Source: Candidatus Omnitrophota bacterium
GTDB taxonomy: Bacteria > Omnitrophota > Gorgyraeia > Duberdicusellales > 4484-171
Length of the DNA: 64,000 nt
Direction of reading: 5' to 3'
Assembly (NCBI GenBank): GCA_021735655.1
Contig: JAIPGM010000003.1
Span: forward strand, 128,001 to 192,000
The notes below the pieces were generated by a model. That model did not search any database, was not told the DNA's origin, and was given only the letters and a program-made list of their open reading frames with translations. A program made the position numbers and the translations under genes. Numbering within the stretch: the first letter of the stretch is position 1; each line of letters opens with the position of its first letter. Positions 1 to 64,000 of this stretch are shown here, in pieces.

Positions 1-51
1 TTTAGGCGCAGAACAGGATAGAGTGTGATAAGTAAGTAAAAAGGAGGCCCA

Positions 52-510
52 ATGGCTAAAGCAGGAATAGTATTTTTAAAAATATTTAGAGTATTAATTG
101 GTTTAGTACTTTTAGTTTATAGTGCATGTTTGTTGGGCAGTTTTTTCTCGGTCTCGGTGCATGACTATATAGGTGCTTTAGGCCAGCAATATAAGGTGAT
201 TGGGTTTATCTTTGCCGGTCTTTCTTCTACGCCAGCCTTTGCTTATCTATCTTTGTTCGTTGGCTCAATATATTTTTTAGCGGCTATCTCGATACTTAGC
301 TTGAAACATAATCCGCGTATTGGTGCTACCTATATTTTATTTTCGGTGTGGGTATTCATTGTTTTTATTCTAGCCTTAAAAATTAAGGAAGGCATTGGGG
401 TTGGTTTTTCGAACCCAGACTTTATAGCTAGTGTAACCGATTTTTTTAAAATAATGGTACCATTGGTAATCCCAGCTTTATTTTTACCGTTTTTTACCGG
501 CGGAGAGTAA
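52..510 (+). CDS. hypothetical polytopic membrane protein
   Basis: ORF with an AAGGAGG RBS 8 nt upstream. At least 4 predicted hydrophobic helices. No recognisable motif. Confidence 0.45.
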   Translation: MAKAGIVFLKIFRVLIGLVLLVYSACLLGSFFSVSVHDYIGALGQQYKVIGFIFAGLSSTPAFAYLSLFVGSIYFLAAISILSLKHNPRIGATYILFSVWVFIVFILALKIKEGIGVGFSNPDFIASVTDFFKIMVPLVIPALFLPFFTGGE

Positions 511-568
511 AAAAGGCTTTACCCAGATTGTATTTTTGATATAATAAGTCTTAACAAGGAGGTGTCCA

Positions 569-907
569 GTGAAAAAGATAGTTCTTTTAGTAGTCATATT
601 GCAGTTATTTTTTCTTCCCGTACATGCTCAAGATTATAATGCTTTACGTAAATTCGGAAGAGGTCTTTCTAACACTTTTCTCGGGTTAACTGAAATTCCT
701 CGTCAGATGGGGATAACTCGTGAAGAATCTGGCAGTGTAGCCGGTGTTTTTTACGGAGCGCCAAAGGGCATTCTTTTTACTGTCGGTAGAATGGCTATAG
801 GCTTGTATGAAGTAGTTACTTTTTTAATTCCACCCTATAAGCCGGTGGTTGAACCAGAATTTGTACTTACTGAAGAGTATAATGACCTTACTCCTGATGA
901 GGAGTAG
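569..907 (+). CDS. small secreted protein, member A of a paralogous pair with conserved C-terminal IPPY...EPEFV motif
   Basis: N-terminal signal peptide (…LPVHA/QD). GGAGG RBS. Aligns along its length with ORF 31415..31741 (KxxRGxxN…E(I/V)P(R/K)Q…G…YG…KG…TV…G…Y(E/D)…F.IPPY…EPEFV). Confidence 0.6.
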   Translation: MKKIVLLVVILQLFFLPVHAQDYNALRKFGRGLSNTFLGLTEIPRQMGITREESGSVAGVFYGAPKGILFTVGRMAIGLYEVVTFLIPPYKPVVEPEFVLTEEYNDLTPDEE

Positions 908-1002
908 AGGAATTATAGATATTTTTTTAAGCTGGCCGAATATTGTTGGTGGTGGTCTCATAAAGGCATGCCAATACATCTATCGTTGTTAGGAAAAAAG
1001 TT

Positions 1003-1458
1003 ATGAAGACAGAGAGAGTTCATAAATTTTCCTCAGCCCAAAGCCTTAAACAGTTTAATTTCAGTATAATTATTTTTGTTGGAGCAATAATCCTTTTGGT
1101 TGTTTTTAAGAATTTTCAAGTTTCCAACCAGCAAACCTACGGAGATTTACACCTTCGGGACAAAGAAGAGATTGCTCAGGCTTTTGTCCAGCTAGAGCTT
1201 AGATTATCAGAAGTCGAATTCGCAGATTTAAATAGTTTGATTGCAAAAGGCATGAGGGTGCTTCCTGAGTATGAGCGAGATAAACTTGAAAAATTGCAGA
1301 AAAAATACGCCTATAAAGGGCATAAGAGCTTTACTGAAGATGATGTTTTAGCTATGCGGCAGTTAAACTATAAGGCGATTGGTTTACTTTCTGAGGAAGA
1401 TCAGTCTAGATTTCATTATCTTATGCTTAAGGCTACTGGAAAGGTTTCCGATAATTAG
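1003..1458 (+). CDS. hypothetical protein with single N-terminal TM anchor
   Basis: ORF. Hydrophobic segment aa 20-37. Charged helical remainder. Confidence 0.4.
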   Translation: MKTERVHKFSSAQSLKQFNFSIIIFVGAIILLVVFKNFQVSNQQTYGDLHLRDKEEIAQAFVQLELRLSEVEFADLNSLIAKGMRVLPEYERDKLEKLQKKYAYKGHKSFTEDDVLAMRQLNYKAIGLLSEEDQSRFHYLMLKATGKVSDN

Positions 1459-1484
1459 CGTTTAACTTTAAGTGAGTTTTAGCG

Positions 1485-2339
1485 ATGATTAAAAAATCAA
1501 TATTATTAATTTTCACAACTGGTTTCGTTTTTTTTGCTCAAGCCGAAGTGGTTGTTTTTAAAAATGGCAAAGTTATTGAAGGGGAAATAACCGAGCGAAC
1601 TTCGCAATATTTAAAAATTGAGCTTAGTGGCATATCAATAAAATATTATCTTGAAACGATTGAAAGCATTGATGGTGAGAAAATTTCTGATCTTGGGCTT
1701 AGTAAGGAAGGCGTAGAATTAGGCGCTAAGGTTAAGCAAGATAGAGTAATCAGTGAGACTTGGCGCAAGCATTATGCCCAGGCTGAGCAATATCTTGAGA
1801 ATCGTCAATACGAACAGGCAATATTGGAGTTTAATGAGGTTTTGAAAGAAGACCCTGGAGCATATGAGGCTTATACTGGCATAGGTTTTGCTAACATTCA
1901 GCTAGGTAAGTATGAAGAAGCTATAGCTAACTTTAAAAAGGCTATAGAAATAAATTCTGAATATGTTCAAGCTTATGATAATATCGGAGTTGTTTATTCA
2001 TTTTTACGCCGCTATCGTGAAGCTTTGCCTTATTTTGATAAAGCCATAAGTATAGATCCAGAATTTGTCACTGCTTACAATAATCTTGCATCTACCTATC
2101 TTTTTCTGGGTCAGTATCAAGAAGCGGTTATCTATTATCAGAAAGCTTTTCAAATTGACCCTCAAAATGCCGACTCTGCTCGTAGCCTTGGTGTGGCCTA
2201 TAATGATTTGGGTAAGGCAAAAGAAGCCAAGGAATATCTTGAGAAAGCAATAGAGCTCTATAAGGCTCAGGGTGACTATCATGGTGTGCAAAAAGCAGAG
2301 GACCAACTCAAAAACATTCCTAAAGATTCTCTTAAATGA
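1485..2339 (+). CDS. TPR-repeat protein with signal peptide
   Basis: Signal peptide. Repeated A..Y/N.G..Y…G.Y.EA…F.KA 34-aa TPR units through aa 100-260. Confidence 0.7.
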   Translation: MIKKSILLIFTTGFVFFAQAEVVVFKNGKVIEGEITERTSQYLKIELSGISIKYYLETIESIDGEKISDLGLSKEGVELGAKVKQDRVISETWRKHYAQAEQYLENRQYEQAILEFNEVLKEDPGAYEAYTGIGFANIQLGKYEEAIANFKKAIEINSEYVQAYDNIGVVYSFLRRYREALPYFDKAISIDPEFVTAYNNLASTYLFLGQYQEAVIYYQKAFQIDPQNADSARSLGVAYNDLGKAKEAKEYLEKAIELYKAQGDYHGVQKAEDQLKNIPKDSLK

Positions 2340-3487
2340 AAGCTTATAAAATTCTGCTCACAGCCTGTATATTCCTGTTTATTTTTCTCTGTTTCTTTCA
2401 TTATTTTTCTCAGAGGCCTCTTTGGGGAGATGAGAAGTTCGTTCTCGATAACATCAGAGACAGATCATTTAAACAACTCTTCGGAGTACTTAAAGACAGC
2501 CAGGCTTTTCCTCGAGTTTATTTAGGGATAGTTCAATCATTTTCAAAAGTGTTTCAGTATCATGTTTTGTCGTTACGTTTTTTACCATTTCTTTGTATGC
2601 TGTCGGCATTTTTTATTTGGAAGAGAGTGTATCGTCAAGTCCTAGATAGTCGTTGGCTGGCGTTATTAACCTTATCTTCTTTGAGTAGTATTTATTATTT
2701 TAGTTATTATGCGGCGGAATTAAAGCCTTACTCTATGGATGTATTGGTAGTAGCTATATTTTGTCTTTATTTTGTTTATCAAAAAAAACTGGACTCTAAA
2801 GGCCTTTCAAAAAAGTTTATTGTTGCAACTTTACTTTTACCGATTACCCTTTTCTTTTCCTATGCTAGTTTTTTAGTTTTTTGGATTGTAATTTATAATT
2901 TTTTATTCGTTGTTAAAAGAAGTCAAAAAATACTCTATCTTTTAATGATCTATTCTGCACTTTGTTTTTTATTTGGAATTTCGACATATTGGATTGATTT
3001 GAGACATGGCTATTCAACTCCCGGGCTCATATCTTATTGGAATGATTATTTTGTTTGCACTGATTCGGCCTATTGTTTTTTTAAATCCTTTGGTGAAGGT
3101 TTAAGGAAACTCGCTACTTGGTGGTTTGGTAATGTCGATTTTTTAAAGAGAAGTGCTTCTTTCGTCATACCTTTTTTTACAATTTCTTTATTTGTCTATG
3201 GTTTTAAATCTTTCAAAAGCAATAGCTGTCGACTTTTCAGTCTGGATTCTGTTGGTTTGGCTATTTTCCTTGAGTTGTTAGTTTTGGGAATTCTAAAAAA
3301 GTATCCTTTTACTGGAGAAAGGGTAACTTTATTCTTTGCTCCCTTTGTTTTTTATTTTATTATTAAAGGTATCAGCTCACTTAAAAAAATAAAAATTCTA
3401 TACCGATTTTTCGTTGTTTCTTACCTTGGTCTTATTTTAGGCTGTGGCCTGAACTCGATTTTAACTTATTTAAAGCTTTATAACTGA
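2336..3487 (+). CDS. polytopic membrane protein, possible GT-C-type (polyprenyl-phosphate-sugar dependent) glycosyltransferase
   Basis: About 10 hydrophobic helices. 4-nt overlap with the upstream gene. Immediately upstream of a Dpm1/GtrB-like GT2. No diagnostic motif, so function is inferred from context only. Confidence 0.4.
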   Translation: MKAYKILLTACIFLFIFLCFFHYFSQRPLWGDEKFVLDNIRDRSFKQLFGVLKDSQAFPRVYLGIVQSFSKVFQYHVLSLRFLPFLCMLSAFFIWKRVYRQVLDSRWLALLTLSSLSSIYYFSYYAAELKPYSMDVLVVAIFCLYFVYQKKLDSKGLSKKFIVATLLLPITLFFSYASFLVFWIVIYNFLFVVKRSQKILYLLMIYSALCFLFGISTYWIDLRHGYSTPGLISYWNDYFVCTDSAYCFFKSFGEGLRKLATWWFGNVDFLKRSASFVIPFFTISLFVYGFKSFKSNSCRLFSLDSVGLAIFLELLVLGILKKYPFTGERVTLFFAPFVFYFIIKGISSLKKIKILYRFFVVSYLGLILGCGLNSILTYLKLYN

Positions 3488-3512
3488 TTTTTTATTTTAA
3501 GGAGCAAAATTT

Positions 3513-4226
3513 ATGCAAAATCAAAAGAGTATACGTTTATCAATCATTATCCCTTGTTTTAATGAGAAAAACTTTATACGAGAAATCATTGATCGGGTGA
3601 ATAAAGCCCCAGTTGTCAATAAAGAGATAATTTTAGTAGATGATTGCTCGACTGACGGAACCAGAGAGTTGATCAAGAATGAGCTTCATAAACAGGTAGC
3701 TAAGGTAGTTTATAGCGATAAGAATTTGGGCAAAGGATCAGCTTTGCGCAAAGGGTTTGCTAAGGCTAGTGGAGACATTGTTATAGTCCAAGATGCTGAC
3801 TTAGAATATGATCCTGAGGAATATCCAAAATTAATTAAGCCGATTATCGAAGGAAAAGCTGATGTAGTTTATGGCTCACGTTTTGTCGGGTCGAGTGGGC
3901 ATCGAGTTTTGTATTTTTGGCATATGGTTGGTAATAAAGCTCTTACTCTTTTTTCCAATATATTTACTAATTTAAACCTTACCGATGTGGAGACTGGCTA
4001 TAAGGTTTTTCGAAAGAGTATCCTTGATAAGGTTAAGCTTGAAGAAGATGGATTCGGTTTCGAAGTGGAAGTTACCGCTAAAGTGGCTGAGTTAAAATGC
4101 AGAATTTATGAGGTTGGTATTTCTTATAACGGAAGAACTTATGAACAAGGGAAAAAGATCGGTTGGCGCGATGGAGTTAAAACAATAGTTACAATTATTA
4201 AATACGCATTATGCCGGCAGAATTAA
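3513..4226 (+). CDS. GT2-family polyprenol-phosphate glycosyl (mannosyl/glucosyl) transferase, Dpm1/ArnC/GtrB-like, soluble form
   Basis: LSIIIPCFNE…VDDCSTDGT…VVQDADLEYDP (DxD) motifs typical of GT2 Dpm1-like enzymes. 237 aa with no C-terminal TM. Confidence 0.8.
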   Translation: MQNQKSIRLSIIIPCFNEKNFIREIIDRVNKAPVVNKEIILVDDCSTDGTRELIKNELHKQVAKVVYSDKNLGKGSALRKGFAKASGDIVIVQDADLEYDPEEYPKLIKPIIEGKADVVYGSRFVGSSGHRVLYFWHMVGNKALTLFSNIFTNLNLTDVETGYKVFRKSILDKVKLEEDGFGFEVEVTAKVAELKCRIYEVGISYNGRTYEQGKKIGWRDGVKTIVTIIKYALCRQN

Positions 4227-4239
4227 GAAAGGGGGTAAC

Positions 4240-4620
4240 GTGACTAAGGGTAAATTTATATTAGTTTTTGCAGTAATTATTCTTATGAGTCAGTTTTTTG
4301 TTTTTGGGCAAGATCAGCCGCGTTGGCAAAGTCTATGTAAAGGCTCAGCTAACCCTTATTGCGTGGCTGTTGGCAAGGATGCTTGCAATAATGATTCTCA
4401 TCCAATACCTTTACGTGGCCTTGAATTGGGGAAGGTAACCGGCGTTGTTTGGATCCAAGAGGGCGAAACGGTTAGCGGTGTTGGTGAATGGCCGCAAGTC
4501 GCACCAAAAAATGACTATTATTACATAATTGATAATGACATATCTGAACCTTTTATTAGGGTATGTAGCGAAATCGAAATTAAGGCAGAAGTAGAGGATG
4601 CAGGATTTAGTTCCGATTGA
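4240..4620 (+). CDS. secreted Cys-containing hypothetical protein
   Basis: Signal peptide (…VFG/QD). 6 Cys. GGGGG RBS-like stretch upstream. Confidence 0.45.
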   Translation: MTKGKFILVFAVIILMSQFFVFGQDQPRWQSLCKGSANPYCVAVGKDACNNDSHPIPLRGLELGKVTGVVWIQEGETVSGVGEWPQVAPKNDYYYIIDNDISEPFIRVCSEIEIKAEVEDAGFSSD

Positions 4621-4813
4621 GATATTTTTAAGCCGCCATGAGGCAGAAGTTGTCAGGGGGTTCCTTCTAGATAGGGGAGTAGAGTCAGTAATCTCAATAG
4701 ATGATGTTGGCGGTCAGCTTCCGGGCTTGAATACATTATCCGGAGGGATAAGGCTACTAGTTAGGCGGGGCGATTTAAAAAGAGCCAAAGAAATCTTGGA
4801 AAATTTAGATTGA
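4598..4813 (+). CDS. DUF2007-like small protein (putative signal-transducing, PII-like fold)
   Basis: 71 aa. Pattern …FLSRHEAEV..GFL.D.G…GG…L.V…DL.RAKEIL matches what I recall of DUF2007. Confidence 0.5.
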   Translation: MQDLVPIEIFLSRHEAEVVRGFLLDRGVESVISIDDVGGQLPGLNTLSGGIRLLVRRGDLKRAKEILENLD

Positions 4814-4835
4814 CCTTTAGGGAGGGGAGTAAACC

Positions 4836-5033
4836 ATGTTTAAAAAGTTAAATAAAAGAGCGGAAAAATTAACTTTGATGGATGTTAAATTGTTGCAGTT
4901 ATCAACTTTTTTCATAAGCATCGCAATGGTTAAGTTTATTCCTGATTTATTAAAGATTAATTATTCAATTTTATTAGTGTTGGCAATTATATTCTTAGCT
5001 AAGCCTTTTTACTCTTTTTGGCTTAAGAAGTAA
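4836..5033 (+). CDS. small membrane protein (hypothetical)
   Basis: 65 aa with two hydrophobic segments. GGAGG RBS upstream. Confidence 0.35.
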   Translation: MFKKLNKRAEKLTLMDVKLLQLSTFFISIAMVKFIPDLLKINYSILLVLAIIFLAKPFYSFWLKK

Positions 5034-5052
5034 TATAATTAGGGGGGCCAAT

Positions 5053-5616
5053 TTGGATAGAAACAGAGCAAGATTATTTGAACTGGTAGTATTACTGGTT
5101 GTTGTTGGAATTTTAGCGGCAGCAGCTTTTTTTAATGCTTTTAGTGTTGTTGAGAAGGCTAAGATTTCTAAAATGGCGGTTGAGGTCAAAGCTTTAAAGA
5201 CAGCTTGGTATTCTTTTTACTCTGATTGCGGGTATTTTCCTACTGAAAATGATTATAAAGATAAAGGGGTTTATTCACATAGTGAAGTCGGGCCATTGAT
5301 GAAAGATACAGATATCACTAAGGATGTTCTAAGCAGAAGCAGTTGGAATGGCCCTTACTATAAAGGTAAGTGTCGTTCGCCATGGCTTGCGCCTTACTTA
5401 TATGATAATGACAACAACAACGTATACGATCCAGTTATTGGAACTAATCCTTATCGAGGGACTAATATCGGTATATCAGAATTAGATTTTAATGGAGATG
5501 TAGAAAAGATAGTTCCGGCGATGGATGAAATAATTGATGATGGAAATTCTTCAACCGGAAGCCTTAGATATACTCCTAATAAGCGAGTTTTTTATTTGAT
5601 TCATAATAATTATTAA
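5053..5616 (+). CDS. type IV pilin-like protein with degenerate prepilin N-terminus (paralog of 38717..39310)
   Basis: TTG start with AGGGGGG RBS. N-terminal hydrophobic helix carries a conserved Glu at the pilin +5-equivalent position, but the G|F cleavage site is replaced (…RA|RLFE…). Shares NAF..(I/V)EKAK(I/V)S…KA(L/Y)KTA.YS.Y(S/A)D.G, W(N/D)GPY and C-terminal DDG…G with the second pilin. Confidence 0.55.
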   Translation: MDRNRARLFELVVLLVVVGILAAAAFFNAFSVVEKAKISKMAVEVKALKTAWYSFYSDCGYFPTENDYKDKGVYSHSEVGPLMKDTDITKDVLSRSSWNGPYYKGKCRSPWLAPYLYDNDNNNVYDPVIGTNPYRGTNIGISELDFNGDVEKIVPAMDEIIDDGNSSTGSLRYTPNKRVFYLIHNNY

Positions 5617-5628
5617 ATTTAAAAAACA

Positions 5629-6606
5629 ATGAAAAATACAAAAATGGTTAAGTTAATTTTGGGAATTATCGCTTTAGGGGTTCTGCTGACTTCAGCTACT
5701 TGTTCCTTTCGGCCACAGCCAGTTATGAAGATTAAGGCAGGAAGGATGACGATAGTCGATTGTTTGCAGTTTCTTGTAGCTGAAGAGAAGGGATTTTTTA
5801 AGCAAGAAAACTTAGAGATAGAAACTGTTATTATGGCTGGTGGTGCAGATATCGCCCCGGCAGTAGAGTCTGGAGAGCTGGATATTGGTTTTTCGAATGT
5901 GCCTTCGATAATCTTTGCCTACGATAAAGGGATTAAGTTTAAATTTCTAACTCCGGGATCTTTCCGGGATTCGAGTATAGGTACCGACTCGCAACATCTA
6001 CTAATGTATAAAGGGTATGATTCTTTAGATCCTGAAGATTTTAACGGTAAGACAGTAGCTATAAATACGATGGCCAATATAAATGAATTAGCAATCAGGG
6101 CCTGGTTCGATAAGAACAAGGTAGACATTGACAAGGTTAATGTAGTTCCGGTTCCTTTCCCACAAATGGAATCAGCCTTTGAGACGCAGCAAATTGACGT
6201 TGCTATTGTCAACGAGCCTTTTGCAACTTTAAGTCTTTTACACGGCGTTACCAAGGTTTTAGACAGGTACCCGCTTAATGCTATCTCCAGACGGTTAATG
6301 GTTGCCAGTTGGTTTGTTACCGAATCAAGACTAAAAGAACACCCCAGGGAAATTCAAGCCTTCATCAGGGCAATTAACAAAGCAACTAAGTTTATCGTGG
6401 ATAATCCTGAAGAGACAGCCGAGATTGTTGCCTATAACACTCGGTTGCCAAAGGAGTTATCGGGAAAAATTCGTCTGCCTCTTTTTACAGAGCATATACT
6501 TAAAGAGGACTTACAGGTAATGATTGATGCCTCATTCAAATACGGTTTTATAAAGAACAAATTTGATGCTCAAGAAATAGTAATTGAAGAATTAAAGCTA
6601 AAATAG
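5629..6606 (+). CDS. periplasmic substrate-binding protein, NMT1/SsuA (nitrate/sulfonate/bicarbonate) family
   Basis: Signal/lipoprotein-like N-terminus (LLTSATC). Overall SsuA/NMT1-like pattern (…DIGFSNVPSIIFAYDKG…). No permease or ATPase genes adjacent. Confidence 0.7.
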   Translation: MKNTKMVKLILGIIALGVLLTSATCSFRPQPVMKIKAGRMTIVDCLQFLVAEEKGFFKQENLEIETVIMAGGADIAPAVESGELDIGFSNVPSIIFAYDKGIKFKFLTPGSFRDSSIGTDSQHLLMYKGYDSLDPEDFNGKTVAINTMANINELAIRAWFDKNKVDIDKVNVVPVPFPQMESAFETQQIDVAIVNEPFATLSLLHGVTKVLDRYPLNAISRRLMVASWFVTESRLKEHPREIQAFIRAINKATKFIVDNPEETAEIVAYNTRLPKELSGKIRLPLFTEHILKEDLQVMIDASFKYGFIKNKFDAQEIVIEELKLK

Positions 6607-6613
6607 ATTAGAA

Positions 6614-8773
6614 ATGAAGATACGTGCTAAATTAATTATTTTGTTTGTGGTTGTGGCCGTTTTAATTACCTTGATAAACGGATTTGTTTTTGTTATTCAG
6701 GGAGAAAGCTCTTTGGCCCAAAGGACGGAAGCTCAGCTTGAAAGCGTTACCGTATTAAAGGGGAATCAGCTTAAGGTTTTTATTAAGGATGCAACCAGCC
6801 GCTTAGAAGGTATAGCTCGGGAGAGAGTCCTTGTCGATAATTTTTTAAAATCAGTTGAGAATAAAAGTAGCCAATCTAACTTGGGAGATAATTGTCAGGA
6901 GTGCCATGAGCTATTAAGAGAAAGATTGGTCGGTGATCAGGATTTTAAAGAGCTGTTTATCTTAAATAGTCGAGGAGATGTTTATCTCTCGACCGATAAG
7001 GCCAATCAGGGGACAGATAAAATCTCGATGCCTTATTTTATTGAAGGCAAAAAAAACATATTTGTTCAGAATTTTTACTACAGTATAAGATTGAGGCAGT
7101 TGACTACGGTTATTGCTGTCCCGATTAAGGATTATAAGGAAAAGGTTATTGGTGTGTTGGCGGCTCGGATTAATTTGGATAAAATTAGTAATACTATGCT
7201 TGAGCGTTCTGGTTTGGGAGAAACTGGCGAAACTTATTTAGTTAGTAAATTTAATTACATGGTTACCGAATCAAGATTTGAGGGCGGCTTGGCTTTAAAG
7301 GGGGCGGTTTATAATGATGCCGTTAAAGACTGTCTAAAAGGAAACTCTGGGCGCAAAACTTATAATAATTACAGAGGTGTTTCTACTATCGGTGCATATA
7401 AGTGGTTTTCCGAAACAGATACTTGTTTAGTGGCTGAGATTAGTGAGGAAGAGGCATTAAAGCCAGTCAAAGAGTTAAGAGATATTATGGTTGTAGTTAA
7501 TGTTGTTGTTCTTATCTTGACAGTTATTTTGAGTTTTTTTCTCTCAAGAACAATCACCAATCCGATTATCAGATTGGTAAAAGGAACAGAGGAAATTAGG
7601 AAGGGTAATTTAAACTATAAGATCGATATAAATTCAAAAGATGAGATAGGTTGGTTAGGGCGATCTTTCAATGAGATGGCTGAGAGTTTGGAGAAGACGA
7701 CCGTTTCCAAAGCTTATGTAGATAGTATTATTGAAAGTATGAGTGATTCCTTGATTGTGGTTACTCCCAGATTAAAAATAGACCGGGTTAACCGGGCAGC
7801 ATCTGAACTTTTAGGATATAGGGAGGAGGAGCTCATAAATAAGCCAATTGAAAAGATCATTTCGTTTAGAGATGCTAGCTTTGCAAAATCAGCACTAAAG
7901 CTGCAGATAAAAAAGGGTAGCTTGATGAATCAGGAAGTATATTATCGCACTAAGGCTGGCAAAGAAGTGCCGGTTCTTTTTAGCGTTTCGTTGATGAAAA
8001 ATGAAGATGGGAGTATAAACTGTATTATTTGTACTGCTTGGGATATTACCGAACGCAAATTGGCTGAAGAAAAAATTAAAGAAGTGGCCGAGATGAAGTC
8101 AAAATTAACTTCAATGGTTTCACACGAGCTAAGAACCCCTTTAGCGGCGATTAAGACTGGTATAAATATTGTTGGAGACGGGTTAACCGGAAAAATTAAT
8201 GCTGAGCAAAGTGATTTCCTTGGTATTGTTAAAAAAAATGTTGATCGTTTAGGCCGTTTAATTAACGATGTTTTAAATTTCCAGAAATTAGAATCTGGCA
8301 AAATGCAGTTTAAGGTAGAGGAAAATGATATAAACCAGACAATTAAAGAGGTCTATAAGATAATGCATTCATTAGCAAAACAAAAAAAATTACAACTTGG
8401 CCTTGAGCTTGAAAAGAATCTTCCTAAGAGTTCTTTTGATAAAGACCGAATCATTCAGGTGTTAACTAATTTGATTAGCAATGCTATTAAATTCACCGAT
8501 AGTGGCCAGGTTACAATTACTACTCGAAGAGAGGCCAACCATGTTTGTGTAATGGTGGAGGACACCGGGGTTGGGCTTAGAGCTCAAGACCTTTCTAAGA
8601 TTTTTGAGTCATTTGAGCAATTAGAAAGAGTAAAGGGTAGAAAAATAGAAGGCACAGGCTTGGGTCTTGCGATCTGTAAAGAAATAATCGAGCAACATAA
8701 GGGAAAGATTTGGGTTAAGTCTGAGCTAGGAAAAGGGTCTCTTTTTAGTTTTATTTTACCAATAGTAACCTAA
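6614..8773 (+). CDS. sensor histidine kinase (TM - periplasmic sensor - TM - HAMP - PAS - HisKA - HATPase_c)
   Basis: Two TM segments flank a ~260-aa extracytoplasmic domain. HAMP is followed by a PAS-like region. H-box SHELRTPL. N/G boxes (NLISNAIKFT…DTGVGL…GTGLGLAI). Confidence 0.85.
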   Translation: MKIRAKLIILFVVVAVLITLINGFVFVIQGESSLAQRTEAQLESVTVLKGNQLKVFIKDATSRLEGIARERVLVDNFLKSVENKSSQSNLGDNCQECHELLRERLVGDQDFKELFILNSRGDVYLSTDKANQGTDKISMPYFIEGKKNIFVQNFYYSIRLRQLTTVIAVPIKDYKEKVIGVLAARINLDKISNTMLERSGLGETGETYLVSKFNYMVTESRFEGGLALKGAVYNDAVKDCLKGNSGRKTYNNYRGVSTIGAYKWFSETDTCLVAEISEEEALKPVKELRDIMVVVNVVVLILTVILSFFLSRTITNPIIRLVKGTEEIRKGNLNYKIDINSKDEIGWLGRSFNEMAESLEKTTVSKAYVDSIIESMSDSLIVVTPRLKIDRVNRAASELLGYREEELINKPIEKIISFRDASFAKSALKLQIKKGSLMNQEVYYRTKAGKEVPVLFSVSLMKNEDGSINCIICTAWDITERKLAEEKIKEVAEMKSKLTSMVSHELRTPLAAIKTGINIVGDGLTGKINAEQSDFLGIVKKNVDRLGRLINDVLNFQKLESGKMQFKVEENDINQTIKEVYKIMHSLAKQKKLQLGLELEKNLPKSSFDKDRIIQVLTNLISNAIKFTDSGQVTITTRREANHVCVMVEDTGVGLRAQDLSKIFESFEQLERVKGRKIEGTGLGLAICKEIIEQHKGKIWVKSELGKGSLFSFILPIVT

Positions 8774-8850
8774 AAAGGGATTAAAAATCCACTTAAGTTA
8801 TTTTCTAATACTTTAATAAACCAAATAATTTTTCAATAGAAGAAAATCCC

Positions 8851-8879
8851 TTGCCTAAAATACCCTCTACTGCTATAAT
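8851..8879 (+). promoter_or_regulatory. sigma70-like promoter for tRNA-Phe (TTGCCT-17-TATAAT)
   Basis: -35 TTGCCT at 8851-8856. 17-nt spacer. Perfect -10 TATAAT at 8874-8879. Sits 42 nt upstream of the tRNA. Confidence 0.45.
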
Positions 8880-8920
8880 TTTCTAATTGTTATTTGGTAT
8901 TTTTATCTGTTTTAAACCTA

Positions 8921-8993
8921 GGCGAGGTAGCTCAGTCGGTAGAGCGAGGGACTGAAAATCCCTGCGTGGGGGGTTCAATTCCCTCCCTCGCCA
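8921..8993 (+). tRNA. tRNA-Phe (GAA)
   Basis: Manual cloverleaf. Acceptor GGCGAGG/CCTCGCC. Anticodon loop CTGAAAA. T-arm GGGGG-TTCAATT-CCCTC. CCA not encoded. Confidence 0.9.
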
Positions 8994-9024
8994 CTTTTTT
9001 AAACGAAGTACCTTTTTAAGAAGT

Positions 9025-10482
9025 GTGAAAACTCTATTTTTTTTCATCGCTTTTCTTTTAATTTTTCCTGCCAACAGTTCATTTGCCCTTTTTAAGCCAG
9101 TTGAGAATTTAGAAGATACCCAAATAAAACGCTTAGTAATCTCTCCATTTGATTCGACTTCTGTCTATACTACTTCTAAGAATTCTTTATATCAAAGTCA
9201 AGATTCAGGAAAAAGTTTCGAAAAAGTATCGGTTTTCAAGGATGAAGAGGTTCAACATCTTTTTTTTGACCCTTATTTTGCTAACATAGTTTATATTGTA
9301 ACTAGCCGGCACCTTTATCGTTGGGAAGAAAAACTAGAAGTATTATTTTCTGCTCCTGATGAGGAGTTTATTTATAGTGCTGCCCGCCATAAAGAGAAGA
9401 TATACGTTGGGACCAACAAAGGGCTCTATTTTTCCTTCGAAGATGCTTTAATCTGGCATAAACCAAAGAATTCAATTGAAGCAACAGTTTATTATATCGA
9501 GCCGGCCAATGAACAAGTATATTTGGCTACTGATAGAGGTGTTTACAGCTTAAGCGGTGATGATCGGTTTAAGCGATTGTTTGTTGTGAGAAGGCAGGAA
9601 GAGGAAGATGCTGAGGAGTTTGTTCCCCGGATTATTAAGGTAGATATATTTGATAAAAATCGTCTTTGGTTGGGAACAAGCAGAGGACTGTACAGTTCCT
9701 TAAATTCCGGAAAGAATTGGAGTAAGGTTTATATTGGTGGTCTTGGCAGTCTATTTATTAATTGTATTGCTCAGACTAAGCTTCAAAATGATGTTCTTTA
9801 TCTAGGCTCGACCCGTGGTTTTTTTAAGGTTAATTTTAAAAGAAAATCATCAAAACAGATTTTTGAAGGTCTTCATTCATCTTATATTTGGTGGGTTACC
9901 TTTACTCAGCAAGGAATAATTTACCTGTCTACTTCTAAGGGTTTATTTCAGGAAACCTATTTTACTCCAACTGCCAATAATAATTTTAGGGAGCTGGCAG
10001 CTAAGGAGCCTTCAATTTATGAAGTTCAGCAAAAGGTTTTGCAATATAATGAGGTTCATCCGGATAAGATAGCTAAATGGAGGAAGAGATTAAAGTTTAG
10101 AGCGTTATTACCGGATCTTAATTTAGATTATGATAAAACAGTTACTTATGACAGTGGCTCTGATAAATATTATATTGGTCCACGGGATTGGGGAGTATCC
10201 TTAAGCTGGAATCTCGCTGATTTTGTTTGGAATAGTTATGAGGATGACATTGATACCCGTAGTCGCCTTAATACTCAGTTGCGCTTGGATATAATTGATG
10301 AAATAAACCGGGTTTACTATGAGCGTCTACGTCTAAAGAATGAAATCGCAATTAGCTCTTTAACTAAAGAAGAGCTATTTTCAAAGAAGTTGCGTTTAGA
10401 AGAGTTAACTGCTATCATTGATGGGTATAGTGGAGGATATTTTTCAAAAAGAATAAAAAAACTTAATGAGCAGCAACAATAA
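9025..10482 (+). CDS. secreted beta-propeller-like protein (Reg_prop/BNR-like repeats) with C-terminal helical domain
   Basis: Signal peptide. Repeated (V/L)GT.(K/R)GL(Y/F).S motifs (YVGTNKGLYFS, LATDRGVYS, LGTSRGLYSS, LGSTRGFFKV, LSTSKGLFQ). Confidence 0.5.
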   Translation: MKTLFFFIAFLLIFPANSSFALFKPVENLEDTQIKRLVISPFDSTSVYTTSKNSLYQSQDSGKSFEKVSVFKDEEVQHLFFDPYFANIVYIVTSRHLYRWEEKLEVLFSAPDEEFIYSAARHKEKIYVGTNKGLYFSFEDALIWHKPKNSIEATVYYIEPANEQVYLATDRGVYSLSGDDRFKRLFVVRRQEEEDAEEFVPRIIKVDIFDKNRLWLGTSRGLYSSLNSGKNWSKVYIGGLGSLFINCIAQTKLQNDVLYLGSTRGFFKVNFKRKSSKQIFEGLHSSYIWWVTFTQQGIIYLSTSKGLFQETYFTPTANNNFRELAAKEPSIYEVQQKVLQYNEVHPDKIAKWRKRLKFRALLPDLNLDYDKTVTYDSGSDKYYIGPRDWGVSLSWNLADFVWNSYEDDIDTRSRLNTQLRLDIIDEINRVYYERLRLKNEIAISSLTKEELFSKKLRLEELTAIIDGYSGGYFSKRIKKLNEQQQ

Positions 10483-11485
10483 ACCATTAGTTTTAATTTT
10501 GTGCGGAGGAAGGTCTCTTAGGCTTTGGCCGCTTTCGCAATATAAAAGTAAGAATTTTTTGGATGTTTTTGGTTTTTCCCCTTTAGAGCTTACCGTAAAG
10601 CGATTTTTAAAAATCACCCCTAAAGAAAATATTTTTTTGGTAGCTAATATTTCTGAGAAGAAGGAACTTGAGAAGTTAAAAATAGTCAGAAAAGCTAATA
10701 TAATTTTTGAACCACAAAGTAAAAATACTGCTGCCGCGGTGCTATTATCAATTTTACATTTAAAAAATCAGGCTAGAAAAAGTATTATCATTGCTCCGGT
10801 TGATCATTTAATTGAAAAGGAAAAAGAATTCTACAAAGCACTGAATCTTGCTTTGGCGGCAGCCCAAGCCGGTTCAGTTTGTACTTTGGGAATTAAGCCT
10901 AATGAACCTACGCCAAATTTTGGTTATATTCAAGTGAAATCAAAACAAAAAGGAAGCTACCCAATAAGACGCTTTATTGAAAAGCCAAGCCCTAGCCGGG
11001 CAAAAAAACTTATCGCTAAGGGGGGTTGTTTTTATAACAGTGGCATATTTGTGGCTTCTTTAGCTACCCTGATTGATGAATATAAGAAATACTATCCAGA
11101 TTACAATCATTTTATTAGGCTGTTTGCGAAAAAGAAAATAAAATCTCTTTATCGAGGATTGGAAAATAAACCTTTTGATAAGGCAATAATGGAGAAGACT
11201 AAAAAGGGTGCTTTGGTAAAGGGTAATTTTAGTTGGAAAGATTTTGGTTCTTGGTTATCGATTTATGAAGTTTTTTCTAAGGATGGTAAGGGCAATGTTT
11301 CCAGAGGTAAATCCTTCATGAAAGATAGTCGCAATAATTTAGTTTTTCTTAATGATTTAGGAAAAAAAATATTAGTTATCGGAATGGAGGACACTTTTTT
11401 AATTGACACTAAAGATTTCATTCTTCTTGCTAACCGCGCCCATATAAACAGTCTTAAAAAAGCCTTAAAACAATTTAAGCACTAG
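10466..11485 (+). CDS. mannose-1-phosphate guanylyltransferase-like nucleotidyltransferase
   Basis: N-terminal LVLILCGGRSLRLWPLS (G-G-x-x-x-R-L-x-P NTP-transferase motif). Size and overall pattern fit ManC/GMP. Confidence 0.7.
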   Translation: MSSNNKPLVLILCGGRSLRLWPLSQYKSKNFLDVFGFSPLELTVKRFLKITPKENIFLVANISEKKELEKLKIVRKANIIFEPQSKNTAAAVLLSILHLKNQARKSIIIAPVDHLIEKEKEFYKALNLALAAAQAGSVCTLGIKPNEPTPNFGYIQVKSKQKGSYPIRRFIEKPSPSRAKKLIAKGGCFYNSGIFVASLATLIDEYKKYYPDYNHFIRLFAKKKIKSLYRGLENKPFDKAIMEKTKKGALVKGNFSWKDFGSWLSIYEVFSKDGKGNVSRGKSFMKDSRNNLVFLNDLGKKILVIGMEDTFLIDTKDFILLANRAHINSLKKALKQFKH

Positions 11486-11499
11486 AATCTTCAATTAAA

Positions 11500-12258
11500 A
11501 TGACTTATTTTTATGGACCAGTCTTTTCTCGCAGGTTAGGTTTTTCTCTGGGGGTAGATTTATTTCCCAGAAAGACTTGTTCTTTTGATTGTATTTATTG
11601 TCAATTAGGCAGGAATACAAAAAAAGTTACCCGACGAATTTCTTGTGTTGAATTAGCTAAATTAAAGCAAGAACTAAAAACCATAATTAAAAAGAAACTA
11701 CGGATAGATTTTATAACTATTTCCGGAAGTGGCGAACCAACTTTACATAAGGATTTAAATAAAATTATTAAAGTAATAAAGACAACCACTAACAATAAAT
11801 ATTCGGTGTGTGTTATTACTAATTCATCTTTGCTTTATCGAAAAGATGTAAGGAAAGAACTTAGGGCAGCAGATGTAATCATTCCTTCTTTAGATGCAGC
11901 AAGCGCAAAAGTATTTCATAAAATTAATAAGCCTTATAAGGGGGCAGATTTAAATAAGTTATCGCAAGGTATAGTCAAGCTGTCTCAGGAGTTTAAGGGG
12001 CAAATTTGGCTTGAGGTTATGTTAGTTAAGGGTATAAATGATAACTTATCGGAAATAAAGAAATTAAAAAAGATAATTGAAAAGATATCTCCGAGCAGAG
12101 TCCAACTTAATTTACCGGTGAGACCAGCAGCGGTCAAGGTAAACTTACCGAGTGCTAAGAAACTAGTGCAGATAAGGAAAATTATCGGTTTTGATGCTGA
12201 GGTTGTCTCAGACGTTTACGATGGAAGAAAAGAGTTTACCGCTTCAACTTCAAGATAA
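11500..12258 (+). CDS. radical SAM domain protein
   Basis: CSFDCIYCQ (CxxxCxxC) cluster near the N-terminus. GSGEPTL glycine-rich SAM-binding motif. Confidence 0.75.
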   Translation: MTYFYGPVFSRRLGFSLGVDLFPRKTCSFDCIYCQLGRNTKKVTRRISCVELAKLKQELKTIIKKKLRIDFITISGSGEPTLHKDLNKIIKVIKTTTNNKYSVCVITNSSLLYRKDVRKELRAADVIIPSLDAASAKVFHKINKPYKGADLNKLSQGIVKLSQEFKGQIWLEVMLVKGINDNLSEIKKLKKIIEKISPSRVQLNLPVRPAAVKVNLPSAKKLVQIRKIIGFDAEVVSDVYDGRKEFTASTSR

Positions 12259-12262
12259 ACAA

Positions 12263-12919
12263 ATGATTAGAGAAAATATTAAAACTATTTTAAGCCAGTT
12301 GCCTCAAGGGGTGGAATTGGTGGCGGCAACTAAAGAGCGAAGCAGCGATGAAATAAACGAAGCCATTGAAGGCGGAGTTAAAATAATTGGCGAAAATTAT
12401 ATAAAAGAAGCCGAAGCTAAATTTGAGCTTATTGGCAAGAAAGCAAGGTGGCATTTAATTGGTCATCTCCAGAGCAATAAAGCAAAGGCGGCAGTTAAGA
12501 TTTTTGACCTTATTGAAACTTTAGATTCATTGGATTTAGCCGTTATTTTGGATAAAGAGTGTAAAAAAATAAATAAGGTAATGCCAGTTTTAGTTGAAGT
12601 GAATTCAGCCTCTGAGCCTCAGAAACGAGGGGTTTTGCCTGACCAAGTAGAAACTTTTTTGAATCAGCTTTTAGCTTTTTCTAACCTTAAGCTGTCGGGT
12701 TTGATGACTATGGGACCTTGGTTAGAAGATCCTGAGGCAATAAGGCCATATTTTAGAAAAACCAAAGAATTATTTGATAAAATTAAAGCTAATTATCAAG
12801 GTAAAATAGAAATGAAATATCTTTCAATGGGGATGAGTTCTTCTTGGCGAATAGCCATTGAAGAAGGAGCTAATATTGTAAGGATTGGAACGGCAATTTT
12901 CGGAAAACGAAAAGGTTAA
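12263..12919 (+). CDS. yggS: YggS-family pyridoxal-phosphate homeostasis protein
   Basis: VELVAATKERS…IGENY..E…W…IGHLQSNKAK pattern of YggS/PROSC. Start moved to the ATG at 12263, just after the upstream stop at 12258. Confidence 0.8.
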   Translation: MIRENIKTILSQLPQGVELVAATKERSSDEINEAIEGGVKIIGENYIKEAEAKFELIGKKARWHLIGHLQSNKAKAAVKIFDLIETLDSLDLAVILDKECKKINKVMPVLVEVNSASEPQKRGVLPDQVETFLNQLLAFSNLKLSGLMTMGPWLEDPEAIRPYFRKTKELFDKIKANYQGKIEMKYLSMGMSSSWRIAIEEGANIVRIGTAIFGKRKG

Positions 12920-12920
12920 A

Positions 12921-13628
12921 ATGAAGTTAAAGATAATTTTTGATAAAGAATCAGTAAATAGTAATTGTGTTGGTGGTTGGGGGGTTGCTTATTTGATTGA
13001 TGATAAGATTTTATTTGATACTGCTGAGAAGGCAGAGTATTTAATTACTAATTTAAAGGCCTTAGCTGTAGATATCGTCGGTATTGAAAAGGTAGTTATT
13101 TCTCATAATCATTGGGATCATCGTGCTGGACTTACGAGTTTGCTTGAGCTTAATAAAAAAATAGAAGTTTTTGCCTGCTCTGATTTTATAGATGAGTTCG
13201 GAAAAGAACTTTTTGGATATAATTTAAAATTGGTCGAGGCCCCGCTTCAGATAGCTAACAATGTATATACCAGCGGATGCTTGTCAGTCAACTATAAAGG
13301 TAGTAAGATAAAAGAACAGGCTTTGGTTTTGAGTGGCGAAAAGGGTATCTCTCTTGTTTCTGGTTGTTCTCATCCGGGGGTTTTAGCTTTAATTAATAGG
13401 GCTAAAGAGATTTTTCCTGAAAAAAGGTTTTATTCTTTAGTTGGCGGGCTTCATCTTATGGATGAGGACGAACGGTCGATCAACTACATTGTAGATGAGG
13501 TTAAAGGAGCTGGGGTAGAGAATATTATTCCTGGGCATTGTACGGGATTTAATGCAGTTAAGGTTTTTCAAAAGGTATATCAGGAACATTTTTTTGATTT
13601 GAAAATTGGTCAAGAAATTGAACTATAG
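12921..13628 (+). CDS. MBL-fold metallo-hydrolase
   Basis: HNHWDHRAGL (HxHxDH) metallo-beta-lactamase motif. Start placed at the ATG 2 nt after the yggS stop. Confidence 0.7.
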   Translation: MKLKIIFDKESVNSNCVGGWGVAYLIDDKILFDTAEKAEYLITNLKALAVDIVGIEKVVISHNHWDHRAGLTSLLELNKKIEVFACSDFIDEFGKELFGYNLKLVEAPLQIANNVYTSGCLSVNYKGSKIKEQALVLSGEKGISLVSGCSHPGVLALINRAKEIFPEKRFYSLVGGLHLMDEDERSINYIVDEVKGAGVENIIPGHCTGFNAVKVFQKVYQEHFFDLKIGQEIEL

Positions 13629-13646
13629 CCAAAGGGAGGTGTTTAA

Positions 13647-13979
13647 ATGAGCTTTAGGGTTATTTTTGTAGTTTTAACTGTAGCGGTTTTAATTTCTGGA
13701 TGTGTTCAGATGCGAGATTATACCGGGACTCGCGAGGGGGCTGCCGGATTAGATGTTAAGAATCGGTTCGGTGCTGGTCTTGAGAAAAAAGATTATTATG
13801 TAGTTAAGGATGGAGATGGTATTGTTATCGGTGATAACAAAGATGAAGTAATAGCTATGCTTGGTCTCCCGGATCAAGTAAGTACAACTCTTGAAGGTTA
13901 TGAATATTGGACTTATGATAAAAGGAGCCTTAAACTATTTTTTTCTCAGGATCGGCTCAGGGAGTGGGAAGAATTTTAA
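13647..13979 (+). CDS. small lipoprotein (hypothetical)
   Basis: Lipobox LISGC. GGAGG RBS. 110 aa. Confidence 0.5.
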   Translation: MSFRVIFVVLTVAVLISGCVQMRDYTGTREGAAGLDVKNRFGAGLEKKDYYVVKDGDGIVIGDNKDEVIAMLGLPDQVSTTLEGYEYWTYDKRSLKLFFSQDRLREWEEF

Positions 13980-15247
13980 TTCAATTTTTTGTTTAGATCT
14001 CTTACGTAGTTTTTTATTTTCCAAAAATCTTTTATTTTTTCTTTTTGAAAGAAGCTAAATAGAGAGTTGTTGTGTAAGATTGGCTCATCGACATTATTTT
14101 GATAATGTTTAAATATTTCAGTCTCCGGGACTGGTGAAAATTCAGCCAGAGATACTCTTGCCCCTAGTCGGTTTATAAATTCAACATCAGATTTTAATTC
14201 ATCAAGGTCTTGATTGGGGTAACCCAAAAGTAGATATATACTAAACTCACCATTTTTGAAACCGCCATTTTTGAGTGATTCTATTCCTTTAACTAAATCA
14301 TCTCTGGTTGCTTTATCTCCCCAGGCCTTTTGTAATTTTGGGTTTAGGGTTTCTAAGCCAAAATGAGGGTTGATAAAACCGGATTGTTTAAGAAGCTTTG
14401 ATATCTCAGGGTCTAGAAAGCGCAGATGAAGAGCATTCGGGGTGTGAAAGTTAATTTTTAATTTTCTTTTTACTATGTTGTTCAATAATATTTTTGCATA
14501 TTCTGGTTCATAAAGGAAGGCATCGTCGTAGAGAACAAAATGGCTTAGACCGCGTCGGGCATATTTTACGATAAAATTAACTATTTTATCAGAGTTTATC
14601 CTAAGGAATCCCGATGAAAGTTTTTTTATAGCGCAAAAGCTACAGCTAAATGGACATCCCCATGAGGTTCTCAAGACCAGATAGTCTAAAGAGCTATAGA
14701 AATTTTCATAATCAGGAAGAGTCGAATAGAGTTCTTCTAAGTTAAACGGACAATTTATTAGTTTAAAGAATTTGTCAATTTCAGAGTTTTTAAAAATAAA
14801 GTCGCCACAGTTATTTTCTTTAGCATGGCTATCACAGAGGGTTGCGTAGGTGCCTCCTAAAATTATCGGAATTTTGGGAAATTTTTTCCTTAATATTAAA
14901 TTTAATTCGATAATTGCTGGATACCAATAAGTCATTGATGAGGTAATAAGAATGTAGTCTGGATTTTTGCCAACTAAGCGTTTTTCGAATTCATCTTTAG
15001 GCATTCCGTAGCGTTTAAAATAACGGGGAATAGATTTAGCTGCTCCAGGGGTAGGAATGATTTCACAATAGTACTTACCGCGGCCAAAATCAGCTTGGGA
15101 TATTTTTTTATCTAGGCAATCGATATAGTCTATTGATAACCCTTTGTTTTTTAGGTAGGTCAGAATAACTAAAAATCCATAGGGTTTGAGCCAGAAATCG
15201 TAGGCAGCACAGTCAATTATCCAGGGATTTATTGCTAAAATATTCAC
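13976..15247 (-). CDS. B12-binding-domain radical SAM protein
   Basis: N-terminal cobalamin-binding-like Rossmann segment followed by CPFSCSFC radical-SAM cysteine triad. It is the lone minus-strand gene in this block. Confidence 0.75.
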   Translation of the reverse strand: MNILAINPWIIDCAAYDFWLKPYGFLVILTYLKNKGLSIDYIDCLDKKISQADFGRGKYYCEIIPTPGAAKSIPRYFKRYGMPKDEFEKRLVGKNPDYILITSSMTYWYPAIIELNLILRKKFPKIPIILGGTYATLCDSHAKENNCGDFIFKNSEIDKFFKLINCPFNLEELYSTLPDYENFYSSLDYLVLRTSWGCPFSCSFCAIKKLSSGFLRINSDKIVNFIVKYARRGLSHFVLYDDAFLYEPEYAKILLNNIVKRKLKINFHTPNALHLRFLDPEISKLLKQSGFINPHFGLETLNPKLQKAWGDKATRDDLVKGIESLKNGGFKNGEFSIYLLLGYPNQDLDELKSDVEFINRLGARVSLAEFSPVPETEIFKHYQNNVDEPILHNNSLFSFFQKEKIKDFWKIKNYVRDLNKKLN

Positions 15248-15303
15248 GAGTCCATTATAACAAATATGCTATAATAGGGAAATCTTAAGAATAGGAGCCA
15301 AGA

Positions 15304-16290
15304 ATGTTTGAAGAAGACTTTAGAAATACGGTAAAAAAATACTCTCTTTTGAAAAAAAGGGATAAGGTGCTTTTGGGAGTTTCTGGCGGACCAGATTCAC
15401 TCTGCTTGCTTCAGCTTTTTTTAAAATTGCAGAAAGAATACTCCCTAAAGTTGATCTGCCTGCATTTTAACCACCAGCTGCGTAAAGAGGCCGATAGCGA
15501 GGAGGATTTCGTAAGGCGAGCTTGCAAGCGTTTGGGTGTTGAACTTATCTCAGAAAGTAAGCCGGTTAATGATTTTTTTAAAGGGGATTCCTTAGAACAG
15601 ACGGCCAGAAACTTAAGATTTGATTTTTTCTTAAAACTTTCCCGACAGACTAAATTTAAAAAAATTGCCTTGGCTCACCATAAAGATGATTTAGTGGAAA
15701 CAGTTTTGATGCGTCTGATTCGTGGCTCAGGTTTAAAAGGTTTGCAGGGTTTCTTGCCAAAATCAAAATTCAGAAGCCTTACGGTTATTAGACCGCTGAT
15801 TGAATTAACGAAGAGTGATATTTTGAAATGGCTTAAACAAAACAAAATCGACTATTGTCTTGATCAGAGCAATTTTGAAGATAAGTTTTTTCGCAACCGT
15901 ATACGTTCAAAGCTTATGCCTTTGCTCAAGGAGCTTAATCCGAATATAGTTAACAATATTTATAATGCGGCCAGAACTATTTCTCTCGACTACTCTTTTT
16001 TGTATAGCTTTTCGCACCAGGCTTTTTTAGCCCTTAAGATGAAAGAAGGCAAGGGTAGCATTTCTTTAAGGCTTACTGGCCTCAAGGAATTACCTAAGGC
16101 AATTTTTGCTAATGTAATTAGAATTGCGATTGAAGATTTACAAGGACACACTCGAAGGTTAGAAGCCAAGCATTTAGTTGAGGTTGATGATTTAGTTGCC
16201 AAGCGGCCTCTGGGCAGTATTGTTAATCTACCATTTTTGATGGTGAAAAAAGAGCAAAATTCTCTACTCATTCAATCCTTGATTTTATAA
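15304..16290 (+). CDS. tilS: tRNA(Ile)-lysidine synthetase
   Basis: PP-loop LLGVSGGPDSLCLL (SGGxDS). Sits upstream of ftsH as in many bacteria. Confidence 0.8.
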   Translation: MFEEDFRNTVKKYSLLKKRDKVLLGVSGGPDSLCLLQLFLKLQKEYSLKLICLHFNHQLRKEADSEEDFVRRACKRLGVELISESKPVNDFFKGDSLEQTARNLRFDFFLKLSRQTKFKKIALAHHKDDLVETVLMRLIRGSGLKGLQGFLPKSKFRSLTVIRPLIELTKSDILKWLKQNKIDYCLDQSNFEDKFFRNRIRSKLMPLLKELNPNIVNNIYNAARTISLDYSFLYSFSHQAFLALKMKEGKGSISLRLTGLKELPKAIFANVIRIAIEDLQGHTRRLEAKHLVEVDDLVAKRPLGSIVNLPFLMVKKEQNSLLIQSLIL

Positions 16291-16314
16291 GCCGATACAG
16301 TATAATAATTAGCG

Positions 16315-18222
16315 ATGAATCAGAAAAAAATCCCCAAAAAGACCAAGTCTCCCAATAATAATTTCCTGCGTTCAGGATTTTTTATTATGGCTATATTTTT
16401 GGGTGTTTTGTGGTTGACCAGCCTTTTTAACTCAGAGCTTAACGGCACCGTAAAGAAGCTTGCCTACAGTGAATTTTACTATAAATTAGAACATAATTTG
16501 GAGAAGCCGGAGATAAAGTCGGTCAAGATGATTGATAATTTGATTCAGGGCAATTTTACTGAAAGTGCAGGAGGCGATCGATTTTATTTACATATACCTG
16601 CGGATGATGAAGACTTGCTTGCTTTGTTGAGAAAGAATGTTGATAAATTCGAAGTAGAGCCACCGCGTACATTTCTTTCTAATATTCTATTTTCTTTAGG
16701 ACCGATAATTATTTTGATTGGATTTTTTTGGTACATGTCTTATAAGGGTAACCAAATGGGTTCTCGGGTTTGGAGTTTTGGCAAGTCCCGGGCCAAGCTT
16801 ATGGATAAGGAAAAAACAACCCGGGTTACTTTTAATGATGTTGCCGGAATCGACGAAGCCAAAGAAGAACTCGAAGAGGTGATTGATTTTTTAAAAGATC
16901 CTAAAAAATTTCAGCGCTTAGGCGGAAGATTCCCTAAGGGAGTGTTGTTAGTCGGACCTCCTGGTTGTGGAAAGACTCTATTGGCTAAGGCTGTTGCTGG
17001 GGAAGCCAAGGTTCCTTTTTATAGCATTAGTGGTTCAGATTTTGTCGAGATGTTTGTCGGAGTAGGAGCTTCCCGAGTGCGGGATCTTTTTGAGCAGGCT
17101 AAAAAAGCCGCTAAAAGCGAGAGTAAGGGATGCATTATTTTTATTGATGAAATAGATGCTGTCGGTCGCCAGCGTTTTTCCGGAGTCGGCGGAGGCCATG
17201 ACGAGCGAGAGCAAACTCTAAATCAGCTATTGACTGAAATGGATGGTTTTCAGACTGAGATCGGAGTTATTGTTATGGCTGCAACCAATCGACCGGATGT
17301 TTTAGACCCGGCTTTGCTTCGTCCTGGGCGCTTTGATCGTCATGTTGTTATTTATGCTCCCGATATTCAGGGAAGAGAGGGAATTCTAAAGGTTCATACT
17401 CGTAAAATTCGTCTAGCCAAAAAAATTGACTTAAAAACAATTGCTCAAAAAACGCCTGGATTTTCGGGAGCTGATTTAGAGAATCTTTGCAATGAGGCTG
17501 CTTTATTGGCAGCTAGACATGGTAAGGAATCGGTAGAGCAGTCAGAGCTTGAAGAATCAATTGAGCGGGTAATAATGGGTCCGGAGAAAAAGAGCCGAAT
17601 AATTTCTAAGCGGGAAAAAGAACTAACTGCTTACCATGAAGCTGGCCATACGATACTGTCTTTATTAATTCCGGAAGTTGATTCTTTGTCCAAGGTTTCG
17701 ATAATACCTCGAGGCATGGCTGGCGGTTATACTTTTACTCCGCCGCGTGAGGATCGTTGGCATAGATCTAAAAAAGAGCTTCTTGGTACAATAACCGTGA
17801 TGCTTGGCGGGAGGGTGTCCGAAGAGGTAAATCTAGATGACATTACGACTGGAGCGAGTGACGATTTGACTAAAGTAACTCAAATTGCTCGCAAGATGAT
17901 TTGCGACTACGGAATGAGTGAACGATTAGGTAGCTATGCTCTTGGTTCAAACCAAGGGCCAATATTTTTAGGTCGCGACTTAATTAGAGAAAAAGACTAC
18001 AGCGAAGATACTGCTAAAATAATTGATGAGGAAGTTAAGCGGATTGTTGGTGAGTGCTATACAAGAGCCAAACAACTTATTACTGATAATAAAGCCAAGC
18101 TAAAAATATTAGCTGAAGCCTTGCTCGAAAAAGAAGTATTAGATGCCAAGGAAGTCAAACGCCTAATCGGTTTTAAAGATGAGGATAACCCCAGTAGTAA
18201 TAAAAAACGAACAAAAAGCTAG
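16315..18222 (+). CDS. ftsH: ATP-dependent zinc metalloprotease FtsH
   Basis: Two N-terminal TM segments. AAA Walker A GPPGCGKT. Walker B/SRH region. HEAGH zinc motif. Confidence 0.92.
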
Positions 18223-18229
18223 AGAGCTG

Positions 18230-19375
18230 ATGAGTTCTTTAGGTGTGAGTCGCCAAGGAGTAAGAATCCTGTCTCCGAAGAGCGTCTATTCGGTTTTTAA
18301 AATTGAAGGGATTAAGTCTTGGGAGGCTAATATTCTTAAGCAGCATCTTCTTTCTCAGGGTTCAGATGCCGCCATAGAGAGAGATGCTTTGGTAAAAGAT
18401 ATAAGGACTGGAGCTTTGATCTTTGGCAGTTTCAGTCAGTTAAAAAATCTCTGTAAAAAACTTAAAAACCAGCCGTTTAATTTAAAAGAGATATCGCAAA
18501 CTTTGTCATTTTATTTAGATAATATTCATAAAGAAACTTATATTTTTAGGGCCAACAATAAGCAGCTCAAAATAAATAAGCCATTGGTTTGTGGAATTAT
18601 TAATATGACTCCGGATTCATTTTTTCAAGACGGGCTGCTTAACAAAGATCAGAAATATATACTAGAAAGAGTGGAAAAGATGCTTAAAGCCGGAGCTAAG
18701 ATGATTGATATCGGTGGCGAGTCAACACGGCCATTTTCAAAGCCAATAACCGAAAAAGAAGAATTAGCTAGAGTAATTCCAACCCTTAAGGCGATAAGGA
18801 AGCGTTTCAGGAAAGTTTTAATTTCTCTAGATAGCTATAAATATTTAGTGGTTAAAGCGGCCGCAGCTGAAGGTGTTGATTTAATCAATGATATTACTGC
18901 TTTAAACGGGGATTTGCGAAAAAGTTCAGTGATTAAGAACTATAAGCTGGGTTGTGTTCTTATGCATATGAAAGGTAAACCTCGAGATATGCAGAAAAAT
19001 CCTCATTATAAAGATGTTATTAGTGAGGAGTTAGATTTTTTTAAGGAGAGATTACAGTTTTGTCAGCGAATTGGTATAGATAAAGAACGGATAATGATTG
19101 ATCCGGGGATAGGTTTTGGTAAAGATTTAAACGATAACCTTAAGCTTATCAATCAGCTTTATAAATTTAAGGTTTTTGGTTTGCCTTTGTTTTTGGGTTT
19201 GTCGCGGAAGTCTTTTATTGGTAAAATACTTAAAAGTGAACCTGGTGAACGTTTAGTTGGTACTCTTTCAGCGACCATCCTTAGCGTGGGCCAAGGAGCA
19301 AACATTTTACGTACTCATGACGTTGCTGAGACGGTACAAGCTTTAAAAGTAGCTTCAAAAATAACCAATAACTAA
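18230..19375 (+). CDS. folP: dihydropteroate synthase with ~115-130 aa N-terminal extension of unknown function
   Basis: Pterin-binding region INMTPDSFFQDG…IDIGGESTRP…GFGK. Alternative upstream ATG at 18179 overlaps ftsH. The N-terminal extension has no motif I recognise. Confidence 0.8.
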   Translation: MSSLGVSRQGVRILSPKSVYSVFKIEGIKSWEANILKQHLLSQGSDAAIERDALVKDIRTGALIFGSFSQLKNLCKKLKNQPFNLKEISQTLSFYLDNIHKETYIFRANNKQLKINKPLVCGIINMTPDSFFQDGLLNKDQKYILERVEKMLKAGAKMIDIGGESTRPFSKPITEKEELARVIPTLKAIRKRFRKVLISLDSYKYLVVKAAAAEGVDLINDITALNGDLRKSSVIKNYKLGCVLMHMKGKPRDMQKNPHYKDVISEELDFFKERLQFCQRIGIDKERIMIDPGIGFGKDLNDNLKLINQLYKFKVFGLPLFLGLSRKSFIGKILKSEPGERLVGTLSATILSVGQGANILRTHDVAETVQALKVASKITNN

Positions 19376-20136
19376 TGGATTTTATTTTCAGACCTTTCAA
19401 TTGGAAAAATATTGTTGAGATAATAATTCTCTGGTTTGTTATCTACCGGATTTTTATTTTCCTGAAAGGCACGAAAGCCTTTTACCTTTTGCGAGGTATA
19501 ATATTTTTAGTAATTGCCCTGATAGCTTTTCATTTTTTGAGTTTTCCGGTGTTAACTAGATTGTTGGCTTATTTCTTTGCCTTTTTTATTATTTTAGTAG
19601 TTATTATTTTCCAGCCTGAGCTGCGGGAGGGTCTTATCCATTTAGGCAAACGTCATATTTTTTACATAGAACCAAAGAGAGAGGAGATCGAAAATACCTT
19701 GCGCGAAATTGTTGCCACTTCTGGTACTCTTTCACGGAAAAAAGTAGGCGCTTTAATTGCTATTAAAAGAGAAATTGCCCTTAAAAAGTTTGTTGAAAGC
19801 GGTGTAATTTTAAATGCTGACCTTACTTCCGAATTACTTCAAAATATTTTTTATCCTTTTGCCCCTTTGCATGACGGTGGAGTTATTGTCGAGGGAACAA
19901 AAGTAGTAGCATCTTCCTGCCTTTTTCCTCTTAGCGAGAATTCGAGCCTGGAGAAAACATTGGGAATGCGTCATCGGGCAGCAGTAGGTCTTTCTGAGCA
20001 TTCTGATGCAGTGGTAGTAGTTGTCTCTGAAGAAAATGGTTCAATTTCTTTAGCAATTAATGGACAGCTATCAAGAAATCTTGCACCTAATGACTTACTA
20101 ACAATTTTGAAAGGGCAATTTACAAAATCTCGCTAG
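19375..20136 (+). CDS. cdaA: diadenylate cyclase CdaA (c-di-AMP synthase)
   Basis: Three N-terminal TM helices. DAC domain motifs DGGVIVEG and RHRAAVGLSE. Confidence 0.85.
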   Translation: MDFIFRPFNWKNIVEIIILWFVIYRIFIFLKGTKAFYLLRGIIFLVIALIAFHFLSFPVLTRLLAYFFAFFIILVVIIFQPELREGLIHLGKRHIFYIEPKREEIENTLREIVATSGTLSRKKVGALIAIKREIALKKFVESGVILNADLTSELLQNIFYPFAPLHDGGVIVEGTKVVASSCLFPLSENSSLEKTLGMRHRAAVGLSEHSDAVVVVVSEENGSISLAINGQLSRNLAPNDLLTILKGQFTKSR

Positions 20137-20177
20137 ACTTAAGATTAAAATGAATAATAAAACTAGAGAGGTGGTTT

Positions 20178-20315
20178 ATGGAGATTTTAAAAAAGATCAA
20201 TATTAAAAAAGCAATTACCCATAATTTTTGGCTTAAGTTGTTAGCTTTGATTCTTGCTGTTTTTGTTTGGCTATACGTAGCGGCAACTATTACTGGCGGG
20301 GGGCAACCAGCTTGA
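20178..20315 (+). pseudogene. 45-codon ORF resembling the N-terminal TM segment of CdaR (YbbR-domain CdaA regulator), apparently truncated
   Basis: AGAGAGG RBS then ATG at 20178. MEILKKINIKKAITHNFWLKLLALILAVFVWLYVAAT matches the N..W.(L/V)K(L/I)(L/I)AL(L/I).A.(F/L).(W/Y).(V/A) start of CdaR proteins. Stop after 45 codons. No YbbR repeats follow. Confidence 0.35.
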
Positions 20316-21037
20316 AATTAGGTGTCAATGTTGACCACGTTGCTACCTTGCGAAAAGCGAGGGGCACGAAATACCCTGATCCAGTGGTGGCAGCACTTTG
20401 CGCTGAATATGCTGGTTGCGATTCTATAGTTGTTCATGTCAGAGAGGATCGGCGGCATATAACTGAACGTGATGCGATCTTGATTAAACAGGCAGTAAAG
20501 GTGCCGCTTAATTTAGAGATGTCGGTAAATAAAGGCATCGTTGATTTTGCGCTAACGCTTCTTCCTGCCCAGGCGACTTTAGTTCCTGAGCGAAGATTGG
20601 AGCTAACTACTGAAGGCGGGCTGGACCTTTTAAAAAATACATCCAAGATTGTAAAGGCGATAGCTAGATTGAAAAACGCCGGAATAAGAATAAGTTTATT
20701 TATTGATCCGATAAAAAGGCAGATAACTAGAGCTAAAGAGCTAGGGGTTGATTTAATCGAGATTAATACTGGTAAATATTCAGAAAGCAAAACTCAGAGT
20801 GCTTTTAGGGTTCAGTTAACCAAGATAAAGGAAGCAGTAAAATTTGCTAGAGTTAAGAAATTAACAGTTGCCGCCGGTCATGGCCTCGATTATGAAAACA
20901 CTAAATCGATTGTTAAGCTAAAAGCAATTGATGAGCTTAATATTGGCCATTCAATAGTTTCTCGAGCAGTGTTAGTAGGCTTTCCGGTAGCAGTCAGCGA
21001 AATGATTTTTTTAATTAAAGGAAAGAGTAAACTATGA
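20312..21037 (+). CDS. pdxJ: pyridoxine 5'-phosphate synthase
   Basis: (M)KLGVNVDHVATLRKARG…YPDPV…AGCDSIVVHVREDRRHI classic PdxJ N-terminus. Probable TTG start at 20312, which overlaps the stop of the CdaR-like fragment. An ATG at 20267 would add an atypical 15-aa extension. Confidence 0.85.
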   Translation: MKLGVNVDHVATLRKARGTKYPDPVVAALCAEYAGCDSIVVHVREDRRHITERDAILIKQAVKVPLNLEMSVNKGIVDFALTLLPAQATLVPERRLELTTEGGLDLLKNTSKIVKAIARLKNAGIRISLFIDPIKRQITRAKELGVDLIEINTGKYSESKTQSAFRVQLTKIKEAVKFARVKKLTVAAGHGLDYENTKSIVKLKAIDELNIGHSIVSRAVLVGFPVAVSEMIFLIKGKSKL

Positions 21038-21396
21038 TAGTTGGCGTTGGTATAGATATGATAAAGATAGAGAAGATTAAATCAGCATTCGAGAAGTGGG
21101 GAGATGCTTTTCGGAATCGAGTTTTTAACGATGAGGAACTTGAGAATATTCCCCAAGGTAAGATGTACTATCAGCGTCTGGCGGCTCGTTTTGCAGCCAA
21201 AGAGGCGGTAATAAAAGCTATTTCCAAGGAACACCCCTTGGCCTTAACTGATATTATTGTTTTAAATAGAGAAAACGGAGCACCATATTGTAAATTTAAA
21301 AAAGATATTGGTGTTGATATTTTTCTTTCGATAACCCACATTGAAGACTATGCGGTTGCCTGTGCAGTTGCTCAAAAGGAATCCCGAGACACATAA
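21034..21396 (+). CDS. acpS: holo-[acyl-carrier-protein] synthase
   Basis: MIVGVGIDMIKIEKI… AcpS N-terminus. 120 aa. 4-nt overlap with pdxJ, the same order as the E. coli pdxJ-acpS pair. Confidence 0.8.
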   Translation: MIVGVGIDMIKIEKIKSAFEKWGDAFRNRVFNDEELENIPQGKMYYQRLAARFAAKEAVIKAISKEHPLALTDIIVLNRENGAPYCKFKKDIGVDIFLSITHIEDYAVACAVAQKESRDT

Positions 21397-22198
21397 GGGG
21401 GATTACGGATGCGTTTTGATTATTGGGGCCTCTTTAGGCCTGACTGGAGCAGTCTGCCTATCAGCCAGAGCAGCTTTGAAAATTGGCGCTGGCTTAGTTA
21501 GGGTAGGCGTACCTAAGTCATTAAATAATATTTTTGAAATTAAGCTAACTGAGGAGATGAGCTTACCGCTTGCCGATAAGGGAGGTTCACTCACTGAAAG
21601 CGCTTTTTCCCAAATTGAAAAAGTTTTAGATAAGGTTGATGTCTTAGTCATCGGTCCGGGAGCCAGCCTAGCTAACCCAACCAGAAAACTAATTTTAAGA
21701 ATAATTAGAGATGTCGATAAACCGATAGTTATTGATGCTGATGCAATAAGTGCCTTAGCTTCTGATTTAAGTGTTTTAGATAAAAGAAAGACTAAGCAGT
21801 TAATTATTACTCCTCATTATCAGGAATTCTCGAGGCTGGTTAAGGTTGATATTGAAGAAATCAAAAAAAATAGAAAAGAGCTTGCAGGGAACTTTGCTCT
21901 TAGGTATAATCTAACCCTTGTTCTTAAGGGTAATCGTAGCTTAGTAGTTCGCAATAAAGAGTTTTTTGAAAATGACAGCGGAAATGCCGGAATGGCGACA
22001 GCTGGGTCAGGTGATGTTTTAAGCGGGATAATTGCTGGCTTAGTTGCTCAAGGATTAAAACCTTTTGAGGCAGCAAAGCTGGGAGTGTATTTGCATGGTT
22101 TAAGCGGTGACTTGGCCGTTAAAGATAAGACCGAAAGCTGTCTAATTGCTTCTGATTTAATCGACTATTTGCCTCAAGCTATTAAAAGTTCTTTGTAA
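21341..22198 (+). CDS. nnrD: ADP-dependent (S)-NAD(P)H-hydrate dehydratase (YjeF C-terminal domain)
   Basis: HKGDYG.VLIIGAS…G…GSGDVLSGIIAGL motifs. The exact start is uncertain because it overlaps the acpS 3' end. Confidence 0.8.
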   Translation: MKTMRLPVQLLKRNPETHKGDYGCVLIIGASLGLTGAVCLSARAALKIGAGLVRVGVPKSLNNIFEIKLTEEMSLPLADKGGSLTESAFSQIEKVLDKVDVLVIGPGASLANPTRKLILRIIRDVDKPIVIDADAISALASDLSVLDKRKTKQLIITPHYQEFSRLVKVDIEEIKKNRKELAGNFALRYNLTLVLKGNRSLVVRNKEFFENDSGNAGMATAGSGDVLSGIIAGLVAQGLKPFEAAKLGVYLHGLSGDLAVKDKTESCLIASDLIDYLPQAIKSSL

Positions 22199-22213
22199 TT
22201 GAATAGATAATTT

Positions 22214-22287
22214 GCCTAGGTAGCTCAATCTGGCAGAGCACCTCACTTGTAATGAGGATGTTGGAGGTTCGATTCCTCTCCTAGGCT
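22214..22287 (+). tRNA. tRNA-Thr (UGU)
   Basis: Manual cloverleaf. Acceptor GCCTAGG/CCTAGGC. Anticodon stem CCTCA/TGAGG with loop CTTGTAA. T-loop TTCGATT. Confidence 0.85.
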
Positions 22288-22296
22288 CGTATTTTA

Positions 22297-22379
22297 GGGC
22301 AGGTACCCAAGCGGCCAAAGGGGACAGACTGTAAATCTGTTGTGCTTGCACTTCGAAGGTTCAAATCCTTCCCTGCCCA
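22297..22379 (+). tRNA. tRNA-Tyr (GUA), type II with long variable arm
   Basis: Acceptor GGGCAGG/CCTGCCC. Anticodon loop CTGTAAA. Long variable arm. T-arm GAAGG-TTCAAAT-CCTTC. Confidence 0.85.
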
Positions 22380-22396
22380 TTTTTTAAAGATTGATT

Positions 22397-22467
22397 GCGG
22401 GCGTAGTTCAGTGGTAGAACTCCAGCTTTCCAAGCTGGTCATGTCGGTTCGATTCCGATCGCCCGCT
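22397..22467 (+). tRNA. tRNA-Gly (UCC)
   Basis: Acceptor GCGGGCG/CGCCCGC. Anticodon stem CCAGC/GCTGG with loop TTTCCAA. T-loop TTCGATT. Confidence 0.85.
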
Positions 22468-22596
22468 TAATGAGATTTACATTTTTTCTAAGAAAAAATG
22501 TTTAATCGAATTATCCCGGAACACTCTCAAAAAATATCAAAGAGATTTTTTGAGTATTCGGGTGTTTCGGGGTAGACTCGAATAAAGAGATACAAC

Positions 22597-23601
22597 ATGC
22601 CTGAAAAAGTTTCGATAATCGGCGCCGGGAGCTGGGGAACAACTTTAGCGGTTGTTTTGGCCAAGAAAAAAATTAAGGTTGAGCTTTATAGTGTGTTTGA
22701 AGACCACAACCTTAAGATGCAAAAAGAGCGCCAAAATCGTCTTTTCTTAAAAGGGACAAAATTTCCTAATTGTTTAGGAATAAACCCCTCCCTGGAAGGA
22801 ATTCTTAATAACAAAATTATAATATTTGCTATCCCGGTTAAATTTGTCAGGAAGGTCTTAGTTAAAATTAAGAAACAAGGCGTTCGTTTAGACAATAAGA
22901 TATTGGTTAGCGTTAGTAAAGGTATAGAAGCTAACTCCTTAAAGAGGGCTTCTGAGATAATTGTTGAGGAGCTAGGGGTAAGGTCGCCAGCAGTGCTTTC
23001 TGGGCCCAATATTGCCAAAGAGGTATTAGCTGGAGTTCCTTCGGCAGCCATTTTAGCCTCAAAGAACAAGGCTATTGGTAGAAAATTACAGAAGTTATTC
23101 AACAGTCCGACCTTTAGGGTCTACTTGCATAATGATCTTGTTGGCGTAGAGCTAGGAGGAGCCTTGAAAAACATCATTGCCATTGCTTGTGGAATTTCCG
23201 ATGGATTAGGTTTTGGTACAAACACTAAATCAGCCTTGGCAACTAGAGGTTTGGTTGAAATTACCCGTTTGGGCAAGAAGTTAGGGGCCAATCCTAAGAC
23301 TTTTTGGGGTATTAGTGGTTTAGGAGACTTAGTTACTACTTGTTTTTCTCCCTATTCGCGTAATCGTTCGGTAGGTGAGGCAATTGGTAGTGGCCAGAAA
23401 GTAAGTACGGTTATTGGAAAGATGACCATGGTTGCCGAAGGCATTGAAACAGTAAAGTCTGCCTATCGTTTAAGTAAAAAAAGAAAGATCGATATGCCAA
23501 TCACCCGCCAAGTCTATGCAGTTTTTTATCAAGGAAAGTCCCCTAAGCAGGCAGTTATTGATTTAATGCGTCGTCCGCTTAAGGCTGAAAAGACCGTTTA
23601 A
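22597..23601 (+). CDS. gpsA: NAD(P)H-dependent glycerol-3-phosphate dehydrogenase
   Basis: N-terminal SIIGAGSWGTTLAVVLAKK Rossmann motif and overall GpsA pattern. Confidence 0.9.
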   Translation: MPEKVSIIGAGSWGTTLAVVLAKKKIKVELYSVFEDHNLKMQKERQNRLFLKGTKFPNCLGINPSLEGILNNKIIIFAIPVKFVRKVLVKIKKQGVRLDNKILVSVSKGIEANSLKRASEIIVEELGVRSPAVLSGPNIAKEVLAGVPSAAILASKNKAIGRKLQKLFNSPTFRVYLHNDLVGVELGGALKNIIAIACGISDGLGFGTNTKSALATRGLVEITRLGKKLGANPKTFWGISGLGDLVTTCFSPYSRNRSVGEAIGSGQKVSTVIGKMTMVAEGIETVKSAYRLSKKRKIDMPITRQVYAVFYQGKSPKQAVIDLMRRPLKAEKTV

Positions 23602-23609
23602 AATAAGAC

Positions 23610-23640
23610 AGGGGGTTCTTCACCCCCTTAGTTTGGTTTT
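23610..23640 (+). terminator. intrinsic terminator after gpsA
   Basis: AGGGGG-ttcttca-CCCCCT hairpin followed by a T-rich tract (tagtttggtttt). Confidence 0.5.
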
Positions 23641-23876
23641 GTCATCAAACTCTCTTGTACCTAATTATACCATGCAAAAACTGCCATTTTCAAGGAATAA
23701 AAGGGTTGTTTTAAAAACGTTTTCAATTTTTTATTTACTGTATTATTTTAAGTTTTAAAGCCCATTTTTACTGTTAATTAAGGGCATAAAATAATGTTAT
23801 ATTTATTCTATTGAGCGCTTACTCAAAAGGTGGTAAAATCTTATTAGTGAATTAAGTCCAATAAATAATTAAAAGA

Positions 23877-24227
23877 GTGGTAACTTTAAGTACAAATATG
23901 AATTTTAGCGGTTTGACTCAATGGTTTAGTTCTAATCTTGCCAGTTTAAAAAATTTCCAATTTTCTATATTTAATCCTGTTTTTTGGATATTTTTCGCTA
24001 TTTTGTTTTTAATAGCAATGAAGCTTTGGAGGTCAAAGAAAGCTTTTTCTTTTAGCTTAGTAGTTGCTTTCATTTTATTAGTTACAACTAAAGTGGAAGA
24101 GCTTATTAATAGAGCCTTGATAGCTCAATATGGAGGAACTCTTGACCCTTCTTTTTTAAGAATTGGGGCTATATTTTTTATTGCTGTTGTTTGGATATAT
24201 TACGCATTTATAAGGAGTGAGAATTAA
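23877..24227 (+). CDS. hypothetical membrane protein
   Basis: 116 aa with three hydrophobic segments. Preceded by a ~270-nt AT-rich intergenic region. Confidence 0.4.
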   Translation: MVTLSTNMNFSGLTQWFSSNLASLKNFQFSIFNPVFWIFFAILFLIAMKLWRSKKAFSFSLVVAFILLVTTKVEELINRALIAQYGGTLDPSFLRIGAIFFIAVVWIYYAFIRSEN

Positions 24228-24254
24228 AACTATTGTTTTCTTGGGAGGTGTTGC

Positions 24255-24500
24255 ATGAGAAGTTTAATTTGCATGTTATTGTCTGCAATATTTTTGGTAG
24301 GCTGTGTTGCTTTTGTTGATGAGAGCTCCGAAGGGAGAAAGGTTTATTCTCTTCTCCCTAGCAACAGGGAAGCTTTGTATATACTTGATCAAACTAGCCA
24401 GAAGACCCCGGATAAAGAGTTCGAAATCAAGTGGTCAGAGAAGCTTAAATGGCCGGAGAAGCTTAAGTGGCCGGAGAAGCTTAAGTGGCCAAATAATTAG
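24255..24500 (+). CDS. small lipoprotein with C-terminal (EKLKWP)x3 tandem repeat
   Basis: Lipobox FLVGC. GGAGG RBS. C-terminus encoded by three 18-bp tandem DNA repeats. Confidence 0.45.
   Translation: MRSLICMLLSAIFLVGCVAFVDESSEGRKVYSLLPSNREALYILDQTSQKTPDKEFEIKWSEKLKWPEKLKWPEKLKWPNN
24438..24491 (+). repeat. 3 x 18-bp near-perfect tandem repeat (gagaagcttaa[a/g]tggcc[g/a])
   Basis: Copies at 24438-24455, 24456-24473 and 24474-24491 with 1-2 mismatches. Lies inside the CDS, in frame. Confidence 0.7.
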
Positions 24501-24637
24501 AGTCAGTTTATTCTTTTAAATAAGGATATATTCGTGAAAAAAGCTTTTATCCTTGGTGGATATAATAATTATGAATTAAGGTTACACCTTTAAGGTTTTA
24601 ACCTTAAAACATTCAAACTTACCTTTTTACATTTATC

Positions 24638-24666
24638 TTGATACCCTTAATAAACCGTGATAAAAT
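24638..24666 (+). promoter_or_regulatory. sigma70-like promoter for tRNA-Pro (TTGATA-17-TAAAAT)
   Basis: -35 TTGATA at 24638-24643. 17-nt spacer. -10 TAAAAT at 24661-24666. Sits 45 nt upstream of the tRNA. Confidence 0.4.
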
Positions 24667-24711
24667 TCTTGCTAGACATATGGGCTTTGTTTTAGGGGTG
24701 TTTTCCCCCTT

Positions 24712-24787
24712 CGGGAGGTGGCGCAGCCTGGATTAGCGCACTTGCATGGGGTGCAAGGGGTCGTGGGTTCGAATCCCACTCTCCCGA
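24712..24787 (+). tRNA. tRNA-Pro (GGG)
   Basis: Acceptor CGGGAGG/TCTCCCG (one G-U pair). Anticodon stem CTTGC/GCAAG with loop ATGGGGT and G37. T-arm GTGGG-TTCGAAT-CCCAC. Discriminator A, with CCA encoded immediately after (to 24790). Confidence 0.8.
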
Positions 24788-24818
24788 CCAGTAGTTTAAA
24801 TTAAATAAGGAGGCAACA

Positions 24819-25169
24819 ATGGCTGAATATCCGGGCTCAGAAAGAAGGAAATTCCCTCGGTTAGATGCAAACTTTGTCATTAGCTATCGGATTAAAGAAG
24901 TGGTTGATGGCTATGATCTTACCCAGTCAAAGAATGTAAGTCAGGGGGGCATACTCTTAACTACCAATAGGTTGTTTAACAGGGGTACAATTTTAGCAAT
25001 GACTATACGTTTTCCGCTTATTCCTCAGAAAATTGATGTTACTGGCGAGGTTATTGATTCTAGAGAGGTGGTACGAGATTTAATTTATGAGACTAGAATA
25101 AAATTTCTAGATTTAGATGAAGAGTTTTTTCAAAAGTTAGGTGAGTTCATCCGGGAAAATTTAAAATGA
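24819..25169 (+). CDS. PilZ-domain protein (c-di-GMP binding)
   Basis: RRKFPRLD (RxxxR) and DLTQSKNVSQGG (D.S..GG) PilZ signature motifs. 116 aa. AAGGAGG RBS. Confidence 0.7.
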   Translation: MAEYPGSERRKFPRLDANFVISYRIKEVVDGYDLTQSKNVSQGGILLTTNRLFNRGTILAMTIRFPLIPQKIDVTGEVIDSREVVRDLIYETRIKFLDLDEEFFQKLGEFIRENLK

Positions 25170-26437
25170 TTACTAAGAAAGTTGGGATAATTGGCCTAGG
25201 AAACGTAGGTTTAGCGGTTCTTAAATCCCTCAAGAAGTACTCCTCATTAATTGCCCGTCGTAGCTCGGTAAAGATTGATGTTGTAAAGGTTTGTGATAAG
25301 CTTCGAGCCAGGGAAAAAGAGGTGAAGAAGTTTTCAGCCCGCTTTTGCACTAATCCTTTGGAGTTAATTCGAGATCCGGAAATTGACATTGTTGTTGAGC
25401 TGATTGGCGGCATTGAGCCAGCTCGTAAGCTTATCTTGGAAGCTCTAGCTAATGGCAAGGATGTGGTTACTGCCAATAAGGCACTTTTAGCTACTAGCGG
25501 TGCGAAGATTTTTTCATTGGCTGGATCTTTGAACCGTCGATTGGGATTTGAAGCTTCTGTTTGCGGAGCTATTCCGATTATAAAAAGCATTTCTGAAGGA
25601 TTGGTCGGTTGCGAGGTTAAGAAAATATACGGCATTCTTAATGGAACAACAAACTATATTTTATACAAGATGGCTAAAGAGAATATCGATTTCAATCTGG
25701 CGCTTAAAAGTGCCCAAAGAGAGGGCTATGCTGAGAAAAATCCCGGTTTGGATATCGATGGTGTGGATGCAGTTCATAAGTTATGCATTCTAAGTTATCT
25801 TTGTTACGGAGTTTGGCCAAAGAAAGGAGACGTTTATTGCCAGGGTATTTCTCGAATATCAGCTTTAGATATTACTTATGCTCGGCAATTACAATATCGG
25901 ATTAAATTATTGGCAGTTGCTAAAAAAGAAAAAGGTTTCCTTGACTTGCGGGTTCACCCAACACTTATTCCGATGGATCATCCTTTAGCCGGGACCTCTC
26001 TAAGTTATAATGCGGTGTATCTAGATACTAATCCTGCCGGTGAACTTCTTTTTTATGGAGAAGGGGCCGGAGGGGTAGCAACTTCTTCTTCGGTTATGTC
26101 TGATATCGTAAATATCGCCTCCTCCAAACAAGGTTTGATAAGAAAAGAGGAGAAAGTGGTTATTCGTAATACTGAAGATATAAAGAGTCGTTACTATACC
26201 CGTTTCATGATTCAGGATCATCCCGGGGTATTGGCTAAAATTTCAAAAATACTTGCTTCTTTTGATATTAGTATTGCTTCGGTTAATCAGAAAGAAAGAG
26301 ATAAGGAAAAGTTCGTTCCGCTAGTCATAATTACTCACGAAGCCCGAGAGAAAAATATTCGTAAGGCTATTCTTGAGATAGATCGACTAACGATAGTCAA
26401 AGGTCATTCTCAAGTAATAAGAATTGAGGATTTATGA
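25166..26437 (+). CDS. hom: homoserine dehydrogenase
   Basis: VGIIGLGNVGLAV NAD-binding motif, catalytic region, and a C-terminal ACT-like domain. Confidence 0.85.
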   Translation: MITKKVGIIGLGNVGLAVLKSLKKYSSLIARRSSVKIDVVKVCDKLRAREKEVKKFSARFCTNPLELIRDPEIDIVVELIGGIEPARKLILEALANGKDVVTANKALLATSGAKIFSLAGSLNRRLGFEASVCGAIPIIKSISEGLVGCEVKKIYGILNGTTNYILYKMAKENIDFNLALKSAQREGYAEKNPGLDIDGVDAVHKLCILSYLCYGVWPKKGDVYCQGISRISALDITYARQLQYRIKLLAVAKKEKGFLDLRVHPTLIPMDHPLAGTSLSYNAVYLDTNPAGELLFYGEGAGGVATSSSVMSDIVNIASSKQGLIRKEEKVVIRNTEDIKSRYYTRFMIQDHPGVLAKISKILASFDISIASVNQKERDKEKFVPLVIITHEAREKNIRKAILEIDRLTIVKGHSQVIRIEDL

Positions 26438-27504
26438 TGGCTTACGAAGGAGTTATTTCCCGCTACAGAAAGTATCTTCCGGTAAGCAAGGCCACTCCGA
26501 TAGTAACTCTTCAAGAGGGTAATACCCCACTTATTAAAGCTTCGAAAGTGTCAGCGGTTTTAGGTAAGAAGTTCAAGGTTTATCTTAAGTATGAAGGTCT
26601 TAACCCCACTGGTTCTTTTAAGGACCGGGGCATGACCATGGCTATTTCTAAGGCAAAAGAAGAGGGGGCTAAGGCGGTTATTTGTGCCTCAACTGGGAAT
26701 ACCTCAGCTTCGGCTGCTGCCTATGCTTGTCGCTGTGGCCTAAGGTGTATTGTAGTTATTCCTGAAGGGGCAATTGCCCTAGGTAAGCTTGCTCAAGCCC
26801 TAATTCATGGGGCAACGGTTATTGCAATTAAAGGTAACTTTGATCAAGCCTTAGAAATCGTTAAAGAGATGTCTCGTAAATATCCGGTAGAGTTAGTTAA
26901 TTCGATTAACCCTTATCGCATTGAGGGTCAAAAAACAGCGGCTTTTGAGGTATCTGATTTTTTGGGTTTTGCTCCGGATTTTCATTGTCTTCCGGTAGGC
27001 AATGCTGGTAACATTACTGCTTATTGGAAAGGCTATAAAGAGTATTATTCTTATAAAAAAATTAAGCATTTACCAAAGATGTTTGGTTTTCAGGCAAAGG
27101 GTGCAGCACCAATCGTCAAAGGACATCCGGTTAAGAATCCTAAGACAATCGCTACAGCCATAAAAATTGGCAATCCGGCAAGTTGGCAAAAAGCAGTAGA
27201 GGCCCAAGATGAATCTAAAGGCTTGATCCAAGCGGTTAGTGATGCTGAGATAATTTCAGCTTATAAATTTTTGGCTCAAGAAGAAGGAGTTTTTGTTGAA
27301 CCGGCCTCAGCAGCTTCAGTTGCCGGTTTATTTATGTTAAATAAGAAAAGGTTTTTTTCTAAGATCAAGAAGAAAGAAGTAAATATTGTTTGTACGCTCA
27401 CCGGCCATGGCCTCAAAGATCCTCAAGTGGCGATAAGAAATATAAAATCCCCTCCAGTTGTTAAAGCTGAATTAGAAGCAGTAGTCAAGAAAGCGCGGAT
27501 CTAA
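26434..27504 (+). CDS. thrC: threonine synthase
   Basis: EGNTPL…NPTGSFKDRGMT…ASTGNTSAS PLP-enzyme motifs. hom-thrC overlap. Confidence 0.9.
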   Translation: MMAYEGVISRYRKYLPVSKATPIVTLQEGNTPLIKASKVSAVLGKKFKVYLKYEGLNPTGSFKDRGMTMAISKAKEEGAKAVICASTGNTSASAAAYACRCGLRCIVVIPEGAIALGKLAQALIHGATVIAIKGNFDQALEIVKEMSRKYPVELVNSINPYRIEGQKTAAFEVSDFLGFAPDFHCLPVGNAGNITAYWKGYKEYYSYKKIKHLPKMFGFQAKGAAPIVKGHPVKNPKTIATAIKIGNPASWQKAVEAQDESKGLIQAVSDAEIISAYKFLAQEEGVFVEPASAASVAGLFMLNKKRFFSKIKKKEVNIVCTLTGHGLKDPQVAIRNIKSPPVVKAELEAVVKKARI

Positions 27505-27517
27505 GGTAGTTAAAATA

Positions 27518-29134
27518 ATGAAAGGTTTTTACGATAAGATTTCCCATATTCTCGATGAGCTAGTTGCAAAGGGCTACGATTTGCAGCTAGAGCCGCCTTT
27601 GTGGGAATTACCTAAAGACCAACAGTTTGGCGATCTTTCATCAATGGTTGCTTTAAGATTAGCTTCGAAGTTAAAAAAAGATCCTTTGGATATTGCCTCA
27701 GAGATAAAAGCTTCCCTAGAGCAGAAACTTAAAGGTTCGGTTGAAAAAATCGAGATCGTTCGACCTGGATTTATTAATATATTTTTTTCTAGGGAAGTGC
27801 TTATAGATTCCTTAAATGAGATTATCGAGAGTGGCGATAAATTCTTCCGCAGTAAAATTAAAAAGAAGATAAACATTGAATTTTTGAGTGCTAATCCAAC
27901 TGGACCATTGTCGATTGCTCATGGTCGTCAGGCAGTGGTTGGTGACACAATTGCTAATATATTAGAGTTTTTTGGCAATCAGGTAAGCCGTGAATATTAC
28001 CTCAACGACACTGGAAGGCAAATAGATCTTCTAAAAACCTCAGTTAAAGCTTGGCTTAAGGTTAAAAAAGGTCAGTTGCCAGAGATTCCTGAAGGTGGCT
28101 ACAAGGGGCAATATTTAAAAGATGTTGCGAAAGAAGTTTTAGCTAATAAAGCCTATCGCAAGGATTCTCAAAGCTTAGATTTAGAAAAATTTGTTGTTAG
28201 CCATATACTTGATGAATTTATTAAAAAGGATCTAAAAGCTTTAGGAATAAAATTTGATAACTGGTTTAGTCAGAAAAAGCTTCTCAAGCAGGGAAAAGTT
28301 GAGGAAACCATCGGGCAGCTAAAGAAAAAGGAACTTCTTTATGAACAAGATGGAGCAATTTGGTTTAAAACTACTCAATTTGGCGATGATAAGGATAGAG
28401 TAATCAGGAAGGCTGATGGAGAGTTAACTTATTTTGCTTCTGATATCGCCTACCATAACGATAAGCTTGAGCGTAAATTCGATCAGTTAATAAATCTTTG
28501 GGGCCCAGATCATCATGGTTATATTCAAAGAGTTAAATCATCACTCAGTGCTCTAAAACATAAGCCAGATTTATTAAGGGTAGTTATTATTCAGCTGGTA
28601 ACCTTAAAAACTAAAGAAAAAATGTCTAAACGGGCCGGAACCTTTGTTTTACTCTCAGATTTAATTAAAGATATTGGTGGTGATACTACTCGTTTTTATT
28701 ATCTTATGAGAAAGAATTCATCACATTTGGAGTTTGATCTTGATTTAGCTAAACAGACCTCTTTTGATAATCCGCTTTACTATATTCAATATGTTTGTGC
28801 ACGGATCGAGAGTATTTTTAAAAAGGCCAAGGCCGGTTCATTCAAGAGCAAATATAGTTCAAATTTAGCTGAGGTCGAGGAGATGAATCTGCTGCGTTCG
28901 CTGTTACAGTTTTCCTACTGCCTTGAGAAGGCTTATTATTCTTTAGAACCGGTATTTATTATTGAGTTTTTAAAAAGTCTAGCTGCAAGTTTCCATCGTT
29001 TCTATGAGAAAATACGAGTTATTGATGAAGATGAAAAGGTAACTAAGGCAAGACTTAACCTCTTGCAAGGGGTTAAGGTCGTTTTCTCATCAGGATTAAA
29101 TCTCTTAGGGATAACCCCGGCTAAAAAAATGTAA
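27518..29134 (+). CDS. argS: arginine--tRNA ligase
   Basis: Class I motifs SANPTGPLSIAHGR (HIGH-like) and KMSKR. Length ~540 aa. Confidence 0.9.
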   Translation: MKGFYDKISHILDELVAKGYDLQLEPPLWELPKDQQFGDLSSMVALRLASKLKKDPLDIASEIKASLEQKLKGSVEKIEIVRPGFINIFFSREVLIDSLNEIIESGDKFFRSKIKKKINIEFLSANPTGPLSIAHGRQAVVGDTIANILEFFGNQVSREYYLNDTGRQIDLLKTSVKAWLKVKKGQLPEIPEGGYKGQYLKDVAKEVLANKAYRKDSQSLDLEKFVVSHILDEFIKKDLKALGIKFDNWFSQKKLLKQGKVEETIGQLKKKELLYEQDGAIWFKTTQFGDDKDRVIRKADGELTYFASDIAYHNDKLERKFDQLINLWGPDHHGYIQRVKSSLSALKHKPDLLRVVIIQLVTLKTKEKMSKRAGTFVLLSDLIKDIGGDTTRFYYLMRKNSSHLEFDLDLAKQTSFDNPLYYIQYVCARIESIFKKAKAGSFKSKYSSNLAEVEEMNLLRSLLQFSYCLEKAYYSLEPVFIIEFLKSLAASFHRFYEKIRVIDEDEKVTKARLNLLQGVKVVFSSGLNLLGITPAKKM

Positions 29135-30804
29135 TGACCAAAAAGATTTGGAGAATAAAAGAGCTAAATTCTCAAGCTCAAGAGCTAGCTAAGAAATATA
29201 ACTTACCCTGCTATTTAGTTCAAGTTCTTATAAATCGTGATATCGCCGAGAGAGACTTCGGTTTGTTTCTTAATTCTAGCCAGGCTGACTTTCATGACCC
29301 AAACTTACTTCCTGATATTCAAAAAGCCGTTGAAAGAATAAAGCTTGCTTCGCACAATAAAGAAAAGGTTTTAGTTTTCGGCGATTACGACGTTGACGGA
29401 ATAACTTCTTTAGTTATTTTTAATGAATATGCTAAGAACTTTCCTGAAAGCTTTAGTTTCTATATTCCTCATCGGATTAAAGATGGCTATGGCCTAAACC
29501 GAGAGGCAATTTTACGAGCTAAAGAGGAGAGGATTAGCTTGATCCTTGCTTTTGATTGTGGAACCAATGGCTATGATGAAGTAAAGTTAGCACAGTCTTT
29601 GGGAATAGATGTTGTTGTAGTCGATCATCATCTTTTAAAAGGCGACCAAGGCTTAAGTTGTGCTTTGGTTAACCCTAAAAGAAATGATTCTGAATATCCT
29701 TTTTCTGAGTTGAGCACGGGGGCTTTGTCTTTTAAGTTGCTTCAGCTTTTAGTTGGAAAAGATTGTCATGAGGTTTTAGATTTAGTTGCTTTATCGCTTA
29801 TTTGTGATGTTGTTCCGCTTAATGGTGAGAATCGGATTTTGCTTAAAGAAGGATTGAGGGTTCTTAAGTTAAGCCAACGGTCAGCGATTATCGCTCTTTG
29901 TAAAGTTTCCGGCATAAAGCAAAGGAATATCGATACTTTTCATGTTGGTTATATTCTTGGACCAAGGATTAATGCTTCTGGTAGGGTAGCCCATGCTAAT
30001 GATTCTTTTAAGCTATTTTTAACCGAGAATCAAGAGGAGGCTTTCAAGTTAGCTACCAAATTAAGTGAATATAATAAGTTGCGTAAAAATATCGAAACTC
30101 AGATTTTAAAAGAAGCTGAACAACACCTCCAGAATAGTTACTTGGAGCATTCAGCGATAGTCGTATCCGGAGACAATTGGCATCAGGGAGTTTTAGGTAT
30201 TGTTGCTTCTCGTCTGGCCGATAAATACCGTAAACCAACATTTGTTATTTCTTTTGATCAGGAGGTAGGCAAAGGTTCGGCTCGTTCTATTCATAGCGTG
30301 CATCTCCTGGAGATGCTTGATCAATGTGCTGATTCACTTATTGGTTATGGTGGTCATCGTAAAGCCGCCGGAGTTCATATAGCTAAGGCTGAATTGGAAA
30401 ACTTTCGTGATAAGATCAGCACCTTAATTGAAGAAAGTTTAAGCCCGGAAGATTTTATACCGGTGCTTGATATTGATGCTAAATTGAATTTTTGCGATAT
30501 TAGTATTGAGCTAGCTGAAAGTTTAGAAAATTTAAAGCCTTATGGTGAAGGTAATTCAGCTGGGCAATTTTTTAGCAGTAATATTTTTAAGAAAAGCGTT
30601 CCTAAAAGAATAGGCTATGGATCTTCAGTTTGGCTAAGTGATGGTGATAGGACCTACGAGGCAATAATTTACGATAAAAATATTTTAGAAATTATGAATT
30701 CTGGCGATAAGCTGGATATAGTTTTTACTCTCGGCATGAACACATACCATAATATTCCGCGGTTAGTTATCAGGGGTGCTAGACTTTCTGGAGGCAAAGG
30801 ATAG
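29134..30804 (+). CDS. recJ: single-stranded-DNA-specific exonuclease RecJ
   Basis: DHH-family motifs (GDYDVDGITS, VVDHH…, GGH) and DHHA1 region. Confidence 0.85.
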   Translation: MTKKIWRIKELNSQAQELAKKYNLPCYLVQVLINRDIAERDFGLFLNSSQADFHDPNLLPDIQKAVERIKLASHNKEKVLVFGDYDVDGITSLVIFNEYAKNFPESFSFYIPHRIKDGYGLNREAILRAKEERISLILAFDCGTNGYDEVKLAQSLGIDVVVVDHHLLKGDQGLSCALVNPKRNDSEYPFSELSTGALSFKLLQLLVGKDCHEVLDLVALSLICDVVPLNGENRILLKEGLRVLKLSQRSAIIALCKVSGIKQRNIDTFHVGYILGPRINASGRVAHANDSFKLFLTENQEEAFKLATKLSEYNKLRKNIETQILKEAEQHLQNSYLEHSAIVVSGDNWHQGVLGIVASRLADKYRKPTFVISFDQEVGKGSARSIHSVHLLEMLDQCADSLIGYGGHRKAAGVHIAKAELENFRDKISTLIEESLSPEDFIPVLDIDAKLNFCDISIELAESLENLKPYGEGNSAGQFFSSNIFKKSVPKRIGYGSSVWLSDGDRTYEAIIYDKNILEIMNSGDKLDIVFTLGMNTYHNIPRLVIRGARLSGGKG

Positions 30805-31017
30805 CTTTCCAGCTTTTATACATTTAGTACAAACTAGAGTTTTTTTAACTTTTCCTTTGACGATTACTCTTCTAGATTGTAAATTTGGCAGGAACCTTCT
30901 TTTGGTTATACCGGTAGTTTTTAAGCCCACCCCACCCTTTGCTTTAGGCAAACCTCTCCGGGCAATGCTTGAACCAGTTTGAGCTTTTTTTCCACAAATA
31001 CCACAACGTCTACTCAT
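30763..31017 (-). CDS. rpmB: 50S ribosomal protein L28
   Basis: MSRRCGICGKK…GNNRSHA-like…KRRFLPNLQ pattern of bL28. Converges on recJ with a 42-nt 3' overlap. Putative minus-strand promoter TTGACA-16-TATAGT (plus-strand coordinates 31049-31054 and 31027-31032). Confidence 0.8.
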   Translation of the reverse strand: MSRRCGICGKKAQTGSSIARRGLPKAKGGVGLKTTGITKRRFLPNLQSRRVIVKGKVKKTLVCTKCIKAGKLSFASRKSSTPDN

Positions 31018-31059
31018 AGGTAATCTACTATACTTTTAAATTAAATATTGTCAAGAAAA

Positions 31060-31366
31060 ATATTATTTTCTTATGGCAAAGGCCATATTTGCAGGTAAAA
31101 TGGGGCTATTTTGGCTGAAAACGTTTACAGTATTTCTTTGTTATACCCTGTTCAGGGTGGTTAAATCCATGGTATATAAGAGGTGTTAAAGCGTTCTTTG
31201 GAATTGAATCTCGTAGCGAAAAGGCAAACCTCAAGAAATTGTGGGGCGCAAAGCTCAAAGAGCCTAAAGGCCAAGTAAGTTCAAATGGCTAGGGTAGTCA
31301 GCTGCCGAATTATCTGATTAAGTTGGATAGGTAACCCATAGTCTTTTAGCTATGGGTTTTTTTGTT
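31060..31366 (+). ncRNA. candidate structured RNA, or long 5' leader of ORF 31415..31741, ending in an intrinsic terminator (identity unknown)
   Basis: ~350-nt non-coding gap between rpmB and the paralog-B gene. It contains several short hairpins and ends in a strong terminator 50 nt before the RBS. No confident match to tmRNA, RNase P, SRP, 6S or known riboswitch cores by eye. Confidence 0.2.
31333..31363 (+). terminator. intrinsic terminator (AACCCATAG-loop-CTATGGGTT + T7)
   Basis: 9-bp stem with an 8-nt loop followed by ttttttt at 31357-31363. Confidence 0.6.
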
Positions 31367-31414
31367 ATAGAGGGGGGCTTAATTTAGACACTTGGGAAAA
31401 AGGGGAGGTATGCG

Positions 31415-31741
31415 ATGGTTAAGAAAATCGTGGCTTTGATGTTGGTGATTGGTATATGCAGTATGAGTTTTGGTGCTTATGCGTATGATCAGAATGCAGC
31501 TACAAAACTTGCTCGTGGTATTGTCAATGGAGTTACTTCTTGGATAGAGGTTCCGAAACAAGTTTATCTAGTTTCTAAAGAGAGAGAGCCTTTAACTGGC
31601 ATAACTTATGGTATGGTTAAGGGAGTTGTTTATACGGTTTTACGGGTAACTGAAGGAGCTTATGATATAGCATCTTTTGCGATACCGCCTTATGACCAAC
31701 CACTTCTTGAACCAGAATTTGTTTTTGAAGGTTGGGAATAA
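31415..31741 (+). CDS. small secreted protein, member B of the paralogous pair (IPPY...EPEFV family)
   Basis: GGGGAGG RBS. Signal peptide (…SFGAYA/YD). Aligns with ORF 569..907 along the full length. Confidence 0.6.
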   Translation: MVKKIVALMLVIGICSMSFGAYAYDQNAATKLARGIVNGVTSWIEVPKQVYLVSKEREPLTGITYGMVKGVVYTVLRVTEGAYDIASFAIPPYDQPLLEPEFVFEGWE

Positions 31742-31781
31742 GTATAATTTAGAATATTAGCTCTTCCTCTTAAAAAGCAGG

Positions 31782-31820
31782 AAAAAAGGGCAGGTTCTTA
31801 TAGGGCCTGTCCTTTTTTTA
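31782..31820. terminator. bidirectional intrinsic terminator between convergent genes
   Basis: AAGGGCAGG…CCTGTCCTT hairpin preceded by an A-run and followed by a T-run. Located between the + gene ending at 31741 and the - gene ending at 31825. Confidence 0.5.
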
Positions 31821-31824
31821 TTTA

Positions 31825-32922
31825 TTATAGTTTGGGTATTTTTCCAAGCAGGGCGGTGTCGTTGTCCTTGTTGGCTAAAGCGCGGGCTTTCTTGAAATGT
31901 TTTTTTGCTTCCTTTACCTTGCCAGCGCCTGAAGCAATCATTCCTAAGTTGTAATATATTTTAGCATTGTTCTTGTCTACCTTTAGAGCTTTATTTAAGA
32001 CTCTGATGGCTTCGGGGTAGTTTTTTAGTTTTCCGTAGGCTGCCCCGAGATTAATATAAGATTTTACAAACGAAGGATCCTGCTTAATTGCTTCTTCAAA
32101 GTATTCAGCGGCTAGATCAAAATTATTTAGGTAAGCATAGATCACACCTAGTCGATAATGAGCCTGAGGGTTGTTAGGATTAAGCGAAATACTTTGTTGC
32201 AGGCAGTCAATTGCCTTTTCGGTTTCATTATTTTTAAAATGAGCTGAAGCCTTCCTTAGGAGATTCATTGCTTCTAGGGTTTTATGGCTTTGGGGAGTTT
32301 GAGAATCTTTTGATATTGCATCCAGATCTTTGGCATATATAGTTTTGGTTATTGTTTGAGGGTCGATTTCTTCACTTTCGGTAATTTCTTGAGGCTCTGG
32401 CTTTCGGAGAATATTTTGCTGGGCTAGACTTAAACCATTAAGGGCTTCTTTTAAGCCGGGCTTTAATTCTAGGCATTGAGAAAAATAATCAACCGCTTCT
32501 TGGTAGTTTTCTTTTTGATAGGCGCATAGCCCGAGATTATAGAAGATAATATATTTTTTCGGATAGTTTTCTTTAGCTAGCTTTTTTGCTTGGCTGAGTT
32601 CCTCTTGAGCTTGATTATACTCGTAGCGATTGATATGGATAATGGCGAGATTGATATAACTTTCGGGAAATTCCGGAAAGAGGAATTTAGCCTTTTCAAA
32701 TTCAAATTTAGCATCAGAATATTTTTTGTTTTCAAGTAATTCTAATCCGACAGCAATATTTCGGTCGTAAAGGTATTTAAGTGGTGGCTCTTGTTCATTT
32801 TCTTCCAGGAAATCAAAGGCATAAGCAAGAGGGATATTTAATGCAAATAGAAATAATATGGCAAGGAGTAAAGACCTTATTTTCATTGATTCTATTCTAA
32901 TACAGAATGTTTTGTTTTTCAA
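31825..32922 (-). CDS. TPR-repeat protein with signal peptide
   Basis: Signal peptide. Many TPR-like units (…Y..LG..Y…G.Y.EA…). Confidence 0.7.
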   Translation of the reverse strand: MKNKTFCIRIESMKIRSLLLAILFLFALNIPLAYAFDFLEENEQEPPLKYLYDRNIAVGLELLENKKYSDAKFEFEKAKFLFPEFPESYINLAIIHINRYEYNQAQEELSQAKKLAKENYPKKYIIFYNLGLCAYQKENYQEAVDYFSQCLELKPGLKEALNGLSLAQQNILRKPEPQEITESEEIDPQTITKTIYAKDLDAISKDSQTPQSHKTLEAMNLLRKASAHFKNNETEKAIDCLQQSISLNPNNPQAHYRLGVIYAYLNNFDLAAEYFEEAIKQDPSFVKSYINLGAAYGKLKNYPEAIRVLNKALKVDKNNAKIYYNLGMIASGAGKVKEAKKHFKKARALANKDNDTALLGKIPKL

Positions 32923-32949
32923 CTAATAAAGGAACTTTAATTTCTTGAG

Positions 32950-34887
32950 CTATAGATCTTGGCGTAATTGATTTTCGGCGTTAACGATATCGCGATTTAC
33001 TTTTTTCAAAGTCTGCGATATTTTTATCGCTAGTTGAGGGTTGATTATGTTTGATGAGCGTATTTCCCGCAAGACCTGAATCCCCATTCTGAAATAACGT
33101 ACTAGTTCACCTTCGTCAACAAAACATTGTTTATGTGTGTTGATGAAGCTTTGCCCTTGATACCACATTTTTGAGGCTTGACCTAGGTGGAAGAAGAACT
33201 TTTTGCTTAAAGGGTATATTCTAAAAAGACGTTCTTTTTTGTGAATATTTTTTATGAACTTATTTAGGCTTTGTTTAGTAGCTTTCATTTTTTTGCTTAG
33301 CTTAGGCCTGATTTCACCTTTTCGCGGCTCATAAACTAGAGCGATTATCAGAATAAATAGGCTTTCTGAATCAAGCGAATCAAGAAAGCCCCCCTCAAAC
33401 AGTTCACCGATAGTGAGTTCAAAACTGTATACTCGGGCTGCTAGTTCTCCTTTTTGGCTTAAACTATTACCAGTGATATAGTTTAAGTCTTTGAGAAGTT
33501 TTATTTTTCTTTTGAACAGGTCCAGAGTTTCTTTTTTCTCCCAAGATTTGCTTTGGTAACAGTGGAAGCTTTTAGGGTAGATATCATAGATTCGATCGCC
33601 CATTATTTGATATAGATTAAGAATTGTTGCATAGCGGGAGTTAAGTTGACTTTTTATCGGCTCATAGTTTCCGTAGATGATGCTTTCTAGGCTTCGGCCA
33701 TCAATATGAGATGGGTTTATTCTTGAAAAGACAAATCCTTCTTGGTCAATTCCCCGCCGACCGGCTCGTCCAGCCATTTGATAAAAGTCACGAGTTTTAA
33801 GGTAACCATGGTAATGGCCGTAGAATTTACTCATAGTGTCAAAGACAACTGTTTTTGCTGGCATGTTTACCCCAAGAGCAAAAGTTTCGGTGGTAAAGAT
33901 TAGCTTTATTAGACCGGTAGTAAAGAGACGTTCGATAAGTTCTTTTAAGGTTGGCAGTAGCCCAGCATGGTGATAGGCAATGCCTTTTTTGATCAAGGGT
34001 ATTAAGAAATTTATATGCGGAGATGAATCGATGTTAAATTTTTTAACCAACTGGTCAAAAAGGTTTATTATTTTAGTTTTTTCATCAAGGGTGAGAAAAT
34101 CAAAGTAGCTTACCTCTTGAGCTAATTCTTCACAGCGACGCCGTGAGAAGGAAAAATAAACACAAGGTTGAGCTTTTTTCTGGCTAATGGCGGTAATAAG
34201 TGTTTTTATTCGGTTCGGCTTAGAAAATACGTAGCGTTCTTGGTAGGAGGGATTTTTTAAGTTTTTGCGCAAGTGCGGTGATTTTTTCAGACTTGAGAAA
34301 TCGTAAAATATTTCATTATTGCATTGAAAGAAAAAATGGAGCGGTACTGGCCTATTTTCTTCAATAATTGTCTTAAGTTGAAAGGAATGAACTTTTTGCA
34401 GCCAGCCGGTAAACTGTTTAATGTTAGGAATCGTTGCGCTCAGAGCTAATATTTTCATCTGTGGCGGTAGGAGGATTATTGCTTCCTCCCAGACAGTCCC
34501 TCGTTCAATATCATCAAGATAATGGATTTCGTCAAAAATAATCCATTCTCGGTGTTCAAATTCATGAGGGTTTACCAGAATAGCGTTGCGGAATATCTCA
34601 GTGGTCATAATTAAAATCGGGGCTTGGCGGTTGATACTTACGTCGCCGGTTAGGATGCCAACTTGTTCGGGGTATTTTTTAGAAAAGTCTCGGAATTTTT
34701 GATTACTGAGAGCTTTGATTGGAGCGGTATAGATTATACCTTTTTTTTTCTTTAGTGAGTCTTCAATAATGTATTCAGCAATTAAGGTTTTGCCAGCCCC
34801 GGTGGGTGCACTGACAATTACTGAATTGTTATTTCGGGAAGCCTCAATAGCTTGGTTTTGAAATTTGTCGAGCTTGAAAGGTTTCAT
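32950..34887 (-). CDS. Ski2-like (Hel308/HelY/Lhr-type) DEAH-box superfamily-2 helicase
   Basis: Motif I SAPTGAGKT, motif II DEIHYL, motif III SAT, GIAYHHAGL (Ski2-type HHAG motif) and motif VI QMAGRAGRRG. C-terminal helical domain. Confidence 0.8.
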   Translation of the reverse strand: MKPFKLDKFQNQAIEASRNNNSVIVSAPTGAGKTLIAEYIIEDSLKKKKGIIYTAPIKALSNQKFRDFSKKYPEQVGILTGDVSINRQAPILIMTTEIFRNAILVNPHEFEHREWIIFDEIHYLDDIERGTVWEEAIILLPPQMKILALSATIPNIKQFTGWLQKVHSFQLKTIIEENRPVPLHFFFQCNNEIFYDFSSLKKSPHLRKNLKNPSYQERYVFSKPNRIKTLITAISQKKAQPCVYFSFSRRRCEELAQEVSYFDFLTLDEKTKIINLFDQLVKKFNIDSSPHINFLIPLIKKGIAYHHAGLLPTLKELIERLFTTGLIKLIFTTETFALGVNMPAKTVVFDTMSKFYGHYHGYLKTRDFYQMAGRAGRRGIDQEGFVFSRINPSHIDGRSLESIIYGNYEPIKSQLNSRYATILNLYQIMGDRIYDIYPKSFHCYQSKSWEKKETLDLFKRKIKLLKDLNYITGNSLSQKGELAARVYSFELTIGELFEGGFLDSLDSESLFILIIALVYEPRKGEIRPKLSKKMKATKQSLNKFIKNIHKKERLFRIYPLSKKFFFHLGQASKMWYQGQSFINTHKQCFVDEGELVRYFRMGIQVLREIRSSNIINPQLAIKISQTLKKVNRDIVNAENQLRQDL

Positions 34888-34895
34888 TTAAAAAT

Positions 34896-34971
34896 TGGTG
34901 GAGCCGGAGGGATTTGAACCCTCGACCTCAACACTGCCAGTGTTGCGTGCTCCCAACTGCACCACGGCCCC
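34896..34971 (-). tRNA. tRNA-Ala (GGC)
   Basis: Reverse complement reads GGGGCCG…CTGGCAG…GAGGG-TTCAAAT-CCCTC-CGGCTCC-A-CCA. Anticodon GGC. G3:U70 alanine identity pair present. CCA encoded. Confidence 0.85.
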
Positions 34972-35016
34972 AAGATCGCTGTAATTTATAAAGAATATTA
35001 TCATTTAGCTGGCAAA

Positions 35017-35052
35017 TTGTCAATTGACAAAGAAATTGGGGGGTGTTATGAT
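35017..35052. promoter_or_regulatory. divergent promoter pair sharing the palindrome TTGTCAATTGACAA
   Basis: + strand: TTGACA (35024-35029), 17-nt spacer, TATGAT (35047-35052) driving tRNA-Leu. - strand: TTGACA (complement of 35018-35023), 17-nt spacer, TAATAT (complement of 34995-35000) driving tRNA-Ala. Confidence 0.45.
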
Positions 35053-35074
35053 TTTTTATCTGTATTTTGTTTTA

Positions 35075-35158
35075 GCCGGAGTGGCGGAATTGGCAGACGC
35101 GCGGGATTCAAAATCCCGTCCTGGCGACAGGGTGTGGGTTCAAGTCCCTCCTCCGGCA
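35075..35158 (+). tRNA. tRNA-Leu (CAA), type II
   Basis: Acceptor GCCGGAG/CTCCGGC. Anticodon stem CGGGA/TCCCG with loop TTCAAAA. Long variable arm. Discriminator A. Confidence 0.85.
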
Positions 35159-35189
35159 TATGTAAAATAATCAGAGGAGCAAGAGCTAG

Positions 35190-36038
35190 TTGCTTAGATT
35201 AGGTGTTCACGTATCAATTGCCGGTAAGATCTATAAGTCTGTAGATAGGGCAGCGGAATTAGGTTGCAACACCATGCAGATTTTTTCCCGTAGCCCCCGA
35301 CAATGGCGCAAAACCGATATTAGTCAGGAAGATGCTGATATATTTAAAAAAAGAGCAAAGGAAAAAAATATCAGCCCAATCGTTGTTCATATACCTTATA
35401 CGCTTAACTTAGCTTCTTGCCGACAATCATTTCATAAAATTACGATAAAAGATTTTATCGCTGATCTTCTTGAAGTTGATAAATTAGGGGCCGATTATCT
35501 TGTAACTCATATGGGTTCATATAAGGGTGGAACCGAACTCGGTGGCCTTTCACGCATAGTTAATGCTTTGAAGAAAATACTTAAAGAGACTAAAGGGGTT
35601 AAAACTATGGTTCTTCTTGAAAATACTTCAGGCTCTGGTAGTTGGCTAGGCTATAAATTTTCTCATCAAAAGTTTATCTTTGATGAACTTAGTCATACCA
35701 AGCGTGTTGGCTTGTGTCTAGATACTGCTCATGCCTGGGCTGCTGGATATAAAATAAACGATGCTGTTGGCCTTAGTGGATTATTGAGGGAGATTGACCG
35801 GGAAGTTGGCCTTGAGCGAGTAAAAGTAATTCATATTAATGATACCTTAGAAGAATTAGATTCACGTCACGATCGTCATTTTGCAATCGGTGAGGGAAAA
35901 ATCGGTAAAAGGGGATTTAGTTTGATACTAAATCATCCTAAGTTGAAAGATATTCCGTTTATCTTAGAGACTCCGAGGAAAGATGAAGGTGATGATCAGA
36001 AAAATATAAAGATGGTGCGGCAATTGTATAAAGGTTAG
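35190..36038 (+). CDS. nfo: deoxyribonuclease IV (endonuclease IV, AP endonuclease family 2)
   Basis: MLRLGVHVSIAG…GCNTMQIF…SPRQW N-terminus and xylose-isomerase-like TIM-barrel pattern with conserved H/D/E metal ligands. Confidence 0.85.
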   Translation: MLRLGVHVSIAGKIYKSVDRAAELGCNTMQIFSRSPRQWRKTDISQEDADIFKKRAKEKNISPIVVHIPYTLNLASCRQSFHKITIKDFIADLLEVDKLGADYLVTHMGSYKGGTELGGLSRIVNALKKILKETKGVKTMVLLENTSGSGSWLGYKFSHQKFIFDELSHTKRVGLCLDTAHAWAAGYKINDAVGLSGLLREIDREVGLERVKVIHINDTLEELDSRHDRHFAIGEGKIGKRGFSLILNHPKLKDIPFILETPRKDEGDDQKNIKMVRQLYKG

Positions 36039-36057
36039 TTATAAGAGGTTTAGTTAT

Positions 36058-38511
36058 ATGAATTACAATAAGAAGATTGATAAAAAATGGCAAAATAAAT
36101 GGATAAAGCAGGGAATTTTTTCTGTAGATAATAAAGACTCAGCAAAACCTAAATATTACTGCCTGGTAATGTTTCCTTATCCATCGAGTGAACTCCATGT
36201 TGGTCATGCCCGAAACTATGTAATTGGCGACGCTGTTGGTCGCTATAAAAGAATGCAGGGGCTTGGTGTTCTTTCTCCGATGGGTTGGGATGCTTTTGGG
36301 CTGCCGGCTGAGAATCAGGCAATTAAACATAAGATTCATCCCAAGACCTGGACTTTTAAAAATATTAAGCGGATAAAGGAGCAATTGGCAAGTTGGGGGG
36401 TAGGCTATGATTGGCCACGAGAAATCGCAACTTGTGATCCGGAATATTATAAGTGGACCCAGTGGCTTTTTTTGAGGTTATATAAAAAAGGTTTAGCCTA
36501 TCGCAAAGAAGCCCCGGTTAACTGGTGCGAATCTTGTAAAACCGTTTTAGCTAATGAACAGGTAACTAACGGAAAGTGTGAGCGTTGTTCAAATGAGGTT
36601 AACCAGAAAAATTTAGAGCAATGGTTTTTTAAAATTACTGACTATGCTGACCGTCTTTTAGATGATTTAAAACTTTTAGAACAGTGGCCGGAGCGGGTAA
36701 GAACGATGCAGGATAACTGGATTGGTAAGTCTTTCGGTGCTGAGATTAACTTTCCGGTTGAAAATTCAGAACTTAAGTTTAACTGTTTTACTACTCGAGC
36801 CGACACTATCTTTGGGGCAACTTTTTTGGGTTTAAGTTGGGGCCATCCTTATGTGGTTGAGTTAATAAAAGATCTTGCCAATAAAGACGAGATTGAAGCT
36901 TTTATTGAAAAGGTAAAAAAGCAACCTCAGTCAGCTCGTCTAATAGATAATTTTGAAAAGGAAGGAGTTTTTACCGGAAAGTTCGCAATTAATCCGATGA
37001 CCGGTGAAAAGATACCGATTTGGATTGCTAATTATATTCTTTCCGGATATGGAACCGGAGCAATCATGTGCGTTCCGGCTCATGATTCAAGAGACTTGGA
37101 ATTTGCTAAGAAGTATAGCCTACCGATTGTTGAAGTCATTGAAGCCGAAGATAAACAAAAGCGCCTTAGCATAAGCCAAGAAGCTTACGAAGGGGAAGGG
37201 TCTTTAATTAATTCGGGAAAGTTTGATCGCCTAGGCTCGGAAGAAGCTAAAGAGCAAATCGTTGATTTTATGGAAAATAACAATATTGGGAAAAGGTCGG
37301 TTAATTATAAGCTTAGGGATTGGCTGGTGTCGCGTCAGCGTTATTGGGGGGCACCGATTCCGATTATTTATTGTGAGGCTTGCGGTGAGGTTGCAGTGGA
37401 GGATAAAGATTTACCGGTTCTTTTACCGGAAGTAAAAGAGTTCTTACCTACTGGGCAATCTCCTTTAACTTATATTGATAAGTTTATTAAGGTTAAATGT
37501 CCTAAATGTGGTAAGCCAGCTCGTAGGGAAACCGATACCATGGATACCTTTGTGGATTCTAGTTGGTACTATTTACGTTACATATCGCCTAAAGAGAAAA
37601 AAACAGCTTTTGTAAGTAATGATGTAAATAAGTGGCTACCGGTAGATCAATATATCGGAGGGGTAGAGCATGCAATTTTACATTTGATGTATTCGCGTTT
37701 TATTAATAAGTTTCTTCAAGATGAGGGGCTGATAGATTTTTCTGAGCCATTTAAGCGTTTGTTTACTCAAGGCATGATTGTGAAAGATGGCAATAAGATG
37801 TCTAAGTCCAAGGGTAATGTGGTTGCTCCTGATTATATTATTGATAAGTACGGAGCCGATACCATGCGGCTTTACATTCTTTTTATCGGCCCGCCGGAGA
37901 AAGATGCCGAATGGCAGGATGAGGGATTGCTCGGCGCTTGGCGGTTCATTCAAAGGTCATTAAAGTTGGTTGATATGTTTAAGGAGTGTTCAAAAGAAGA
38001 TAACCATGAGCCAAATAATCAAGAAAAGGCTTTACTCAGAAAAGTACATTCAACGATTAAAGAAGTTACCAAGGACTTAGAGGGAAATTTTCAATTTAAT
38101 ACGGCTATTTCAAAAATTATGGAGTTAGTGAACCAGGCCTATAAGGGTATTAGCGAGGCAGCCTTAAGTAAGGATATTTTAAGGCAAACTGTTGATACGG
38201 TGTTTTTGCTTTTATCTCCTTTTACTCCGCACATCAGTGAAGAGGTTAATGAAATTCTTGGCAATAAAGAGTCTGTTTTGAAGCGTTCTTGGCCGGTAGT
38301 CAAAGAAGAGTATTTAAAGCAAGCTGAGGTTGAGATCGCAGTTTCAATAAATGGTAAGGTGAAGGATAGATTAAAGATAGATGTTAATTGGTCTAAGGAA
38401 GAAGTTGAAGTTAAAGCCTTAGCCTTAGAGAAGATAAAAAAATCACTACAAGAAAAACCGCCCAAGAAAGTCGTCTACATCGATAAGAGAATTGTTAATA
38501 TTGTGGTTTAA
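36058..38511 (+). CDS. leuS: leucine--tRNA ligase
   Basis: HVGHARNY (HIGH), KMSKSKGN, and editing and anticodon-binding domains. 817 aa. Confidence 0.95.
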   Translation: MNYNKKIDKKWQNKWIKQGIFSVDNKDSAKPKYYCLVMFPYPSSELHVGHARNYVIGDAVGRYKRMQGLGVLSPMGWDAFGLPAENQAIKHKIHPKTWTFKNIKRIKEQLASWGVGYDWPREIATCDPEYYKWTQWLFLRLYKKGLAYRKEAPVNWCESCKTVLANEQVTNGKCERCSNEVNQKNLEQWFFKITDYADRLLDDLKLLEQWPERVRTMQDNWIGKSFGAEINFPVENSELKFNCFTTRADTIFGATFLGLSWGHPYVVELIKDLANKDEIEAFIEKVKKQPQSARLIDNFEKEGVFTGKFAINPMTGEKIPIWIANYILSGYGTGAIMCVPAHDSRDLEFAKKYSLPIVEVIEAEDKQKRLSISQEAYEGEGSLINSGKFDRLGSEEAKEQIVDFMENNNIGKRSVNYKLRDWLVSRQRYWGAPIPIIYCEACGEVAVEDKDLPVLLPEVKEFLPTGQSPLTYIDKFIKVKCPKCGKPARRETDTMDTFVDSSWYYLRYISPKEKKTAFVSNDVNKWLPVDQYIGGVEHAILHLMYSRFINKFLQDEGLIDFSEPFKRLFTQGMIVKDGNKMSKSKGNVVAPDYIIDKYGADTMRLYILFIGPPEKDAEWQDEGLLGAWRFIQRSLKLVDMFKECSKEDNHEPNNQEKALLRKVHSTIKEVTKDLEGNFQFNTAISKIMELVNQAYKGISEAALSKDILRQTVDTVFLLLSPFTPHISEEVNEILGNKESVLKRSWPVVKEEYLKQAEVEIAVSINGKVKDRLKIDVNWSKEEVEVKALALEKIKKSLQEKPPKKVVYIDKRIVNIVV

Positions 38512-38587
38512 CTTTTCTTTGATGACAAAATCACCATATTATACGAACTTCGTATTTGCTGCTATTATGGACATTTTACGAAACAAT

Positions 38588-38609
38588 ATTATAAGGAAAA
38601 ACCTTATAA
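38588..38609 (+). promoter_or_regulatory. inverted repeat TTATAAGG-n5-CCTTATAA overlapping a TATAAT -10 box upstream of the pilin gene
   Basis: Perfect 8-bp arms at 38588-38595 and 38601-38608. TATAAT at 38604-38609. A second palindrome, ATACGAA-c-TTCGTAT, lies at about 38551-38565. Confidence 0.3.
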
Positions 38610-38716
38610 TTGGTTATATTATTATGATAAAATGGCAACAATAGAATAAATAATTTAAGCAATTAGGTAGTTCGTCTGTTAATTGTTAGATATAAAATAA
38701 AGAAATGAGGAGAAAA

Positions 38717-39310
38717 ATGAAAAAAGTATTTACCTTGATCGAACTAATTGTAGTCATCGCTATCATCGCAATTTTAGCTGCTATCATTGCTCCCAATGCC
38801 TTTAAGGCCATTGAAAAAGCGAAGGTATCTGAAGCAATTGGAGATTTTAAAGCATATAAAACCGCGGCCTATAGTTTATATGCTGATACTGGTAAATGGG
38901 TTATGGAGGGTGCGGGTATTGAGTCTACTCCTGCTGGTGTATGTTGTTTTTTATTCTTGGAATCCGATAATAATGATTTATCTGTAGACCTTACTGGCTG
39001 GGTTGGTTGGGATGGACCATACATTGAGAAAATTAAATCAGAGCACCCTTGGGGAGGTTGGTATGCTTTTCAAAGTTGGGACGCTGGTAGAGGCCCAGAG
39101 GTAGATATGTGGGTTGATTTCGAAGATGATTGTTATCAAATTCCTAAAGATTGGGGAAACGGTGGCTGTCCTGTGCCATTAAAGGCTCAACTGAAAATTG
39201 ACAGCATGGTTGATGACGGGGATCTTACGAATGGAAGTATCTTAGATGGCCCATCTACAAATCAGGTAGAAGGCGATCTAAGTTGGATTTTGGTTTGGGA
39301 TGCTTTATAG
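38717..39310 (+). CDS. type IV pilin / pseudopilin (prepilin-type N-terminal methylation domain), non-canonical Val at -1
   Basis: GAGGAG RBS then MKKV|FTLIELIVVIAIIAILAAII. The FTLIE class III signal is present but the residue before Phe is Val (gta), not Gly. Paralog of 5053..5616. An upstream in-frame ATG at 38705 is unlikely because it lies within the RBS. Confidence 0.7.
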   Translation: MKKVFTLIELIVVIAIIAILAAIIAPNAFKAIEKAKVSEAIGDFKAYKTAAYSLYADTGKWVMEGAGIESTPAGVCCFLFLESDNNDLSVDLTGWVGWDGPYIEKIKSEHPWGGWYAFQSWDAGRGPEVDMWVDFEDDCYQIPKDWGNGGCPVPLKAQLKIDSMVDDGDLTNGSILDGPSTNQVEGDLSWILVWDAL

Positions 39311-39447
39311 TTTCAACCAAATGGAGACAGAGTTGATAGTTTTCTGATAAAATTATCTAACAAGTTGATCCACCTGGGCGTCTCAGTAGGTGGATATTTT
39401 TGCGTTATGAATATAAAAATTAACAAAAAGCAAGAAAGGAGGTAGTT

Positions 39448-39840
39448 ATGGATCAATCAAACGTATCATCAGGACAAGTTGGGGGTCAGAAAGAATCGCA
39501 GCACAATATCAGCATCCCAGTGTATCTTATTTTAACTCTTCTGTCTTGTGGGTTCTTCAATATTTATTGGAATTATCGACAGATGGAGGCTTGTAATGAT
39601 TTGTTAGGCAAGAAAGAGTTTGATTTTTGGCTTTGGTTTCTTCTTACGATTGTTACTTGCGGGATTTATCATATTTTTTATCAATACAAAATGGGATCAG
39701 CTATCGTTGAGATTCAACACAATAAAAATAAGGTCGTATTTGATAACTTGCCGATTATCAGTGTGCTGGTAACTATTTTTGGTATGACCGTAATAGTTGA
39801 TTGCATACATCAAAGTGAGATCAATAAGATAGTTAGCTAA
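39448..39840 (+). CDS. DUF4234-like small membrane protein
   Basis: Two copies of a TM segment carrying the (S/T)CG(F/I)(F/Y)..Y(W/F).Y motif (LSCGFFNIYWNY and VTCGIYHIFYQY). Confidence 0.45.
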   Translation: MDQSNVSSGQVGGQKESQHNISIPVYLILTLLSCGFFNIYWNYRQMEACNDLLGKKEFDFWLWFLLTIVTCGIYHIFYQYKMGSAIVEIQHNKNKVVFDNLPIISVLVTIFGMTVIVDCIHQSEINKIVS

Positions 39841-39848
39841 TTAATAAG

Positions 39849-40235
39849 ATGCAGAGCAAGACCCAGGCGTCTAGATATGTTCTCCGGGCGCTCATTGGTT
39901 CTATTTTTTTGATCGTTGTTCTTTCTGGTGTTTGTTTTTTCTTTTTTGGAATAGACCTCAAAGAACATCTTTCGTATTTGCCTTTGTGCCCTTTTCGGGC
40001 GATTACCAAAATTCCTTGTCCCGGTTGCGGCATGACTCATGCTTTTTTGGACATCGGACAATTTAAAATTAAAGAGGCGATCACCTACAATCCTTTTTCA
40101 GTACCTTTATTTTGTTTAATGGCAATTTACTTATTCTTTGGGCGTATTCCTTTATGGCTGAAACATAAGCGTTTAGTTTATTTAGCAGTAGTTAGCGTTT
40201 TAGTGGTTTGGGTATTAGGTTTGGTAGCAAGCTAA
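39849..40235 (+). CDS. DUF2752-domain membrane protein
   Basis: CPFRAITKIPCPGCGMTHAF (CP…CPGCG.T) signature flanked by TM helices. Confidence 0.6.
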   Translation: MQSKTQASRYVLRALIGSIFLIVVLSGVCFFFFGIDLKEHLSYLPLCPFRAITKIPCPGCGMTHAFLDIGQFKIKEAITYNPFSVPLFCLMAIYLFFGRIPLWLKHKRLVYLAVVSVLVVWVLGLVAS

Positions 40236-40274
40236 AGGTTTAGTCAATCCAATTTAATTTATTTAGCAATAACT

Positions 40275-40625
40275 ATGTTTTGCCTTACTCCTCAAGAAAG
40301 AAAGGTTATTTTTTTAATCGCTGGTTTGATTTTGTTGGGTGGTATTTTAAGATTTTTAAATACTGACAAAATAAATAAAATATTTTTAGAGAATGCCAGT
40401 AAAACTTCTGCTGAGGAAGCTAGTGGTCGGCAAATACTGATCAATATTAATAAGGCTGACAGAGGACAACTTGAGCTTTTGCCGGGTATTGGTACGGTAA
40501 CCGCAGAAAGAATTATTAATTACCGTTCTGATTACGGTATTTTTAAAAGTTTCGAAGATTTAGAAAAAGTTAAAGGAATCGGAAGCGAAAAGGCTAAAAA
40601 TTTGGCCGAGTTAATTGTTTTTTAA
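40275..40625 (+). CDS. comEA: competence protein ComEA (helix-hairpin-helix DNA receptor)
   Basis: N-terminal TM anchor. C-terminal tandem HhH (ININKA…LELLPGIG…AERII.YR…G.F.S.EDL.KVKGIG.). Confidence 0.8.
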   Translation: MFCLTPQERKVIFLIAGLILLGGILRFLNTDKINKIFLENASKTSAEEASGRQILININKADRGQLELLPGIGTVTAERIINYRSDYGIFKSFEDLEKVKGIGSEKAKNLAELIVF

Positions 40626-40638
40626 GAGTTAAGTCATT

Positions 40639-42075
40639 GTGGTAAATATAAATTATGGTTCTTTTTTTAATTTTTTTCTTTTTATTTTTTTTGCCTTAGG
40701 TATCATAGTTAGCGCATTTTTTCCATCATTCTTGACCTCCCTTTGTTGTTTTTTTGTTGTAAGTTTTTTTAGCTATTTTTTTTATCGGAGAAATCGACGG
40801 TTTCTTTCTGATATCTTAATTTTGGTTATCTTTTTTGTTCTTGGAGGTATTTGGTATCTGGCTAATTCGCATCATCAACCGGAATCCCTTTTAAATAAAG
40901 ATAAGCGATTTGTTCTTAAGGTAATATCTTTACCTAAAAATACAAAATTGCGCAGTAGTTTCGCTGCCGAGATAGATCAAGCAGACGGTCATCCCTTTAG
41001 ACAAACTTTAAGAGTTTATGATTATACGAAGTCTTTGGAATACTTAAATAGTTATGAGGTTTTGGGTAAGTTAACCAGAAGGAGCTATCATGATCGCTGG
41101 TTTTATTATCTTTGGATAAAGTCTAAAGCTAGGATAAATGAGCTTTCTTTGAATCCCTGGGACAAGTTTGTTAAAGGGACTAGCCTGTATATTCTTGATA
41201 TTTTTAGAAAGAATTCTACGGATCAGGCTTATCGGTTTCTGGCAGCGGTATTTTTAGGAAGAAGGGAGTTGCTGGGTGGCGAGCGTGAATTTTTCTCTCG
41301 GGCTGGAGCATCACATCTTTTGGCGATAAGTGGATTGCATGTTGGTCTTACCGCTTTAATTTTGTTTTCTTTCTTGGGATTCTTCGGCCTTTCTTTTAGG
41401 CTCCGTTTAGGAATTTCTTTAGTTTTTCTTTATCTTTATACTTTTTTGACCGGGGTCAGTCCGTCAACTTTACGGGCGGTTATTATGTACTCGGTATTTG
41501 CTTTTAGTTTTTTCTTAAAACGAAGACCACACTCTTTCAATTCTTTAGGTTTGGCCGGACTAATTTGTTTGTTAATAGATCCGGCAATGCTTTTTACAAT
41601 TGGCTTTCAACTATCTTTTATGGCAGTTTTTGCCATCCTTGTTGGTTATCGAATTTTTCCGGTTAAGTTAGTTGGCAGTCGAGCTCTGGTTTACTCTGGG
41701 CAGATTTTCTTTTGCTCTTTGTTTGTAAATGTATTTGTCACACCGTTAACCGCTTATTATTTCGGCAATATTAATACTTTGGGGATAGTCTATAATATTG
41801 TTTTGATTCCTTTTTTTACTTTTATTCTTACGATAAACTTCTTTTTAATTATATTGGCTCCAGTAAGTTTTATTGCTCAAAATTTAGGGGCTTTACTTTC
41901 ATTTCTTATTTTGATTTTTGTTTATTTGGTCCGGTTTTTAGGTTCTTTTAGCTTTTCTTATTTTAGCTGGCAATTTTCTCTAACCGGCGTGTTTGGCTAC
42001 TATTTTGTTCTGGCCGGGATTCTTGTGTTTTTCAAGCTCAAGAGTAGTCTCAAGCTCCAAAGTCCAGATAGTTAA
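40639..42075 (+). CDS. comEC: ComEC/Rec2 DNA-uptake channel, short form lacking C-terminal metallo-beta-lactamase domain
   Basis: DUF4131-like N-terminal region followed by the polytopic Competence domain (…FLAAVFLG.R…LSRAGASHLLAISGLHVG…). Ends at 478 aa with no HxHxDH domain. Confidence 0.75.
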   Translation: MVNINYGSFFNFFLFIFFALGIIVSAFFPSFLTSLCCFFVVSFFSYFFYRRNRRFLSDILILVIFFVLGGIWYLANSHHQPESLLNKDKRFVLKVISLPKNTKLRSSFAAEIDQADGHPFRQTLRVYDYTKSLEYLNSYEVLGKLTRRSYHDRWFYYLWIKSKARINELSLNPWDKFVKGTSLYILDIFRKNSTDQAYRFLAAVFLGRRELLGGEREFFSRAGASHLLAISGLHVGLTALILFSFLGFFGLSFRLRLGISLVFLYLYTFLTGVSPSTLRAVIMYSVFAFSFFLKRRPHSFNSLGLAGLICLLIDPAMLFTIGFQLSFMAVFAILVGYRIFPVKLVGSRALVYSGQIFFCSLFVNVFVTPLTAYYFGNINTLGIVYNIVLIPFFTFILTINFFLIILAPVSFIAQNLGALLSFLILIFVYLVRFLGSFSFSYFSWQFSLTGVFGYYFVLAGILVFFKLKSSLKLQSPDS

Positions 42076-42128
42076 GGGTTGATTAATGGTTTGACAAGAA
42101 TAGCCTCCTTTGATATAGTTTTTTATCA

Positions 42129-44114
42129 ATGAAGAAGGCCATTTTTCTTTTAATTCTACTTACCTTTTCTTGGTCGGTTTACCCTTTTTGGGTTTGGTCT
42201 CCTAAGACTCAGAAGTGGAAGAACCCTAAATATTCAGCCCTTTCCACTCCTTACCTTCAGTATAAAGCAGCTTTAAAGATTTTTGAAGAAGGACGCTACA
42301 AGGAAGCCCATAAGGAATTTAAGAAATTCTTAGCTCACTATCCTGATGCTAAAGAAGCGGCTGAAAGCCAATATTACCTGGGTAGATGCCTTGAGAAGTT
42401 TGATAAGTCTTATGAGGCCTTTTTAGTTTATCAAAAACTAATCGATTCTTATCCTAATAGCCAGCGGATTAACGAAGTAATTGAGAGGGAGTACAATATT
42501 GGTGAGTCCTTTTTGAATCGTGAACATAAGAAATGGCTGGGTTTGTCATTGTATGATTTTGTAGAGCATCCTTCGATATTAATTTTTAATAGTTTGGTCA
42601 ATAAGGCTCCTTATTCAGAATATGCGCCGCGAGCTCAATATAAGCTGGGGATCATTCTTTTTGAATTAGGCCGGTTTGACGAAGCTCGAGATGCTTTTCA
42701 GAAGGTAGTTGATAATTATTCTGATACTGAATGGGCTCCTCCGGCAAAGTATCAATTAGCTATAGCGACTTCGAAGGCCTTTCCGGGGGCCGACTATGAT
42801 TCTTCTTACTTACAGGAGGCTACTGCCAGGCTTGATGAGTTTATTAAAGAACATCCTGAAGCTAAGATTTCCGATCAGGCTGAGGATCAACTGAAGATTT
42901 TAAGGAACCGAGAAGCTAAAAAGAACTTTGAGATAGCTCAATTTTATGAAAATCAGGATCAATATGAAAGTGCGGTGATTTATTATCGTAAAGTCCTTGA
43001 TGAGTATATTGATAGTGATTATTATGATAGTTCTTTAGAGAAGGTTCAGGAGTTGAATCAGTTAATCGAAGGAAACTTGACTAAGAAAGATTTAATCTTA
43101 AGCCATAAAAAAGAAGCAGCTCAAACTAAGAAGGCAGAGAAGATTAGGGCAAAGGATAGAAAAAAGGACAACAAACAGGAGCTTCGACAGAATAAAATAG
43201 ATACAAAAAAGAGAATTCGACAGGAAGCAAAGATATCCAAAGAGCTTCGTCGTAAGGAAAAGCTTGCGCTTAAGTCTGAGGCCAGAGCTAAAAAAGAAAT
43301 AGCTAGGGCTAAGAAGTTAAGAGAGAAGCAGGATCGGGCACAGGAGAAGAAGAACCGTGCCAAAGAGAGACGCGAGGAAAAACTTGCCCGAAAGAATGAG
43401 GCTAAGGCGAAAAAACAGGCCCTAAGAGCTAAAGAGTTAAAAAAGAGGGAAGCTCCGACACAGGGAAAAAAAGAGTTGGTTGAAGAAAAAAGTAAGGAAA
43501 AGTTTGTTGAATTAGAATCGGCTAAAGCCAAGAAGGTACCTTTAAAGAGTCCAAAGCTAAAAAAGAAACAAGATCAGCGAGAACGAAAGCAGGCTCTTCT
43601 TGCCGAGAAGCGACAAAGAAAAATTGAGCGTAAAGCTCAAAAAAGAGCTAAAAAAGAATTTACTCGAATTAAAAAGTTAAAGAAAAAAGAAGAGCTTATC
43701 CAGAAAAAGAAAGATTCAATTGCAGCTAAGCAAAAAGCAAAGCTTGATCGGAGCAACGAAGCTAAAGCGAGGAAGGAAGCAGCCAGAGAAGAGAAACTAA
43801 GACAGAAAGCAGAACGCTTAAAAGATAAACAAGCTCTTATTGAAAAAAAGCGAGCCGAAAAATTAGCTCGTCGAATTGAAGCTAAAGTTAGAAAAGAGGC
43901 GATTAGGGAAAAGAAGTTAAAGGCCAAGCAGGAATGTATTCAAAAAGCAAAGCAGATTAAAGCCCAAAAGCGTCAAGAGAAGCTAATTAAAAAACAAAAA
44001 GCTAAAGCTAAAAAAATGGCACTTAAGGAAAAAAAGCGTAAAGAAAAATTAGCTAAAGAAAGTCGGACTGAGCCTAAAGTAGAAGCTCAAGATAAGGAGA
44101 CAGAAAATGATTAA
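42129..44114 (+). CDS. BamD (YfiO)-like TPR outer-membrane assembly factor fused to a ~350-aa Lys/Glu/Arg/Ala-rich low-complexity tail
   Basis: Residues 1-300 match BamD architecture (signal peptide, …YP.S.YA..AQY.LG…YSDTEWAP.A.YQLA…YY.K…). Residues ~310-661 are near-pure K/E/R/A with repeated AKAKK / EKLARK units. Confidence 0.65.
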   Translation: MKKAIFLLILLTFSWSVYPFWVWSPKTQKWKNPKYSALSTPYLQYKAALKIFEEGRYKEAHKEFKKFLAHYPDAKEAAESQYYLGRCLEKFDKSYEAFLVYQKLIDSYPNSQRINEVIEREYNIGESFLNREHKKWLGLSLYDFVEHPSILIFNSLVNKAPYSEYAPRAQYKLGIILFELGRFDEARDAFQKVVDNYSDTEWAPPAKYQLAIATSKAFPGADYDSSYLQEATARLDEFIKEHPEAKISDQAEDQLKILRNREAKKNFEIAQFYENQDQYESAVIYYRKVLDEYIDSDYYDSSLEKVQELNQLIEGNLTKKDLILSHKKEAAQTKKAEKIRAKDRKKDNKQELRQNKIDTKKRIRQEAKISKELRRKEKLALKSEARAKKEIARAKKLREKQDRAQEKKNRAKERREEKLARKNEAKAKKQALRAKELKKREAPTQGKKELVEEKSKEKFVELESAKAKKVPLKSPKLKKKQDQRERKQALLAEKRQRKIERKAQKRAKKEFTRIKKLKKKEELIQKKKDSIAAKQKAKLDRSNEAKARKEAAREEKLRQKAERLKDKQALIEKKRAEKLARRIEAKVRKEAIREKKLKAKQECIQKAKQIKAQKRQEKLIKKQKAKAKKMALKEKKRKEKLAKESRTEPKVEAQDKETEND

Positions 44115-44622
44115 ATTATTAATTCTAGCTGTATTTTTTTTAAGTTCTGGATGCGGTTATACTACTCGAGGTTCTATTTATGCCGGGAAAAAAATAATGG
44201 TTCGGCCGGTAATTAATACCATTGATGTAACTTCTCTGAGTGAAAGAACATCGGGGTATGTTAATTTTCCTATTTTGATTGAAAATAAATTAACTAATGA
44301 GATAGTAAGTAAATTTAACAATGATGGCCAACTTAAGGTAGTCAGTCAGGATCAACAGGCGCTTACACTTACTTGTTCAGTGGATAGTTACACCAAACAG
44401 ACTTTGCGTTATGAAGAGGCTAATGATGGCGAGGTGAAGGAGCAACGCTTGAGGCTGCATACACACATCAAGCTTACCTCAGCCACAGGTGAAGTATTAA
44501 TTGAAGAAGATGTTGTTGGTGAGACCGAGTATCTTGTTTCCGGAAGTGAGACCACAGCCCAAATCGCTTTAGTAAGCGATACAGCGCGAAGAATTTCCGA
44601 AGCGGTTTTGGAGCAATGGTGA
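44107..44622 (+). CDS. lptE: LptE-like LPS-assembly lipoprotein
   Basis: Lipobox LSSGCGYTTRG resembles the LptE AGCGWHLR start. 171 aa. 8-nt overlap with the upstream BamD-like gene. Followed by a holA-like ORF, as in the E. coli leuS-lptE-holA block. Confidence 0.5.
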   Translation: MIKLLILAVFFLSSGCGYTTRGSIYAGKKIMVRPVINTIDVTSLSERTSGYVNFPILIENKLTNEIVSKFNNDGQLKVVSQDQQALTLTCSVDSYTKQTLRYEEANDGEVKEQRLRLHTHIKLTSATGEVLIEEDVVGETEYLVSGSETTAQIALVSDTARRISEAVLEQW

Positions 44623-44685
44623 TTCGTTAGTCTTTTTATGTCAAAGCACAAGAATTGCCCGCCTTTGTTTTGAGTCAATAAAATT

Positions 44686-45378
44686 ATGAAAGTTAGAGAA
44701 AGACTTTTTTTAATTTCCGGTGGTAACTTCGACCAGCGACAACGTACACTCAGTGGTATAAAGAAAAGGTTATTTAAGGAGAAGGATTCCCCTTTAGATA
44801 CTTTTACTTTTTATGGGAAAGAGGTAGAGTTGAAGGGTTTAAATGACAAGCTGCTCACTGCTTCCTTTGGTCAGCGGAGGATGATTATTTTTAGAAATTT
44901 TCATCAGTTGGCATCTCCGGTGAGAAAGTTTATTTTTAAAAATATAAAGAGGATTCTTCTTGCGAATTATGTTGTTTTTGACAGCGATAAGGAGTATTAT
45001 CAGCTACAAAGAGATAAACGGTTTATGTCAGATAGTTTATTTACCTTGGCTATAAAGCAAGCTGCGGTATATAAGGTTAGTCCGGTAAAAAAAGATTTTT
45101 CGTTTCAGGATTTAATGAGTAGCTTGCGAAAGAATGATTTAAATAGTTCGCTTTATATTATTGAGAGTCTTTTTCGTTCCGGTAGCAACGCACACATGCT
45201 GGGCCCGCAAATCATTGGTGTATTGGTTCATAAATGTTCCGGTTTTAGTAATCCGCGGAGAGAGATTTGTCTAGAATATTTATGGGAGGCTGACCGAGCG
45301 CTTAAAGAAAAAGGAGTTGATAGTCGTCTGGCTATTGAAACTCTGTTAGTGAAGATATTTACCCCTTCAGCTGGTTGA
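44686..45378 (+). CDS. possible DNA polymerase III delta subunit (HolA)-like protein, short
   Basis: Weak N-terminal resemblance to HolA (LFLISG.N…, …ASFGQRRMIIF). Position after lptE matches E. coli synteny. Only 230 aa. Confidence 0.35.
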   Translation: MKVRERLFLISGGNFDQRQRTLSGIKKRLFKEKDSPLDTFTFYGKEVELKGLNDKLLTASFGQRRMIIFRNFHQLASPVRKFIFKNIKRILLANYVVFDSDKEYYQLQRDKRFMSDSLFTLAIKQAAVYKVSPVKKDFSFQDLMSSLRKNDLNSSLYIIESLFRSGSNAHMLGPQIIGVLVHKCSGFSNPRREICLEYLWEADRALKEKGVDSRLAIETLLVKIFTPSAG

Positions 45379-45669
45379 GGATTTTTTCTTAGCTGAAGTT
45401 GTTTTTTTAGTCGAAGGATTGACGAGCTTTGATAGACGTGATTTCTTATTGGCTGCCTTGTTTTTGTGAATAACATTACTTGAAACAGCCTTATCCAAAA
45501 GCTTGCATATTTTTTCTAGTGCTTTGGCGCGTGCTTTTGAGTCTTTTTCTTCAAGGCTTTTTTTAAGCGTTTTTAAGGCAACCCTAATGTTACGCTTTAC
45601 AGCAAGGTTCCGATGGTAGCGTTTTTTGCTTTGTCGTAAATCCTTTTTTGCAGCTCTTCTTTGTGGCAT
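45367..45669 (-). CDS. rpsT: 30S ribosomal protein S20
   Basis: MPQRRAAKKDLRQSKKRYHRN…HKNKAA… bS20 pattern. Lys-rich C-terminal extension. Confidence 0.85.
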   Translation of the reverse strand: MPQRRAAKKDLRQSKKRYHRNLAVKRNIRVALKTLKKSLEEKDSKARAKALEKICKLLDKAVSSNVIHKNKAANKKSRLSKLVNPSTKKTTSAKKKSSTS

Positions 45670-45741
45670 ATTTTCTCCTTAGTATTAGGAAGGATTCTAT
45701 AAGAATACTTATGGACTGTCAAGACTTTTTTTAGACTAGCT

Positions 45742-47277
45742 ATGCGTAGTAAAATTATTAAAAATACTTATATTTTAGGAACGGGAACTTTGATTTCTCG
45801 TATTTTAGGCTTTGTTCGGGATATCTTGATAGCTAGCTTTTTTGGAACTTCTGGATTGCTTGAGGCCTTTCTTGTCTCTTTTCGTCTACCGAATATATTT
45901 AGGAGTGTATTTGCTGAGGGTTTTTCAGATTCGGTAGCGACTCCGGTGTTGAGTGAATATCAAGAGGATCATCAGCAGATTTTTAAGCTGGGGAACCATT
46001 TACTTTCATTGTTTTGTGTTATTTTGCTTATTTGCACCATTCTTGGTATCATTTTTGCTAAATTTTTAGTCATGCTGATTGCTCCTGGCTTCATTAGCCA
46101 AGTTTTCAAATTTAATCTGGCTGTATCGTTTACTAGAATTACTTTTATCTATCTTTTTTTGATCGGCCTATCATCAGTAATGGTATCTGTTCTTTACTCA
46201 CTAAAGAAATTTTTTATCCCAGCAATTAACCCGATTTTTTTGAATATCTCGTTTATTTTAGGAATAGTTTTTTTTAGTCAATCTTTAAAAAATTATATTC
46301 TGATTATCTGCGTTATAGTTGCTGGAATTTTACAGTTGATATTTCCTTATTTTTCACTAAGAAGGCAAGGCTTTAGGTTCCGCTTTAGTTTCGCTGAGGC
46401 CTTGAAAAATGCGGCAGTCTTGCGAATGTTTAAGCTTTTTATTCCGCGAGCATGGTCGAGTATCGTTTATCATTTAAGTGTATTTATTGATACCATTTTT
46501 TCTTCATTGACAGTAATTGTTGGTTCGGGGGCTCTAGCCTCGGTTTATTACGCTAACCGGTTGATCCAATTTCCTTTTGCTATTATCGCTCTTTCAATAT
46601 CGCGGGTGGCAATCGTTGATCTTTCTTCTTATCATAGTCAGGGAAAATCCGAAGATTTCAAGGAACTTTTTGTTTTCTCTTTTCAGAACATCATTTTTTT
46701 TATTATACCGCTTTCAGTTATTTTTTTGTTTATTCCTGAAGCGATTATAAACATTATTTTTACTAGAGGGGCTTTTGACTCTTATTCATTGGCAATGACC
46801 TCTTCAGTCCTTTTTTTCTACTCTTTTGGATTATTTTTCTTTTGTGGTATCAAACTTTTGGTTAATTCGTTTTATTCTTTAAAGGATACTGTTCTGCCGG
46901 CGAAAACAGCTACTTTTTCACTTATCGTAAATGTAATCTTGAGTTCGATTCTTATGTTTCCTCTAAAGATTGGCGGTGTAGCCTTAGGCAGTAGTTTAGC
47001 GGCTATTTGTAATTTTTTCTTGTTGTATTATTTTTTTAAAAAAAGAATTGGTCCGATAGATTGGCAGGATACAAGATCTCAATTACTAAAGGTTTTGTCG
47101 CTTAGCCTAGTGGTCGGATTATTGGCGCGTTTTCTTTGGTATTATTCACCTTACAACAAGTATCTTAATGCTTTAGTGATAATCGTCGCTGTGGCGGTTG
47201 TTTTTTTTGGTGGTGGATACCTTGTTGGCTTAAGGCAGATTCGTCACCTAAAAGTATGGATATCCGCAAAAAAATAG
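45742..47277 (+). CDS. murJ: lipid II flippase MurJ (MviN)
   Basis: …GTLISRILGFVRDILIASFFG…AF.VSFRLPN.FR..FAEG… conserved MurJ N-terminus. ~14 TM. 511 aa. Confidence 0.85.
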   Translation: MRSKIIKNTYILGTGTLISRILGFVRDILIASFFGTSGLLEAFLVSFRLPNIFRSVFAEGFSDSVATPVLSEYQEDHQQIFKLGNHLLSLFCVILLICTILGIIFAKFLVMLIAPGFISQVFKFNLAVSFTRITFIYLFLIGLSSVMVSVLYSLKKFFIPAINPIFLNISFILGIVFFSQSLKNYILIICVIVAGILQLIFPYFSLRRQGFRFRFSFAEALKNAAVLRMFKLFIPRAWSSIVYHLSVFIDTIFSSLTVIVGSGALASVYYANRLIQFPFAIIALSISRVAIVDLSSYHSQGKSEDFKELFVFSFQNIIFFIIPLSVIFLFIPEAIINIIFTRGAFDSYSLAMTSSVLFFYSFGLFFFCGIKLLVNSFYSLKDTVLPAKTATFSLIVNVILSSILMFPLKIGGVALGSSLAAICNFFLLYYFFKKRIGPIDWQDTRSQLLKVLSLSLVVGLLARFLWYYSPYNKYLNALVIIVAVAVVFFGGGYLVGLRQIRHLKVWISAKK

Positions 47278-48473
47278 AGAAGTTGACTTTAGGTCCTGGT
47301 GTATATATTATGAAATCGGCCAACGGTGAAGTTTTCTATATCGGTAAAGCCTCTTCAATAAAAAAACGCATCATGAGTCATTTCTCTCGATCAGAATCTA
47401 AAAATAGTAATTTTCTTGGTGAGGTTTGTGATATTGAATGTATAGAATGCACAACCCCCGAGCAGGCATTAATTTTGGAGGCAGCCTTAATTAAAGAAAG
47501 AAAACCTAAATATAACATTGCTTTGCGTGATAACAAAAGCTATCCTTACGTAGCGGTTAGCAAAGATGATTTTCCGCGCATTTTTATCACTCGCCCTAAG
47601 ACAAAGTCGCCAGCAATTCTTTTTGGTCCTTATCCAGCGGCCAAAACCTTAAAGTCAGCTTTAGAGTCAATACGAAAAGTGTTTCCTTTTCGTTCTTGCT
47701 CAAGGTTACCTAAGACAGCTTGTCTTTTTTTTCATCTTAAACTTTGTTCGGCGCCCTGTGAAGGGAAGATTGTTTCTAGGGAGTACAAGGAAATCATTAG
47801 CAATGCTACAAAAATATTAAACGGTGAGCGAAGGCAGTTAACACAAAACTTAAAGGTAAAGATGAAGCGTTTAGCTGACAAGCAAAAGTTTGAACAAGCT
47901 GCCAAAATTAGAAATATTATTATAGCTATTGATAGTCTTTATGAGGGTAGGCCTAAAGCTCATGAAACAATTTCTTTAAAAGAGACTTTGGGCTTGGCTA
48001 AGCTCCCTTTATACTTAGAGGCTATTGATATATCTTCTTTGGGTGCTAGTGAGGCCACTGGTTCAGTAGTCGTCTTCAAGGATGGGTTGCCGGATAAAGG
48101 GAGCTATCGTCGTTTTCTAATAAGGGAAGTTAAGGGCAAGGATGACTATGCAATGATTGCTGAGGTAGTTAAGCGGCGTTACTCCAGATTAATAAGAGAA
48201 AAGAAGTCCTTACCGGATTTAGTTGTCATTGATGGAGGTAGGGGGCATGTAGGAATTGCCCAGAAGGTGTTTTCAAGCTTAGGTATTTCTATAGCCGTAA
48301 TCGGCATAGCTAAGAAAAATGAAGAGGTTTGGTTTGCCGACAGAAGAGTTTCTTTATCAATAGCTAAAGATCAGCCTTGTTTACATCTTCTACAGCGGAT
48401 AAGAGATGAGGCCCATAGATTTGCCCATAGCTATCAGCTTCATCGTAGAAAAGGAAAGGTTTTTAAGAAATGA
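47256..48473 (+). CDS. uvrC: UvrC-family excinuclease, short form lacking the C-terminal (HhH)2 domain
   Basis: N-terminal GIY-YIG (GVYIM…GEVFYIGKA…R…H), Cys-rich CLFFHLKLCSAPCEG, a UVR helix, then the C-terminal endonuclease core (VIDGGRGH…IAKK.E…LLQRIRDEAHRFA). The ORF stops at 405 aa with no HhH tail. Confidence 0.75.
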   Translation: MDIRKKIEKLTLGPGVYIMKSANGEVFYIGKASSIKKRIMSHFSRSESKNSNFLGEVCDIECIECTTPEQALILEAALIKERKPKYNIALRDNKSYPYVAVSKDDFPRIFITRPKTKSPAILFGPYPAAKTLKSALESIRKVFPFRSCSRLPKTACLFFHLKLCSAPCEGKIVSREYKEIISNATKILNGERRQLTQNLKVKMKRLADKQKFEQAAKIRNIIIAIDSLYEGRPKAHETISLKETLGLAKLPLYLEAIDISSLGASEATGSVVVFKDGLPDKGSYRRFLIREVKGKDDYAMIAEVVKRRYSRLIREKKSLPDLVVIDGGRGHVGIAQKVFSSLGISIAVIGIAKKNEEVWFADRRVSLSIAKDQPCLHLLQRIRDEAHRFAHSYQLHRRKGKVFKK

Positions 48474-48739
48474 CTAATTTTGAGAAAAAGGTGTTACGGA
48501 TAGTTTCAAAGATACCTTTGGGCCAGGTGCGTAGCTATAAATGGGTAGCTATAAAGACCGGTCGCCCTAAGGCTTATCGGGCAGTAGCCAATGCTCTTAG
48601 GAAAAATCCTTATCCTTTGTTTGTTCCTTGTCATCGGGTAGTTAAATCATCGAATCAGGCCGGCGGGTATTCCTTGGGAAGCGACCTTAAGGTAAACTTA
48701 ATAAATTTAGAGAAAAAAATTAAAGATATGGTAAAATAA
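48470..48739 (+). CDS. ogt: methylated-DNA--protein-cysteine methyltransferase (Ogt/MGMT C-terminal domain, standalone)
   Basis: …IPLGQVRSY..VA…G…RAV..AL..NP…VPCHRVV…G…GY… with the PCHRV active-site Cys motif. 89 aa. Confidence 0.75.
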   Translation: MTNFEKKVLRIVSKIPLGQVRSYKWVAIKTGRPKAYRAVANALRKNPYPLFVPCHRVVKSSNQAGGYSLGSDLKVNLINLEKKIKDMVK

Positions 48740-48810
48740 TAAATACAGATATGAGGAAAGACTAATTATTCAAATTGTAAAAATTAAAGATTTTACTTAG
48801 GAGGTAAAAG

Positions 48811-49887
48811 ATGGATTTTAAAAATATTTTAGAGTTGATGATTGAGAAAAGCGCTACCGATATTTTCTTGCGAGTAGGTAGTCCTTTACGTGGCAGGATT
48901 AATACTGAAGTTGAAGTCCTCAGGGAAGATAGATTTACTTTTGATGAAATTAAACAGATTATCGAAATGATTACTAGGGAGCGAGACCGGGAAAGGTTAG
49001 AGAAACACCGAGGTTGCGAATTTACTTATTGGTATCGAGAGTATTGGCGTTTTCGGGTCGGTATATTTTATCAACGAAACACTCCGGCCTTGGTCGTGCG
49101 TAAAATTGACTTAAGAATACCTTCATTTCTAGAACTTAATTTGCCTTCGGCGGTGTTAGAAAATTTCTGCACCGAGCGAAGAGGGTTGATTTTGCTTACC
49201 GGTATTACCGGAAGTGGTAAATCAACAACGATCGCCAGCATGATTCAATTTATCAATAATAACTATGGGCGTCATATACTCACGGTTGAGGAACCGGTCG
49301 AATTTACTTTTCAGGATGACAAATCAGTGGTTAATCAAAGGGAGATTGGAACTGATGTTGAGAGTTATCATGATGCTCTCAGGCAGTTTGCTTTACATTC
49401 ACCGGACGTTATGTATATTGGTAATATCCTTGATGCTGAAACATGTCATGCGGCACTCACTGCCGCTGAAACCGGAGTTTTGGTTTTGTCTACGCTTCAT
49501 ACGGTGAATGCTACTTCTACTATAGAGAGGATTGTGAACTTTTTCCATCCTCATCAGCATGCCTTTGTTATGAATCAGCTTTCTTTTCTGCTCAAAGGAG
49601 TTCTTTCTCAGCGCTTGATTCCTCGTGCTGACAATTTGGGAATGATTCCAGCCTATGAAGTTATGACTCTTAGCCCATCGGTATCCCGACTTATAAAGGA
49701 GAACAAAATTTGGGAAATTCCTAAATATATTGCTTCTGGTGAGCATTACGGAATGATGAGTTTTCAACAATGTTTGTTGAAATTTGTCGAGGAAGGAAAA
49801 GTAACTGCAGATCATGCCTTACAGTTTTCCGATACCCGCGAAGAGTTAGAGCTGCTAATGCGTAATAAGGGATTAATAAAGGATTAA
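48811..49887 (+). CDS. pilT: type IV pilus retraction ATPase PilT
   Basis: Walker A GITGSGKST, Asp/His boxes and AIRNLIRE-like LIKENKI motif typical of PilT/PilU. 358 aa. Confidence 0.85.
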   Translation: MDFKNILELMIEKSATDIFLRVGSPLRGRINTEVEVLREDRFTFDEIKQIIEMITRERDRERLEKHRGCEFTYWYREYWRFRVGIFYQRNTPALVVRKIDLRIPSFLELNLPSAVLENFCTERRGLILLTGITGSGKSTTIASMIQFINNNYGRHILTVEEPVEFTFQDDKSVVNQREIGTDVESYHDALRQFALHSPDVMYIGNILDAETCHAALTAAETGVLVLSTLHTVNATSTIERIVNFFHPHQHAFVMNQLSFLLKGVLSQRLIPRADNLGMIPAYEVMTLSPSVSRLIKENKIWEIPKYIASGEHYGMMSFQQCLLKFVEEGKVTADHALQFSDTREELELLMRNKGLIKD

Positions 49888-49970
49888 AATAGGCAAGGCT
49901 TATCTAAAATATCGAGAAATAATTGCCATCAGTACCCTTCTTGCAATTATTATAAGAAAAGACTAGATTT

Positions 49971-51071
49971 ATGACTCAGGATATAAAAAAAAGAATTCAA
50001 CAGCTAGAGAAAGATCTTGTTCGTTTTGGGCAAATTTTAAAGATAGAGGATAAAAAGGGGCTAATTGAAAAATTGCAACTTAAGATGGCTCAACCCGGAT
50101 TTTGGAATGATCAAAAGATAGCAGCTAGCGTGGTTGATGAGCTAAAAGTTATTAAAAGTGACGTCGATGACTGGCAGGATTTATATAGTGCTTTTAAAAA
50201 TGTAGCCGAGATTGAAAGTCTAAACGATTCGGCTTTTGAAAAGGATATCATTAAGGAGCTGAGTAAACTAGAAGTTAACGCTGAGCAGTTTAAGCTCAAA
50301 ATTTTGTTTTCTGGTAAGTTTGACAATAATAATGCAATAGTAGAAATTAATTCCGGAGCCGGCGGAACTGAAGCTTGTGATTGGGCTTCAATGATTTTTA
50401 GGATGTATTGTCGCTGGGCCGAGGACAAAGGTTTTAAGCTCAAAGTTTTGGATGAATTGAGAGGAGACGAGGCCGGTTTAAAGAGCGTTACTTTTTTTAT
50501 CCAGGGAATTAGGGCCTATGGCCTTTTGCGTTCTGAACGGGGGGTACATCGCTTAGTAAGGATTTCTCCTTTTGATTCTAATAAACGTCGTCATACTTCA
50601 TTTGCTTCGGTAGATGTTCTTCCTGAGATAAAAGATGATGTTGAAATTGAAATAAGGCCTGAAGAGTTAAAAATAGATACCTATCGGGCGTCCGGTGCTG
50701 GCGGCCAGCACGTAAATGTTACTGATTCGGCAGTGCGGATTACTCATATGCCTAGTGGTATTGTGGTGGCTTGTCAAAATGAGCGTTCGCAACATCAAAA
50801 TAAACAGGCTGCTTTTGGAGTGTTAAAAGCAAAGTTATATGAGCGCAAAGAAGAGGAGAATCGAAAGGAGCTGGAAGAAGTTTCCGGAATCAAACAAAGA
50901 ATAGAGTGGGGTTCCCAGATTCGTTCTTATGTGTTACATCCTTATCTTTTAGTCAAGGATCATCGAACTAACTTAGAGGTTCATAATGCTAAGAACGTTC
51001 TTGAAGGTAAATTAGATGATTTTATTTATGCTTATTTAAGATTCATGAGTGAGGTTAAGAAAAGTGCTTAA
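49971..51071 (+). CDS. prfB: peptide chain release factor 2 (uninterrupted, no programmed +1 frameshift)
   Basis: SPF tripeptide motif (RISPFDS) and GGQ motif (SGAGGQHVN). Single continuous 366-codon ORF. Confidence 0.9.
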   Translation: MTQDIKKRIQQLEKDLVRFGQILKIEDKKGLIEKLQLKMAQPGFWNDQKIAASVVDELKVIKSDVDDWQDLYSAFKNVAEIESLNDSAFEKDIIKELSKLEVNAEQFKLKILFSGKFDNNNAIVEINSGAGGTEACDWASMIFRMYCRWAEDKGFKLKVLDELRGDEAGLKSVTFFIQGIRAYGLLRSERGVHRLVRISPFDSNKRRHTSFASVDVLPEIKDDVEIEIRPEELKIDTYRASGAGGQHVNVTDSAVRITHMPSGIVVACQNERSQHQNKQAAFGVLKAKLYERKEEENRKELEEVSGIKQRIEWGSQIRSYVLHPYLLVKDHRTNLEVHNAKNVLEGKLDDFIYAYLRFMSEVKKSA

Positions 51072-53922
51072 AAATATAATTTTTAAAAATTGTCAAAGAA
51101 AAATTAATAAGCTTAAGCCCCAGGTAGAGATTTTGTTAAACAAAGAGATTCCTACTCCGGCTTTAAAGATTATTACTAGTTTTGCGCCGCTGGTGGTTAA
51201 GGTTAACTCTTATGAGCATGAGCTCGAATCAAAGCCCAAAGAGTTTTTTAAGGGCAAATCTAATGAATTTAAAAGCCTGATTAAAGCAAGGATTGCCAAA
51301 GCTTCAGTTGATGAGCATAAAGATATAACCGAAGCTGTTTTAGACGAGATTTTGCCATTTTATTTTGCTATGGTTAGAGAGGCAGCTAAACGAACAGTTA
51401 AAATGCGTCACTTTGACGTACAGATTCTCGGTGGAATTATTTTGCATAAAAATAAAATAGCTGAAATGGTGACTGGTGAGGGAAAGACTCTTGTTGCAAC
51501 TTTGGCAGCATCTTTAAATGCTCTTTTAGGCCAAGGGGTGCATATTGTTACGGTTAATGATTATCTAGCTAAGCGCGACCGAGAATGGATGGGGCCAATT
51601 TATGAATATTTAGGGTTTTCGGTGGGAGTTATTCAACAAGATATGTCTCCGCTTGAGCGAAAAGTAGCCTATGCTTGTGATCTTACTTATGGAACTAACA
51701 ATGAGTTTGGGTTTGATTATCTTCGTGATAACATGACAACTTCTCCTCAAAGCATGGTTCAGCGTAAGCATTGTTACGCAATTGTTGATGAGGTTGATTC
51801 GATCTTAATTGATGAAGCCAGAACCCCGTTGATTATTTCTGGTCCGGCCGAGAGTTATATTCAGAAATACTATCTTGCTGATCGAGCCGTCCGCCAGATT
51901 AAGGTTAAGGTTATTATTCAAAGGTATGATAATACTAAGGAAGGAACAGTTACTATAAAAAATAGAGATGGCTCTCAGGTCGTAATGACACCGCAAGAGT
52001 TGGAGGATCATTACGAGGCGATCATCGAGGAAAAGACCCATCAGGCCTATTTTACTCCTGCTGGAGAAAAGCATTGCGAGAAATTATTAGGGATAAAGAG
52101 TATTTCCGATGAATCCCCGGATAAGCTTTCTAATCCTTGGTCACATTATCTTACACAATCTTTAAGGGCGCATCATCTTTTCGCTGCCGATAAAGAGTAT
52201 ATTGTAAAAGAGGGCAAGGTTTTAATAGTTGATGAGTTTACTGGAAGGCTTATGTCTGGTCGGCGTTGGTCAGACGGTCTTCATCAGGCTGTTGAGGCTA
52301 AGGAGAATTTGAAGATACAAGAGGAATCACAAACTCTGGCTACGATAACTCTTCAGAATTATTTTCGAATGTATGATAAATTAGCCGGGATGACCGGAAC
52401 AGCTTACACCGAAGCCAATGAGTTTAATCATATTTATAAATTAGATGTTGTAGTTATACCAACTAATCGTCCGCTCCTCAGGGTTAATCATGCTGATAGA
52501 ATTTATAAGACCAAGAAAGGTAAATTTGCTGCCGTAGTTAGCGAAGTAGAAGAGCTTTCTAAGTTAAAACGCCCAGTTTTGGTTGGGACAACATCAATCG
52601 ACGATTCAGAGCAGCTTTCTTTTTTGCTTAATAAAAGCGGTGTCACTCATAGTATACTTAATGCAAAATATCATGAAAAAGAGGCCCGTATTGTTGCTCA
52701 GGCTGGACGATTAGCCCAAGTGACTATTGCGACTAATATGGCTGGCCGAGGAACCGATATTGTTTTAGGTGGCAATCTTGATTACTTTATAAAAGATATT
52801 CTGGCTAAAAATAATATATCTTTAGAAGATGAATCTTATCAAGAGGAGTATTCTCGGCTTTATCAGCAATATAAGGAAAAGTTTAAAAAAGATCATGATC
52901 AGGTTGTAGCTTTAGGTGGAGTGCATATTATTGGAACTCAACGCCATGAGTCAAGAAGAATAGATAACCAGTTACGGGGAAGATCAGGAAGACAAGGCGA
53001 TCCCGGATCATCTCGTTTTTACGTTTCCCTAGAAGATGATTTAATGCGTCTTTTTGGGTCCGAAAAAATATACGGGTTAATGGATACTCTTGGTTTTCCC
53101 GAAGACCAGCCAATAGAGCACACAATTATCAATCATTCTTTAGCCGTAGCTCAAAAGAGAGTTGAAGGGCATAACTTTGAAATACGTAAACAGCTATTGC
53201 AGTATGATAATATAATGAATAAGCAGCGGGAAGTTGTCTATCGTCAGAGAAGGGAGATTTTAGAGAGTAGCGATATGCGCGAGGAGATCTTTTTAATGCT
53301 TGATGATACAATTGATAAGAATGTACCGTTATACTTTCAAGAGGAAAGCGATATTTCCGGTCTCATCCAATGGGTAAAATCAAAGTTTGACTTAGAGCTA
53401 GAGAATGAAGAGATTGCTAAATTAGCGGTTGAAAAAATAGCTGAATTTGTAAAGGCTCAATTAAAAGAGGGCTATCATCAGAAAGAGGCTAAGTCTGTAG
53501 TTGATCAGATGCGCCAAATGGAGAGGGCGGCCAGTCTTTGGATAGTTGACTCGCGTTGGAAAGAGCATCTTTTAGTGATGGATCACCTTCGGGAAGGAAT
53601 ACATTTGAGAGCTCATGCTCATGTAGATCCTTTGGTTGAGTATCAACGAGAGTCATATCTTGCTTTTCAAGATATGATTTCAACTATCAAGGAGGGGATA
53701 GTTGAAATGGTTTTTAAAGCTAAAGTTAAACTGCTTCCTGAAGATGTCGGTGTTTTTTCAGAATCACCCAAAGATTTTATTCATTCTGAATACACACCCT
53801 TAGAGAATAAGTCTTCTAAGGAAAAGGCCGCTCCGCCTAAAGTAGGAGAAAAAAGGGTTGGTCGTAACGAACCCTGTCCTTGTGGGAGTGGAAAGAAATA
53901 TAAGAAGTGTTGTGGAGTCTAA
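51049..53922 (+). CDS. secA: preprotein translocase ATPase SecA
   Basis: DEAD-like motor motifs (MVTGEGKTL, DEVDSILIDEARTPLIISG), and C-terminal zinc finger CPCGSGKKYKKCCG. GTG start overlaps the prfB end. Confidence 0.95.
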   Translation: MRLRKVLKNIIFKNCQRKINKLKPQVEILLNKEIPTPALKIITSFAPLVVKVNSYEHELESKPKEFFKGKSNEFKSLIKARIAKASVDEHKDITEAVLDEILPFYFAMVREAAKRTVKMRHFDVQILGGIILHKNKIAEMVTGEGKTLVATLAASLNALLGQGVHIVTVNDYLAKRDREWMGPIYEYLGFSVGVIQQDMSPLERKVAYACDLTYGTNNEFGFDYLRDNMTTSPQSMVQRKHCYAIVDEVDSILIDEARTPLIISGPAESYIQKYYLADRAVRQIKVKVIIQRYDNTKEGTVTIKNRDGSQVVMTPQELEDHYEAIIEEKTHQAYFTPAGEKHCEKLLGIKSISDESPDKLSNPWSHYLTQSLRAHHLFAADKEYIVKEGKVLIVDEFTGRLMSGRRWSDGLHQAVEAKENLKIQEESQTLATITLQNYFRMYDKLAGMTGTAYTEANEFNHIYKLDVVVIPTNRPLLRVNHADRIYKTKKGKFAAVVSEVEELSKLKRPVLVGTTSIDDSEQLSFLLNKSGVTHSILNAKYHEKEARIVAQAGRLAQVTIATNMAGRGTDIVLGGNLDYFIKDILAKNNISLEDESYQEEYSRLYQQYKEKFKKDHDQVVALGGVHIIGTQRHESRRIDNQLRGRSGRQGDPGSSRFYVSLEDDLMRLFGSEKIYGLMDTLGFPEDQPIEHTIINHSLAVAQKRVEGHNFEIRKQLLQYDNIMNKQREVVYRQRREILESSDMREEIFLMLDDTIDKNVPLYFQEESDISGLIQWVKSKFDLELENEEIAKLAVEKIAEFVKAQLKEGYHQKEAKSVVDQMRQMERAASLWIVDSRWKEHLLVMDHLREGIHLRAHAHVDPLVEYQRESYLAFQDMISTIKEGIVEMVFKAKVKLLPEDVGVFSESPKDFIHSEYTPLENKSSKEKAAPPKVGEKRVGRNEPCPCGSGKKYKKCCGV

Positions 53923-53931
53923 TTTAGTAAA

Positions 53932-55383
53932 ATGACTTTGACCTTACTAGCCTTATGCGGTGGTATACTCACCGGTTTGAGTTTTAATTCAGAACCAACT
54001 TCTTTTTTAATCTGGTTTTCTTTAGTTCCTTTTATTCAAGTAATAAGTAAGAGCTCGCTTAAGGCGGGAATTTTTAGAGCTTTTTTATTTGGCTTTGCCT
54101 ATTATCTGGTAGTTATTTTTTGGATAGCTAAAGTTACCTTTTTGGGATTGATTGCCTTGGTTGTTTATCTTTCTTTGTATTGTGTATTGTTCTTTTTAGT
54201 CGGTCGTTACTTTTTAAAGAAACCTTTGAGACTTATCAGCCTACCTTGTTTTTGGGTTTTGATTGAGTTTTTGAAGGAGAATATTTGGACTGGTTTTGGC
54301 TGGGCTAACCTAGGGTATTCTCAGTATAATAATCTTCATTTAATCCAGGTAGCTGATATTGGCGGAGTTAAGCTGATTTCTTTTTTAGTCGTAATGGCTA
54401 ATGTTTTTATTTGGGAAGTAATCACAACCAAAGGGCCAAAACAGAAAAAGGCGATCGTCAAGAAAGCTCTTTTTGTGTGTTTGATCTTTCTGGCTTGTTT
54501 TTCTTATGGAGCTTATCGGCTTAAGAACTTAACCGAGGCAGGTTCTTTAGAAGTTACAGTAGCTCAGCCAAATATTCCCCAAAGTTTAAAATGGGATCCT
54601 AGCGCAGCTTCTTCAATTGTAGATAAGTTGGGGTCATTAGCTAAAGAAACAAAGAAAGAATCTTTAGTCATTTTCCCTGAGGCAGCTTGGCCGTATACTG
54701 TAGCTCAAGAAGATGTAGAAGATTTGAGAAGTTTTGCTGAAAGTATAGATCGGCACATTCTCATTGGTTCAGTTATCAAAGAAGGAGATAAGTTTTATAA
54801 TTCAGCCTTATTGTTTCAGTGGAGGGCATCAGCAATCCGTTTGTGTGGTTCTTATCGTAAAATAAAACTAGTTCCTTTTGGTGAGTATGTTCCTCTTAGG
54901 AAATTGTTTAGTTTTATTGAGGTGCTGAATACAATTGGAGACATAAGCCCCGGAGAAACACTTTCAGGATTTTCGCAATCCGGACATAACTATTCGGTTT
55001 TGATTTGTTTTGAGGATGTTTTAGCGAGTTATGTTACTCAGATGGTTGGTGATAGTGATTTTTTAGTTAATATTACTAATGATGCTTGGTTTGGTGGAAA
55101 CCCCCAGAGCTTTCAGCATTTGGGCGTTATGACTTTAAGAGCTGTTGAGAACAGAGTTTCTATTGTCCGCAGTGCTAATACTGGAATTAGCGGTTGGGTA
55201 TCTTTTAAAGGAGAAATTGAGAAACTAACCCATCAAGGTAAGGAAGTTTTTTTTCCGGCTATTAAAACTTTTCGAATTTCTTTGAATCGGGTACGAGGGG
55301 TTTATACTTTTTGGGGTGAGCTTTTCCCGGTTTTTTGTGGTATGTTTCTTTTAGCGGTTTTTATCAAAAGCAGCAAAGATTAG
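53932..55383 (+). CDS. lnt: apolipoprotein N-acyltransferase
   Basis: N-terminal polytopic domain plus CN-hydrolase domain with the E…K…C triad context (…VLICFEDV…). Confidence 0.85.
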   Translation: MTLTLLALCGGILTGLSFNSEPTSFLIWFSLVPFIQVISKSSLKAGIFRAFLFGFAYYLVVIFWIAKVTFLGLIALVVYLSLYCVLFFLVGRYFLKKPLRLISLPCFWVLIEFLKENIWTGFGWANLGYSQYNNLHLIQVADIGGVKLISFLVVMANVFIWEVITTKGPKQKKAIVKKALFVCLIFLACFSYGAYRLKNLTEAGSLEVTVAQPNIPQSLKWDPSAASSIVDKLGSLAKETKKESLVIFPEAAWPYTVAQEDVEDLRSFAESIDRHILIGSVIKEGDKFYNSALLFQWRASAIRLCGSYRKIKLVPFGEYVPLRKLFSFIEVLNTIGDISPGETLSGFSQSGHNYSVLICFEDVLASYVTQMVGDSDFLVNITNDAWFGGNPQSFQHLGVMTLRAVENRVSIVRSANTGISGWVSFKGEIEKLTHQGKEVFFPAIKTFRISLNRVRGVYTFWGELFPVFCGMFLLAVFIKSSKD

Positions 55384-55392
55384 GGGTTTTTA

Positions 55393-55881
55393 ATGAAAGT
55401 TAATTTAGAAGTAATAAAAGTTAATAAACCGAAAGATTTAAACGTAATCATCGGTCAAGCCCATTTCATTAAAACAGTTGAAGATATCTATGAAGCACTC
55501 ATTAGCAGTTCTCCGACGATAAAATTTGGCTTGGCTTTCTCCGAAGCTTCCGGTGAGTGTTTAGTCAGGACAGAAGGTAATGATCCAGAGCTAAAAAAAA
55601 TAGCCAGCGATAATGTGTTAAGCTTGGCTTGCGGACATATGTTTTTTATAGCCTTAAAGGAGTCCTATCCGATTAACGTTTTAAATCAGATAAAAAATAT
55701 TCCTGAAGTCTGTCGCATTTTTTGCGCTACAGCTAATCCGTTGGAGGTTATAGTTTGTGAGACTGCCCAGGGAAGAGCGCTTTTAGGAGTTGTTGATGGC
55801 GCTAAGCCCAAAGGCCTTGAGACTGAGGATGATGTTAGGGCGAGAAAAGATCTTTTAAGGAAGTTTGGATACAAGCTTTAA
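55393..55881 (+). CDS. conserved hypothetical protein (possibly DUF355/adenosine-specific-kinase-like)
   Basis: 162-aa soluble ORF. The family assignment is a recollection only and no diagnostic motif was verified. Confidence 0.35.
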   Translation: MKVNLEVIKVNKPKDLNVIIGQAHFIKTVEDIYEALISSSPTIKFGLAFSEASGECLVRTEGNDPELKKIASDNVLSLACGHMFFIALKESYPINVLNQIKNIPEVCRIFCATANPLEVIVCETAQGRALLGVVDGAKPKGLETEDDVRARKDLLRKFGYKL

Positions 55882-55895
55882 GGAACAAAGAGTAT

Positions 55896-56834
55896 ATGGC
55901 TAAAGAAAAAAAGAAATTCTTGCGTCGTAACGCTGGCTGGATTGCCATGCGAATTTTTACTTATCTTAACGGAATAACTCCTTTAGGCTGGAACTACTTT
56001 TTGGGTAGTGTTTTAGGAAGTATTGCTTACTTAGTGGTTAGGCGCCATCGTAAGATTGCTCTTGAAGGCCTAGAACTTGCTTTCCCGGAAAAAACAGTTA
56101 AACAACGCAAAAAAATAGCTCGTCAGGTATTCATTTTTATGGCTCAGAGTTCTTTTGAGCTGCTTCATTGCTTAAAGAATATTCATCAGCTGAAGAATAT
56201 CAGTATTGAGGGGGAAGAATATTTAAGGCAAGCCTTAGCAAAGAAAAAAGGAGTTATAATTGTAACCGCCCATCTAGGTAATTTTCCGCTAATGAGTTTA
56301 AAGCTAGCAAAAGCCGGGTATCCGGTTAGCTTTGTTACTCGGCCGATGCGTGATGAGAAGACTAGTGATTATATTCATGGCCTAAGGAGTGCTACCGGAG
56401 TTAAAACAATTTTTTCTTATCCACGTCGTGAATGCGTAAATGGTATTATTAAGGCTTTAGCTAATAATGAGATAGTAGTAATGCAAATGGATCAGAATTT
56501 TGGTACTGGCGGCGTTTGGGTGAAATTTTTCGGCCAGTTGGCGGCTACACCAGTGGGGCCGATAGTTTTAGCTCTACGTACTCAAAGTGCGGTAGTACCG
56601 GCATATATATATCGTCAAACAACTGGTAAACATTGCATAAAGATATCTTCTGAACAGCAGTTAGACGTCGCCAAAGAAAAAGATGAAACCGTATTGGCTA
56701 ATGCAATTGAGCTTACTCGGATTATCGAAGCATGGGTGAGAGAACATGATTTTCAGTGGTCATGGATTCATCGCCGTTGGAAATCGAGGCCTTCAAAAGA
56801 AGTTGAAAGATTAAAATTTAAAATAGAACAATAA
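55896..56834 (+). CDS. lpxL: lipid A biosynthesis (Kdo2-lipid IVA) lauroyl/myristoyl acyltransferase, LpxL/HtrB family
   Basis: N-terminal TM anchor. …VTAHLGNFPL… (HxxxxD-type acyltransferase H-motif context). ~310 aa. Confidence 0.7.
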   Translation: MAKEKKKFLRRNAGWIAMRIFTYLNGITPLGWNYFLGSVLGSIAYLVVRRHRKIALEGLELAFPEKTVKQRKKIARQVFIFMAQSSFELLHCLKNIHQLKNISIEGEEYLRQALAKKKGVIIVTAHLGNFPLMSLKLAKAGYPVSFVTRPMRDEKTSDYIHGLRSATGVKTIFSYPRRECVNGIIKALANNEIVVMQMDQNFGTGGVWVKFFGQLAATPVGPIVLALRTQSAVVPAYIYRQTTGKHCIKISSEQQLDVAKEKDETVLANAIELTRIIEAWVREHDFQWSWIHRRWKSRPSKEVERLKFKIEQ

Positions 56835-56888
56835 AACTTGTAATCGCTAGATTTTTTTGTTAAAATTTTCTAAGATGAGAGATTTAAT

Positions 56889-57845
56889 ATGAGTAAGAAA
56901 TATTCTTTAGGTATTGGTCTTAATCTTTTTGATGCCCGAGCAGTTCTTTTGAATGATGAAGGTAAAGTTTTAGCAAAGGTGATCAAAAATAGGAGTACCG
57001 TTAATGCCAACGAAACTTTGGCAACTTTACTAGAGTTGTTTGAAGGGATTCTTGCTAAGTCTAAGCGATATAAATCTTCGATAGAGGGAGTGGGTCTTGC
57101 CTTAGGCGGAATTGTAAATAGTAAAAAAGGAATTGTTTACTGGCCTCAGCCGCCGGATTCTTATGTGGCAGTCCCTTTGGGAGATTATCTCAGGAAGAAA
57201 TTTGGCCTTAGCGTTTATATTGAAAATGATGCCAATGCTTGCGCTTGGGCTGAGTACCAAGCTAATTTTTCAAAATACAAAAATATTGTTTATTTGTTTT
57301 CAGGGGTGGGTTGCGGCGTTATTGCCAACGGCAACATATATAAAGGTAGAGATGGGGCTGCTGGAGAGTTGTTTTTAAATCCCAAAGCAGTTATGTCTTC
57401 ATATCTAGGCGATTTTTCTTTTCTTAAAGCTTGGCCGGCTGACTTGGATATAGTTAAGCGGGCTAAAACTGCCATTTCCTTGGGTCAAGAAACTAGCTTA
57501 GTAAAAAAGATAAGTTCTAGCGGCGAATTGTTTTTAGAATCTATATTTGAGGAGGCTAATAAGAAAGATAAACTTGCTCGGGATTTAATAAAAGAGGCTG
57601 CTCGAACTTTAGGCGTAAAAGCTGCCTTTTTAATTAACTTACTTAACCCGGAAGCAGTTGTTATTGGTGGCGGTTTAGAGAGTGCCGGAGAATTCTTTTT
57701 AGAAGAATGTATAAACTCGGTAAAGAAGTTTTCTTTTAACGAGATGAGAAAGGGCTGTAAAATAACCCTTTCTTGCTTGGGTAATGATGCGACTTCTCTT
57801 GGGGCAGCAATGTTAGTTTTTAAAGAAAATACTTTACAGAGATAG
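56889..57845 (+). CDS. ROK-family sugar kinase (glucokinase/N-acetylglucosamine kinase-like)
   Basis: N-terminal sugar-kinase phosphate motif region. …GVGCGVIANGNIYKGRDGAAGELF… ROK signature. Confidence 0.75.
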   Translation: MSKKYSLGIGLNLFDARAVLLNDEGKVLAKVIKNRSTVNANETLATLLELFEGILAKSKRYKSSIEGVGLALGGIVNSKKGIVYWPQPPDSYVAVPLGDYLRKKFGLSVYIENDANACAWAEYQANFSKYKNIVYLFSGVGCGVIANGNIYKGRDGAAGELFLNPKAVMSSYLGDFSFLKAWPADLDIVKRAKTAISLGQETSLVKKISSSGELFLESIFEEANKKDKLARDLIKEAARTLGVKAAFLINLLNPEAVVIGGGLESAGEFFLEECINSVKKFSFNEMRKGCKITLSCLGNDATSLGAAMLVFKENTLQR

Positions 57846-57897
57846 TATATATGCTAGTATATTATATACGTTATAATTAATTAAAAGGAGGTCACTA

Positions 57898-59082
57898 ATG
57901 GACAAATCAAAAATAATTCCGATCATTCTCTTGATTTTTATTTTAGGTATAGGATTTATTGCCTACACTTTCTATCAGCAGTCTCAGGAATTAGGCAAAA
58001 AAAATCAAGATTTAACGAAGGAGAATTCCGCCTTAATCCAAGAGAAAGAAGACTTAAAAGAGCAATATAATACTCAGCGAGAGAGAAATAATGCCTTAGA
58101 AGAGAGGCAATCAGCGATGAATGCTGAACTTTCACGATTAGAGAATGAACGAGATAGTTTCCAGACAAAGTTAGCTGAAGTTACCCAGGAAAGAGATCTG
58201 TTGGTTGAGAAGCTAAGTAGTAAGCCTACTCAGTCAAGCTCAAGTTCAAGCTCAGTCCAAAGCTTTAGCCCCTCAACGGTTTCTGGAGGACAGCTTTCTG
58301 AAGATCATTGGGCAGATTTTGTTAAGGAAAAAGCTTCCTTGGAAGCAAAAGTTGGTACTTTGAATAAAGTATTGCTTGATGCAAAAAGTAAGATATCGGA
58401 ATTAGATAAAGATAATAAAGAGCTCAGTATAAAAATTGATCAGCTTAATAAAACAAGAGAAAGACTTGACGAAGAAGTACGCTTTAAAGAAAGAACCTTA
58501 CGTGTCCTGAGTATGGATTTGGTTAGCGAGAGAGAAGAGCGGGCTTCAGCTGTTACTGAATTGAGAAAACTTCGAAGCGAAAATATAAGTTTAAAGAGAG
58601 AGATTGTTTTATCGAATAAAGAAAAAATGAATTTGCAAAGTACTCTCAGAGGCGCATTGGACAGAAAAGAAAGTTTGGAAAGTAGAATTTCTGATGCCGA
58701 GAATGTTTTAAAAGAAAAATCTTTAGCTTTCGGCGAATTACAAGAGCAGCTTGAACATGCAATAATTGGCAGTAAACGTATTACTGCTTCTGAGTCAGCA
58801 TCGGTGCAGTTGCCTCCGATTGTAGTTAAACCGGAAGCTCCTGGTTTGCGAGGACTTCGTGGCGAAGTTATAGCTGTAAATAAAGAAGAAAAGTTCATAG
58901 TTGTTGATATCGGAGAAGCTTCTGGTTTACGTCCTGGCGCTTTGTTAAAAGTTATGCGTGGAGATAGAGAAATCGCAACTTTAGAGGTTATTGAGACTCG
59001 TAGGGAAATTTCTGCCGCGGACATAAAAGAAGTAGTTGGCGGGACGACTATTCAAGAAGGCGATATCGTTATAAGTCGGTAA
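57898..59082 (+). CDS. membrane-anchored coiled-coil protein with Ser-rich linker and C-terminal beta-rich domain
   Basis: N-terminal TM. ~250 aa of heptad-like Q/E/K/L-rich sequence. SSSSSSV linker. C-terminal ~90 aa G.V..V……V.D.G…G…G…V pattern. Confidence 0.5.
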   Translation: MDKSKIIPIILLIFILGIGFIAYTFYQQSQELGKKNQDLTKENSALIQEKEDLKEQYNTQRERNNALEERQSAMNAELSRLENERDSFQTKLAEVTQERDLLVEKLSSKPTQSSSSSSSVQSFSPSTVSGGQLSEDHWADFVKEKASLEAKVGTLNKVLLDAKSKISELDKDNKELSIKIDQLNKTRERLDEEVRFKERTLRVLSMDLVSEREERASAVTELRKLRSENISLKREIVLSNKEKMNLQSTLRGALDRKESLESRISDAENVLKEKSLAFGELQEQLEHAIIGSKRITASESASVQLPPIVVKPEAPGLRGLRGEVIAVNKEEKFIVVDIGEASGLRPGALLKVMRGDREIATLEVIETRREISAADIKEVVGGTTIQEGDIVISR

Positions 59083-59125
59083 GTTTCTTCTTACTTCATC
59101 CAGCCTATTTTAAAACGGGATAGCA

Positions 59126-60118
59126 ATGTCTTCTAAAATAACCATCAAGGATGTTGCCAGAAAGGCGGGCGTTTCAATCGCTACGGTTTCTCGTTTTATC
59201 AATAATTTTCCTCTACGTCAAGAAAATAAAGATAAGGTTGAGCGGGCAATAAATGAGTTGAATTATCAACCTTTACTCTACGCTCGCAGACTCGCCGGCG
59301 GCAAACTTAATACTTTTGGCCTAATTCTTCCTGGTTATGAAGGGATATTTTATTCTTTTTACGCTTTAGAGATAATTCGTGAAGTCGCTGCATCAACGGC
59401 TCAAAACTCAATTGATTTGCATCTGAATATTTTTTGGGATAAAGACAACTTCCAAAGTTCCTTAGTCGACGGAGTCATAATGGCTGATGTTATTGGCAAT
59501 GATCAGCAACTTGAGCGATTAACTAAGGAGGAGGTGCCCCTAATAGTTATAAATCGAAGGATTGATGATCCTAGGATTAGCTCGATATCTGTTGATAATT
59601 TTAAGGGAGCTTACGAGGCAGTAGAGTTTCTTATCCATCATGGACATAAAAGAATCGCCCATCTTGCCGGTGATTTACGCGTCCAATGCTCTCAGGAGAG
59701 GATTGATGGCTACAAAAGCGCTTTGGTTAAGAATAAAATTGAATTTCGGGAAGATTACGTTAAATCAACTAACTTTTCACGTAAGGATGCCCGGGAAGGC
59801 CTCGATGAGCTATTTGCTAAGGTTGATGAGGCTCCGACAGCAATTTTTTGCTGCAGTGATGAGGTAGCCTCAGAAGTTTTGAGTTTTGCCGAGGAAAAAA
59901 GAATCGAGGTTCCGAGATCTCTGAGCGTTATCGGTTTTGATGATAACCCTCACTGTCTTTATGGTAATTTAATGCTTACTACAGTTCGGCAACCCCTGAA
60001 AGCAATGGTCCAACAAGGGGTCAAGATTTTAAAAGATACTATCGATGAGAATAAACCTCCTCAGAAGCTGGTTCTTGATACAGAACTTATCATCAGAGAC
60101 ACAGTAGGATTTCTTTAA
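59126..60118 (+). CDS. LacI-family transcriptional regulator
   Basis: N-terminal HTH TIKDVARKAGVSIATVSRFIN and periplasmic-binding-protein-like effector domain. Confidence 0.85.
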   Translation: MSSKITIKDVARKAGVSIATVSRFINNFPLRQENKDKVERAINELNYQPLLYARRLAGGKLNTFGLILPGYEGIFYSFYALEIIREVAASTAQNSIDLHLNIFWDKDNFQSSLVDGVIMADVIGNDQQLERLTKEEVPLIVINRRIDDPRISSISVDNFKGAYEAVEFLIHHGHKRIAHLAGDLRVQCSQERIDGYKSALVKNKIEFREDYVKSTNFSRKDAREGLDELFAKVDEAPTAIFCCSDEVASEVLSFAEEKRIEVPRSLSVIGFDDNPHCLYGNLMLTTVRQPLKAMVQQGVKILKDTIDENKPPQKLVLDTELIIRDTVGFL

Positions 60119-60205
60119 GGCGTACTGTTTAGCGCTTAGGTGCCAAACAGATAAGTTATTTTTTTAATCTTCGTATCAATATGTTGAGTTTGAAGCTTAA
60201 CCTAC

Positions 60206-60221
60206 ATACTATATATAGTAT
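60206..60221 (+). promoter_or_regulatory. NrdR-box-like 16-bp palindrome ATACTATATATAGTAT abutting a TTGACA-17-TATACA promoter upstream of nrdJ
   Basis: Perfect palindrome resembling the NrdR consensus acaCwAtATaTwGtgt. -35 TTGACA at 60228-60233. -10 TATACA at 60251-60256. Confidence 0.4.
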
Positions 60222-60315
60222 TTTTTCTTGACACAGTTCATTAGCTATGATATACAATAAGTATTCTACTAGAAGCATTAATAATCAATAATTAAACATT
60301 AAGGAGAAGGGGGTT

Positions 60316-62607
60316 ATGCAGGAAGAGTTAAATTTTTCATCGAATGCAATTGTTGTTTTACGTAAACGTTATCTTAAGAAAAACAATCAAGGTGCGGTGT
60401 CAGAAACTCCAAAAGAGTTACTAGAAAGAGTTTCTCAGGCAATCGCTAGCGTCGAGGCAAACTACGGTCAAGATGCAAAGAGAGTAAAGGAAGTTAGAGC
60501 CGAATTTTTAGAGATGATGACTAATTTAGAGTTTATGCCTAATTCCCCCACCTTAATGAATGCCGGAAAAGATTTGGGTCAGCTTTCGGCTTGTTTTGTA
60601 GTGCCGGTAGAGGATTCAATGGAATCTATTTTTGATGCTATAAAATCAACCGCTTTAATTCATAAAACTGGTGGTGGTACCGGTTTTAGCTTTTCGCGTT
60701 TACGCCCTACAAATAGTGTTGTTAAGTCTACCGGCGGAGTTGCTTCTGGCCCGGTTTCTTTTATGAAGGTTTTTGACGCAGCTACCCAAGCGGTCAAGCA
60801 GGGGGGTACTCGTCGGGGAGCAAATATGGGGATATTACGCGTAGACCATCCCGATATTTTAGAGTTTGTAAAATGTAAAGAGAAAGAGGGGCAAATTTCT
60901 AATTTTAATATTTCGATAGCCCTAACTGATGAGTTTATGGATAAAGTTCTTCAAAAACAAGATTACTCTCTTATTGATCCTTTCAATAAAGAGATTGTTG
61001 GGAAATTAGATGCTAGCGAAGTTTTTAATCTAATTGCAACCTATGCTCATAAAAATGGGGAACCAGGGATTGTTTTCATCGATAAGATTAACCGTGATAA
61101 TCCTACTCCTAATCTTGGACTCATTGAAAGCACCAATCCTTGTGGCGAACAACCACTCCTACCTTTTGAAAGTTGCAATCTTGGTTCGATTAATCTTGCC
61201 AAGATGTTGACGAAAACTGATCAAGGTTTTGAAGTTGATTGGAAAAGATTGGAAAAGATTACAAAATCGGCGGTACGTTTTTTAGATAATGTAATCGATG
61301 CCAATAAATTTCCGCTTGAACAGATTAAAGAAAATACTCGTAATACAAGAAAAATTGGCTTAGGAGTAATGGGTTGGGCAACTATGCTTGGTTTTATGGG
61401 TATTCCTTACGATAGTGATGATGCAATTCACTTGGCCAAAGATGTAATGCGTTTTATTCGCGAGGCAGCCAAGAAGCAATCATTACAGCTAGCCGCAGAA
61501 AGAGATGTTTTCCCAGCTTGGAAAGGAAGTTCTTGGCATAAGAAGGGGATAAAGATACGTAATGCAACTTTAACTACTATTGCTCCTACCGGGACAATAA
61601 GTATTATTGCTGGGCCGACTTCAGGCGGAGTTGAGCCTAACTTTTCTCTTTGTTATTTTCGTAATGTTCTAGACGGAGAGAAGCTTCTTGAAGTTGATCC
61701 GGCCTTTGAGTATACAGCTAAAAAGCAAGGCTTTTATTCAGATGATTTAATGCAGCGGATTGCTAAAGGTGAAGATGTCCAGAGCATGGAGGAAGTTCCT
61801 GAAGAAACAAAAAGAATTTTTAGAACCGCAATGAACATATCACCTTTTTGGCATCTAAAGACTCAGGCTGCCTTTCAAGAGTTCACCGACAATGCTGTTT
61901 CAAAGACAATAAATTTACCTAATAGCGCAGTTGTTGATGATGTTAAGGAATCGTATCTACTAGCTTATAAGCTAGGTTGTAAGGGGGTTACCGTTTATCG
62001 TGATGGTTCAAGAAGCGTGCAGGTTTTGACCTTAGATAAGGCTGATAAGAAAAAGGAAGATAAGGAAATCCAGGGCTACTCAATAGCCGTACCTTATCCT
62101 AAACCGAGACCGGAAGTTATTTTGGGGACTACTACCAAGGTTACCACTGGATGTGGTAACCTTTATATTACCGTTAATCAAGATGAGGAAGATAATCTTT
62201 TTGAAGTTTTTACTCAGATGGGTAAGGCGGGCGGTTGTGCAGCTTCCCAACTTGAGGCTGTTGGTCGGTTAGTTTCATTAGCTCTTCGTGGCGGAATAGA
62301 TATAAAAGTTATTGTTGAGCAGTTGAAAGGAATTAGATGTCCTTCACCTTCCTGGGATAAGGGAAAGAAGATTTTTTCCTGTGCTGACGCAATAGCCAGA
62401 GTTTTAGAAAAAAGAGGAACCGATCAAAAAGAGATAGTTAATGTTGTGACCCAACCGGCTAAAAGTGAAGAGGCAGATAAAGTTTTTGCTCCAGTTGCGA
62501 CTAGAGACTCTCATACTATCGTTGGAGTATGCGTTGAATGCGGTTACGCTCTGCGTCATCAAGAAGGCTGCCTTGTTTGTGATGCTTGTGGCTATTCTAA
62601 GTGCTGA
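60316..62607 (+). CDS. nrdJ: adenosylcobalamin-dependent (class II) ribonucleotide reductase
   Basis: ATP-cone-like N-terminus. Catalytic motifs NPCGEQPL and [12 protein letters not shown]-terminal Cys-rich tail CVECGYAL…[12 protein letters not shown]. Confidence 0.9.
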
Positions 62608-62688
62608 CAACAGACAAATAGATTTTATTGATAAATTTGTGCCTGCTGGTAGGGGAAAAGCAGGCACTTTTTTTAAGAAGGAGAAGAG

Positions 62689-63432
62689 ATGATTAAGCTA
62701 GTTTTATTGCGTCACGGTGAAAGCATTTGGAATTTAGAAAATCGTTTTACTGGCTGGACCGATGTTGGTTTATCCGACAAAGGAGCAAAAGAGGCCCATG
62801 AAGGAGCTAAGTGGTTAAAAAAAGAAGGTTTTACTTTTGACGTAGCGTATACTTCAGTTTTAAGAAGGGCAATTCAGACTCTTTGGATGGTTTTAGATGA
62901 TTTAGATTTAATGTGGATTCCGGTTCAACGCTCCTGGCGTCTTAATGAGCGTCATTATGGAGCTCTCCAGGGATTAAATAAGCTAGAGACGGTTAAGAAA
63001 TACGGTGAGGAACAAGTTTTGATTTGGCGAAGGAGTTATGACACCCAGCCGCCGGCCTTAACACCTGATGATGAGCGGTCTCCGGCTAAAGACCTACGTT
63101 ATCAGAATTTAAAGCCTGAAGAAGTACCTTTAACCGAGTGCTTAAAGGATACGGTGAATAGATTCTTGCCTTATTGGCATGAGACAATAGTTCCTACCTT
63201 AAAAGACGGTAAAAAGGTTATCATTGCTGCTCATGGAAACAGTCTTAGGGCTTTAGTTAAATATCTCGATAATGTTAGCGATCAGGAAATTGTAAGCTTG
63301 AATATACCAACCGGAATACCGTTGGTTTATGAGTTAGACGACAATTTGAAACCAATCAGACACTATTATTTGGGAGATCCAGAAGTAATTAAGAAAGCAA
63401 TTGATTCAGTTGCTAAGCAGACTAAGAAATAA
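62689..63432 (+). CDS. gpmA: 2,3-bisphosphoglycerate-dependent phosphoglycerate mutase
   Basis: [20 protein letters not shown] (RHGE) histidine-phosphatase motif. 247 aa. Confidence 0.9.
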
Positions 63433-63518
63433 CAGCAAACGAATAGTTAACTAGGGGGCAGATCCGAATTTTAAAAATAGGGTGTGCCCTTTTTTTATTT
63501 GTGATACAATTTTAATCT

Positions 63519-64000
63519 ATGAAGCAATATGATTGTATTGTAGTTGGCTCAGGTCACGCCGGAATTGAGGCTGCTTATTTAGCCTCTAGGCTTGATTGTG
63601 AGGTGTTATTTTTAACCCTCGATATCGATGCCATTGGCAAGTTATCTTGTAATCCGGCTGTCGGCGGAGTGGCTAAGGGGCATTTGGTGCGTGAGGTTGA
63701 TGCTTTGGGTGGTTTAATCGGGAGAATAACCGATCGAGCTGCCTTAGGTTATCGAATTCTAAACCGTAGTAAGGGTAAGGCTGTCTGGGCTCATCGGGCT
63801 CAGGTGGATATGTTAACCTACCCCAAAATAGCGAGAGACTTTATCGAAAAGAGTGGCAAGATTAGAATATTACAGGCTAAGGTCGATAAAATTTTGGTCA
63901 AGGGCAAAAAAGTGTACGGAGTTCAAACTAATTTCGGTGAACTATTGTTATCGAGAAAAGTAATTATTTGCGCTGGAACATTTTTAAAGAGTACAATTCA
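63519..64000 (+). CDS. mnmG: tRNA uridine 5-carboxymethylaminomethyl modification enzyme MnmG (GidA), 5' part (runs off window)
   Basis: YDCIVVGSGHAGIEAA…SCNPAVGGVAKGHLVREVDALGG classic MnmG N-terminus. Truncated by the window end. Confidence 0.85.
   Translation, partial: MKQYDCIVVGSGHAGIEAAYLASRLDCEVLFLTLDIDAIGKLSCNPAVGGVAKGHLVREVDALGGLIGRITDRAALGYRILNRSKGKAVWAHRAQVDMLTYPKIARDFIEKSGKIRILQAKVDKILVKGKKVYGVQTNFGELLLSRKVIICAGTFLKSTI

Follow-up and report, generated by a model that had tools for sequence, protein, structure and literature searches.

Genes and features of the locus

The stretch of Omnitrophota DNA analyzed here, 64 kb in length and hereafter called the window, carries a complete bamD-family open reading frame (ORF) within a conserved gene neighborhood. 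Positions are those of the window, and the main features of the locus are as follows.

40275–40625, + strand: comEA (HHH_3, 62.3 bits), a conserved upstream neighbor
40639–42075, + strand: comEC (Competence, 169 bits), a conserved upstream neighbor
42091–42119, + strand: promoter-like element consisting of TTGACA, 17 nt, and a TG-extended TATAGT, with 11 of 12 consensus matches
42129–44114, + strand: complete bamD-family ORF, 661 aa including the tail, with its TAA stop at 44112–44114
44094–44099, + strand: Shine-Dalgarno AAGGAG for lptE, within bamD codons K656–E657, with a 7-nt spacer to the ATG at 44107
44107–44622, + strand: lptE-like lipoprotein gene, 171 aa (PF04390, 32.7 bits; cutoff 23), with a lipobox-like ...LSSGC
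44686–45378, + strand: holA-like gene, 230 aa (TIGR01128, 38 bits, below the cutoff of 80), in the conserved downstream syntenic position

These genes belong to a cluster conserved across the phylum (leuS...comEA-comEC-bamD-lptE-holA). The order comEC-bamD-lptE-holA is present in L001, L003, L004, and L005, and bamD and lptE are adjacent in most of the 66 species loci. An earlier note on this DNA had reported that the bamD stop overlaps the start of an LptE-like lipoprotein gene by 8 nt, and both parts of that claim hold: the TAA ends 8 nt into the ORF that begins at 44107, and the LptE assignment is borne out by the PF04390 score, the lipobox-like motif, and synteny with leuS and holA. The overlap is mostly 4 nt in relatives, which also keep the ...GCGYTT(R/K)G lipobox region of LptE. 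An overlap of 8 nt implies translational coupling of the two genes. Relatives with and without a tail alike retain the synteny and the overlap of bamD with lptE.

The promoter-like element ends 9 nt ahead of the bamD ATG with no Shine-Dalgarno between, so the bamD mRNA is probably leaderless or nearly so. A TTGACA...TGATATAGT element lies 8–10 nt before the ATG in most relatives checked, within flanks that have diverged. On this sequence evidence, bamD is apparently transcribed from its own conserved promoter.

A BamD-family protein without a lipobox

The encoded protein can be divided into four segments.

42129–42185, + strand: signal-peptide-like N-terminus MKKAIFLLILLTFSWSVYP (aa 1–19), without a lipobox, with a helix at 2–15 in the model
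42186–42224, + strand: aromatic/basic motif FWVWSPKTQKWKN (aa 20–32), family-invariant, modeled as a small Trp-rich beta-hairpin
42243–43073, + strand: BamD/YfiO TPR domain (aa ~39–315), 13 helices, with TIGR03302, PF13525, PDB, and Foldseek matches
43074–44111, + strand: polybasic repeat tail (aa 316–661, 346 aa), ~8 × 40 aa, net charge ~+79

The first ~300 aa had been assigned to the BamD/YfiO TPR architecture from the sequence alone, and our profile searches confirmed this domain. The ORF scored 92.8 bits with TIGR03302 (cutoff 81.4) and 57.9 bits with PF13525 YfiO (cutoff 25), both above the curated cutoffs, and the best PDB sequence and fold matches were BamDs. The TPR domain matched 3QKY and 5EFR by sequence, while the top Foldseek matches of the model were 5EFR, 3QKY, 9N2D_F, 5WAQ, and 2YHC (E = 4e-8 to 1e-5). 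Foldseek gave similar scores to designed and other TPR proteins, so the fold alone is unspecific for BamD. The domain was modeled with a pLDDT of mostly 90–98 in the full-length AF2 prediction. Among the TPR proteins tested in the window, this BamD was the only one of YfiO type; no BamA gene is encoded in the window. We considered and rejected a CpoB/YbgF identity, given a TIGR02795 score of 82.3 (below the cutoff of 90.1), an NF008068 score of 39 vs 383, and neighbors that are comEC and lptE rather than tol-pal. Together, the profiles and the model identify the predicted product of 42129–44114 as the BamD (YfiO/ComL-family) subunit of the Omnitrophota beta-barrel assembly machinery (BAM). Its core role as a BamA partner in outer membrane protein (OMP) assembly is presumably the same as that of canonical BamD.

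The missing lipobox Cys, also pointed out in the earlier note, proved to be a trait of the family. No such Cys lies ahead of the mature N-terminus, and a lipobox-like motif ahead of the conserved FWIW motif was found in 0 of 115 family members, the window protein included. We therefore filed the protein as a non-lipidated BamD-family variant rather than a canonical BamD lipoprotein. Where a lipobox would be expected, the whole Omnitrophota BamD family carries the conserved FWIWSPKTQKWKNP motif, and F20, W21, W23, S24, and K26 were invariant among 81 sequences. AF2 modeled strands at 22–24 and 29–31 (pLDDT ~67–74), and it is possible that this Trp-rich segment serves as a lipid-anchor substitute or docking element. 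Across the 115 family members, position −3 is always small (A/V/G/T/S), position −2 is Y in 109, and position −1 is mainly P/S/A; the Pro found there in 62 was counted against certain cleavage of the N-terminal segment. SecA and Lnt are both encoded within the window. Since Lnt is present and LptE retains its own lipobox, the absence of a lipobox is specific to BamD.

A repeat-built tail with a straight basic stripe

The tail had been described as consisting of K/E/R/A only, in a low-complexity segment, and neither description survived closer analysis. Lysine (29%), glutamate (14%), alanine (13%), and arginine (11%) together make up 66% of the tail, with L, Q, and I accounting for another 20% and aliphatic plus aromatic residues for ~15%. 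Its charge is unbalanced, with 137 K+R vs 58 D+E. The tail is built from ~8 diverged copies of a 40-aa repeat at 120-nt spacing, and these copies are 60–80% identical in DNA with mixed codon usage. At the protein level, self-identity reached 0.32–0.35 at shifts of 40, 80, 120, and 160 residues vs a background of 0.15. A charged stretch of this kind is absent from all other ORFs of the window, and on this ground, we rejected proteome-wide composition as the cause.

Fourier analysis revealed a K/R periodicity of 3.63 residues, with a power of 31–35 vs a shuffle 95th percentile of ~8. Forty residues make up 11 turns of a helix (3.64 residues per turn), so the K/R residues of the predicted helices fall in one straight stripe ~110° wide that follows the rod over its full length. 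On a helical wheel, 70 of the 95 positions in three adjacent sectors were K/R and just 2 were acidic, and the phase of the stripe stayed within 53–102° over seven 40-aa blocks. The periodicity lies at the natural helical repeat and not at 3.5, so one face stays straight. The wheel also displayed two Leu/Ile ridges ~144° apart, which are predicted to edge the K/R stripe, with an E/Q/A face opposite.

The same region was predicted by AF2 to form the following segments.

43083–43442, + strand: tail helix 1 (aa 319–438, ~18 nm), pLDDT ~93 falling to the mid-60s at its end
43443–43565, + strand: hinge (aa 439–479), a degenerated repeat copy with P443, G446, P471, and P475, pLDDT <50 at 437–481
43566–44060, + strand: tail helix 2 (aa 480–644, ~25 nm), pLDDT ~80–93
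44061–44111, + strand: acidic disordered C-terminal end ...ESRTEPKVEAQDKETEND, pLDDT <50 at 640–661, whose last codons are the lptE initiation region

The tail is thus predicted to form two long alpha-helices of ~18–22 nm and ~25 nm with a Pro/Gly hinge between them. A tail-only model, built as a monomer without an alignment, gave helices at tail residues 4–151 and 160–330 with a break at 152–159, so that helix 1 reaches aa 466; its pTM was 0.29, with no sign of a hairpin. AlphaFold readily gives long helices for K/E/A-rich sequence. At the hinge position, the closest relative (P0121) has a regular, proline-free repeat in a gapless alignment.

These predictions bear on the earlier proposal of an uninterrupted single alpha-helix or coiled coil. 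Helicity was supported (pLDDT ~80–96), but the claim of an uninterrupted helix was not, given the hinge. A coiled coil is contradicted by the LIVMF spectrum, which lacks a 3.5-residue peak and instead peaks at harmonics of the 40-aa repeat (6.65, 5.73, and 10.0), barely above shuffles. Nor is this a classical ER/K single alpha-helix (SAH), as opposite-charge i,i+3/4 pairs numbered 78, no more than in shuffles (81.6 ± 6.9), and the tail carries a net charge of +79.

Distribution and evolution of the tail

We found no tail matches outside BamD tails in Pfam and NCBIfam (E ≤ 10) or among PDB sequences (E ≤ 10). A word-indexed search of 5.8 billion proteins and an exhaustive phmmer search of 1.84 billion representatives likewise returned only other BamD tails, and we rejected a shared or mobile module such as TolA on this basis. 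The earlier suggestion of a TolA-like extension accordingly fails, with no match to TolA, another family, or the PDB even at E ≤ 10. Its view that the tail is unusual for a BamD stands. Literature searches that covered C-terminal extensions of BamD, tails rich in lysine, and the envelope of Omnitrophota yielded no published description of such a tail, and two Omnitrophota genome papers make no mention of BamD. The only BamD C-terminal extension found there is ~60 residues long, alphaproteobacterial, and uncharacterized (Anwari et al. 2012, PMC3359395).

A comparison of lengths in related taxa, as the earlier note had proposed, revealed that the tail is a clade trait. All 17 sampled species of one Omnitrophota clade carry it, at lengths of 92–482 aa (~14–72 nm if fully helical), and the tail in the window is not the longest. 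In this clade, a short K/E-rich C-terminal helix is expanded in place into a repeat array. Complete genomes among the relatives include a tail-less one (CP070797.1) and one that encodes a 797-aa BamD (CAZVQU01). We rejected an origin by gene fusion, as bamD directly overlaps lptE in tail-less relatives with nothing between them.

Tail sequences drift while their pattern is kept. The charge stripe persists across repeat lengths of 29, 40, 47, 58, and others despite differing sequences, and in 46 of 59 tails from relatives, as in every species representative scored, the strongest significant peak lay at 3.62–3.66 residues. The class of the residue is kept at 61% of tail positions vs 25 ± 3% in shuffles. 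The best self-similarity shifts in relatives (11, 18, 29, 40, 47, 51, 58, and 69) resemble whole helical turns; these were not taken as independent evidence because they are partly circular with the 3.63-residue composition periodicity. By contrast with the slowly evolving TPR domain (dN 0.058), the tail has a dN of 0.42 and evolves ~7× faster, although these dN/dS comparisons are semi-quantitative only because synonymous sites are saturated (pS ~0.72–0.74). The conservation of residue class and stripe while the sequence drifts indicates that the tail is a selected trait and not an assembly artifact. The pattern also has exceptions. Tail net charges of +79 to +123 occur, but some relatives have weakly charged or acidic, stripe-less tails (P0051, P0055, and P0060; L022–L024 at +6 to +21). 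Some relatives' tails end in KKFWFW.

Possible functions of the tail

Our best explanation of the whole, to which we assign a probability of roughly 40%, is that this is a non-lipidated BamD with a polycationic helical rod that binds an anionic surface of the envelope. For the tail itself, the likeliest function is electrostatic binding to an envelope layer of negative charge. Under this explanation, the rod would be exported by Sec together with BamD and would act as a long multivalent polycation lying along an extended anionic surface. The most plausible targets would be the phospholipid head-groups of the outer membrane inner leaflet or peptidoglycan. Binding would hold or position the non-lipidated BamD, and hence the BAM and LptD/E assembly site, and the full helix may form only once its like charges are neutralized by binding. 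Repeat number would then tune avidity rather than a fixed distance, and the five-fold variation in tail length between sister species fits avidity better than a fixed span. The straight face kept by a periodicity at the helical repeat also speaks for surface binding. Two limits to this explanation follow from relatives: acidic and weakly charged tails indicate that positive charge is not universally required, and the lipobox is missing from tail-less family members too, which means that the tail is not a general replacement for a lipid anchor.

Surface binding has difficulties of its own. The +79 stripe should destabilize an isolated helix; the Leu/Ile-flanked face is cationic, where known in-plane membrane helices have a hydrophobic one; and Sec export of such a polycation against the membrane potential is not trivial.

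A bolder and rather doubtful version would have the rod, tunable by repeat number, couple the BAM and LptD/E site to peptidoglycan or the inner membrane, or to incoming DNA. If true, an essential assembly factor would here carry a previously unrecognized kind of envelope tether or adaptor, whose length or avidity could evolve through repeat number.

The periplasm-spanning ruler of the earlier note fared less well, and we consider it unlikely. The rod would here run as a trans-envelope spacer from outer-membrane BAM to peptidoglycan or the inner membrane, e.g., the Sec translocon, and would set or sense envelope width in the manner of TolA domain II or Lpp. In its favor is scale: the two rigid, hinged helices of the model (~18–22 and 25 nm) are of periplasmic width. 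The KKFWFW end of some relatives could be a second membrane-interface anchor, and the variation in repeat number resembles the variable tandem-repeat tract of Escherichia coli tolA, in which stress tolerance is modulated by the number of copies (PMC3477136). However, a range of 92–482 aa among close species is hard to square with distance-setting and argues against a strict ruler. The tail also lacks TolA homology, an N-terminal TolQR-type anchor, and TolA domain III; a spacer needs no phase-coherent cationic stripe; and a 50-nm rod would take up a sizeable part of a cell, given the ~200 nm reported for cells of this phylum (PMC10066038).

It is similarly unlikely that the tail is a tolerated, largely non-functional expansion, in which slippage or duplication of a K/E-rich terminal helix let its length drift, constrained only by solubility and an intact lptE start. 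The faster evolution of the tail, the wide variation in its length, repeat period, and even charge sign, and the absence of homologues beyond the clade are what such drift would leave. Yet every sampled species of the clade has kept a tail, and the frame has stayed open over 1 kb in which the other two frames hold 19 and 43 stops. Residue class is conserved well above chance (61% vs 25%), dN is well below dS, and the 3.63-residue stripe is preserved across repeat lengths. Moreover, the divergence and mixed codons of the copies mark them as old and not as products of recent slippage.

Somewhat less probable still is a periplasmic DNA-binding arm, a histone-H1-like polycation through which BamD/ComL would take part in DNA uptake with the adjacent ComEA and ComEC. 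The idea draws on the position of bamD directly downstream of comEA-comEC throughout the phylum, on a net charge of +79 to +123 and AKAKK-type motifs typical of nucleic-acid binders, and on Neisseria ComL (= BamD), a DNA binder in vitro that also makes contact with the secretin PilQ (PMC3140584). However, the comEA-comEC-...-holA-rpsT neighborhood is equally conserved in tail-less species. Synteny of comE-holA-rpsT is a widespread housekeeping arrangement, so adjacency to comEA and comEC need not imply function. The tail also lacks the Pro-rich PAKK/SPKK character of known bacterial H1-like tails, and the acidic and weakly charged tails of relatives count against a DNA arm as well.

We regard self-association, either of the K/R stripe on the E/Q/A face or as a helix bundle that clusters BAM, and a Skp-like basic holdase arm for unfolded OMPs as very unlikely. 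Charges are segregated on opposite faces, and the two Leu/Ile ridges could form two helix-helix seams, but a hydrophobic core of heptad or hendecad type is lacking, the excess of K+R over D+E would leave repulsion, and the tail-only model gave no hairpin. For a holdase, the low aliphatic and aromatic content would be poor for client binding.

Finally, the earlier worry about an assembly artifact, in which the repeats collapsed or expanded, is refuted, and any artifact of assembly or annotation, including two genes fused by a frameshift, has a negligible probability. The region does contain repeats, and purines make up 71% of its coding strand. However, no exact internal repeat exceeds 15 nt, and no 15-mer of the tail is found in the rest of the window. 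The alignment to P0121 runs gaplessly through 531 codons, and P0121 was assembled on 8 contigs from JGI and NCBI datasets that are independent. Moreover, 19 species-representative genomes carry tails, tail-less relatives have no separate gene between bamD and lptE, and the alternative frames over the tail are closed by stops.

Significance

BamD is one of the two essential and most widely conserved BAM subunits and is usually seen as a compact lipoprotein of ~25–30 kDa. The proteins described here depart from this picture first in that a whole phylum's BamD lacks a lipid anchor and has a Trp-rich N-terminal motif instead, and second in that one clade adds a conserved, predicted polycationic helical rod of 14–72 nm with a phase-locked basic stripe. 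Binding of the rod to membrane, peptidoglycan, or DNA, if it occurs, would amount to a novel means by which ultra-small uncultured bacteria position their machinery for outer-membrane biogenesis, and the rod would offer a natural length-variable module for the study of periplasmic electrostatic tethering. Even with a modest function, the tail is a clear case of selection on helical charge pattern over sequence. It also serves as a warning for annotation that Omnitrophota BamD tails are not junk low complexity.

Comparison with known systems

The TPR domain is homologous by profile and fold to canonical BamD/YfiO from E. coli (2YHC), Rhodothermus marinus (3QKY), and Flavobacterium johnsoniae (9N2D_F), although at ~280 aa it is longer than that of E. 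coli. Unlike canonical BamD, the Omnitrophota protein has no lipobox, carries the Trp-rich FWIWSPK motif in its place, bears a 346-aa polybasic repeat tail, and is coupled in translation to lptE. Neisseria ComL, a BamD orthologue implicated in transformation, is a DNA-binding, PilQ-interacting member of the same family (PMC3140584), and bamD here adjoins comEA/comEC. ComL itself, however, is lipidated and has no long basic tail.

The tail shares with TolA domain II a long, Lys/Ala/Glu-rich helical periplasmic segment with a variable repeat number (PMC3477136). TolA, however, has an inner-membrane anchor and a globular domain III, whereas this tail would hang from a subunit of an outer-membrane complex in a TPR-plus-tail architecture. 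It also has a far higher net positive charge, a phase-locked basic stripe, and no sequence or profile similarity to TolA domain II. Like ER/K SAH domains, the tail is predicted to be a helix of great length, with many charges, few hydrophobic residues, and no heptads, but those domains are near charge-balanced and stabilized by i to i+4 E-K pairs, whereas opposite-charge pairs are not enriched here and the net charge is +79.

In its geometry, the tail resembles the 11/3-type helices of apolipoproteins, alpha-synuclein, and LEA proteins, in which the repeat likewise equals whole turns at ~3.63–3.67 residues per turn and keeps one face straight for contact with a flat surface. The face conserved in those proteins is a hydrophobic one that inserts into lipid. 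In the tail, by contrast, the conserved face is cationic and hydrophobic residues lie only at its edges. Lastly, the alphaproteobacterial BamD offers a precedent for a lineage-specific C-terminal extension, at ~60 residues (PMC3359395); the Omnitrophota tails, at 92–482 residues, are repeat-built and polycationic.

BamD-family identity and N-terminus

The open reading frame with the charged tail proved genuine, as did its overlap of 8 nt with the next frame, which starts within it at 44107. Coordinates are as follows.

Features of the window discussed in the text
36058-45669: conserved cluster leuS...comEA-comEC-bamD-lptE-holA-rpsT
38705-39310: pseudopilin with N_methyl motif, in the leuS-comEA insert
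39448-39840: DUF4234, same insert
39849-40235: DUF2752, same insert
42091-42131: candidate promoter and bamD start
42129-44114, plus strand: bamD, 661 aa, TAA stop at 44112-44114
42186-42224: FWIW motif, aa 20-32
43121-43531, minus strand: antisense ORF, 136 aa
43443-43565: predicted hinge, aa 439-479
43637-43927, minus strand: antisense ORF, 96 aa
44107-44622: lptE
44686-45378: holA-like gene, 230 aa
45367-45669, minus strand: rpsT
53932-55383: lnt

Profile searches bore out the BamD domain proposed in the earlier note, as the protein exceeded the curated cutoffs of both TIGR03302 (BamD; 92.8 vs. 81.4 bits) and PF13525 (YfiO; 57.9 vs. 25 bits). The YfiO match was absent from two other TPR proteins of the window. 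A CpoB/YbgF identity was rejected on score (82.3, below the cutoff of 90.1). The best PDB sequence matches were Rhodothermus BamD (3QKY) and a BamA-BamD fusion (5EFR). An AlphaFold2 model built from an 81-sequence family alignment (mean pLDDT 82.9, mostly 90-98 in the TPR region) had BamDs as its top Foldseek matches (5EFR, 3QKY, F. johnsoniae 9N2D_F, Neisseria 5WAQ and E. coli 2YHC), with generic TPR proteins scoring almost as high. We consider membership in the BamD family very likely. The protein is homologous to BamD and would work in a BamD-like manner.

The lipobox Cys is missing, as had been observed, and no lipobox-like motif occurred in any of the 115 family members whose N-terminus is complete; we therefore class the protein as a BamD-family variant that is not lipidated. 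Lipoprotein synthesis as such does take place in this organism, as Lnt is encoded in the window and the ...GCGYTT(R/K)G lipobox region of LptE is conserved across Omnitrophota. Absence of the lipid anchor is thus a family trait of Omnitrophota BamD, tailed or tail-less alike. The family N-terminus consists of a hydrophobic segment ending [A/V/G/T/S]-Y-[P/S/A], followed by an almost invariant FWIWSPKTQKWKNP. The signal-like segment may be cleaved or stay in place, with Pro at position -1 in 62/115 sequences. The FWIW motif, FW[IV]WSPKTQKWKNP, is almost invariant across all 115 homologues (strictly so at F20, W21, W23, S24 and K26) and is modeled by AlphaFold2 as a small Trp-rich, Trp-zipper-like beta-hairpin. 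The motif may dock to BamA or stand in for the absent lipid anchor; we know of no established sorting signal that resembles it.

Repeat architecture and predicted structure of the tail

The tail (residues 316-661) is not built of K, E, R and A only, as had been claimed, since these make up 66% of it (K 29%, E 14%, A 13%, R 11%, L 8%, Q 7%, I 5%). It is strongly basic, with 137 K+R vs. 58 D+E (net ~+79), and none of the remaining ORFs of the 64-kb window has a comparable charged stretch. In the tail, a 40-aa unit (xEAKAKKEAxRxKKLKxK...EKRxEKLARK) is present in ~8 copies. Shifting the protein against itself by 40, 80, 120 or 160 residues gave an identity of 0.32-0.35 (background 0.15), and DNA copies lay exactly 120 nt apart at 60-80% identity. 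The coding strand is 71% purine (AT skew +0.49 in 43001-44000), and the other two forward frames contain 19 and 43 stops across the tail. The two antisense ORFs, whose translations are Phe/Ser/Leu-rich and of low complexity, are by-products of this purine-rich strand and not genes.

Fourier analysis found no 3.5-residue hydrophobic signal in the tail, which speaks against the suggested coiled coil. The tail instead has a charge periodicity of 3.63 residues (= 40/11), with power 31 for K/R, 17 for D/E and 35 for signed charge against a shuffle 95th percentile of ~8. On a 3.636-residue wheel, K/R occupies 70/95 positions in three adjacent 36-degree sectors, with only 2 acidic; Leu/Ile is enriched in the two bordering sectors (13/32 and 15/31), and E/Q/A makes up the opposite face. 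Across seven successive 40-aa blocks, this cationic stripe keeps its phase within 53-102 degrees. Opposite-charge i,i+3/4 pairs were not enriched (78 vs. 81.6 ± 6.9), and the classical single alpha-helix reading was rejected on this count.

The long helical tail of the earlier note survives in part. AlphaFold2 predicted two long helices (319-438 and 480-644, ~0.15 nm per residue), but these are parted by a low-confidence segment holding P443, G446, P471 and P475, so the tail is not uninterrupted. A tail-only single-sequence run also gave helices (tail residues 4-151 and 160-330; mean pLDDT 87.4, ~95 inside helices) and, with a pTM of 0.29, no evidence that the two pack as a fixed hairpin. The tail is thus predicted as two long alpha-helices joined by a hinge, and its description as a helical rod is likely correct. 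In the closest relative (protein P0121, locus L005 8001-9737), a regular repeat free of proline aligns with the hinge, which is therefore a recent degeneration of a single repeat copy, specific to the lineage.

Distribution and selection

All homologues belong to Candidatus Omnitrophota. Many TPA MAG records with an Omnitrophota-type locus are titled “uncultured Planctomycetia bacterium” (L007, L009, L011, L012, L014, L017, L021, L026 and others), probably a taxonomic label at odds with gene content. The tail itself had no match in Pfam, NCBIfam or PDB even at E ≤ 10. Searches of 5.8 billion proteins returned 3 matches, BamD tails alone, and an exhaustive phmmer search of 1.84 billion representatives returned a single BamD fragment.

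Tails occur in 19 of ~66 GTDB species representatives. In a neighbor-joining tree of the TPR domain, the window protein and 16 other tailed species form one clade without a tail-less member, and L022-L024 form a second small clade with weakly charged tails. Among metagenomic homologues, tails of 48-238 aa were almost confined to proteins at least ~65% identical in the TPR domain, and most others stop at ~312-318 aa. The window tail is extreme in length, though the record lies elsewhere.

Longest tails by bamD locus
L011: 482 aa (protein 797 aa), net +123, ends KKKFWFW
L020: 349 aa
Window: 346 aa
L017: 330 aa
L018: 321 aa

One subclade (L010, L011, L014, L019, L021; P0005, P0009, P0016, P0038) has basic tail ends reading ...KKKFWFW or RFWLW, reminiscent of the FWIW motif at the N-terminus; this aromatic end might pair with the hairpin formed by that motif or serve as an additional anchor at the membrane interface. 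The window protein and its closest relatives end in an acidic ...E[ST]END.

A charge period of 3.62-3.66 was the top significant peak in 46/59 tails and in every scored species representative, and it was kept across repeat lengths that included 29, 40, 47 and 58. It was missing from a few acidic tails. In P0051, P0055, P0060 and L022-L024, tails are acidic or near-neutral (net -17 to +21) with the stripe absent or weak, which suggests that the extension arose independently there or is put to another use. P0121 (578 aa) aligns with the window protein without gaps over 531 codons. The two share 89% identity in the TPR domain (dN 0.058) and 48% in the tail (dN 0.42, at saturation of synonymous sites, pS ~0.72); even so, 61% of tail positions keep their residue class, vs. 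25 ± 3% in shuffles. The tail has been retained clade-wide under purifying selection on its pattern.

The earlier worry over assembly can be set aside, and an artefact is almost inconceivable: exact repeats inside the tail DNA reach 15 nt at most, no tail 15-mer recurs elsewhere in the window, codon usage is mixed within repeats, and independent projects assembled P0121 identically on 8 contigs. Since tail-less relatives carry no additional gene between bamD and lptE, the tail arose by expansion in place and not by fusion.

The bamD-lptE locus

The neighboring gene was rightly called an LptE-like lipoprotein (PF04390 32.7 bits vs. 23; lipobox-like ...LSSGC). Upstream of bamD lie comEA and comEC, and lptE is followed by holA (a weak call, short and at 38 bits against a TIGR01128 cutoff of 80), rpsT on the opposite strand, murJ and uvrC. 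The holA-like gene overlaps the convergent rpsT ORF by 12 nt at its 3' end. The order leuS...comEA-comEC-bamD-lptE-holA-rpsT(-)-murJ-uvrC recurs in tailed relatives (L001, L004, L005) and in tail-less L003 (complete genome CP070797.1), with bamD and lptE abutting or overlapping in every case. Among ~66 species-representative loci, the commonest overlap is 4 nt (ATGA); coupling of the two genes is conserved. Variable inserts separate leuS from comEA in the window and L005. Synteny of leuS-lptE-holA is known from Proteobacteria and that of comEA-comEC-holA-rpsT from Firmicutes; the Omnitrophota cluster unites both.

The last seven bamD codons and stop (44091-44114; D K E T E N D) contain both the lptE Shine-Dalgarno AAGGAG (44094-44099, within K656-E657) and its ATG, so the acidic ...DKETEND end may be constrained by lptE initiation as well as by protein function. 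Upstream, a near-consensus promoter (TTGACA, 17 nt, TG-extended TATAGT), the element TTGACA-17-TGATATAGT, ends 9 nt 5' of the bamD ATG, with no Shine-Dalgarno in between. The element also precedes bamD in L001, L003, L004, L005, L008, L009, L011-L016 and L019, lying 8-10 nt before the ATG in most relatives. It is kept at this distance while flanking DNA has diverged, and no Shine-Dalgarno is present; these observations suggest that bamD-lptE has a promoter of its own and a leaderless or near-leaderless mRNA in Omnitrophota.

Possible functions of the tail

Periodicity at the natural helical repeat would keep one tail face straight, a geometry suited to a flat or linear partner and not to a supercoiled coiled coil. 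Because the conserved face is cationic, that partner should be polyanionic, such as inner-leaflet phospholipid head-groups of the outer membrane, peptidoglycan or DNA. As the stripe sets like charges together, the helix may gain full stability only upon binding. Electrostatic attachment to an anionic envelope surface is our best single functional reading, held tentatively (probability roughly 0.35-0.4). A trans-envelope spacer is unlikely, as the 5-fold range of tail lengths among sister species would fit multivalent avidity better than a fixed-distance ruler. Tolerated drift is similarly doubtful. A DNA-binding, ComL-type role has a precedent in Neisseria ComL, which binds DNA and PilQ (PMC3140584), yet seems improbable here, and a self-association or holdase module is very unlikely.

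Comparison with known systems

Two genome surveys of Omnitrophota leave BamD unmentioned, and our literature search turned up a single precedent for an extended BamD, the C-terminal stretch of 60 residues in the alphaproteobacterial protein, itself undescribed (PMC3359395). The nearest functional analogy of the tail is domain II of TolA, a repeat-variable, K/A/E-rich periplasmic helix (PMC3477136). The earlier idea of a TolA-like extension holds as analogy only, since the two are not homologous and differ in charge, anchoring and architecture. A tailed BamD should be moderately interesting to outer-membrane biologists, and simple biochemistry can test it.
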